Shown here piece after piece: positions 1 through 64,000 of a stretch of 64,000 nucleotides of DNA. The translations under genes were made by a program, and so were the position numbers. This DNA is from Sphaerodactylus townsendi (Eukaryota). The stretch spans positions 150,102,001 to 150,166,000 of the forward strand of contig NC_059426.1 in the NCBI RefSeq assembly GCF_021028975.2. Direction: 5' to 3'. Positions within the stretch are counted from its first letter, which is position 1; each line of letters begins with the position of its first letter. The notes below the pieces were generated by a model that was not told the origin of the DNA, ran no database searches, and was given only the letters and a program-made list of their open reading frames with translations.

Positions 1-10786: not shown

Positions 10787-13700
10787 TCAGTTCTTTCCCT
10801 GAAAAGGACTCCAAGCTTAGGCTGTGGTAGGTTCATTTAATGACTATTCATCCCTATTAATTTAATGATATGTCCTTATTGACAGCATATGTAAAGCTCC
10901 AATCTTTCTTGGGATCTATATGATTCCTATAGGTGCCATGACATCCACCAAGGTGTTTGCTGATACCTGCTTACTTTATTAGTCGTAGGAAGAAAACCCG
11001 AATGAATGAAGTTATAAAGGGTTTTAAAGAATGCTGGCATGGTAAATACTGGAAGGGATGCTCAAACACTCATTAGTTCATCTCACATCCTCATCCTGAT
11101 ATTTCTGCCATCAGTTCAGTAGTTCATTGAGGTTTGTTGATATTCAGTAGGTGGCCTCACTGTGATCCTTCACCATATTCCTTCTTAATTATACAGTACA
11201 GTGCAGTTAGCTTTTTGTGCATGCACATTTCTCGCCCAACCAAGTTCTATTACTCAAAAAACTCTCTGAATACTCCAAAATATACACTGAATGTTCATTT
11301 TGTTCAATAAATCTTTTCTCAGGAGAATGTACATAAGATTACAGCATCTGGCATTTTGAACTTTGCAGCTGAACATTACCAGCAGTTGCCCAAGAATTTG
11401 ATTTGTTAATTGATGGATGGATGGACTGATTGGCTAATTGAAAGCTAACTGGTTATTATGTTTAACTAGAAGTGATCTTTTTTAAAAAAAAATCATCTTT
11501 TTTTTTTGGATTTTCTGAGGGAAAACCAGGAATAGGAAATTTTGATCAAGGAAGTCTGTAAACCTTCAAGCAACAAAGTGGGTGTTTGCATTGAGATGGA
11601 AAAATGGAGGGACTGCCCATTCACCATCTGAGTCAGAAAACAAGCCATTATTATTATGTCAGTAGGAATATTAGATTGATACCAAAGGCTGCTTCCCATT
11701 CTGCATTTTTGGTTCATGTTTTACAAATAGATTCACCATAATAAAGGTAAATCCATGCATGTGCACCATGCTTACTCTCTGGACTTCTGAGTTCTAAATT
11801 ACCTGGTCTTGTTTCTGAATTGGAGCTGATATATTAGCCACCTTCCATTTCTCTTCTTCATTACTATTGTGGTGGTAGTTGTTATTTATGTCAGGCATCT
11901 GTGTGTATGTTTGTCACAACTTTCTCAACTCTCTTGATTTGTGGTGCATGTGGATGCATTCGTTGTATGTGAGATCAATATTGTTTTTCAATTAATGTAC
12001 TGTGCAGATCAGCATTATAAAATGTGGGGGGAAGGAGTGAAAATGCAGAAACAGGAACACCACGTGAACATGTGAAGCTACCTCATACCAACACAGGCCA
12101 TTAGGACATCCAACTCAATGTTCTGACTGGAAGTGCCTCTGCAGGACCTCAGGAAGATAAAAGTATTTTGTAATGCTTGCTACATCAGATCCTTGGAGTG
12201 CCAGTTATTCTATATACGACTAAGAACACACAAACATGTTTAATCTTTTATGTTCTCTTAAGTTCATGGAGCCCTTATCCTCCATCCAAATTTCTTATAG
12301 ATTGTCCAAGTTCAGTTGTTCATTTTCCAATGTTTTCCCAGGCTTTGACATCTGCTTTATTACTGTGAGACAATATGAATGAACAAATAACCTTACAGAC
12401 ACAAATTGTGTATGATTTGCCCTTTTGTTCGCTTTTGTTCTTATTCAATTACTCTTATTGTTAAAACCTCTGAGTCACTTCAACATTTATTCAAGTAGTT
12501 AGAAGATGGTCCTCCTTTTTTAAAAAAAATGAGTTTTGTCTTTGAGGCACTAAGTTTTTTCTTTTGTTTTCCTTTTGGATGATAGGGAGTGGTTGGAATC
12601 TTAGGGCATTTTTTGGAGCATGGTGAGAGTCCAGAGGTCAGGACTCTGGACAGGAAGGTAGGGTTGCTTGGTAGGGTGAGGTGTAGGTGAATGGGGAAAT
12701 GGGGATGTGTGTGGGAGGCCCCCCAGACATTGTTATTTGTTTTGAAGATTACTCTGTTTACCAACTATGTTTTGACCAGTGAGCTAAAATAACTCTTAGA
12801 AATGGCAAATTTTTCCGATCCCACACATGAAGTCCTGAAATTCAGACATGAAAGACCTACTACATACAAAACATGTGCTTTCCCACTAAATTATGGCAAA
12901 AAGCCATTGCAGTATAAGAGAAAGGGTCCAAAGTAACTAAACAAGCAGATTACTTTCAATAAGAAAGGTCATGCATAAATTCATCTTGCCATTAGGCTCT
13001 TTAATATGGTATGATGACTCACCAGGCCTCCAACAGTGATTATGGAGAAAGAAAGACCAACTTAAGGTAGCAACAGTGAAATAACTGGATTCTCTTAATA
13101 GGCATACCCCTGTGGAAGCAGAAGTATGCCAATTATCAAAGGCTCCAACGAATATATTGTTCTATTAGACATTCTCTTTATTCCATGAACTGCTTGAGGG
13201 GAGAAAATTCTCTGAAAAGGCTTTTTTTTAAAGCTATGTTAAAAGTTCAGTCAAGCTGACTTCTTTAGTATAAGGAACAGAACTGAGCAAGGAAAGGAAA
13301 AGAGTTAATTCATACTAGAAAGTTTCACTGAAAGTTGATGGCATCTGAAAATGAGGTCACAAGTACATTTTTTCCAGGAAATAGTTATTTGGGAATGACT
13401 CATCATATTAGATAAAATTGGGCTGCAGGTGATACAGACACAACCCTTCTGACCACTACATTTAAATTATTGGACACATACTGTGAAGGTGAGAGATTGG
13501 GGGGGGGACTCCCTCTTTCCCACTTTCCAATATCCAAAGGCAATTAATGTTCCCCAATTCTCCTAAAATCCTTTCTTCTTCTTTTTTCACTGCTTATCAG
13601 CTTTTCTATGTATGTATGTATATAATCTTTTTGGGGGAGGGGTTCTCGCCTTCTTTCTTTCCTCCTTCCTTTTCCTTTTTCTCTTTTTTAACCTTCCATT

Positions 13701-14039
13701 TCACCCCTTCCCCTACTTCCCTTCCCCCTTCTCAGTCTACCAGATGGGTGGCCTGCTGAACCCTCTGACGCACCTGCCTACCCATGCAATTTAGGCTTGT
13801 GCTTCTAAAAGATGGGTGTTGAGGGAAGTACAATTTACTGCTTGCCTCAGGTGGAATTTTCTGTAGATATGCCCCTGAAGACTGTTAGACCTCTGCTAAA
13901 AAAAATCTTTGATTGGCTAGAACGAGGAGGACAGTTACAGAGTGTCTGATGTCAGGGTATCTGTTGACAGAATAGCTAAGACATGGCTAAGACATCTGCC
14001 CTTGGCCCATTTCAATCTAGATACAGGGCCTCCATTTGG

Positions 14040-14835
14040 AATTAGGATGGTTTAGTTGCACTGGAGGATGGTCTTCATTTGAAGTTGAATGTTGATAATC
14101 TTCTCTGTTGATACTGCAGGTCCTCTCAGCAGCCTTTGGTACGAATTAACTGCTCCACTCTTATCCACCAGCTTAAATATGGTGGCACATACAAGATATT
14201 GCTGAATTAGATGGTCTGGTACTTTGGAATTGGGTGTCATCAATATGCAGATAATATCCAGTTCTATAATTTATTATCTAAGCCTCCAGATGTCTCCGTC
14301 TTGCTTCTGAACTGCTGCTTTGAGGTTGTGATTAGGTGACTAAGGAAGCACAAACTGAAACTGAATCCCTACAAGCCATAGGTAATGCTGGTTGGGAAGT
14401 CTGATATTCTAAAAGGATTGCACCCACTCATCCTAGATGGAGTGACATTAGCTTTTTCAGAACAGGTTTAGAGCGTGGGGGTGCTCATGGACTGCCTTGC
14501 CAGAAGCATCTTCTATCAACTGCATCTGATTCATCAACTATCTCATTACCCAGACTTTGCAAATCTTGCCATGCTGAGTCATGCTTCTTTAACCTCATGT
14601 CTGGATTACTGGAATGTGCTGGAATGTGTGGTTGCCCTTGAACACAACTCAGAAACTACACCTGGTCCAGGATGCAGCAGCCTGACTATTTTCAGGGGCT
14701 TGCTGCCAGGAACATATGTTGCCCATTTTGAACAACTATCAGTTTGTTTGTTTTAGTCAGTGTGCTCATTATGACCATTAAAGCCCTTCATGACCTGGAA
14801 CTCACCTATTTGAGGGATCATCTCCTTTCTTATGT
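14040..14835 (+). mobile_element. Degenerate L2 LINE ORF2 fragment
   Basis: CHQYADNIQ (RT YADD-like motif) at ~14235-14260, followed by SCLDYWN and C-terminal L2-like remnants. Confidence 0.75.
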
Positions 14836-14854
14836 CCCTGTGTAACACCAGGCA

Positions 14855-15128
14855 GCCATCTGTGGTGCAGTGATTAAGCGTGGTGCATTCAAATCCAGAT
14901 AGCCAAATTTGATTCCCCACTCCTCCACCTGAGTGGCAGACTCTAATCTGATGAACCAGGTTTGTTTTCTCACTCCTCCTCAGATAGTCTTAGGCGACCT
15001 TAGGCTAGTCACAGTTGTCTCAGAACTCTCTGAGTCCCACCTGCCTCGCAAGGTGTCTGTTGTGGAGAGGGGAAAGGAATGAGCTTGTAAGCCATTTTGG
15101 GATATAAAAACCAACTATTCTTCTTCCT
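14855..15128 (+). mobile_element. tRNA-derived SINE (Squam3-like) with duplicated head
   Basis: Head tgtggtgcagtgattaag, B-box-like tttgattcccc, body gaccttaggctagtcacag, (CTT)n tail. Confidence 0.8.
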
Positions 15129-15684
15129 CTATCAGCTATCCCACCATTCAGATCCTTGGCCATTTCTATTGTGGTTCTGATTCTGTGGAATGGGCTCCTG
15201 AAGAGGTGAGGAGCCTCTTCCTTGGAGATTTTCACAAGTCCTGCCTGCCACAGCTTTGAGGGAGTTTGGCAGGCAACTTTTAAGAGAAGAGATGTTTCAG
15301 GGTTTGCTATTTTATTTTTGGTTTCAAACTTAGAATTCTTTAAACCATTATTGTAAACCATCTTGAATCACGAGGAAAAATGGAATATATTTGTTTAGTA
15401 CATAGATAAATGTCTAGACAAATATTTAGCATTCCTAAACTGGTGGTGAAAAGTTGTATCATGGGGCTTATGCATGCCGTTTACTTGATGACTTCTGTTA
15501 CATATGTCCATGGGCAATCACAAAGAGAATGTTTATTATCTTCTGTAACATAGTGGGTTGGATTGCAAAATCTATCAGTGGAAGGTGCTGATAGTCAGGA
15601 ATCTTTCTTGTGCTCTCTGCCCCCAACTGTCCCTTCTGACCCAGGAAGCTTACTTCCACAATTACAAGACCTACAAGAATCAAA

Positions 15685-16075
15685 AGAGTTTTCAGTTAAA
15701 CATTAAAAAGAACTTCCAGACAGTTAACAGCAGTTGCAGCAGTTCTTCAATGGGACAGGGAGATGGTGGGATCTCCTTCTTTGGAGGTTTTAAAGCAGGG
15801 GCTAGATGGCCATTTGACAGCAATGCTGATTCTGTGAACTTAAGCAGATTATGTGGTCCTTCCTTACATGCCCAGGGCAATGCTGATCACCACTTTAAGG
15901 TCAAGATGGAATTGGCCAGATGGCCAGGGATCCCATAGAGTTTTTGCCTTCTTTTTGGCATTAAATGGGGTCCATTAGGCAATAAAGGAGGAGGTAGTTG
16001 TGAATTTCTTGTGTTGTGCGGGAAATTGGATTAGATGACCTTTGGTGTACTTTCCAGCTCTATGTTTCTATGAAC
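15685..16075 (+). mobile_element. CR1 LINE 3' end
   Basis: CR1-like terminus (ttggaggttttaaagcaggggctagatggccatt ... ttccagctctatgtttctatga). Confidence 0.7.
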
Positions 16076-17513
16076 TAATAGTCTTGTAAGTTGGGGGAGG
16101 GATGTACTGAGAAGGAGGAAGCAGCAAAATTGCACTCCTGCCTGTAGTGGCAGCAGAGCTGGTGCTTGCAATTGAGGCAGGACACGGTGATTCCATCCCA
16201 TTTCCTCTCTCCAGTTCTTCCCTCCAACCTATATAGGTCCCATGTTTAAATACTGGTTATTTGCCACCAACCTTTGGGGAGACAACAGTTATTACACTAT
16301 CAATATTAACCCCCCCCCCAATAATAAGGCCAGCGAAGGCAAAGATGGATGCACAAGTGTCTGAGCATCTAATAAGATCAGTGCCATTAAACCGCAATGA
16401 CATTCAATGTTAAATTCGTAATACATAAGATGAAGCGTCAGCCTGCAGGTGGAAAGCTGATTTATAAGTTTCCTTATTGCCCAAGAGTACCCTTGCATAG
16501 CATAACACTAAACTAATCTTTTTTGTTCTGCAAAGATGGACTACGTGGGGAGTGCCCCCCTCCACCCTCATGATTGCACAGATGCAGCCTTGATTTTGTT
16601 TATATATGTGGTTTGAAGTACCTAGGTTAATAGATGCCAAATGCAGCTCAGTAAAGATAAAAAGAGAATAATGAGTGTGGGAGGAAAGAATAAAATGAGC
16701 AGCAGCTAAATGGAAAAGTGCCGCAGCATAATGACCAGGAAATAGATTTAAGAAATATTGCCAAAAAAATGTTCTTCGAGGCTTCCACCAAAATTGCAGC
16801 TACTTTGAATGACACAAATAGGATACAAGCTTGCATTTCTCCTGTAACAGCAATATAAATACGATACGAGCTGCGATACGACACAATAAGCATATCCTTC
16901 ATTCTGCAGCTCATAGTATTGCCAAATTGGCAATGGCATACTGGCTTGGGTGTAATTACTCTTGATTGGGAGCAACATAGATCAGCTAAGATTACAAGCG
17001 ATTTCAAAGGATAATTATATTGGGATGACAGATAAAACAGGTTTTGTGCTAGCGTCTATAATAAACTGTCACAATCATTCATTTATTATATGGATGCACA
17101 GTTGGACTTTACTAATCAAGTTCTGACTTGAACTGTGTCCATTTGTAAATAGTCCAAATATGAACAGAATTATTTCCAGCATTCAAGACTGGTTGGAATC
17201 CCTCTAACTATTTAGTCATTCTGGAAGTCTGATGTCTGTCCCAAAGCGACAGTAAGTGGGAGGGACAGTCAGGTTTGAAAACAATGCAGATATATGCCTA
17301 AGAGGGGCATCATCCAACCAGAACTGCATGCCGATTTCCTTGCCAAACATGATTTTTTTGAATTGCCAATTCTGTGCACAGCATTTCCCCTCTGGTTGGC
17401 AGGGCATATAGAAGGACAGAGACATGTATTACAGCTTTTTCTCCCTCCCTCAAGATAGGAAGTCAGCCCAGCTCCCCCTGAAGGGTCAGAGCCATTGCTT
17501 GGACATACTAGAA

Positions 17514-17669
17514 TTGTGAGGGAGTGTAATTTTGAGACTCCAGATGATTACAGGACTCTGCCAGCATGGCCCATCAGCCCCTGCCAGCATGGCCAATTGG
17601 CCATGCTGGCAGGGGCTGATGGGAATTGTAGTCCATAACATCTGGAGTGCCAAAGGTTCGCCACCACTG
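17514..17669. mobile_element. Palindromic hAT MITE with damaged left arm
   Basis: TSD tactagaa (17506-17513, 17670-17677); right TIR aggttcgccaccactg; central palindrome ccagcatggccaattggccatgctgg. Confidence 0.8.
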
Positions 17670-18143
17670 TACTAGAACATGATCAGAGTTGCTGATACTG
17701 GAGGGATGCAGGGAGAGACTAGACATTTCTCTTTCACTGACTTGCAGTACGAACAGGTTATATAGAGAAGCAAAAGCCAAAGACTTCCCCACCACCAGGA
17801 TGAGACTTCCAAAACAATAATAAACAGGAAACAGTCATAGAGAGAGATACTATCAATGTTAGTTATCATGAAGGCGCTGATCATTTCCCTGTACAAGAGA
17901 AAAACACTAAGACCTCCCAGATATCTTTGGTATCTTAAAGCAGGCTGGGTGCAAAATGATATGCATGCACCCTCATGTAAAGTAGGGAAGGTCTACTGCT
18001 ATACAAAACCAAAGTGCACCAGTAAATGCTACTTTTCTGCCCCTCCCCCCTTCTTCCCAAATACAGCCAAGTAAACTAAGCTGGTCTGTGTAGGGATTCC
18101 AGGGTTAAATTCTCTTCCCTTGTATTTTCTGGTTTTGTTAAAA

Positions 18144-18153
18144 TACACACACA

Positions 18154-18202
<49 letters not shown>
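18144..18202 (+). repeat. (CA)n(GA)n compound microsatellite
   Basis: Seen directly in the sequence. Confidence 0.97.
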
Positions 18203-18206
<4 letters not shown>

Positions 18207-19267
18207 CAACAACACAGATTTCCCCTTCTATCCCCATAACTTCATGAACATCCCAACAACAAGGAAAAACAAACTTGCTCATGAATATTCCAACATCTTT
18301 ATGGGTCGGCTCTCCAAAGGAGAATTTGGGTTTTTTTTTCCCTATCTGCCTGCCATTTGTCCTTGGGGACAAAGACATTTCCTAAGAATTTCATTCCAGA
18401 TGGGTGAGTTCCCACCTGGACATGTATTTTCTCTTCAAACCAATGAGAATGGCTATCAGATCCTGATCTGACCCGCTTTAACACAAATATCAAAGAAAAC
18501 AACTTGAAGTTTAAAAGAGGCAGAAGGATCAAATCTGACTTTTCCCATACTCCTAATATATACAGCACATTAAAACAAATGAATGAACAAAAAAACATAA
18601 AGCATCACAACTTTGTTCTTCTTCTGCGAACTACAAGGTGAGATAACCTGAAATCTGTTTTCCCTTATTTTATTGATAAGAAACAAGAGGAAGTGCAACA
18701 ATTCCCCTCCAAAGATGCAAGTATAAAGCAGAGATTGGGTTTTTTGTCCTCCTGCTTTATACCTGTACTGTGGGATGGATCCCCCGCCCCCGCTTTATTT
18801 TATAACATTGTTTTTACTCTGTTCTCTTTAATTGCAGTATGCTACATTGAGCCATTTCTGGAGAATGTGGCTAATAATGAATAAATAAAATGATGTTCAC
18901 ATTTCTAGAAATTCATCTTGATTAAAGTTATCAGATTTTCTCCTTACTGTTTAGCCTTAGAATATATTGGGCATATTCCAGAGAGCATTCATTCAGGATA
19001 ATAGCAAGGTCCAACAAACCTGGCCAGTACCTCAGAACATTCTTTGAAAACTTCTGAATGTGCTAGGATTCCACGGCAGACTTTCAAGGATTCTTTGGCA
19101 GAAATCTTGATTGGGAAAGAATTCCCCAAGGGAAGACAGCACAAAAAGCTCTGGTGTAGCTGCAAGACAGCAGAAATGAACAAACACAACTTGCTTTAGA
19201 ATGTCTCTGCCATTTTACATCATTGAACACATACTTTGTCTTCATATAAAGGGCTGACTCTGAGACC

Positions 19268-19478
19268 CAGCAGGGTGTAGTGGTTAAGCGGACTCTTATC
19301 TGGTGAACGAGGTTTGTTTTCCCACTCCTACATATGAAACCTGCTGTGTGACCTTGGACTAGTTAAAGTTCTTTCAACCTCACAAAGTGTCCGCTATTGT
19401 AAGAGGAAGAGAAGGAGATTGTAAGCTGCTTTGAGACTCCTTATGGATGAGAAAAGTAGGGTATAAATCCAAACTCAT
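19268..19478 (+). mobile_element. Squam3-like tRNA-derived SINE (partial)
   Basis: Same head, body and tail motifs as 44866-45157. Confidence 0.75.
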
Positions 19479-19629
19479 CAGTAAGACAGGTTTGAACACA
19501 CCACTATAGATCTGATTGTTTTTCTTTGGGGCTTTTCTAAATCCAACGTCTTCTGATATACTTTTAAAACAGGTTGAGAACCACTGTGCTAGGGCAAGGA
19601 TAAGGACCAAGTGGAATGATCTCTGTCTT

Positions 19630-19758
19630 GCTTTCACATCCTGCATGTGAGCTCCCAAAGGCACCTGGTGGGCCACTGCAAGTAGCAGAGAGCTGGACTA
19701 GATGGACTCTGGTCTGATCATCCAGCTGGCTTGTTCTTATGTTCTTATGTTCTTATGA
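19630..19758 (+). mobile_element. CR1 LINE 3' terminus with (TTCTTATG)n tail
   Basis: Near reverse-complement match to 60866-60975. Confidence 0.85.
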
Positions 19759-19811
19759 TCATGACACAACTGGCTCTAGCTGTGCTGTGCTGTCATTTAT
19801 AGCTTCTATAG

Positions 19812-19958
19812 CAGGGGTCTGCAACCTGCGGCTCTCCAGATGTTCATGGACTACAATTCCCATCAGCCTCTGCCAGCATGGCCAATTGGCCATGCAGGCA
19901 GGGGCTGGTGGGATTTGTAGTCCATGAACATCTGGAGAGCCGCAGATTGCAGACCCCT
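19812..19958. mobile_element. Palindromic hAT MITE
   Basis: TIRs caggggtctgcaacctgcggctctccagatg; near-perfect hairpin over the full length; partial TSD ctatag. Confidence 0.9.
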
Positions 19959-20370
19959 CTATAGGATTTGAAGGATGGATTGCTGATCTGCAATACAGCT
20001 TTCATGACACATTTGTGCAGACTTCAGCAATTGCTGGAATTTCACAAGAGCAGCGAACAAGCCCCTTCCCCCCTTTTTTTAGCAGTATAGCCCAAAGGAA
20101 AGAATTGATATGTCAACAGTTCTATTCCTACCTCATTCTGCTTTTTCTGAATTTTAATTGCTTGAAGGACTCTGGGTCGGTAGCCATAACTTTCTGTGAA
20201 ACTTCTGGCTTCAGTTTAGTAACAAGAATAAAAGACATATATAACATTTCTAATGAAAATGAGGTGAATCTGATACATATTGAAAAGCCTCATATCCTGA
20301 CAGCTTTCATATGAGCATCAAAAATAGGGACTTTAAAAAAAATAGGGACTTTTAAAAAAAAGCCCTAGCA

Positions 20371-20556
20371 CAGTGGTTCTCAACCTGTGGGTAGCGACCC
20401 CTTTGGGGGTCGAATGACCCTTTCACAGGGGTCACCTAAGACTCTCTGCATCAGTGTTCTCCATCTGTAAAATGGATAAATGTTAGGGTTGGGGGTCACC
20501 ACAACATGAGGAACTGTATTAAAGGATCGTGGCATTAGGAAGGTTGAGAACCACTG
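20371..20556 (+). mobile_element. SPIN (Space Invader) non-autonomous hAT MITE
   Basis: Both ends match the recalled SPIN termini (cagtggttctcaacctgtggg..cgacccctttgggggtcgaa; gggggtcaccacaacatgaggaactgtattaaagg...aggttgagaaccactg); perfect TSD ccctagca. Confidence 0.9.
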
Positions 20557-21073
20557 CCCTAGCACATCCTCAGCTCCTCTAACAATGCCATCTTTGATGT
20601 TTCCAGAATGATGATACTATGGTCAGCACAAAAGTTAAGACTAGTCTCCTTCTGTGATTGGGGATGGTTCCATGCCGAAATGTTTCCCAATGCATATATA
20701 AAACAAGCATTTCATGGAGAAGTTCCATAGGAAGTGGAAGCCTTCCCCTGACATCCTTTTTTTCCTATATGCAAGGGATATCTAGGGAGGAGTATTCAAA
20801 CATACAACTACCACCTCTGAAGTGATATGGTATATGTCACGAAAATCTTTACCTGTGGATTCTGCCCATTGTGTATTAGCAACAAAACCTGCATTAGCAA
20901 CAAAATTGTCTAAAGAGAAATGACAAAGACAGTCCTTCCAGTTGCCATGAATTCTGTGATGAACATGTTGGGCAGTCAAACTTATCATCTTCAGCTGTGA
21001 TTATCAGATGTGATCGGATCACTTGGCCTCAAATGCCTGCTGAACAGGTTTGTGTTGGGTTTATAGAAATTAA

Positions 21074-21322
21074 GAAGAAGAGCTGGGTTTTTTATACCCC
21101 ACTTTCCCCTACCTTTATGAGACTCAGAGTGGCTTACAATTATCGTCTTTTCCCTTCCCCTCCCCACAACAGACACCTTGTGAGGTAGGTGGGGCTGAGA
21201 GAGTTCCCAGAAAACTCTGACTAGCCCAAGGTCACCCAACAGCTTTTATGTTGAAGAGTGGGGAAACATATCCAGTTTGGCAGATTAGAGTCTGCTGCTG
21301 TTAATCACTACAACTCACTGGC
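21074..21322 (-). mobile_element. Squam3-like SINE
   Basis: Reverse complement of the SINE family; (AAG)n tail at the left end. Confidence 0.8.
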
Positions 21323-22892
21323 TTTCAATGCTGTGCTTGCACAAAAACATCATGATCCAAAGAGATCAGCATCCATTATTAGAGGAATGCTGAATGATAG
21401 GGTTTTGTTTCAAAAGACAGCAATTTTTCCAACTGATTTATAAGATTTGGGACTGACTGAACTGTCTATTTACACAGTTTCCAACTGTGTGGAGCAGTGG
21501 TTCAGTAAGAACTGGAGATAGTCCTCTCCACTGGGATGTGACAGAACTTGCATGTACAATGAGCCAATTGCACAGTATTATACCATTCTGAAAGAATTAT
21601 TGAAGCAACCTGTTGAGCAGCTATAAATGAGTCGATGGCCATCCAAAAAGCAGCTCCCTCTTTGCAAATAATGAAATAGATGTGAGCCAGACTGCTTGGA
21701 ACTTCCCCACTCTTTCTAAGAGATGGAAAGACAGTTTTCCATACTTAAAAAATAGGAAGGTAGAATAGAAATTCAGCAATGACAGACTGAGATTTAGACA
21801 GAGAGTCAAAGAGGCTGCCAAGCAAATGCTTCAAAGAGACCTTTCTCAGTCACCTTTCTTTTCCAAGTTATGCATTCATGGATTTAATGGGAGCAGAGAA
21901 GGCAGCATGAAGCTGGCTTTTGTTTAAATATAATTGAAAAGCATTAGCATGGGGGGAAAGTCAGAATAAAGGCTGAGATCAGGCATTTAGAATTGTAGCA
22001 AACGGGAAGGACCTGACCTTGCAGTCTTTATTTAGTCAATACTTTATGGCAGCTGCGTTGATTAGGAAGACTCCCCCTTGAGTTTGAATAAGACTCTGTC
22101 CTTTGCAAACTATTAGTTAGTTTTATTTTTAAGAACAGATGCTCAGAGGCCCACTCTGCATGGGCCATTAAACACGGGTTTAGAACAGGGGAAAAAATCC
22201 GTTTGGGTGAGTCACTTTGCACAGATTTCACCCCTAAAGTGAGTCTGCCCTGTTATTTTAGAACCGTGCTATAAAATCCTGGGTGCAGCCGTTTGAAAGT
22301 GAACGGCCAGGCAGGAGGCACTACATTTGGCTGCGCTTTCCTCTTTTTTTTCATTTTGCAGCTTACATCTGTGTAGCCACACAGGTGAAGATGGTTGTAT
22401 CATGCTATCGTGAGATGTCAGCATGGCTGTGGGGGTTCATTTGTGCATGCCTGCATAGCTATTCATCAATGGAAGGTAAATTTTTAAAAATAGACATACC
22501 TCCATGCAAAGGCGCGACAACAACCCATATTGTTTCCATGGTCTCCAATTGCTGCCTGCACGGATGCATGCAAACGTGAAAACAGGAAAGCAAATTACTA
22601 TATGCCAACTGCAACCCTCTATACATTTGCTGTGCGGAAAAGGCCAAAGGGGGTCCTTGCTGTTATTAATTCTTTCCTTCCAGCCCAGAGGAAGTGTTGT
22701 CTTTTTGCATACAATGCTACTGATTGGCATCTAATAGCGCTTTTCATATTGTTACAGTAAAAAATATTAATGCCTTGGAAACCAAGAATGGGGGTTATCC
22801 TTGAAAAGCAACCATTTTCAAGTGGCCAAGATTCACATCCTCTCAACATTTTATCATTGAAAGTAGGGAAGTGCTTGTAACATCCCCTGATA

Positions 22893-23015
22893 TTGTAATA
22901 GGTGATATAAAAGTCCTCTGCCTCAGACCCTGGAGAGCTGTTACCAGTCGAGCAGACAACACTGACTTCAATTGACCAGCGATCTGACTCTGTATAGGGC
23001 AGCTACATGAGTTCA
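22893..23015 (+). mobile_element. Second tRNA-SINE family (Squam2-like), 3' part
   Basis: Shares gaccctggagagctg..ccagtc..agac with 36393-36582; a minus-strand copy lies near 12060-12170 and a head at 40545-40655. Confidence 0.6.
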
Positions 23016-23891
23016 AGATTCTTATCCATAGCGTATTCCTAAAGACTTTTCTCCATTAGTTACGTGCTGTATTCACTTGCTCTGCAGTAACCTCCCCATT
23101 CATTGACTTAACAGGCAAGACAGTCTTTGCTCTTTTAGAGAAAACATATTAGAAGAATGCAATTGTCTGAAAATATGCATTGTTCAAAATATATTTCAGT
23201 ACACGGAATGGCAGGCTGTCTACTGCAGGGCATTTTACTGTTCATGCACATACACATTAGAGACAAGATGCATCTGCAGCCATCACCTGAGAGGGTGCTA
23301 AACCCAGAAGATCAACTGAAGTAACTCACAGTTACAAAATGTTTATCCACACGCATAACAAGGCAAATACAAGAGCAAACAAGGCCAAGGACAGATGACG
23401 GATGGGTCACAATAAATAGGGGCCAGCTCTGATTAATAGGGACAGTTGGAACAGATGCCTATTTAACTATTTGGGGTATGTGTTGAACAGGCTGTAAAGC
23501 TGGGTTTTCTCAAAAATATGCCAGGTGTTCTTGAAGCAATAATATGAAATGAAATCAGTGAATGTGCACATATACATACAATGCACTTCTCAGTCATAAG
23601 TACAGAACACTGGTATAGGGCAAGGTGGTTTGTGGGTTGCCCTGGCTCCAAAAGGCTAAAACAGCCCCTTGAATTGGATACAAGAAACATTTTGCTACCC
23701 CATTCACCCTTCTGCTGCTTACTAGTCAATCAAACTTTTGCTCACACACAGTTGTACAGAAACACATGCATCATTTTGAGCATGCACTCAATTGCATACC
23801 CCACATACATACCCTGTACACCCTACAACAGATTTTTTCTTTGTTCTTTTCTGGCTGTATTGCTTTCTATACAGACAAGAAAGAACACTGC

Positions 23892-24320
23892 AGTCCATTC
23901 GGTACAGCACAAATAAGACATCCTGAGGACGCTTAAAAAAAGGGCGTTTTGAGGAGGAACTCCGCACAGCTTTTCCCCCAATATGTCCTCTGGATGCCTT
24001 ATTTCTGTTCAAGGTATCTTTTTGTGAGAACACTTTAAAGTGCACATTTTCCCCCTAAACCACTTGCAAGACATCTCCTGCCTGGATGTGCAGAATGCAG
24101 AGCTCAGGAGGCATCTTAGGTTTCCCACGTGACAATTTTGCTCTGTCAACTTAACCCTGCATTTGGGGTGCAGCTGAAGGGATTCTTCCTGTCTTCATTT
24201 GCTGAAGGTTGCCCTAGGGCATTTGCTCTGCAGGCACCAATCCTGGGCACCTTTTCAGCCCAAAAACTACATTGTTATACTCAGCTGGTCCTGCCAGTTC
24301 TGGTAGTATATAAGTTGGTC
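23892..24320 (+). mobile_element. Single arm of the foldback family seen at 8885-10786
   Basis: Colinear with 8885-9300 (cacaaataagacatcctgaggac ... tttgctgaaggttgccc ... tttgctctgcagg). Confidence 0.8.
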
Positions 24321-24550
24321 CACAAAGCAGGATAGGGGGAAACTAGTTCTATTTCAAGCTGCTTTTAGACTTTTTTGGTCAAAAGTTGTAAATAGATTTT
24401 TTAAAAAGATTATAGATAACTAATGCATACATAGTGCCAAGTGTAAATACTGTTGGCTACTATATGATATCGTACTCAGAGCGAAATTCTAGGAGTCAAG
24501 TTACTGAAGACAATAATACTAGAGTTGGATGTTACTCCAGCAGAGGCTAA

Positions 24551-25010
24551 AGCCCTTTCTGCACATGTGCAGAAACGCACCTCCACCGACATGAAATATG
24601 CCAGTGGAGGCTCAGGGACTGTTCGCACGCTAGTGTGCACGCAGCCCTGACTTCCCCTGCAGCTGGAGAGGTGGCAGCGTGGGCGGGTCTCTGCAGCCCT
24701 CCAGAGGGACGCTGCACAAGAAGGTGAGTGGAGCCGATGGGGAAAGCAGCGGCTTCCCGGCGGTGTGGTTCGTACCGCGCCACGGGAAAGACGCTGTTTA
24801 TCAATAACTGTTTATCCTGCGCTGTGCGGAAGACGCTGTTTATCAATAAACGCATGAACAGTTTTCAGGGGCGGCTTCATGCTGCCTGGGGAAAGCCAGG
24901 ATGGCGCTGCTGCACTACAGCAACACGTCCTATGTGAAAGCTCTCCCAGGGACAGCGTTTTTGCTGTCCGTGGGACACTGTATTTGGTCTGTGCGGAGTG
25001 AAGAGAAGCC
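24551..25010. mobile_element. GC-rich Harbinger-like MITE
   Basis: Starts agccctttctgcaca; related to 54839-55187; contains an internal duplication of aagacgctgtttatcaataa. The right end is degraded. Confidence 0.6.
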
Positions 25011-26292
25011 TTAAATACTTCTGCAAGGAAGTGCCCTGGAAGCCTAACCTTTTCAGGAGTAGCTACTAGTTCATCAAGGTGGTTATGATGGTGAGGCTGA
25101 GATGCTTCTTCATTCTGTAGAGTTCAAAGCATCAGTTGGTGAGATATCTCAGGTGCAGCAGTGGGCTTCAAGGTGGAGGGTTCATGGTCAAAGTCATCAT
25201 TCCCACTCCTAATCTGAAAGTATTCCAGGATGAGAGGGCTAGCTCTGAGGCTTCCACTGTGCATCAAAGAGGGTTCCTGGGGGTATCTGAACTGTACCCT
25301 TCAATGGCGGTGTCAGGTGCTCAGCCTTTTCCTCCTCTCCCTTCAACCTCAGTTCCTGACAAGGAGGATTTCATTCTCTGGTCCATGATACTTGGCCATA
25401 TTTAAATTAAAGAAATATGTTAGTTAATAAAGTGCATGCAACTAGCCAAGTTTGGGCAAACCAGGACCAGGGCAGAATCCTAGACCAAAATAAGGAACAT
25501 TCCACTGACTTTATTCTGATGTCATATTTTGCTGTAAAGAACCATTTAACGACAAGGACAGAACGAGGAGTCAAAGTGAAGCAATAAATTGAACAGAAAC
25601 ATAAATGCAATTTAAACTCCAACATCTTGAGTGACAAATGATTTAGTAAAATTGGTACAGAAATGAAACCTTTCTTCTCTTATGTATACATAAAAGATCT
25701 TTCAAATTGGATGAAGGTATTTTTTTTAATTGTGTCTCCCCCCCCTCTTACTCCACTAAGAATTCTGCGACTGGCAGGGAATACATTATTCTCTTTTGAA
25801 CTCCTTAGATATGTTAATTAATAAAACATCACAAAAATGCTTCTCTTGGGGGTTGCATGTCAGAGTTATTAAGAGCTGGTTAAACAAAAATGTTCATCCT
25901 TCTGTAGTAAATGCATAACTAGACATATATTTTGTATATAATTAGTAAATCAGGCAGCACACTGCATTTCATTTATGCTGAATGGCTCCAATATACTTTA
26001 TTTAAATAGCCATTCAATGCACCAGTTCCATGAGTTGAAAGCCAGTCTGACTGTTTTATAGCAATGAAATGTACAGAGCCCTGTCCAGATTTTTTAAAGG
26101 AAAATTCTATCTCTCTATACATGAAATATGTAAGTACAGAACCACAAACGCGAAAGGGACACAGATTGAGCACACTGGCTCTTTTTCTACGTACGTTGAA
26201 TTACATCCCACACCCACCCACCCACCCATCCACCCATCTGCAAGTATACAGTTTCCTAAGGGTAGCTTTGTTAATCTGTTGTAACAAAATAA

Positions 26293-26378
26293 GACAGAAA
26301 TCAAATGGTGCCTTTAGAACTAACCAAGTTTATTCCAACGTTATCTTTCTTGCATCACAGCTCACTTCAACAGATGAA
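26293..26378 (-). mobile_element. Degenerate Penelope-like element arm
   Basis: ggtgcctttagaactaac..tttattcc..cacagctcacttc..cagatg resembles recalled reptile PLE pseudo-LTR arms. Confidence 0.5.
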
Positions 26379-28494
26379 AATGGTGTGGAGAATCTTCCCA
26401 CATAGATTAAACAAATGATCAAAATCACAGAAGAGAGTAGGAGAAACAGAAGAAGTAGCACAGAGAGACCTGTATATAAATTACTCAGGTGCTGAGTCCA
26501 TGTATAAGGGACTGAAATCGATGCAGTGGAGCAGGAATGGGACCATGTACTTGGTCTTTTCCCCCCCTCTACATATTGCCCTGAGTACACAAATGTTGTG
26601 TGTACAAGGCTAGAGGACTAAAGATGTTACAGATAGTCAGATATGGGACTTCTGAATAGTCGGCTATACTGGCAAATGACCAAATATGTATGAAAGTCCC
26701 CTAATTTCAGTAGTGTCTATCAGGTGGCATGTGATAGCTGCTGTTTAACCTGACACAAACCCAACGTCCCCTTGTGCATGAAAATGATACAAATGCCCTC
26801 ATATAAAAATGCATTCTGTCTTATTCTGTATTGTTCTTTTGCCTGGCAATGGCCTTTCAGGATTTCAGGCAGAAAAAGGTCGTTCCTAGCACCTACAGGA
26901 ATTCTTTAGCCTAAAGATGTCCCTAAATTTCACCTAACATGACATTAGTGGTGAATTGTAAAGTTCCTTTTCACAAACATCACCTGAAGACTTCCTAGGG
27001 AGAAATTCCTCAGGGGAAGTTAAACATTTCAATAAGACTATTGACATTTCTCAGAGGGACAAGGCTAATGTTGCCTTCCCATATAAAATCATTCAGTCAG
27101 ATCCAACCAGTTGAAAACCTGGTGAAGTTAACATATCAGAGGTCAATGTCTAGAACTTTGAAGAATCTTTCATTACAATTCTATAAGCACATCTTAAACT
27201 AGGTGGGTCTACTATTATCATTATTAGGCAATATCATATCTCTCTGTCCACAGAATCCAGAGTTTTCTTGTGTTACTCTGTGTTCGTGAAACCTCTTCTG
27301 GCTATGAAGGTGGGAGGAATGTATTGAGGAAGAGCAAGGGGATGAAATTATTCCTCCTTCCTCTTCTACAAGTGCAGCACCACTAAAGAAAGAGATGGAT
27401 TTCAGTTCCTGATATTTCATCACTCCAACTCACTGACCTGATCAGTTGTTCACCTGCATGTATCCCGTGATGTCAATAATAACCTTTCCAGAGATCAGAA
27501 GGGACTGAAGGAAGGGGAACTGAAAAAGAATGCATGGAATCTTCCATACAGGGAGGGTTCAGTACTGAGGATGACAATACTGATTACAACTATTATACTG
27601 ATTACAACTATTATTTCTATGGTATCGTCATTGACAACTACTATATCCCATCCTTCTTCCAAAGCATTCAGGGGGGTGTAAATGTAGCACTCTTAGTACT
27701 TTTAATCAATGTCAGTTTTGCCAGGGGTGTGGCATTTCCCCTAGTTGCCCCAGTTGCCCCAGCCCCGCAGGTGGCTGTACCGACCCACCTTCCCTGACAT
27801 GGGGGTTGGACTCTCCAGACGATGTTACATTAGCTTGGCCCTGAAGGCCAAGGAACAGTCTTGCCCACAGGGCACCTTGCGTTAGTACATGCCTTGTACC
27901 CTCCTCCCGTACCCTAGCCTGGGGTCCCAGTGCTGTTTGTCAGAGCTACCAGCTTGCCTGACCCCTCTCCCTCTCAATCTCTCTGTTGCCTCACAGAAGA
28001 GAGCCCTCTGATTGTTTCTCCCCTTCTCCGGCTTCCTTGTTATGCTTCCTGTTATGCTTCACGGGGGTGGGGTGGGGTGGGGTGGGTGTGCAGCCGGTGT
28101 GAAGCCCGGGGTTCCCCAGCCCCTTCTAAGCTCCTTGCCTCTCTACCACTCCCTTCCCCTGCCAACGCCCTCCCCAGTCCCTGCTACAGTAGCAGCTCCA
28201 GAGGCCCATTTCCCTTCTCCTTTTATCTTGTTTTCTTCTTGGCCCAGCTGCAGCTCATCACTCTCTCTCACAGCCGGTTCAGCTGTGAGAGGCCCCTCCC
28301 TGCCAACTCTCACTCTGCTGGCTTTTACTCTGTCGGCTGTTATCCTGCTGTCTCTCCCTTTGCCAGCCCCTGCCCTGCCTGCTGTGCTGAGGACATCCTG
28401 TGCTGCGCTGGGGACATGGCTGCGCCCGGACAAGGGGGAATGGAGGGTTTACAATCCTTTGACATCCTACTGATGCTAGTGGAGATTCTGGTCA

Positions 28495-28730
28495 CACATT
28501 CCATTGGGGTTTCAAGGCAAAAAATGTCTGGATATAGTTTGCCATTGCCTGCCTCCATATCACAACCCTGGGATTCCTTGGAGGTCTCTCATCCAAATAC
28601 TAGCCAGGGTCAGGGGTTCAAGTGGGTGTCTGGCCCAAGGTTACCCAGCAAGCTTCCATGGTTCAAGTGGGGATTTAAACTTGCATTTCCCAGGTCCAAG
28701 TCCAACACCTTAACCACTCCACCACACAGG
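28495..28730 (-). mobile_element. 5S-derived SINE fragment followed by a tRNA-SINE head fragment
   Basis: ggtctctcatccaaatactagccaggg is the reverse complement of the 5S box C region; ggtttcaaggcaa...gccattgcc is the RTE-like tail. Confidence 0.6.
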
Positions 28731-29818
28731 CTCTCTTTCCTCTCAACTGTAACTAATTTCTGTTGGAGGAATGGCATGTAAGAAGGAATTTAAAAACCCT
28801 GCTCCAATGCCATGACTCAAATAAAAATGGGTGCACCCAATTGTGGCTTTTTAACATTGAAATAAAATGTCAAGCTATATTATTCCAAAGTTCTCATATA
28901 ACACGCATTTCAGCCTTTATTGATTAGGAAAGCCTTGCACAGTCTCTAATGCTAGAAATTTCTGCTCACATCTTGATGTACCTCTCCAGTCAAGTGTTAT
29001 CAATGGGTTCCTCAATCAGTACACATAGACTTGTGTCAAATTTGTATTGTGTGAACAAGGGTCCTAAAGCTATCAGATCGGTGATATACGTACACCTATT
29101 TCACATCTAAGCATCAGGCTGCACAATAGGAGTACTTTAGATGTGACTTTTGTTTTTATAGCTTTAGAAGAATTGTGCCATTTAGTTTAGCTTTTAATGC
29201 AGCCTTAAATTGCTCTTTTATTACCCTTGTTGACATTCTGGAAGCACAAAATTATCAAATCACATGAGGGGAGGGGAACCTTGTTAAATAATACAAGTCG
29301 AGGCCACAAATGTGAATCATGTTCCTACCTTAAATAACAAAGGACATGTTTATTTAAAATTCTGGATTTTTATCTTTCCCCTATTTAAAAATATGCTGTA
29401 AATAATGGCAACGACTATCATATTGCAAGTAAATTTGCCTGTGACCTTGAACAAAAGATATTTTTATTGTCTCTGCAGAGGGTAGGAGAGTGACTTATAT
29501 ATATATTCAATATATATATTCAATGCATGATTAAGTAAACAGTTCTTGGCTAGGGCAGTATCTTATTTGATCTTCATTCAATTATATTCACAACCCCCCC
29601 CCCCCCAACTACAACCATCTATAAACTATTTTTACTAGCGGGGTTTTTCATTAACTAATTAAGTAACTAAATGAAAGGGGCATTTTCATTATCCTTGTTA
29701 TTCTGCATCCAATTATAAAAGCATACAACAATTTACAATATCTGCAATAGTTCAGAAATACTTGCTGTAATGTTCGGCGTCTGCTCTATCACTTGAAATG
29801 ATAGCCAAGAGAGACTAT

Positions 29819-29940
29819 GGCAGATTTCGCATGAGCCAAAAACAGTGGTGTGAAAATGGTGTAAAAGGGTGTAAAAGGGTTTTTTACACCATTTTCACAC
29901 CGTTTTCACACCACTGTTTTTGGCCCATGCGGAATCCGCC
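29819..29940. mobile_element. Palindromic Harbinger-like MITE with internal ggtgt(g/a)aaa repeats
   Basis: ggcagatttcgcatgagccaaaaacagtggtg / caccactgtttttggcccatgcggaatccgcc; same family as 50382-50519. Confidence 0.85.
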
Positions 29941-30973
29941 AATGACTCAGCAGATAAACTGAGAGGCATGGGCACCTTTCAACCTAAAGAGTTAACAGAT
30001 GGTCCCACCAAAATGGATTGAGAATATAAATGTGTCTGTGGAAAACACCACATCAGCCATTTCTCTCACTGACTTTAGGAGGTGTTTTTGATTCTATATG
30101 AGCTAGCATTGTGGTATCCTTTTTTGCCTGTGCAAATACACTCCGTGTACACTTAGGGGTATTTCTGTCACCTACTTTGCTACAACAATTGCTTACTGTC
30201 CTACTGAAAGATGGTATGAGAGATGGTATGAGTTTCTATTTAGATTAGACATTTTTTCCATTGTACCAGATTTACAATACCATTTTTCATACATTCACTA
30301 GTTACATGCATGTGTTTCTGTGATTATTTCCTTGAGCATAGTGAGCAGCTGGGTTTCCAAGTCCATGCATCGCTGTGCCTGCTCTATCACCCTACCCTTC
30401 ACTTGCCTTTCTTAGCTAACCAAGCACCAACAGGATATTGTATGGGGATATTTTCTTCCATCTGCTTGACAATTGGCAGGAAAAATACCTTGCTGATTTT
30501 CTTCTGAAATTGTTTCTTATGCTCCAGTAACCAACGTAAATTTGCAACATGATCTCTACTGCCTCTTCCTTTCCAGAATCGAGCTTGAAAAATAATCTAC
30601 TTCTGGCTAAATCAAATCATGTTGGTGTACATTCAAAAGAAATGTCACCAAAGAAAAATGGCAAAGGAGATGCTCTGCTGTGTTTTCATAATTTTCAGTT
30701 GGCCCCTACAGGAAATACAGTGCATTCAGCTTGTAAGCCCTGAGAACTGTGCTTATGGTATAGGCCTAATATTGGTCATGACATACCTTCAAAACTTTTT
30801 CCAATATTCTTGTTGTACAATAGTGTGCACTTCATTATTGCCAAGTCAGGTCAAGAAGTTGAGCCAGCTGTTCTTCAGCATAAGTCCAGCAGAACCTATT
30901 TCTATCTTCTAACTTTGCCCAACTCAAAGCTGATTCTAGAGCTGAGAGAGACAGGCAGGTAGATACTTAGAAC

Positions 30974-31110
30974 CAGTGGCGTAGTGCCAAGGGGGCGCGG
31001 AAGTGCACGTGATGCACTGGGAGTGTGCTGGTGCGGGGGCATGGCAGGGGCATTTTGGGGGCATTTCAGGGTGTGGCAGGCAGGCACAGTTTCCCCTAGC
31101 TCCGACTCTG
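30974..31110. mobile_element. Short GC-rich hAT MITE (same family as 5166-5333)
   Basis: cagtggcgtag...ctg; imperfect TSD cttagaac/atcagaac. Confidence 0.65.
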
Positions 31111-31387
31111 ATCAGAACAAAAGGGTTTAGTGCTTACAAATGTTGCAGGAAGAATAAGTTGCTTCCCAAGTGCCTGCCTTTGCATTGCTTGTGTCTCCAA
31201 AATCCAACTTCCTAACTGGTCTGAGCAAGACGAAACAGATTATGACCCAGGCTAGATGCTTCTGGCCTTTCCCACGGGCAGCTTCGTCATCCTGCAACAA
31301 ACTTAAGTCTATTTCCAGCTAATCTTGCCCTGACAAACACAAAACCAGTGAAACTCACGATATCAGTGCTAGGTACAAGTCCAGTAG

Positions 31388-31629
31388 CCAGTGTGGTGCA
31401 GTGGTTAAGAGCGGTGGACTCTAATCTGGTGAACCAGGTTTGATTCCCTGCTTTTACACATGAAGCCTGCTGGGTGACCTTGGGCTAGTCACAGTTCTCT
31501 AAGAACTTGCTCAGCCCCACCTGCCTCACAAGGTGTCTGTTGTGGAGAGGGAAAGGTTTCAGTTTGAAAGCCACTTAGAGGCTCCATATAGTTGAGAAAA
31601 GTGGGGTTTAAATCCAAACTTCTTCTTCT
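31388..31629 (+). mobile_element. Squam3-like SINE inserted in a Penelope-like palindrome
   Basis: Full head to (CTT)n tail; it splits agtccagtagc|accttaaa. Confidence 0.85.
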
Positions 31630-31711
31630 ACCTTAAATACCAACAAGATTTTTTTTTAGGATGAGCTTTTGCGAGACAAAATTATACCTCCAAAATTTTG
31701 TTGGTCTCTAA

Positions 31712-32187
31712 GGCTTTTTCCGCATGGCCATGCTCGGGGGGGGCGTTGGCATATATGATGCTGACGCACCCCCCCAGGACCGTTCACACAAACGGTCCCG
31801 GTAGGGGTGGGGAAGACGGCGCAGCCTGTGCAGAGGCTGCGGCGTTCCCCGAACACCTTACTGTCCCCTCCTGGCTTCTGGCATGTCGCACAAGCCAGGG
31901 GACATGCCCCCCTGCCCTGTGCGACAGCTCTAGAGTTGCAGGGCAGGGGGGGGGGTGTCCCCTGGCCTGTGCAACACATCGGAAGCCAGAAGGGGACAGT
32001 AAGGCATTTGGGAAAGGGGGGGGGTAATGGCACCTTCTAACCACTGCTGTTCGCATGGAAGCAGTTGGAAGCCGCTTCTTTCAAAAAACCTCACTCAGAG
32101 AGCGAGGTTCGAAAGCAGCGCCTTCGTGCTGCTCGGGGGTTGCGAGGCCGGCGCTACTGCAAAGTTTCCGCCCATGCGGAAACAGCC
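31712..32187. mobile_element. PIF/Harbinger-like MITE
   Basis: TIRs ggctttttccgcatgg / ccatgcggaaacagcc; TSD taa (31709-31711, 32188-32190); internal hairpin ~31855-32005. Confidence 0.88.
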
Positions 32188-33338
32188 TAAGATTCTACTG
32201 GATTCAAACAGATATACCAGTTTTGTGAAGATAGTTTCAGAGAATAGCCTTGTGGGTCTGCAGTAAAAGTGTTAGCTCTTTTACTGCAGGCTGGCATGGC
32301 TACCCTCTGAAACTATCTTTACAATACTGGTGTGAGTGTTCTCTATCCTGGAATGGCTTTCATCCATTGAAAAAGAAGTGGGATTGTATTAGCTTCATTA
32401 GAAAAAAAAATGAGATAGCATCCTGTCCAGTCATTGATGACTTAACCCACCTATTTTGTTCGTTATTCTTCTGCATCAAGTCTGAATGAAACACAACATT
32501 CAGTCCTTTTCATCTGTGTTTATGCACTGCTCTGAAGTTACAGTTTGCTCTTGAAGGCACTTTCCATTTGTCTCAGGTTTCCACAACATCCTTGGGTTAA
32601 TCAATAGAAACGACCAGTTTCCTAATAAAACTGCAGCTACAATATAATGAATTTTGAATGAGGAATGATTTCTTTAAGTGTTGCTGAGGGTTACACATTT
32701 ACACTGTGCTGAGGGAGTATGTGGGAAACTTTCAGATGAAAGTTTTAGGCCTTGACTTTGATGTATTAGATATGGTCTCAAGTCTCCCTTAGTGAGCATG
32801 GATTCTTGGCAACATCCAGCATGAGAGGCAGGATAGAAAACAGCCTGAAGGATGTAAGGAAACTAAAGGGCATGTTTTGGAGGACAGCATAACCCTACTG
32901 GCTCAGAGTCAGACTATCCATATCTAGATTCTTTTTCTCATATAATGCAATTAAATAAACTTCCCATTTTTATCCTTGTGGGACAGTCTATTTCTGGCCC
33001 CCCCAAAGGCTAACTCTTATCAAATGACTGAGGCATGTGTCTTCTTAACACAGCTTGAGGAAAAGCTTTTGAATGTATATCTATCAGCATAAATGTAAAC
33101 CATTTGCTTTTGGTGTTCAGAAACATCTATGAATCATTGGATCCATTTAATTACCTTATTTGTTTAGTCCATTTTTATTCTGCCTTTCTTCCAAGAATCT
33201 CAGAGCAGAATACATCAGTCTCCTTTCTTCCATGTTACCTTCACAACAACCTTATGAGCTAACTTATATTGAGAGAGAAAGAGAGAGTGGCTAGTTAAAG
33301 GTCACCTGCTAAGGTTCAGCCAGAATTGGAATCTGGGG

Positions 33339-33479
33339 NNNNNNNNNNNNNNNNNNNNNNNNNNNNNNNNNNNNNNNNNNNNNNNNNNNNNNNNNNNNNN
33401 NNNNNNNNNNNNNNNNNNNNNNNNNNNNNNNNNNNNNNNNNNNNNNNNNNNNNNNNNNNNNNNNNNNNNNNNNNNNNNN
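33339..33479. other. Assembly gap (141 N)
   Basis: Run of n, flanked by SINE sequence on both sides. Confidence 1.
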
Positions 33480-33745
33480 CCTTTCTCTCCTATAGGAGAC
33501 TCAAAGGGGCTTACAAATTCCTTACCCTTCCCCCCTCACAACAAACACCCTGTGAGGTAAGTGGGACTGAGAGAGCTCAGAAGAACTGTGACTAGCCCAA
33601 GGTCACCCAGCTGGCATGTGTTGGAATGTACAGGCTAATCTGAATTCCCCAGATCAGCCTCCACAGCTCAGGCAGCAGAGCGGGGAATCAAACCCGGTTT
33701 CTCCAAATTAGAGTGCACATGCTCTTAACCACTATGCCACTGCTG
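33480..33745 (-). mobile_element. Young Squam3-like SINE
   Basis: High similarity to 33985-34283 and 44866-45157. Confidence 0.88.
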
Positions 33746-33884
33746 TTCCTAACCACTGTTTTTTGGAGCAGAAAGTTGCAGCACATACATATCAATAAGC
33801 AACCACTCCATTGGGAACTCTGTAATTGTGTGGAAAGTAGGATTGCCAACATTTAGTTGGAGGCCAGATACCTCCTGCTGATAC

Positions 33885-34490
33885 AGTGTGGTGAAATGGT
33901 TAACAGCAGGTGGATTCTAATCTGGAGAACCAAGTTTGATTCCCCACTCCTCCACCTGAGTGGTGGAGGCTTATCTGGTGGTGGTGGAGGAGGAGGAGGA
34001 GTTTGGATTTATATCCCCCCTTTCTCTCCTGCAGGAGACTCAAAGGGGCTTACAATCTCCTTGCCCTTCCCCCCTCACAACAAACACCCTGTGAGGTGGG
34101 TGGGGCTGAGAGAGCTCCGAGAAGCTGTGACTAGCCCAAGGTCACCCAGCTGGCGTGTGTGGGAGTGTACAGGCTAATCTGAATTCCCCAGATAAGCCTC
34201 CACAGCTCAGGTGGCAGAGCTGGGAATCAAACCCGGTTCCTCCAGATTAGATACATGAGCTCTTAACCTCCTACGCCACTGCTGGCGTGAACCAGATGTT
34301 TTTTCACACCCCTGCATTCTTGCTTGGTGACCTTGTGCTAGTCACAGTTCTTCGGAACTCTCTCATCTCCACCTACATCACAAGGTATCTGTTGTGGGGA
34401 GAAGGGAAAGGAGGTTGTAAGCCACCTTGAGTCTCTTTACATGAGAGAAAGGTGGGGTATAAATTCAAACTATTCTTCTATTTTTCTTCT
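33885..34490 (+). mobile_element. Squam3-like SINE (+) containing a younger antisense SINE (33985-34283)
   Basis: The plus-strand head (33885-33980) resumes at ~34288 (tgaaccag...gaccttgtgctagtcacag) after a complete minus-strand copy. Confidence 0.85.
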
Positions 34491-34679
34491 ACAATTGATC
34501 TCCAGGTGACAGAGATCAGTTCACTTGGAGAAATCCAGGATGTCCTGGTATTCCTAAATGTGGCCCTGGCAACCCCAGTGGAAAGGCATGCTTTAAATAA
34601 AATAATTGTCTAAATAAAATAAAATATCCCAAAAATGATGTTTAATTGGTTTGTAATTGCTGTTTTTGAGCCATCAAGT

Positions 34680-35427
34680 CACAGCGGGCCTTCCTTTGTG
34701 GCTAATCCAGAGGTTGAAGTCAGTCCAGCATGCAGCGGCGCAGCTTCTCACAGGTAGCTCTACATGGTACCATATCTCTCCTGTGCAGTGCTGGCTGCAC
34801 TGGCTCCAATGGAGTACCGGATCACCTTCAAGGTGTTGGTGTTAACCTTTAAGGCAGTCTGTGGCCTGGATCCCTCATACCTTAGGGATCGTCTTTTTCC
34901 CTATGTCCCCACACAGCCTCTACATTTTGCGGAGGCCAATCTACTCGTGGTCCCTGACCCCTCTATGATGTGGCGGGCTAGCCTCCACCAGGGCCAGAGC
35001 CTTTAGTGCTTTGGCCCCTGCCCAATGGAACTCTCTAGCAACATCCATTAGGGCCCTGCAGAATCTTGAGCAGTTCGGCAGGGCCTGCAAAATGGAATTA
35101 TTCTTCCAGGCTTTTGGGGAGGGGTAGCTGCTGAAGTGAATGCCATTTCCTGCACTTCAATCTGTATTTTAATATGTAATTTAATCGACATTCTAGTCTA
35201 GATTGACAGTAACATCTTGACCACCCTTGCGATATGATATGGAATGTCACCTCGCCATCTGATATCTTTGTCATAATTTTGTACGATTTAATGTTATTAT
35301 TTATGGTCTTGCGTTACTTGTTATTGATTTTATTCTTCAAGTTTTAACATGTTTTAACATTTAACGTGTACACTGCCTAGAGCCCTTCAGGGGTGGGTGG
35401 TATATTAAATGTAATAAATAAATAAAT
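34680..35427 (+). mobile_element. L2 LINE 3' end (ORF2 C-terminus, 3' UTR, (TAAA)n tail)
   Basis: GLPLWLIQRLKSVQHAAAQLLTG..HISP..LHWL/EYRITFKVLVLTFKA..PSYLRDRL is the typical L2 C-terminal signature. Confidence 0.88.
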
Positions 35428-36392
35428 ATGCCAACCCCACAGGGTTTTTCATAAGATTTAGGTATATAATTGTATAGAGAAGAGAAACTGCAGCAGAATA
35501 TGTCCGGCCAATTCAAGGATTGTTTAATAAGGATTGGTAGGAAGTGGAAAAACCAATGAGAAAAAGCAAAACCATGTAGAGGTTCCTTCCAGATGAATCA
35601 TGACTGGCAACATCTGTGTGCCCCTGGTGAACTGTAAAGAAACATGGGAAGGCACTCTACTACCAGTCTTTTAAAAATGAGCTAAACAGAGAATTTGAAG
35701 TGTGACGAATACCTCTTGCAACTCCAATTGAGGAATGATATTCGAAACCTTGCCTATAATTTTATAAATTTGTATACTCCATTCCCAGAGGGGCAGCACC
35801 TACTTGGTTATTTTTTTTCTGTTACATGAGAAGACCTGCTGATCTGTTCAAAAGGCACTTAAATGTACAGCTAACGTCTCCATTGTTTAGAGGGGGGAAA
35901 ATAAGTTTGCTGTTGGTTCCAAAAGAAATGGCAGTGCCTCTTGGCCTTGATCGCATGCTGGAATGGGAGGTGGTTGATTTATCTCCCCTCCTTTCCACTT
36001 TATTGAATCGTTTCTAAAGTATAATCAGCACGAGTTAAGTGGGAACCTGTAGTGACTGACCTCTTTATTACCCGATTCATCATACTGCAGATACTTCCAG
36101 AATGAAGAGAACTCCATCAGTCAAATTATAATGTTGACTGGTTCCTTAGTTGGTGACAAAGTGGTAAGGGCTTTCACTTTTTTAAAAAAGGAAACAAGAT
36201 AATATCATGATTATTGCTGAGATGTAGGCCCATGAAAGAAATTGCTATTATTGTGAATCAGCTTATTTTATTGAGTGAGTTTTCTTTCTACAGACCTTAG
36301 TTTAGTAGTCATTTCTATTACCAAAGGAAATGTTCTGAGCTCAATAAGCAAATTATATCATAGTGAGAGTTAATGGGTTGGAGCTGTCAGGA

Positions 36393-36582
36393 GGGGCTGC
36401 AACTCAGAGATCAGAATCTGCTGGGCATGCAGGAGATCTCAAGTTCAATATCTGGTTGCCTCAGTTAAAAGGATCCGATAGCAGGGGATGCAAAACACGT
36501 GCTGAGACCCTGAAAATCCACTGCCAGTCAGAGGTAGACCAGTGGTCTGATACAGTATTGAGCAGATTCCTGTATTCATGTG
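36393..36582 (+). mobile_element. tRNA-derived SINE (Squam2-like)
   Basis: Head ggggctgcaactcag, B-box-like agttcaat, body gagaccctgaaaatccactgccagtcagag. Confidence 0.65.
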
Positions 36583-38069
36583 ACCCAGCAGTAATTTCTG
36601 TTGATGAGAGGAATTTCTGTTAGCAAAATGAGACTTTCTTGCTTCCCCTGACCTGGTGAGGCCTGAAATGCTCCCTCAAATGCTTCTCTTGTGCTACCTG
36701 AGATCCATATAAAGTAGGATTTAGAGGAAATTCCTCTGCAATCAGCCTTGGGTGAGGGATCTTGGGCAGGCAACTAAAGAGAAACTGGATGCCTTCTCTG
36801 AAGCTATCCACCCAGGATACTACATCCAAGACTGACTGCAGAGGTGTTTCCTTCGTGTCCTATCTTCATGCCTGCCAGGGAGGCAGAAAGGAAGACCCTT
36901 AGGGTACCTGGCTGTGACTATTCCGATCCTTAAATTCAGTTGAATCCCAGGTTTTCAGTTTTACCTGTAAACATGATGGGCAGATATTTTTATGGACTTC
37001 TCAGTGCCGGGTTTAGAGAAATTGTGTGATGTTTCTCTCTGTTTCTACGCAGACAATGATCTTCGCATTGCCTAAATGGAAGAAAAAGAAGATGATGTAT
37101 GAAGGAATGAAATTAGAATGTGTGCAATCAAATGATAGGTAAGTACTTTGATGTTCCATTGGATTCAAAAGGAGAGTTCAGTGTGTTTAAACTCCTTTCT
37201 TTGCAGTCAATGGAACTGCCATTATTTTGCCCTATATGCTTTCCTGTTCCAAACTGATTTGGAAGGAATCACTGAAAAAAGTATAGAAACTCAATAAAGA
37301 AAAAAAAAGTATTTTTATGTGTACCTAAATCAGTCACAGCTCTCAGTGTCGCTATAAATGCTGATAGAACAGACTCATCTTGTATCTTTCACAAGAAGCA
37401 AAATGGCTTGTAACCTTTGATGAACATCATGGAAAATACTACAAGGTTGTACAATTGTTTTTTGATGTTGAAAGCTCTTGACAAGCTATGTTTGTGAAAG
37501 AGAAAGGATATGGAAGACCAGTGATAGACAAATCCACCTGGGTCTGCTTCACAGTCAGACTTGGCCATTTAAATAAATCGAGAACTGTGCCAACATGCTT
37601 ATATATAAAGTGCACATTGCTTACATTATCTTGAGCAATGTGCACTGTGGGAAGGGTTGTAATCCCATCATGCTTCCCATGATTCATTTAGACTTTCTTG
37701 GAGTATCCAAAGCCCCCAGCCCAGTCTGTCTGGTATGCTAGTTCTGTTAGTTCTGAGACTGGTGTGGGAGCAATAGGCAGATATGTCATCCAGCAAGCCA
37801 TCTAAAAATCAAGTGCTGTGTGTTTTCAATTGGATTTTATAATCATAATTTTTTTTGCATTTTAATGTTTAAGTGGTTTAACTTTTTTATGTTCACCACC
37901 TCTTGGACCATGATTAGGTGAAAAGGCAGCATGAAAATAAAGTAAATAATAAAGTAAACGAAAAATGTCCCCTTCTCCTCAGTTCCTTCGTTCTCTTCTT
38001 TATCTTTCCTATTGAGTCAGAAACTGTGCACAACGCAGAAATGTTGGTTCCATGATGTCCAGTTGTGTT

Positions 38070-38108
38070 AAACCACACAGCACCCCAGTGAAAGTCTTCG
38101 ACAATACA
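38070..38108 (+). mobile_element. Penelope-like element 3' terminus (39 bp)
   Basis: aaaccacacagcaccccagtgaaagtcttcgacaataca matches the PLE tails at ~60803-60855 and 62285-62333, with a ~12-nt deletion between tga repeats. Confidence 0.7.
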
Positions 38109-38730
38109 GAGATCAAATAGTTTGTTCACAGGAACATAATAACCCTGCAAGTATTGGCAAACACAGCAATCAGATTCTTCGGCTCCAAAACAAGATCAGG
38201 ATTAGTGCAATAGAATGAATGAGTTCTAAGGACACCAATAATCTTGTAAAGCACCTTGTCCCAGAGTTCATCGATGAAAGCTCTGCTTATCAGCCCTTGA
38301 GTTACATGTAACATGTGATCTTGCACTGCAAAAAAACCTGCAATTTGACTGAAGTATCTTCTGTAGCCTTCTACTGTTTCCTGCATGTTTAACTGTGGCT
38401 GTAATACTAGTCTTGCCTGTTTCCTTTTCTGTTTTCGTAGTTGTTTTCAAATGTCTCTGCATCAGCCAGAACTGAATAAACATGGAAGAATATGTACATG
38501 GGAGAAAAATCTACCAGATCATGAGCTGTCAAAAACTCATCTTCATTTTGCTCCTCCTCCTCCTCCTCCTCCTCCTCCTCCTCCTCCTCCTCTTCTTCTT
38601 CTTCTTCTTCTTCTTCTTCTTCTTCTTCTTCTTCTTCTAGGTTTTGCTTTAAAACCATTTCATTTCTTGTTTCTGGAACACCACAATTATTTATATACAT
38701 ATTTCTCCCACCTTCAGTGCCATTTTCAGG
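38109..38730 (-). pseudogene. EXOC6: Processed (intronless) pseudogene fragment of exocyst complex component 6 (Sec15)
   Basis: Three overlapping minus ORFs give NMYIN..PETRNEMVLKQNLE(n)..LTAHDLVDFSPMY..YSVLADAETFENNY / ..MQETVEGYRRYFSQIAGFF..HVTQGLI..DELW..VLRTHSFYCTNPDLVLEPKNLI / QGYYVPVNKLFDL, colinear with recalled vertebrate EXOC6. ETV, GYRRYF, HVTQ and QGY favour EXOC6 over EXOC6B. There are two 1-nt frameshifts, and no introns across a region split over several exons in the parent gene. The 5' boundary is approximate. Confidence 0.92.
38551..38637 (-). repeat. (GAA)n(GAG)n trinucleotide expansion encoding ~29 Glu within the EXOC6 pseudogene
   Basis: (ctc)n(ttc)n on the plus strand, in frame with the pseudogene. 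Confidence 0.97.
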
Positions 38731-39521
38731 ATTTCTGCCCATCACTCAAGAGATTCTTCCTGCAAAATGTCAGGCACAAAGAAGGAAGCATCCACTTTTT
38801 AGAGCCAATTGAAATTCTACCTGTTTGTGTATCAAAAAGTGGGGGGTGGGGGTGGGAGGAACTATGTTAAATAAAAATAAAGTCAGAGGAAGAAGTAAAC
38901 AGTCCTACTTTTCAACCATTTCTAGAGAAAATGTCTCAGTTGGGAAGCTGGAAATGCCTCTCCTTCTCCTCTCAGTGCTACAGACTAGAGTCCAATAGAT
39001 CTACAAAGCACTTTTCAGGTGACTTTCTTGGTCATGGCACTAACTGCTTGGTTATTGAAATCTCTCTCCAGAGAGATTTGTCTATCTCCTTCTGTTGCTG
39101 TCTTCTGCCAGCAAGTGAAAACCTTTATTTTATATTATTTTATTTCATTTTATTGGTCTTGTTTGGCATTCCCTCAATGATCCCTCCTTCCCAACCAATA
39201 TTTCGATTGGAGTTCTATGGCTCATATGTATTTTAACTTTGTTTTTAATTGTTTCTATGATGCATATTTTGGGAGCAGGTTGATTTTAATTGTATTTTAA
39301 TATGTGATTTTATCACATTTTAAATTGTTGGCTGCTCTGTTTGCCATTGCAAGGACATAATGTTGAGATACAAATTTTCTAAATACATAAATACATAAAG
39401 CCACTTTATGCAACTCATTTCATGTCATAGTGAGTTAGGTTGGACATCCATATTCTGATTCGTGTACTTGTAACATCTAGTTTGGTTCCCAAAGGGAGCT
39501 GCTACCACAGTGGGTATCTTA

Positions 39522-39792
39522 CAGTGTGGTGTAGTAAACTTACAGTGTGGTATAGTGGACTCTTATCTGATGAACTGGATTTGATTCCCTGCTCCTACAC
39601 ATGAAACCTCCTGGATTACCTTGGGCTAGTCACAGTTTTCTCAGAACTCACTCAGCCCCACCTACCTCACAAGATGCCTATTGTGAGGAGAGGAAGAGAA
39701 GGGGTTTGTAACCCACTTGAGATTCCTTATAGTAGAAAAAGGTGGGATGTAAATCCAAACTCTTTCTTCTTCTCTTTTCCCCCCTCTTCTTC
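39522..39792 (+). mobile_element. Squam3-like SINE
   Basis: Family motifs present; the head carries a short tandem duplication (cttacagtgtggt x2). Confidence 0.8.
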
Positions 39793-41104
39793 ATCACTGC
39801 AGGTCAAACCCAATCTTATTTTACTTCTCTTATTTTCTGCTCCTTCTTTTGACCTCTGAAGGTCCTTCGGAATTACGTTCTTCTGAATTAAGTTATATTC
39901 AATATACTTCCCAGTGCAATTTTATCTGTAAATCCCATTAACATTAATGAACACAAGTCCAGCATCATTTCTTTTCGCCATTGTTTTGTTTTGTGTTTTA
40001 ATTGCATTTTAATTTTTTATAGCATCAACCAACATTTATAGTTGTATATCTACTGACTGAGAACAAAGGACTGTAGAGCTGGGGTTTTTTTTATGAATGG
40101 GAACTTGTCCCATAATTCAGATAAAGTAGTGAATGTTTGTCTCCCGGAGACCTTGATTCATGTTTCAGCATGAATAGATTCTTAACTGTGTCAGCTGGCT
40201 TCAATTACACATTCTTATGTTAGTCAGCATAATTTATACTAATGCAAAGGTCAAATTCAGATAGTGGAATTTATCTGAATTAACACAAGGGAAACTGACA
40301 TCAGCATCTAAGAGGAAATATATCTTAAAAGAGCATATCCTCCAGCTTTCTCATTGTAAGAGTTTCTAAATTGGGAAGATGAGCAGGGACAAGACAGCAG
40401 ATCTCCCATATGTAAGGGCAGTTTCCATCCCATCTGGTACCACTACACTGCTTCTGTTCTAATTACAGTAAATCTGTTCGAAAAATTAAAAAACCCTTTG
40501 CATTTGAAATGATCAATTAGTCAATAGTAATGAAGCACTTTATGGCTCAGTGGTACAGCATTGGCTTTGGGAGCAGGAGGTCCTCAATTCAGCCCTCAGG
40601 CTCTCTAGTGAAAAGGGGATCAGGCATCAGGTGGTGTGAAAGACTTCTGCCTGAGTTTGCTGTTCTTGCTGAGGAAAACTCTCATTTCTTTGCCTCCAGG
40701 TGGCTTTTACATGCTGCAGTAGGAGAGACTGTTTCTATCCAGCATCTTGAATGGTCTCGACTTCTAAATGATAAGGGGAACAAGACCGCAAATTGAGGGG
40801 AAAAAAAGAACAGTTGTGAAATAATACTGATAATGCAGACAAATACAAATAGCAAATTGTAAGGAGCAGTGTCAAAACGGTGGTGGGAAAATTTGGGGTG
40901 GACCACTGGCTACAGTGAGAGAAAGGAGAGATTAAGAAAAAGGGAGACATTTGGTTATAGCTACCAATCTTGGACAATGTATGCTGTTTCCTTAAGGGCA
41001 GAAATAGGTTAGATGGAAAAACCTGACCTTGGATATATGATTAAACCCTAGATCTCATATACTTAATTTCTTGTCGGGGGGGGGGGGGGTAATCAAAGTA
41101 CATT

Positions 41105-41330
41105 GAGGTCTAGTGGTTAAGCACAGTGCAGTCTAATCCAGAGAAGTGGGTTTGTTTACCCACTCCTAGACATGAAGCCTGCTGGGGGACCTTGGGCCAG
41201 TTACAATTCTCTCAAAACATCCTCAGTTTCACCTACCTCTCAAGGTGTTTGTTGTGGGGAGGAAAAGGGATGATTGTAAGCCACTTAAGGTACAGAAAAG
41301 CAGGGTATAGAAACTACATTTTTTTTCTTT
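41105..41330 (+). mobile_element. Squam3-like SINE (older)
   Basis: Family motifs present but more diverged. Confidence 0.7.
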
Positions 41331-42917
41331 TATAGGTTCTTTTTTTAAAAAATCCCTATGCAGATGCCACCTGCCCCTCTTCCTAAATTCCACTACTCAA
41401 TCCTTGAATCAAAAGAATAACATTTATGAGCTGGAGAAGGATACAAGCATCTCTTGTCTCAGACTGGCCCAGCCTTGGCACCCTTGCTCTCAGGAGTCAG
41501 CATTTTTCTGAAGGTCTGGAAACATGATTGAAAACATGTGCAGAATACTCCTTTATGTTACTCCTAATGATACAATCCTATGTGCATTTAACCCACAGTG
41601 TATTCTACTATATTCAGTTGCATTCACCCTCAAGCAAGTATAAATAGAACTGAAGCCTACAGAAAGTTTGGGTCTCTTTGGGTATGAAAGTTTATACCAG
41701 GAGGGGAGAAACCTAAGCCTTTTTTCCCTTAAGTATATATTATGTTTAACAACTGAGCTACTGACAAAGTTGTCTTCTGTAAACCTTTTTTTTAAAAAAT
41801 GTGCTCTCCTCACACTAAGACAGAGGCTTCGTTTTTATTATTCTGAGCAGCAAGATTCCATTATGGGAAATCTTCCTCTCCAAGCTTTCCCTTCTTACTG
41901 ATAGAAAATGGACACCACTGGGAAGAGACAATGTTATATTGTCTGGGAGAAATGGGCATGTTGCAACCCCCACCACACCCAACATCTACCCAACCTAGGC
42001 TGACTCTATTATTCAATCCTGACTCTGAATAGGGGAGAATATTGAGGTTTTAAATAGACAATATACTAGTTCATTGGAACTCCAGTAAGTGTAACATTAC
42101 TCCAGAGTCCTTGATGGTTTGTTTAGACTCCCTGAGAAAGAAGATTGTTAGGCCTGGACAATGGATACTTATGGCCCTAAAATAAGCTAAGCTGAGAGGC
42201 CCTTGGAGCTTCTTCAAGCCATTGTTGTAGGGGTCACTCACGCATACTTCAGCAATGGTATTGGCACATCCATGGCTCCATCATGTAAACAGATAGCAGT
42301 ACAAGAGGCAATGGGTGAGCTGAAGGCAATGACTAGTACTGAGGACTGAGTCAATTGGCCACTGATGGGCTGACAGCGTTTCTGGATCTTGCCTGGTCTC
42401 TTCTTCAGGGGGAAAAAAACCTGAGGAAATATAGGCACTGAGTTTTGGTTTTCTCTCTGTCCTCTGCAGTGGCATAGGTAGGGGGGCTGGGAGAAATCAG
42501 TCCCAGGCACCACTCCCAGTGGTCAAGTTGGGGAAGGGGCATAGGTGAATATTTGTTGTTATGATCATTGTTGCTTTATATACTTTATGATGCCATGTTA
42601 TGATTATTGTTGCTTCTGTTATATGATATTATGATGCTATGTGCCACTATGATGTTATAATGTCGATGCTTTTGTTGTTATAATCCTATGTTTAAAATGT
42701 TATATTCATTGTAGTGTAGAATGTCTTGTTATAATGCTATGTTTATTCTGTGTTCATTGATATAATAGTTTTCTTCTTGCTGTTATTTAATCTTGTGTTA
42801 TTGATACTGTCATTTTGCAGCTGCTGTTCACCACCCTGAGTCCTTCGGGGAGGGTGGTATATAAATCTAATAAACCAAACCAAATATGACCAGTAGGATT
42901 GGCCCCACGCGAGCACC

Positions 42918-43620
42918 ATGTGGCATTTGGGAGCAGGGAGGGTTATTTAATGCTGCCTTCAGGTTTCCTTGGTCTAGCTCAGGGGTAGGGAACCTGCGGC
43001 TCTCCAGATGTTCAGGAACTACAATTCCCATCAGCCCCTACCAGCATGGCCAATTCCCATCATGGCCCCATCATGGCCCCAGCATGGCCCCAGCATTCCC
43101 AGCATGGCCCCTACCAGCATGGCCAATTCCCATCAGCCCCTACCAGCGGCTCTCCAGATGTTCAGGAACTACAATTCCCATCAGCCCCTACCAGCATGGC
43201 CAATTGGCCATGCTGACAGAGGCTGATGGGAATTGTAGTTCCTGAACATCTGGAGAGCCGCAGGTTCCCTACCCCTGGTCTAGCTTTAAACTGTGGGCTT
43301 CAAACCTGCAGTTTAAAGATCAACCCTAGCCTCCCTGAGGCCAGGGTGAAACTGAACCTCCGAGCTCACCATCTCCAGTTTTAAACAGTTGGCTTTGCCC
43401 CTAATCTCCACCACCAGTCAGGTGACACTTTGGGGTGAACCCAGCTGGAGTCCACGAGCTCAGAGGCTCAATTCAATCCTGGCCTCAGGGAGGCTAGGGC
43501 TGACCTTTAAACTGCAGGCTTGAAGTTGGGATAAATGTTTGCTACACCTCCAATTTAAAGCTGGATCTGGGTCACCTGAAGACAACATGGAATGGCCCTT
43601 CCCGCTCCCAAACTTCACAT
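42918..43620. mobile_element. Older foldback element hosting a hAT MITE
   Basis: 42918-42979 plus 43286-43368 is the degenerate reverse complement of 43456-43620 (e.g. ctgcagtttaaagatcaaccctagcctccctgaggccagg / cctggcctcagggaggctagggctgacctttaaactgcag). Confidence 0.75.
42980..43277. mobile_element. Palindromic hAT MITE with internal tandem amplification
   Basis: TIRs caggggtagggaacctgcggctctccagatg; perfect TSD gtctagct (42972-42979, 43278-43285). Confidence 0.93.
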
Positions 43621-44760
43621 AAAGTTTGGAAGCAGGGTGAGTTCACATGGAACTTGAGGGTAGGGCCAGCCCTACTGTACCCTTGTCCCAAACTCCAGAA
43701 GTTCAGGGAGGAGCAGCTGAGGGGGAATAGTGCCCAGGATGAGCCCAAGGTACTGGTTTGCTCAGCTTCACCCCTGGTCCTCTGTCAAAGTTTTTACATT
43801 TTCACCCAACACTTGGCTTATCGCTTCTTTTACCTTGGGTTTACTCCTCACATATCTTACGTAAAATAGTTTTATATAAATTTCAAATTGGGATGCTGCT
43901 ACCATTTCAACTCAATAATCACCTGTTTTGATTTTAAGGAGGCCCAGGTGAGTAAGAAATTTTCTGAGCTGGCTCTTCTTATGCTAACTGGTAATTGATT
44001 TGTAAGCTTCTAAATACTTCAACCATCTCATGTGTTGTTAAACAGAGATTTAAATGCAGGTGCAGATTTGCTCTTCCAGTTCTGTGCAATTAGTAATTTG
44101 GCAGCTAACAAATACCACAGAATTAGTTCCCTCTATGGAAAGTATGGAATGTCGCTTGGAAAATTATGTTGAAATACTAATAATGAGCTTCTTGGTAATG
44201 TCTAGATCATTTATTTTTGTATATAATTTTACAGGCTGCTACATTTGCCCTTTTGTATAACAGCCCACACACACAAAAAGCCTTTTGTGCAGTACCCAAA
44301 GGAGAAATCTAGAAGAAGAAGAAACAAGTAAATCCAAAAAGAAAAGAAAAGAAAAAGATCCAGAGAAAAACAGTGGGCTTTAGAAACATGAAAGCTTGTG
44401 TTCTGCAGTTGTTCAAACCAGAAGCCAAGAAGTTCAGAGTTCTAATCTCAGCTTCATTTTTTCTACTGTTAAACAAAGCAGAATTGATCCTTATTTTTTC
44501 AAACTTCTATTACATTTCTTCAAAATAAGGTTTCAGTTAACCAATATAGTTGCTGTTCTGCTCATTGTAATGGGATGATCTTTAAGTAAACATATTCATT
44601 TCTTTCCCTAAAGGTCATATAAAAATATAAAACTTTAACTCCATTTTTATAACTTTCCCTTGTTAAAACACAGTTGATTTTATCATTTTAATATATTAAT
44701 ATTTATCTATCTATTTTTTTCTCCTCAATTCTTCCATTGAAACCCAGGAATAACAACACT

Positions 44761-45276
44761 TGGTTGGATTCTGCCAGAAACTTCCACCCACTTGGGGGAG
44801 GTTGATTTTTGCTCGTTTCCACATGTTGCATCAGACTTTCTTTCACCCATGCTATTCCTTATGGAGCAGCAGTGGCATAGTGGTTAAGAGCAGGTGTACT
44901 CTAATCTGGAGGAATCAGGTTTGATTCCCTGCTCTGCCGCTTGAGCTGTGGAGGCTTATCCGGGGAATTCAGATTAGCCTGCGCACTCCCACACACGCCA
45001 GCTGGGTGACCTTGGGCTAGTCACAGCTCTTCTAAGCTCTCTCAGCCCCATGCACCTCACAGGGTGTTTGCTGTGAGGGGGGGAAGGGAAAGGAGTTTGT
45101 AAGCCCCTTTGAGTCTCCTTACAGGAGAGATGAAATCCAACTCTTCATTTTCTTCATCCAACTGATAGGAGCAGCATTGTGTGGCATTTTAGGCTGCAGT
45201 GGGAGGGGGAGGGACGTCATACTTTTGTGGATGAGAATCCTTCTTTCTGTGGAAATTTTGAGCAGGATCCAAACCA
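44761..45276. mobile_element. Old MITE with ttggatcc-type TIRs, interrupted by a young SINE
   Basis: ttggattctgccagaaacttccac / gtggaaattttgagcaggatccaa; related relics near 6620-6790, 45480-45690 and 53435-53640. Confidence 0.55.
44866..45157 (+). mobile_element. Young Squam3-like tRNA-derived SINE
   Basis: A-box tggcatagtgg, B-box ggtttgattccc, duplicated tRNA-like unit, body and CTT-rich tail. Confidence 0.9.
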
Positions 45277-48200
45277 CAGATTTACTTGAAAGGATAGTTG
45301 TAAGGGTGGTTGAATAATGGATTAGAACCAATTACTCCGCACAACTAAGTCTGATCCCACCACTCCCTTCTGCAGCATCTACCTTTAATAGAGAATGGCC
45401 TCCTGCAATGTCTGACTTCTTTCATTCAGATAAAAGAGAAAGTTTCTGCTACAGAAAGACATGGCACAAAATAAAACACTGGATTGGATGCTAGCAAACA
45501 GCAGAACAAATTGCTACTGGGTGTAGATCTTCTACACATTCCCCTTCCCCTAATAGCCTTTTTAATCCTCTGGAAAGGGGATGCTCCTAATGTGGTTCAG
45601 GGAATTGCTGTAAAATGGAGAAGCAGGCAAAATCCTCTCTTTTTCCACTCAAAAAGCTTTTGAGATTCTGCAGGCAGAACAGTGGAAATGAGACAATTTC
45701 ACCTCATTCCTTTTTCTCAGGGCATGGTCCTGACCCAAGTGACTTTGTGTGCTCGTGGGTCCCACGACCTCCAGGTCTCGTGACATGGGTCACATGATCT
45801 CCAGGTCTCAGGACCTCCTGTTTGGAAACCATAAGCGGGATCTGGCTGTGGCTTCATAAAAATTCAGATCACATAAGAATAATAAGAAAAAAATTTGATT
45901 AGAGGTTGTTTTCCCCCCTTCATAGTTTTTCAATATCATATGTATTGTTTCATGCATTACCTGTTGTGTCTGCATGAAACAACAAAATCCCTGGAACTGG
46001 TTAGGACATGTTCCTAATTTGAAAACCATCAAATGAGAAATAGATCAAGGAATGTTAAATGTGATACTGTTTATGTATTACTTAGAAGCATCTTAATTTA
46101 TCACTGATCTTCAGATCTGTGAGTATGTAACAAAATGAGCATATCAGCCCTTATCCATGAATATTCACAGAGCTGTAACACATCTCCTGCTGAATTGAAT
46201 TAACAGGAATTTCATACAGCAAGTGAGCCTATCCATTCCAGCATATCTTTTTTAGAATATGGTCAAGAAGAAGTCATTGGACTAGTTCATAATGTGTTAT
46301 GCATTCTGAGGTAGACTGCTGACCCCTTTTTCTGAGGTAGATAAGCCAACTGGTCTTCTAACCACAGATACTGGTATGCTGCATCAGCCCAGCAGAGAAA
46401 AAATGTAACCAATGATATGATTATCCCTTGAACAGTCCAATCAGACGATTGGTTCTTCAAGGTGAGTAGTGTTTGCTGTGACTGGCAGCATCTCTCTGAG
46501 TTTTAATTATTTCTTAATCTTCCTAAGTTGTGACGCTGGGGATGGAACCTGGAACCACTAAGCCATGACCTATCCTTTCTCTATGACCTTTCCCAAATGA
46601 TCCATTTGCATAATTTCCAGCCCGCTAGTGAAACGTGTGTTCCATGGAGTTCCACATGTTTTTCCCCCATTCGTTTCTGAAAATGCTTCCAAGTACCTTT
46701 TGCCTTGTTTCTGAAACACTGTCACTGTATTTTTGTCTGAAGCGTTTCTGAGCTAGCTTCCTTCACAGTGCAAATATACTTGAAATCATTTTCCTTTCCT
46801 GCCAAAAGGGCAGGCCTTTTTCCATGCCCCCTGTGTGGTTCCCCACCTTCCTTTCGGCGCTTTCTCCATGCTGTTTTTGGTCCCCCACCTCATATCTTTC
46901 CCCCCTCTCCTCTCAATTTTATTAACTCAGTTTTCTTTTTTGCCATATTTTCAGATCATCAAATCTGTGACACTACAAAGCATCACTATAACACATGCGC
47001 AGAAAACAACAACAAAATTATTTTAGCTAGGAAACAACATTCTGAGGAGGAGAGTACAGGCAGACTTCAAGGTAAATGATGGGATCAAAAACACCTTCGA
47101 AATGGGGTGAGTGTGGTATGTGAAAAAGACCCAGAACTCTTCTGTAGGCATTACATTGAATGTCAGCCTTGCTGTGTTCTTAACAGTGCAGTCTTAAACA
47201 GTGATGCAAGCTTCCAAGACCACTGAGTTCATCAGACTTAGAAGAGCATAAGGATTGTATGATAAATTAGGTTTAATAGTAATGGGGCAAAGAAGAGTAT
47301 GCAGCTGGTCTATAAGAAAGTGTAATTAAGGAGTTATTCAAGGAGGGAAGCTTTGATGGGAGTTACCAACTAGCCACAGTGAGATGAAAAGTTTACAGAC
47401 TAAAATTTCAGCTAAATTGTCTCACCTAAGGGACAGAAACTGGAAAAGCTATAAATCTAGATCATACTTATTCTTTTTGGGTCAGGAAGATTGGGAGTGG
47501 CTACAGAAGAACATGGGATCCCAATAGAGAGATTTGAAATTAACTGGACTCCAATGAGGAGTCTCTTTTATCATATTCTTCACCTTGCTCAAGTCATGAC
47601 AACTAAGCCTTTACAACAGAAGTCCATCATGATCATGTATCAAAAGACAATCCAGAGGAGTCTTAAACTCTGAACATTAAGGTAAACGAGGATTTAAATG
47701 CTACCATTTCAAGTGTTATGAGGCTGTCCCCTATTGTAGAGCTAGTGTTTAGAGGACTGTACATTTATCACTGGTTCTTTATATCCGTGCCTTATCTGGT
47801 TCCACTTTCCAAAGAGTGGTAAAGGGAGGGGCAGTGGTTGAGCTCACCATCTATTCAAAGCCCAAAAGTTTGATAGATCATCCCTCCACTAGCTAGTACA
47901 ATCAAAGTGGTAGACATGGCAACTAGCCGGAGCCTCTGAATAGCACCACTGTAAAGAATACAAGAAGTACTGGTGCTTGTAGAAGAAGATAGTCTTTCCG
48001 ATTAGTTGATGGCAGCATACAATATCCAATGAGAAGTTAATGCACTGGGAATAAGGGAAGAAGGTGCCTCACCAGGCAGAGATCTGGGACAGCTGTTGGC
48101 ATTTCCAAGCTCCTAAATAAACAAGAATGGGACTTGGGAGACTGTTTCCTAAGAGAAGTAAATAACATCAGCTAGTATTCACTATGGATCAACCTGATTT

Positions 48201-48417
48201 TAAAGGAGCACTGAGAGGAAATGGTTTAAATGCTAGCAATCTTCACAAAGAATGCAGCATACATGAGGATCAGAATGTCAAGTCTTAAGGACTCATCTAT
48301 GAGAGTAAGCTCCACTGAATGGCATGAGACTTACTTCTGAGTAGACTTGTTTAGGATTGCTCCCAACGTGTACCAAGAACTAACAAACTTGTAATACATT
48401 CTCTATATTGTAAAGCT

Positions 48418-48649
48418 GCAGCATGGTGCTGCGGTTAAAAGAGATTTGGAGAACCAGGTTCGACTCCCCACTTCCAGACATGAAGCTTGCTGGGTGACCA
48501 TGGACCAGTCACAGTTCTCTCAGAACTCTCTCAGCACACACAGAGGCAGGCAACGTCAAGCCACTTCCAAGTGTCTCTTGGCTGAAAAACCCTATGAGGT
48601 TGCCATGAGTAGGTGTGACTTGATAGTGCTCACACACACACACACACAC
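48418..48649 (+). mobile_element. SINE with Squam3-like head/body and RTE/Bov-B-like tail
   Basis: Matches the Squam3-like copies up to ctctctcagc, then switches to the same tail type as the 5S SINE at 4161-4340, ending in (CA)n. Confidence 0.7.
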
Positions 48650-49974
48650 CCTATTTAATTTACTTCTTTTTCTCTCCATCCTTACTTCGGGACGATTCAA
48701 GATACTATTTTTATTGTTAGCACTGTTCCATCCAACGATCCCCATTCTGCACCCCTTATCCTAACTTTAAATAAGTTTTTTTTAAAAAAAGAATTCAGAT
48801 TTGAGCAAAAGTAAAAATGTGACTGCTAATAATTTCACATTGCAGCCTCTATACAGCTGAAAGTGTCATACCAATAACTGTTGAAAGCATTTCTGAGATC
48901 CAAAAAAAGAGCCTAAGGATACATAGAGAGGTATTTTCCCCAAACAATGGAATTCTATCTCTTGAAAACTTACCAGATATCACACCAGTCACATATTTCA
49001 GTCTGATAGACTGAAGATACCCCATGTATATATCTCCATGAACTATCCCCATGGGATATGGTTAAAAGCTCATTTTTGTGCCTGCAGCCATCAGTTCTGG
49101 GATTTCAATCACTTTACAAAATTGAGGAATAAGCTCATCCTCAGGAAGACATTTAGCATTGCATGTTCCAAACTTATCACTGGTTTCTTTTTTTAAAATA
49201 TGAGAAAGGCTTGCTTTCACCCACAAAGAACATTTTTCCCAGTGTGAAAGTAATATCAGAGAGTAAAAGAAACATTTTCTTTTTAAAAAGTATAGATTCT
49301 CCCTCTAGAATGCTGAGTGAAATTATAAATCATTCCAGAAAAGAAAGAATGGAATAAATTGAAATGTAATTAAATGTCAAAATTAATGACAGGTCTAAGT
49401 TCTTTCTTGCCCATGGGCATTACGGCACACATTTGCAAAACTAGCTCACATTTTGATTAAAATAAAACTGGATTTGCAGTCTACTCTAGTGTTCTGGTGG
49501 TGTGGAAATCCAGGTGACAGGTCCTATGTCTGGCTAGCAGGAGGCAAACTGAAAGGGAGTTTGCTTATTTTTGTCATATAAGTGTCCTGAAAAGTTAATC
49601 CATAGTAATTTTTAACTGATAAGAACAAACAATAGTGGGTATCACAGCATTACATTCATACCTCACTTCTAGAAGTATCTGATTGACTGTTGTTGGAACC
49701 AAATGTTGGGCTAGAAAGGACTTGAGCTGATCTAACAAACTTCTGACGATTATTTATTTCACGCATGAAAATCAGGATCCCACTGTCTATGGAACATCTT
49801 AAGGAGATGCCCTGATTGCTCTTATGTAGAATCCTGCACTACTAATGGGGAAGTGATGAAGCTGCTGAGGTCATTAGAGTGAATATACATTTGTTTACTT
49901 ACATGGATGATGTGCTTATGAAAGCAGGCAAAATGGTAATCAAGCTAAGGTAGCCACCACCATGTTTCCAACAG

Positions 49975-50145
49975 ATTGTCATCTCATCTCTCCTCCCAGT
50001 TGAAGAAGGTGGCCCAGAGAGCAAGAGAAGAATAGTGAAGGTGAATAATTGGCCTTGCAGATGGTGCTACTGAGAACATTGGCTTCTTGGACCATGGTCT
50101 GCGATTTCATGAAGATGGATTTCTGGCAAAAGATGGGTTGCATTG
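49975..50145 (+). mobile_element. CR1 ORF1 esterase (SGNH-like) remnant
   Basis: Translates as VISSLLPVEEGGPESKRRIVKVNNW..RWC..GFLDHGLRFHEDGFLAKDGLH. Confidence 0.75.
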
Positions 50146-50199
50146 CTAGAATCCTTACAAACTTGATCCTCCCCCTTTAATTTTTACCAGATACTTTCC

Positions 50200-50818
50200 A
50201 TCTGAGACAACCAAAATAGTAAAAGATCTGGAATCCGTGCTCCATGAGGAGAGATTTAGGGAGCAGAGTATGTTCTGGAGAAGAGAAGGTTAAGCGGTGA
50301 CATAATAACCATCTTTAAATATCTGAAGGACCATCATATTAAAGAAGGAGCAAGCTTGCTTTCTGCTGATCCAGAGACTGGGGCGGATTCTGCATGGGCC
50401 AAAAACACGGTGTGAAAATGGTGTGAAAACGGTGTCATCCCTTTACACCATTTTAAACCATTTTACACCATTTTCACACCATTTTCACACCACTGGTTTT
50501 GGCCCATGTGGAATCCGCCTAGGACACAGTGGGAAGGCTATGGGAAAGAGATATTTTGAAATGATAAAATTATATCAAAAGGCCTTATAGGAAAAGATAT
50601 TGCTTTACAGCAGCGGAGAATTGGCACACTACCAATTCAAGAACTGTTTGTGGTAGAATATCGGCTATAAGAGATTGAAGGTCAGAAGACGCCTTTTCTG
50701 GAGGTTTTTAAACAGAGACTGTCAGCCATCTGTTGGGAGTGCTTTGATTGTGTATTGCTACATGGCAGGGGATTGGATTGGATGGCCTTTATGGTCTCTT
50801 CCAACTCTATGATTCTGA
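50200..50818 (+). mobile_element. CR1 ORF2 3' fragments and terminus, interrupted by a MITE
   Basis: EKRRLSGDIITIFKYLK motif; terminal ctcttccaactctatgattct. Confidence 0.78.
50382..50519. mobile_element. Palindromic Harbinger-like MITE (family of 29819-29940)
   Basis: ggcggattctgcatgggccaaaa / ttttggcccatgtggaatccgcc; 3-bp TSD tgg/tag; removing it restores the CR1 sequence. Confidence 0.87.
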
Positions 50819-51481
50819 CACAAATATTTATCCACCTGCACACAATCAAAGGACCAACCGTTGATTCTTTGTAGGAGGGACAGTTCAGCAAGAATCTGAG
50901 GAAAAACCAGGCTGACATCACAAGAGCTGCATAGACACAAGCATGGAGCTTGTACTGGAATTTGTGGCTTTTTTTCTTTGAGCAGCTGAGTTTCCTGCCA
51001 TATCACAAAATGTTTTTAAATTCACTTCACTTTTGCAAGGTTTTTTTTTAGCATTTTAAGGGAAAAAAGAGAACCTATACTTGAAAGAATGGTAGTTACA
51101 ATTAGAATTGAAAATACATGAATATGCCTCTTTTCCTAGGCTTAAAGGCACCTGTTATTTCCCATTTCAATGTACCACCTGTGTCTAGCCATTATCTCTT
51201 CCCCTCAACTACTGGAATAATGGCAGAACCACCAATAATTATAATGCAGAATATATGAACTGCAGCATGTTATTAATTCATATTTGCCGCAGAATCCCTG
51301 CCTATTGAATTTACATCCCTACTCTGAGGCCACTTAATGAAAAGTGGCTTCCCCAATCCTGAATGACAATTGAATTTGTCAGTTGTCAAATGTCGGGGCG
51401 GGGGGGGGGGGGGGGGACACCATCTTTCAATCTGGAGTTATCACAATATAAATATTATAAAGCATGTACACTCGCATTTTA

Positions 51482-51714
51482 AGGCAGTGGTTGAGAGCAG
51501 TGGACTCTAATCTGGAGAACCAGGTTTGTTTCCCTGTTCCTACACATGCAGCCTGCTGAGCAACCTTGGGCCAGTCACAGTTCTCTCTCAGAACTTTCAC
51601 AGCCCCACCTACCTCACAAGGTGTCTGTAGTGAGGAGGGGATGGGAAGAAGTTGTAAGCCACTTTGAGACTCCTTGTGATAGAGAAAAGTAAGGTATAAA
51701 TTCAACTCTTCTTC
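51482..51714 (+). mobile_element. Squam3-like SINE
   Basis: Family motifs and (CTT)n tail. Confidence 0.82.
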
Positions 51715-54700
51715 AATTTTGTTTTCCCAAATGTTTGTTTATTCAGTGTTCGATAATTTTCTCAGTTATAAAGACATATATTATTGTAACAATGGCTTCT
51801 CAGGGATCATTTCAGAAGATATATGTTTTGAAAGCCACATGATGGATAAATAGTTAGTTGGATGTAATTAGGTTGCTGAAAATGTATGTCTGAACTTTGT
51901 CAATTATTAATATAACCCCAATCACAGATATTAGCCTTGTCTCTCTGTATAGAATTGTTGCTATAGAATCAACTTTCTTTTAAATTCCATAAAGACAAAG
52001 AACAGAAAGGATTCTTCCCTGTGATATCTTGGATGTATCCCTCTTTTCTTTGTGTTGAGATTTTTTTTCTTATAAGGCAGAAGGTATACCTGACATATGC
52101 TGTAAGTGAATGATGTTTAAAAAGGGCCTTCAACTTACAATCCAGCACTTGAAATTATGACAGGTATTCCTTTCCATTTTAAAGTGTATTTCCTTTCTAT
52201 GGAGCATACAATATGGTTGAAAACAAAGTCAGTCCTAGAAGGAGATTACACAATTTTCCCCAAAGGTATAATAAAAGTGAACAAATGCCTTCCTAGACAA
52301 GAATCCAGGATGTAAGGAGTAATTCCATAACCAGGTGGATTTTTTTATTGTTCAGACAATGGTTGCATGAATCCCTACAGAGGATGTGAGACTCATTTTC
52401 AGATGTCCCCACGGACATGGGCCTTCTTCATGGCAAGCAAAGGAAGTGGCCAAGAACATGATTCTCTAGATTAACATGAGCCAAAATACTATCCTAAGGG
52501 AAGGAATTAGCCAAAGAATGGGGTTGTTAAAGTGCTTAATTAGACAAAACTTTAGTGTTTTAAGAAATCTGGAGAAAGAAATAGCATAGTATACAGAATA
52601 ATGGTAACTGAAATAATTCAGTGCTGTAGATCACCTGGGAGATTTCTGTGGTAGAAGAAGGTGCACTTAGACTGTGCAACTTTCTTATATCTCTCCACCT
52701 ATGCCACCCTTACATGCCACCCCAAATCTAATTCTTGAAAAAATAAGGGACCCCCAGGAACAAAGATTTGGAAGGCATTTAAGGCTGCCAAGAGAAGGGA
52801 GAAGGGAGAAACCTCTCTGTGTGCATGAAATCTTCTGTCCAGAGAAATACCCTGGGGGATCTAAAGCAGTATCTCCTAGAGAAAACAGGATTTCTTCAGA
52901 CTTCTGGTATTTGCAATGGGACCTTTCCATTTATCAATAGGGGTCATTGTAACTACCATTCTAACTACCATTGCAACAAATTAGTCTATTGATGTCAACT
53001 GCAACTTTTTTTGCCATGCATGCCACCTATATCAGAGTTCCAATCATAAGACCAAAAATATGAGGAAACCCTTTTTGTGTATAAGACCCATAAAATCAGG
53101 AAACTAGGCTAAAAACAAGGGACGCAGTTAGGATTTGATGACAAAGTTTTTCATTTTATTTTCAAAAATACATTTATTTTCATTTCATTCATTATTGCAT
53201 TAATTCATTTTTTCTTTGAATCTGTTCCTATACTCCATTGGCTTCCATGTGAAACATATTTCAATGGGAAGCACATATGCTTGAATTGTAGCTTTAAAAA
53301 ATTTTTTAGCTTGTTTTCCATACAAGTTGAATAGAATTTTAAGATATTGACTGTCTCATGAGGGGACCTTCCTTGCCAATTTTTAGACAGATAAGAGAAT
53401 CCTGGTTTTATAGGCAGTTAAAGTCAAAACACATTGGCTTGGATCCTAGACAGAATGTGTGTAAGAATACTCATGACAAAGTCCTTCCCTGCCATCTCCC
53501 TTTTACTCAGCAATCCCCTGAGACCTTTGAAACCCAAAAGCTGGACATTTGCATGCACAAAAATCCATGTGGCCTAGGAAACTGCTAAATTTAGAATTGT
53601 CCTCTCCTTTTCTCTTCCAGCAGTCCTGTTCACAACCTTTTTGCAACAGTTCACAGGAATAATCTACTTGCAGTCATCAGATGACTCCCAGTTTCTGGTA
53701 TCCTGCAAGGAAATTTTTTGCCTGTACCCATCCGAGCTTGTTTAGAGTAGGGAATCAGAAACCATCTGACAGGTGACTGCAGGAATCAACTGGAAGTCAA
53801 CTTCTTTTGATCTCCCACAGTAAACAAAATCACCTAGCAGGCTTCATGTGTAGGAGTAGGGAAACAAACCTGCTTCACCAGTTTAGAGTCTGCTACTTAT
53901 GTGGAGAAATGGGGAATCCAACCACATTAGAGTCCACCTCTCTTAACCGTTACACACACTGGCTCCACATTACCAGTTTGGGATCCAAATCTGTGTGGGT
54001 TTTTGGGTTCCAGAAAGCCGTCATTTTTAATGGAGAATCCATTTGAGGGCTTGAAGTAACTGTTTACAAAGTTAAGGACACCAAATTTGTGCATAATATA
54101 TCTAAAGAACTCCTAAATTTCAAGCAGAACAAAGGAGTTTTTTTAATGTAGTAGTAAAGCCTTTATTGGCATATAAAACAAAGGAGTTTGATTTTAGAAA
54201 CACCTGAAAGAAGTGCTTTTGAAACAGGTGCACTAAGTTCACTCTATTGATTACTACTGGGTGCGGGGGGGGGGGGGATTGTAGTCAAATAGCAGCCTAG
54301 CTAGGAAGTGCTGGACAGTCACGTTCATTTTAATTTTTTAGTCATACAGCAACTGACAATCAAAAAAATCACCTTTTCTCTGAAAACTCTGCATTTGCCA
54401 CCCTTCCTTGTTGTGGTATGGTGTTTGCTTCCTTTCACAAAGTGAGGAAGGATTCATTTGCCTAAAACCCCCATTCCCATCCACAGAGTTTATGGCCAAA
54501 CACTATCTGGGGGCTTTTCCCAGGAGGAGCTTATGATGGCCAAAGCCCATCCATACTCAGTCACATAACTGTACAACCCTGGGTTTGTCCAATAACTCAC
54601 ACCAGTAAATATAAAAATAAAGCTTTATTGAAAGAAATTCAGAAAGTTACTTAAAGAAAATAGAATTACACCTGGTATAGACATGATACTAAAAAACAAA

Positions 54701-54838
54701 AAAGCCGTCTCTCTACATATTCAGATCGTTCTGTTCAGCACAAATGTTCCTGAAGCATAAAGTTGTGAGGCATGTGCAACCATAAAAAACTATTTTGATT
54801 TTTTTTTGCGAGGGAGGGGCAGGGGCTGTAATGCCTAT

Positions 54839-55187
54839 GGCCCTTTCCGGTGTGCAGAAAGGGTGCCTCTCCATCGGCAGAAATTATGTCAGTGGGGGGG
54901 GGGGGCCGTTTGCAGGAGAGCGTGCGAGCGGCCCCGCAGAAGCCAGCACAGAAGAGGTGGAAAGCACCGTCTTCCGAGCGGTGTGGTTTGCACCGCGCCG
55001 ATGGGAAGACGGTGTTTTAGAATAACCTTGCTCAACAAGTGAGGTTATTAGGAGCAGCTTGACGCCGCTCCTGGGTGGCCAGGACTGCGCTGCTGCGATC
55101 CAGCAGTGCCTCCTGTGCGAAAAGCTGCCCAGGGATGGCATTTTTGCCGTCCCTGGGCTGCTGTAAATGGCCTGTGCGGAAAGGGCC
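54839..55187. mobile_element. Harbinger-like MITE
   Basis: TIRs ggccctttccg / cggaaagggcc; flanks tat/taa. Confidence 0.75.
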
Positions 55188-57009
55188 TAAGAATCCTGGA
55201 CTTCTGTATCTGTTCCAGAAAACCCCAATGACTTCAAACAGCAACTTGCATCTATTTTGGAGCTCAGACACTTCAGATGCACCTTCTAAGTTAGGACAGT
55301 GATTTGTTGATGCCCTTATTGTGACCCTTCTGGGTGAGCATAGCTGCATCTGCAGGGAGAGAGTTTATGCTTTTCTTCTTTCTTTCTTTCTTGGTTTTTT
55401 TTTGGTGGGGGAATGAACATAGGGATGATTTCTGCCTCTAGTTTTGCTCACAATGTCTGCAAGAGACTCTGAAACAATCAAGTCTCTTCTCAGACATCAC
55501 GCTGACCAGATTATCAGGAACAGAGGCACTAGTGCTCTTCGGAGACTGCTGTGAGGCGGCCCTGCATGTTGTGTAGAGCAGGTGTTTGTCTTCAATATCT
55601 CGCATGCTGTTTCCATCCCCAAATAAGAACAATTTTATTTTTGCCTCTCTTTGTGAGCTGTGTTTTTCAAAAGACATATTTTTGTGCTCTTTTTGTGCCA
55701 ATTTATTCTTAAACACATCAGTACGAGTGGCAAAGCGAGCCTGTACTCATGGCAAAACGGAAAGAGGGTAGTCTGGCCTCAGCATATGTGTTCCTTCTTA
55801 GCATCAGACCATTGTGCAAAAAAAAATTGTCACTGCTATATTAGTAACACTGAAGAAAAAGTTGATGCAGCTAAAGAATGCTAAGCCATATCAGCAATCG
55901 AGTAGAAGTATCACCTTATTTTAAATGTGTTTCATTTCCACCTTTTCCAAGATTACAGACAAACCACATTATTGTCTTTCAGCATCATATACTCCTTTCA
56001 ATATTATTTAAAAGGAGTAGGAACTGGATTGGAACCAACCAGTCAGCTTTCTAGGGACCTGCATACCCTGCCCCTGTGCTGTAGGTAATTACTAGCTGGG
56101 GATCAGCTTAAAGGCTGGCTCTTGACAGATGTATGAGCCAAACAGCAAAAGGCTCTTGGCCCTTCCTCTTGGTCTGTGGCTCATGCTTGCTACCTTTCAA
56201 GGACCGTGACAGAAGACTTCTGAATTACATCATTTTGCAACTGGACTTGGGGGCCAGAGACTGGCAACAGACAGACTACTACATTGCTTTGTGACCTTGC
56301 AGTGGCAACTGGGGACCTTGGTAATCTTGCTGACTTCCTATCAGGCTTCAAAATATTGCTGCTGAATGCCATGGGCCTTTCCACACAAATCTACAATGTT
56401 TATAAAGAAGGAAGTTCAGGCAGAGAAGCACAAGCAACACAGTCAACACATCACACAGCAACTAAAGACTTTCGAAATGTTTCAACTAGAGAATCGTTTT
56501 ACAAGGGGGTTAATTTAAAACACTTTGAGGCTGAAATAAAAGTTTTTTTGTGTAAAAATGATGTGAAACTTCATGGGAGACACATTTTGTTTCTTGCCTC
56601 GAAATGTTTTAAATGAATTGTGCGGAAAAACTCCATGTCAGTTTAAAATAATAGAAATATTCCTTATCCAGGATTTGATACTGGATACAGAGGCCACAGA
56701 GACCCAGGTGAGAGTGGGAGAAAAGACTCTGCCAACTCTGCCTCTCTTAGGTTCTGTAATTCTTTTCTCATGGGACAGAGGTGCCAAAGGAACCCTAGTT
56801 TCCTACAAAGTGTGTGAAACCATAAAGTAAAGATCAAGGAAAGAATGCACAGATGGCAGTGGTTACATATAGCAAGTTGTTCACATATATCTTGGAGAAG
56901 CATTGGTTTGTTATTTCAATTCATTACATAGAGTTAGGAATGCACCTCAGTCACCCAGATAACATCCCCCTGACACCTCCCCAACATGACACTACTGTGC
57001 ATCTCCTTA

Positions 57010-58170
57010 AGTATCTGAAAATGTGGTCCCTTCAGTAGCAAAATTCCAATGTGCCCCCACACCCATCCTCTAGGACAGGGGTAGGGAACCTTTAACACTC
57101 AAAGAGCCATTTGGACCCGTTTTCCACGGGGAAAAAAAACACTTGGAGCCGCAAATAATTTTTGACATTTAAAATAAAGATAACACTATATATATAGGGG
57201 TTTTTTTAACCTTTTACTCTGCTCATTCTGAGAAGCGCATGGATGCGCCCGCCCTGCTGCCTGCAGGGCGGGCAAGGATGAAGCCGGCGGCTTGGCCTCG
57301 TGGCCGCTGGGAAAGCACCCGCCCCGCTCCAACAAGGCGGGCAAGAGGGGAAGCCACTGGCGTGGACCCAACCGACCATGGAGGCAGTTAAGTCGCGTCC
57401 ACCGCCTTGCTGCCTGCAGAGGCCGAGCAAGGATGGGGGCGATTAATTTCCGGCTTCAAAGTACAGACCACAGTGCAAGGGCAGAAAAGCTGCAGGTTCC
57501 CTACCCCTGCTCTAGGACCACTAATACTGCATGAGGCACATTTACAATCAAATGCACTCCAAGGGTAAACTTCTCTGTATCTTTGATAAGAAGGTTAGTT
57601 GCAGCAACCTCCCTAAGACATGGTGGCCAGCCTTTAGCTACAATGTCAAGACAAGTAAGCAACTGGCCATTTTGTGAGCCAAACATCTGACATAAGACCC
57701 CATTTGTTATCCCTTTTGTCTTGTTCTGAAATAACTAAACAGGTTTTGTTATATCAGGGAGTCCTCAAGCAAAGGCTTGTAACAGATCTCATTTGATTTC
57801 TCTGAGCATTGTCACATTTCTTATTTCACTCTAAGGGGTCTTTACCAGCTCCCTTCAAAATGTTGTACAGATGCTATAATTCCAAAATTGAGAATCCAGG
57901 TTATATAGTACCATGCCAATCCCAAAAATCCCCTTAATTGATGATGATTGATTGGGATACCTCTTCTACAAATCAACTGTTTCCTGTCTAAGGTCAATTT
58001 TCCCTGGGTTGCAATGTAATACTGAACCACCTTTTGACAGGTCTGCGCCTTTTCTTTTGAAACTTGGAATGGTTCTTGCCCTAAAAAGTTCACTGAACGT
58101 ATAGTAACTTGGACATAGTCCTCTTCAGTGGGGGGAGGAATCAATAAGTCATCTGCATACTGGCCACAGT
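57010..58170 (-). mobile_element. Endogenous retrovirus pol remnant (class I, gamma/epsilon-like RT and tether), interrupted by a hAT MITE
   Basis: QYADDLLI..VSKEKAQTCQ..V.Y..QLRGFLGLA.Y...WI.NF; downstream LPDITKP and LDIVAKGWPPCLREVAA..LLIKDTEKFTLG..L.V.VPHAV are typical of class I ERV pol. Frameshifted. Confidence 0.88.
57076..57509. mobile_element. Non-autonomous hAT element
   Basis: TIRs caggggtagggaacct / aggttccctacccctg; perfect TSD ctctagga (57068-57075, 57510-57517). Confidence 0.93.
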
Positions 58171-58215
58171 CCATTTCCCCAGCAAGGAGCCAAACCAGAA
58201 AGCCAGGTCCTAGTG

Positions 58216-58894
58216 GAGTCCCCCAAAACTGTTACCTTTTAATCTTAGGGTTCAAGGATGGTACCTGGTATCAGTAAACCCAAAAACTAAAATCAAGAGT
58301 GGAAAGTAAAGTCATTTATTTTGAAGCTGCAAAAGGCACTCTGTTAGCATGAAGCTCAAAGAAACAGGCACACTGTGATGCGGGTTACAATTCCTTTTAT
58401 ACAATTCAAGTAGCACATGACATAGCAACAGCTTCCTCATTGGTTCTTTTTATATATATCTTCCTCCCCCTACATGAATATTTAAGTTCGCTTTAAACTG
58501 CTTTCTGACACACACACAGACAATCTGCACTGGAACTCTTAGCATGACCTGTAACAAGCTCTACATGTTTCATATTCTTCCTATCATTTTGATACCCAAA
58601 GCCCCAGTTTTGTGTGCATGTTTCCTGAAGCTGGGATAGAATATGGATTCTGCTGGTTTACTGCCAAGTGTGCCCACCCTGCTGTCCAGCTTTCTACCTG
58701 GCTAAGCTGATTGAGTCAGATTTGGCATAGAGAACCCCAAGGACTGATGGGAACTTCAATATTTATTGAGACTACCGTGACTGATAGTCACCATGAATAT
58801 CATGGAGCTGTCCCAGATCATTCTAGTCTCCACATCTATAGCTGGAGTTATTCTTTACCGAGTTTTTCGTGAAACAAAATCAGTTCCATCTACA
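58216..58894 (-). mobile_element. Putative ERV 5' LTR plus primer-binding site
   Basis: On the minus strand: TATAAAA (58395-58401), AATAAA (58315-58320), LTR end ..ggtaaca at 58230, then TGGGGGACTC (tRNA-Pro-like PBS start). The LTR 5' boundary (tgtag at 58894) is tentative. Confidence 0.6.
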
Positions 58895-59049
58895 TCAGGT
58901 GAGGCTGCCTGAGTGCTGGACTCCTGCCTGATGGCTGTCATGCACTTGATGAAAGTCAAGTCCCCTTCGGGGATGAGGCGGCATATAAATCCAACTAATA
59001 AAATAAATAAATAAATAAAATTGAATTAAGATAGGATGGAAGTGCTCTG

Positions 59050-59340
59050 TGTGCCAAGCTCCCAAGTCTGGAGAATCGAGGGGCACCAGAGGTGGTTCTA
59101 CCCAAGATCTTTGGGCCATCCTGGATGGGGCACTGTCTCTAAAAATCCAGGTGGCAGTGACAACCAGGAGGGCCCATCAACATCTCTGACTGGTGCACCA
59201 GCTCCTCTTTTTTCCAGGACTGGAATGACCTGGCCACAGTTATCCATACTCTGGTGGTATCTACCAGATTGGATTGTTGAAACACATTATACACGGGGCT
59301 GCTTTTGAGAATGGTCTGGAAGCTCAAGCTGGTGCAGCTC
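59050..59340 (+). mobile_element. L2 ORF2 fragment
   Basis: DLATVIHTLV..RLDC.N.LY.GL..KLKLVQ-like remnant. Confidence 0.65.
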
Positions 59341-59519
59341 TGAGATAATACAATAGGGCCATTCCCACAACACATGAAACAAAGACTGGTGCTCATGAAG
59401 TGTGTATTAGTGAAAGCGATGTACTTTGAAAAAGGTCTACCTTAAATGACGAACAGAGCCATTCTAAACAGAGAACACCGTGTTCTATTTTTATGAACAT
59501 GGATTTGCCACCATTTATT

Positions 59520-59712
59520 GTGTGTGTGTGTGAGAGAGAGAGAGAGGGGGGGGGCTATCAAGTCACAGTCAACTTCTGGCACCCCCAGACGGTTTTCAAG
59601 GCAAGCGATTAAACAGAAGTTGTTTGCTTTTGCCTTCCATAGTCTTCCTTGGTGATCTCCCATCCAAGTACTGACTCTGCTTCTGAGCTCTGATGAGACT
59701 GGACTAAACTAT
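59520..59712 (-). mobile_element. 5S-derived SINE with RTE-like tail and microsatellite end
   Basis: tctcccatccaagtact...gcttctgagctctgatgag is the reverse complement of a 5S head; tail as at 4161-4340. Confidence 0.72.
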
Positions 59713-60660
59713 ACCTTTCCACACTCCAGGTCACCATTTATTCAGATCTGAAAACATATGAAGCAGAATCATTTGAATAGGATTTAATCCAGCCTAGACT
59801 GCATAACAATATTTTTTTCCCAGTTTTGTGCTGTTGATATATTTGGATTTTACAGCACACAGGAGAAGGATAATAAAATCATCATGTGTTTACATCATCA
59901 TGACAAGGTTCATTTCCAAATGCATCTTAGAATTTCCAGCATTGATTTTTATCCATTTTAGCATCTCTCTATGGCACACTGCACATTGTTTGTGTGCATT
60001 AATCATATCTTTATTGTTTTGGCTTAATTTGTTTTAATTCCTCAAAATGATCTCATTCCTGACCTTTTTGTGTGGGTGTTGCATTGGGGATTAAATAGCT
60101 GTGACTGAATTTGACAGATCTTTCTCAGACAATTATGTATTTCAGCATCGCCTTTGAGGACTGGGATGGGATCCTTTTCTCAGCATCTGATCTTGAGGCA
60201 GTGCCTGAGAATAAACTCTGCAGGGGAAAGGTCATTCAAGATGATCACCTGTTTGTTGCAGGCATCAGTGGCTTGGCTTTAGAGATCTGAGCCTCAATAT
60301 ATTTGCAAAATGTTTACACTACTATTCCTCCAAAGAGCTCAAGGTGACCTACATGGTTCCTTTCCTTTCATTTTATTCTTACAATAACTCTGTGAAGCAG
60401 GTTAGGCTGAAAGAAAGTGACTGTTCGAAGGTAAGCCTCATTGCAGCTTTATACTTCAGTCTCCCAAAACCTAGCCCAGTTCTCAAGAAACTGCATGACA
60501 CTACATCTGCTCTTACAAATAGTGGACGTCCTCATTGACCCAAGCCATTCACTCCGTTCCATCACATACCACCAGCTCTGTCAATCAGAGGAATGGGCAA
60601 ACATCCCAGTTTGGAGGAAGAGAAGTTGTAGCTGCCACTACACACAGGTTTAATGCTAAT

Positions 60661-60857
60661 AGGATGTTGTATGTTTTTTTTGGTTGCATGACTGTGTTCT
60701 AGTGGTATTTTCTCCTGACATTTCACCTGCATCTGTGACTGGCATCTTTAGAGGACCATACACTACTGGAGAAAATACTTTTGGAACACAGCTATTTAAC
60801 CCAAAAAACACACCGCATCTTAGTGATTCCAGCCATGAAAGCCAACGACAATACATT
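60661..60857 (+). mobile_element. Penelope-like element, inverted pseudo-LTR remnant
   Basis: Same family as 62069-62335, with the central part deleted. Confidence 0.75.
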
Positions 60858-60865
60858 AATGCTAA

Positions 60866-61586
60866 TAAGAACATAAGAACAAGCCAGCTGAATCAGACCA
60901 AAGTCCATCTAGTCCAGCTCTCTGCTACTCACAGTGGCCCATCAGGTGCCTTGGGGAGCTCACATGCAGGATGTGAACGCAATGGCCTTCTGCGGCTGTT
61001 GCTCCCGATCACCTGGTCTGTTAAGGCATTTGCAATCTCAGATCAAGGAGGATCAAGATTGGTAGCCATAAATCAACTTCTCCTCCATAAATCTGTCCAA
61101 GCCCCTTTTAAAGCTATCCAGGTTAGTGGCCATCACCACCTCCTGTGGCAGCATATTCCAAACACCAATCACACGTTGCGTGAAGAAGTGTTTCCTTTCA
61201 TTAGTTCTAATTCTTCCCCTCAGCATTTTCAATGAATGCCCCCTGGTTCTAGTATTGTGAGAAAGAGAGAAAAATTTCTCTCTGTCAACATTTTCTACCC
61301 CATGCATAATTTTGTAGACTTTAATCATATCCCCCCTCAGCCGCCTCCTCTCCAAACTAAAGAGTCCCAAACGCTGCAGCCTCTCCTCATAGGGAAGGTG
61401 CTCCAGTCCCTCAATCATCCTTGTTGCCCTTCTCTGCACTTTTTCTATCTCCTCAATATCCTTTTTGAGATGCGGCGACCAGAACTGGACACAGTACTCC
61501 AAGTGCGGTCGCACCACTGCTTTATATAAGGGCATGACAATCTTTGCAGTTTTATTATATATTCCTTTTCTAATGATCCCCAGCAT
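60866..61586 (-). mobile_element. Young 5'-truncated CR1 LINE (ORF2 C-terminus intact to the stop codon)
   Basis: MLGIIRKGI..LYKAVVRPHLEYCVQFWSPHLKKDIEEIEKVQRRATRMI..RTRGHSLK..FFTQRVIGVWN.LP; (TTCTTATG)n tail. Confidence 0.96.
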
Positions 61587-62068
61587 AGTTTGAAAAGCAG
61601 TTCTGAACAGAAAGGATTGAAACATGAATTGTCAACTCTGGGCTGAAAGAATTACTTGAGATTTAGGGGTGGCAGGTGGGACCTCAGTGGGATATAATGC
61701 CATTGAATACATACTAAAAAGCAATCATTTTCTCCAGGAAAGCTCATATCTTTAATCTGGAGATTGGTTGCAGTTCCAGGAGATCTACAGCCTCCACACA
61801 GAAGTCACCATCATAACAAAAAGGGGCAGGTGCACCAGAAGATACATTCGAACACCACTCTGCACCAATAGGTTTAGGTCCCAATGGACCAAATAGTCTT
61901 TGTAGCAACTTGCAACAATGTTTTACCATAAGGAACAATTCCAATAATTCTATTCCATAAAGGAGCTATGTGATGAGTCATATATATCTGTATATGAATG
62001 TATCAAGTTGATACAATTGCAAAAAGAATTCATAAAAGCAATTTTTGGGGGGTTAAACAATATTTTAA

Positions 62069-62335
62069 AGGGTGTTGTGGGCTTTCCAGGTTGTATGGCT
62101 GTGTTCCAGTAGCATTTTCTCCCAACATTTCACCTGCATCTGTGGCTGGCATCTTCAGAGGATCTGATGGTAGAATATATACTCCACTTGCTTTACTACC
62201 ATCAGATCCTCTGAGGATGCCAGCCACAGATGGAGGTAAAACTTCAGGAGAAAATGCTACTGGTACACGGCAATACAACCCGGAAAACTCACAATACCCT
62301 AGTGATTCTGGCTGTGAAAGCCTTCAAAATACATT
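62069..62335 (+). mobile_element. Penelope-like element: inverted pseudo-LTR pair with 3' tail and hammerhead motifs
   Basis: Arms 62069-62173 and 62195-62300 are inverted repeats; 35-nt tail; CTGA(A/G)GA..GAAA motifs. Confidence 0.85.
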
Positions 62336-63083
62336 ATTTTATGTTTTGATGATCACATTGTAACTCTTAGTTGATCTGTAAAACAAATACAAAGAATAGA
62401 GTTATTGGAATTGTCCTTTAGACATTATGTTGGATCCTCTTTCGAACACAGAATTCCACCCACACCAGCCCAAGAGTCAGACTGAATTGTACAAGGTCTG
62501 CTCAGCACCAGAGACAGGCCTAACAACTGAATACTCTCTTCTTTCCCAGAGCTAAACCATTCTGCCACACTAGCAGGCAGAGCTACCCTTCACTTGGTCT
62601 GCTTTTTCCCCCTGAGCCAGATCTGAGCTGTCCCTGTTCTCTTCCTGAGGCAGAACTCAACTCCAGTGTTCCCTCCAACATCTCATTCTGGATCCTGGAG
62701 CTCATATTCTGTTCAGGAGCAGGGCAGCCTCCTGTCTGTCATACCCCAAATCCCAGTTTTCATTCCTCAACTCTGCTATTCCACAACACTCAGCCACAGC
62801 TATGATTATTGAAAGGATGCTCAAATGACACATAATTGCCTTTTTATTGTCCATCATTTTTCTTTATATTTCCTAGCCAGTCATTTTCAGGCAATGCCAT
62901 TTTGCTATCCCATCCACTATCTCTAAATCATTATTTCCTATATTGAGTAAATAACTACAATTTATCTAAGGTCCAGTCTTCAGATACATGGCTTATCTGC
63001 TCAGGAGATTGTGGCTTATTCACACTTTCTGAATCCTGATATTAAATATTGGATTTCCCTTTGTCTTGCTGAATTTTGTGCTA

Positions 63084-63250
63084 CACACACACACACACAC
63101 ATTCACACACATGCACACACATATATATTTTATGCATACACACACATACACATAGATAAGTAGATAGATGATAGATGATAGACAGACAGACAGACAGACA
63201 GACAGATAGATTGATATATTGATATCAGCATTGATATATTGATATCAGCA
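63084..63250 (+). repeat. (CA)n, (GATA)n/(GACA)n microsatellites and a 20-bp tandem duplication
   Basis: Seen directly; ttgatatattgatatcagca occurs twice. Confidence 0.92.
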
Positions 63251-63669
63251 TCCTCAACAATTACTTGTGTTTCTTAGAGCTATTTTAACCTTTCTTTTGG
63301 CATGCATGATTCCAATTTCAACATATTGTTTCTTTTTGGCACCAAAATATGTTTTATTTTCACCCACAATTCTATACAATTTCAAGGAGTTGAGATTCTT
63401 CCTATAGATTTTTTTCAGCTCATATTTCCCATACCCTTTCCATTTATTATTTTGAGGTTGGGGGAGGGGGAATATGAGTAGTTTCCTTAATGCCCTGCTA
63501 ATCTTTCATAAGCTATGTATGTGCTGCACTCTTTCTGATCCTGTGTAACATATCAAATTCCTCTCACAAGCAGAATCACACTGAGTGATACAGTGTTCAT
63601 GGCCAGCAATTCGCCTTCCAAACAGGTATATCAAGCATAACCCTGTACAAACCATCATCATCAACTTGA

Positions 63670-64000
63670 TCAAGATCTTGTGGGACTTTTGATTTCAAAT
63701 GGACAAAATGTTGACTCATAACACACTGGGCACTACAGTGATTGAGGAAAAGAAAGTGACCATCATCAACACAGCAAGGTCACTAAATATCATCATTTAA
63801 AGATCAAGATTCAGCAACTATGGCACAAACCAGCTGAGGTTGTCCCAGTAGTAATCGCCCCCCTGTGCATCATTCTGAAAACTTTAGGGCTGCACCTTCA
63901 AATTGACATAATCAACATCTGTCAGATTCAAAAGGTAGCTCTGTTGGGATGTGCACAAATACTACGTTGATACATTACAATATCCTAGGCCTCTGTGTAA
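63670..64000 (+). mobile_element. R4/Dong-clade non-LTR retrotransposon, C-terminal RLE remnant
   Basis: KILWDF..QMDKMLTHNT..TVIEEKKVTII..KYHHLKIKIQQLWHKPAEVVPVVI..ICQIQKVALLG..ILR, matching the recalled R4/Rex6 endonuclease tail. Confidence 0.8.

Follow-up and report, generated by a model that had tools for sequence, protein, structure and literature searches.

Within the 64,000 nucleotides of Sphaerodactylus townsendi DNA analysed here, referred to as the window, a spliced internal fragment of EXOC6 meets the 3' end of a Penelope-like element (PLE), and we consider it quite probable that this PLE had inserted into a pre-existing EXOC6 retrocopy, whose far side was probably lost. The composite is real, but most likely an ordinary fossil and not a new gene-copying route. 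We favour such a nested insertion because of the geometry of the junction, the relative divergence of its two parts, the score of the junction as a target site and the presence of a second EXOC6 retrocopy that is free of PLEs. Among the observations that speak against it are that the matches listed for the organisms B and C contain neither a longer nor an empty, pre-insertion allele and that short solo tails without a target-site duplication (TSD) are a minority among PLE insertions (about 4 of 117). The order of events, the deletion and the founding enzyme are what we infer. The features on which the argument is based are compiled in Table 1.

Table 1. Positions of the described features within the window.
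Feature	Position	Strand	Description
Left flank	37966..38069		Single copy; unrelated to EXOC6 exons, introns and UTR
3' end of Poseidon-type PLE	38070..38108	+	Last ~18 nt of pLTR body and tail; short-tail variant lacking 12 nt
14 nt adjoining the tail	38109..38122	+	Target-site score typical of PLEs; no duplication partner, although one is expected
EXOC6 processed pseudogene	38109..38710	-	~Residues 245-422; seven spliced exons, cut inside the seventh
(GAA)n(GAG)n microsatellite	38551..38638	-	29 Glu codons compared with 5 Glu in the parent
Other PLE remnant, long tail	60682..60855	+	Adjoins a presumed CR1-like fragment
Other PLE remnant	62070..62335		Head-to-head inverted pair with long tail

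A spliced copy of EXOC6 that ends inside an exon

The retrocopy originates from EXOC6 on C8, from which it differs at 60 of 527 letters, and its frame at 38126-38446 (-) retains up to 79% identity to squamate EXOC6 proteins; a paralogue of the gene was located on C10 when the genome was searched with the DNA. The copy can be divided into seven consecutive blocks, each corresponding to a separate GT-AG exon (G000:C8:36,380,325-36,390,599), with identities of 85-92% to parental exons that are spread over about 10 kb and whose joined translation is a substring of the protein P0011. Six exon-exon junctions are crossed, and the parental introns have thus been removed. The copy is disabled by two 1-nt frameshifts and shows the neutral decay of a processed pseudogene, with differences at 24 of 216 0-fold sites of residues that are invariant in 13 vertebrate EXOC6 proteins and changes in seven of eight parental CpGs. 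Its 5' end is firm at 38710, a further extension to about 38739 being weak (45 of 1000 shuffles), and the internal microsatellite has grown out of the five Glu codons of the parent. On the other side, only the first 36 nt of the seventh exon are retained, and the copy breaks off at the residues VNKLFDL. An earlier note on this DNA had correctly described an intronless internal piece of EXOC6 ending at this point, and the exon-exon junctions by which it proposed to confirm this are present in the seven blocks.

It had also stated that no EXOC6 continuation, 3' UTR or poly(A) follows, and we found none in the left flank or in the 94 kb around the site. Genome-wide, the 3' part of EXOC6 was recovered neither in a search with the whole protein, in which 43 of 43 candidates were scored, nor with a query comprising 2 kb of the last exon and UTR. 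Since this part is found nowhere, a deletion must be assumed. Neither the 3' poly(A) nor the TSD of an L1-type retrocopy was found at the EXOC6 copy; both could have been lost secondarily, with L1 as the presumed origin. Twin priming, which would place the 3' part on the opposite strand, was rejected as no UTR or CDS match was obtained in 94 kb, with the caveat that drift may have altered a UTR that is GC-rich in the parent. Compared with the middle exons, the GC content is far higher in the last exon of EXOC6 and its UTR (L076, G000:C8:36,312,000-36,314,600), and the 8.6 kb from the last exon onward contain no AATAAA.

The PLE terminus and its junction with the retrocopy

The 39 nt next to the retrocopy match the consensus of a short-tail PLE subtype at 38 letters. 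The earlier note had equated them with the tail of the two other PLEs in the window; their assignment as a PLE 3' end and their alignment to a PLE consensus hold, but the match to these two elements (33 and 31 of 39 letters) exists only across a 12-nt gap, and a blastn search with the 39-mer inside the window gives an E value of 0.77. In the genome, the short-tail form is present at 28 places (within 3 mismatches; L034-L043 and L084-L101), compared with 6,936 exact long tails. The 12 nt lie between two GTGA repeats, and their deletion is seen in two subtypes, with 18 copies in one and 10 in the other; for this reason, it has probably arisen repeatedly, through slippage at an early stage of reverse transcription, and is not the marker of one subfamily.

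The first 39 codons of the PLE family and a C-terminal 56-residue peptide are, respectively, 67% and 68% identical to P0122, an 836-residue Anolis reverse transcriptase (RT) protein with an RVT_1 match (E 8.9e-14) and a GIY-YIG-like motif that was read by eye, Pfam giving none. Through this match, the family possesses the ORF with RT and C-terminal GIY-YIG endonuclease by which Penelope/Poseidon elements are recognized, and its members show the tail of 30-40 nt on one arm, the inverted, 5'-truncated partner and the short TSD, of which the window copy has the tail only, with neither inverted arm nor TSD. A CTGANG core, as would belong to a minimal hammerhead ribozyme in the pLTR, is located ahead of the ATG in 45 of 90 long copies, a region to which the 39-nt piece does not reach, and in 38 of these 45 the distance from the ATG to the tail end is 118 nt. 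The tail end in the window corresponds to ORF position +118 of the long type, and the start of reverse transcription of the Anolis element was mapped in vitro to 111-118, according to the available part of PMC11167929. An Rfam search for hammerheads in three PLE loci gave no match. Elsewhere in the window, the stretch 60862-61631 (-), which we take to be a CR1-like 3' fragment (no Pfam match), comes with its end to within a few letters of the long-tail PLE remnant's tail on the + strand in another tail-to-tail meeting of retroelements, and a short degraded frame at 57842-58231 (-), seen by eye, resembles what we assume to be a retroviral or LTR-element reverse transcriptase.

The tail and the EXOC6 copy adjoin at 38108/38109 without a spacer, one T being assignable to either side, and are oriented oppositely, both as claimed in the earlier note, with their 3' ends facing each other tail-to-tail. 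For comparison, we used 117 ordinary insertions, consisting of the 27 other short-tail and 90 long-tail copies, latter taken from the first 100 listed on C1 out of 6,936. The sequence after the tail is repeated across the element as TSD in 82 of them (8 of 118 in a swapped-flank control), and an inverted arm is found in 69. Target DNA is thus what usually follows a tail; in the window, EXOC6 occupies this slot, and its position, together with the coincidence of the junction with the mapped RT start site, supports an ordinary PLE insertion. On a 14-nt profile obtained from the other flanks, the junction ranks 29th among 816 retrocopy positions and above 74% of true sites, and it ranks 31st to 35th under other settings. 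In the distal half of the profile, the junction reaches ranks 2-4 of 816 with the letters of the retrocopy versus 248-303 with those of the parent, which hints that the site became a good PLE target after the EXOC6 copy had mutated, in a contrast that rests on two letters of a profile split post hoc under 8 settings; the proximal half is unremarkable. A partner of the 14 nt, as would be left by a duplication, was not found within 94 kb at 2 mismatches, except for a chance-level match at 26297.

Among the 117 insertions, 35 have no TSD and 18 neither TSD nor inverted arm as judged by script, and on inspection about four similar short solo ends remained (L143, L158/L159 as one duplicated locus, L165 and L181), whereas a TSD was recognized in L117 and, in L144, an arm that belongs to a divergent subtype. 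The PLE in the window falls into the shortest class of insertions. Its length of 39 nt, the absence of a TSD and the loss of flanking DNA would also fit the repair of a break, where resection removed the 3' part of the retrocopy and a short PLE cDNA served as patch without a cut by the PLE endonuclease. With a junction located exactly at the tail terminus and scoring as an endonuclease target site, we regard such repair as unlikely. It is very unlikely that the retrocopy and the PLE had inserted apart and were joined by a later deletion. Retrocopies in this genome do break, as illustrated by a copy of HSP90 on C4, which ends in its coding region at a MITE and whose UTR and A-rich end are found inverted about 2.9 kb away, but a deletion with random endpoints would rarely stop precisely at the final base of the tail, of which all 21 letters are kept.

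The second option of the earlier note, in which the PLE machinery captures host mRNA, would require that either the 3' end of a PLE sense strand or a PLE RT running off an antisense template found a primer site on EXOC6 mRNA through short base pairing, with about 600 nt being copied and the tail and the retrocopy entering together. The order of flank, PLE sense and EXOC6 cDNA on the + strand would then reflect one continuous RT run, and the parental sequence past the junction resembles the tail end at 5 of 6 letters with a bulge, a microhomology that allows priming by capture but equally fits normal priming. In the available parts of the respective sources, PLE RT is described to start internally on RNA (PMC11167929) and antisense PLE templates are proposed (PMC3846280). 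Capture is opposed by the lack of a TSD framing tail and retrocopy together, the observed flanks being matched in score by 59% of 300 random ones, and by a junction that fits a DNA target profile including the side of the second nick.

Other arrangements were considered and rejected. A template switch from PLE RNA to mRNA would leave both parts co-oriented, whereas here they lie on opposite strands with their 3' ends in contact; had both strands of the target been primed, the 3' ends would point outward, as we infer from target-primed reverse transcription and the inverted pairs. A PLE-mobilised gene of the Adineta type does not match a locus with one PLE end only, no introns and no TSD. The left flank is not a templated insert, being single copy in the genome, and a remnant inverted arm at the left junction is not supported, since the 5-bp hairpin that the flank forms with the first letters of the PLE is equalled in strength by shuffles. 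As a separate observation, the last 1-4 tail letters are often swapped for target letters (L084, L086, L090, L092, L096, L099 and 80 TSD-bearing copies). The pre-insertion letters at -4 to -1 lean to A, A, C, A, with A at -1 in 62 of 80, which hints at primer-template pairing in a bias that is partly circular, as the TSD finder could start at -4.

Relative age, relatives and other retrocopies

With a divergence of about 11%, the retrocopy has changed about four times as much as the tail, which differs from its subtype at one of 39 letters, and twice as much as this subtype, for which 59 differences in 1119 letters (5.3%) were counted over 17 copies outside the search pattern; in the other subtype, 54 of 630 letters differ (L093 left out). 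The comparison is suggestive of a retrocopy older than the PLE tail (Fisher p=0.076), with only 39 tail letters contributing and the PLE copies selected through a search pattern biased towards young insertions, and it counts against a capture of both parts at once.

The composite is common to organisms A, B and C, as capture would also have it. A single contig of organism B spans 37300-38540, from which it departs by 14 differences and 2 gaps, and organism C contains this stretch in two contigs that overlap inside the tail, where each junction is crossed with only 21-22 tail-side letters under the bridging rule; the 5' end of the retrocopy is common to both. The orthologous locus, which the earlier note had suggested as a check, thus contains retrocopy and tail together, but B and C are only 1-3% diverged and too close to order the two events. 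Since both carry the same composite, the order is deduced and not seen. The reading that we favour corresponds to the first option of the earlier note, which had called it the more parsimonious one for a single case: the PLE entered a retrocopy that was already older, and what lay downstream was lost. Contigs of organism D are near-identical and therefore uninformative, and run X8 provided short near-identical contigs and one 86%-identical piece of the flank that stops short of the junction.

A second EXOC6 retrocopy at G000:C4:129,761,760-129,762,720 (L032-L033) is also internal and comprises nearly the same exons. It is about twice as diverged as the window copy (45 versus 22 of 197) and extends about 60 nt beyond the window junction, where it is interrupted tail-to-tail by 3' pieces that are presumably CR1-like, similar to the window element at 60862-61631, to resume for about 20 nt in the next exon (1 of 100 shuffles). 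A reading of this copy into the intron, based on a 10-letter match, was rejected with 31 of 300 shuffles being as good and the next exon resuming later. There is no PLE at its ends, the nearest being about 4 kb off. A common retrocopy ancestor of the C2 (window) and C4 copies is not supported by shared changes: among 197 conserved 0-fold sites, 7 are altered in both copies, with 5.0 expected and 3 shared. The nested insertion does not account for two independent retrocopies of nearly the same internal part of EXOC6 in a genome with few retrocopies of highly expressed genes.

A search with four highly expressed families yielded only three retrocopies, GAPDH on C1 and HSP90 on C4 and C7. The HSP90 copy on C4 (L202/L205/L237, G000:C4:131.892-131.897 Mb) is young (~95%), and that on C7 (L206, C7:80.724 Mb) is a short fragment that stops 9 nt after the stop codon. 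An RPL21 match on C4 was rejected as an intron-containing gene, and an EEF1A-type search gave no clear retrocopy. Two intron-containing genes of the RPL21 family were observed (L138, C4:30.805 Mb; L139-L140, C14:31.04 Mb), whose exons are 84-86% identical. The three copies contain no PLE sequence in the loci analysed, and none of the four other retrocopies, which include the EXOC6 copy on C4, abuts a PLE, a result that counts against capture in a sample too small to exclude a rare PLE route. At the ends of two of the four (EXOC6 on C4 and HSP90 on C7), neither poly(A) nor a PLE is visible. As breakage and lack of poly(A) both appear in control copies that lack a PLE, such features are not tied to PLEs here, and the premise of the earlier note that the lack of poly(A) is unusual is weak, with tailless retrocopies also described in the available part of PMC5322556.

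The density of PLE tails (3.8-32 per Mb) translates into a chance of 0.2-8% for a retrocopy of 0.6-2.5 kb to be hit, and with some hundreds of retrocopies, as in Anolis, a few PLE-hit ones are expected. In a Pfam survey of 335 ORFs in the 700 nt after 118 PLE tails, in which the EXOC6 frame of the window itself, as positive control, gave no EXOC6 family match, so that the survey carries no weight on enrichment, four other loci had matches (L121, L126, L146 and L155), of which L146 and L155 look like ordinary intronic insertions near exons.

Published PLE capture concerns intron-containing genes framed by direct pLTRs and a TSD, as far as described in the available parts of PMC8557442 and PMC6431247, and no report of PLE-made spliced retrocopies was found in the literature covered, which leaves most subscription papers outside. 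We have found no support for the capture of EXOC6 mRNA by a PLE and consider it quite unlikely; equally improbable is the general proposal that Poseidon-type PLEs of geckos make poly(A)-less internal spliced retrocopies by tail-end priming on short complementarity.

Proposed course of events and comparison with known systems

In the nested insertion that we favour, an EXOC6 mRNA, whose splicing is evident, would have been reverse-transcribed and inserted, probably by an L1-type element, and its copy has decayed neutrally to the observed divergence of about 11%. The PLE endonuclease would then have nicked the sense strand of EXOC6, with RT copying PLE RNA from the start site in the tail, a mechanism that we adopt from the available part of PMC11167929 for a junction that is directly seen. 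After 39 nt, the cDNA may have been linked to DNA lying past the retrocopy, or, indistinguishable from this, a longer insertion may have later been deleted along with the EXOC6 3' part. These events would all predate the split of organisms A, B and C, as seen for B in one contig and less firmly for C.

As read here, the locus matters little, being a dead retrocopy with a nested element and at most a gecko presence/absence marker. If capture were true, it would provide a second enzyme source of reptile retrocopies, of which 404 are counted in the lizard Anolis and for which L1 is the assumed source (PMC3136929, available part), it would bear on the priming of PLE RT, and it would define a route unlike the intron-retaining capture of rotifers. 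The by-products of the analysis, the TSD and target profile of 117 insertions and the recurrent 12-nt tail deletion, may outvalue the locus for work on the PLE mechanism.

With retrocopies that contain nested transposons, the composite shares spliced exons, frameshifts, neutral decay, 5' truncation and a younger element at the break, whereas here the 3' part, poly(A) and TSD are gone and the founding enzyme is unreadable. LTR-mediated retroposition by template switching reportedly joins internal mRNA fragments to retroelement sequence and is said to give co-oriented element sequence on both sides, unlike the single, opposite-facing PLE end found here. With PAc of Anolis carolinensis, whose ORF would be P0122, the family shares the tail end at +118, the tail on one arm of inverted pairs, AT-rich targets and, presumably, the ATG at the start of a hammerhead-like stem (PMC11167929, available part), whereas the window copy consists of a lone 39-nt end whose tail has lost 12 internal nt, PAc being compared by description. 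In Adineta vaga, a captured host gene keeps its introns and lies between direct pLTRs within a TSD (PMC3846280, available part); host gene sequence adjoining a PLE terminus is common to both cases, but in the window the gene is spliced, placed outside the tail, arranged tail-to-tail and has no TSD. Finally, tailless retropseudogenes are, like the EXOC6 copy, 3'-truncated copies of RNA without oligo(A), but as far as described in the available part of PMC5322556 they are flanked by TSDs and terminate where A-rich stretches served for internal priming, whereas here the end is set by the PLE terminus and no TSD is left.
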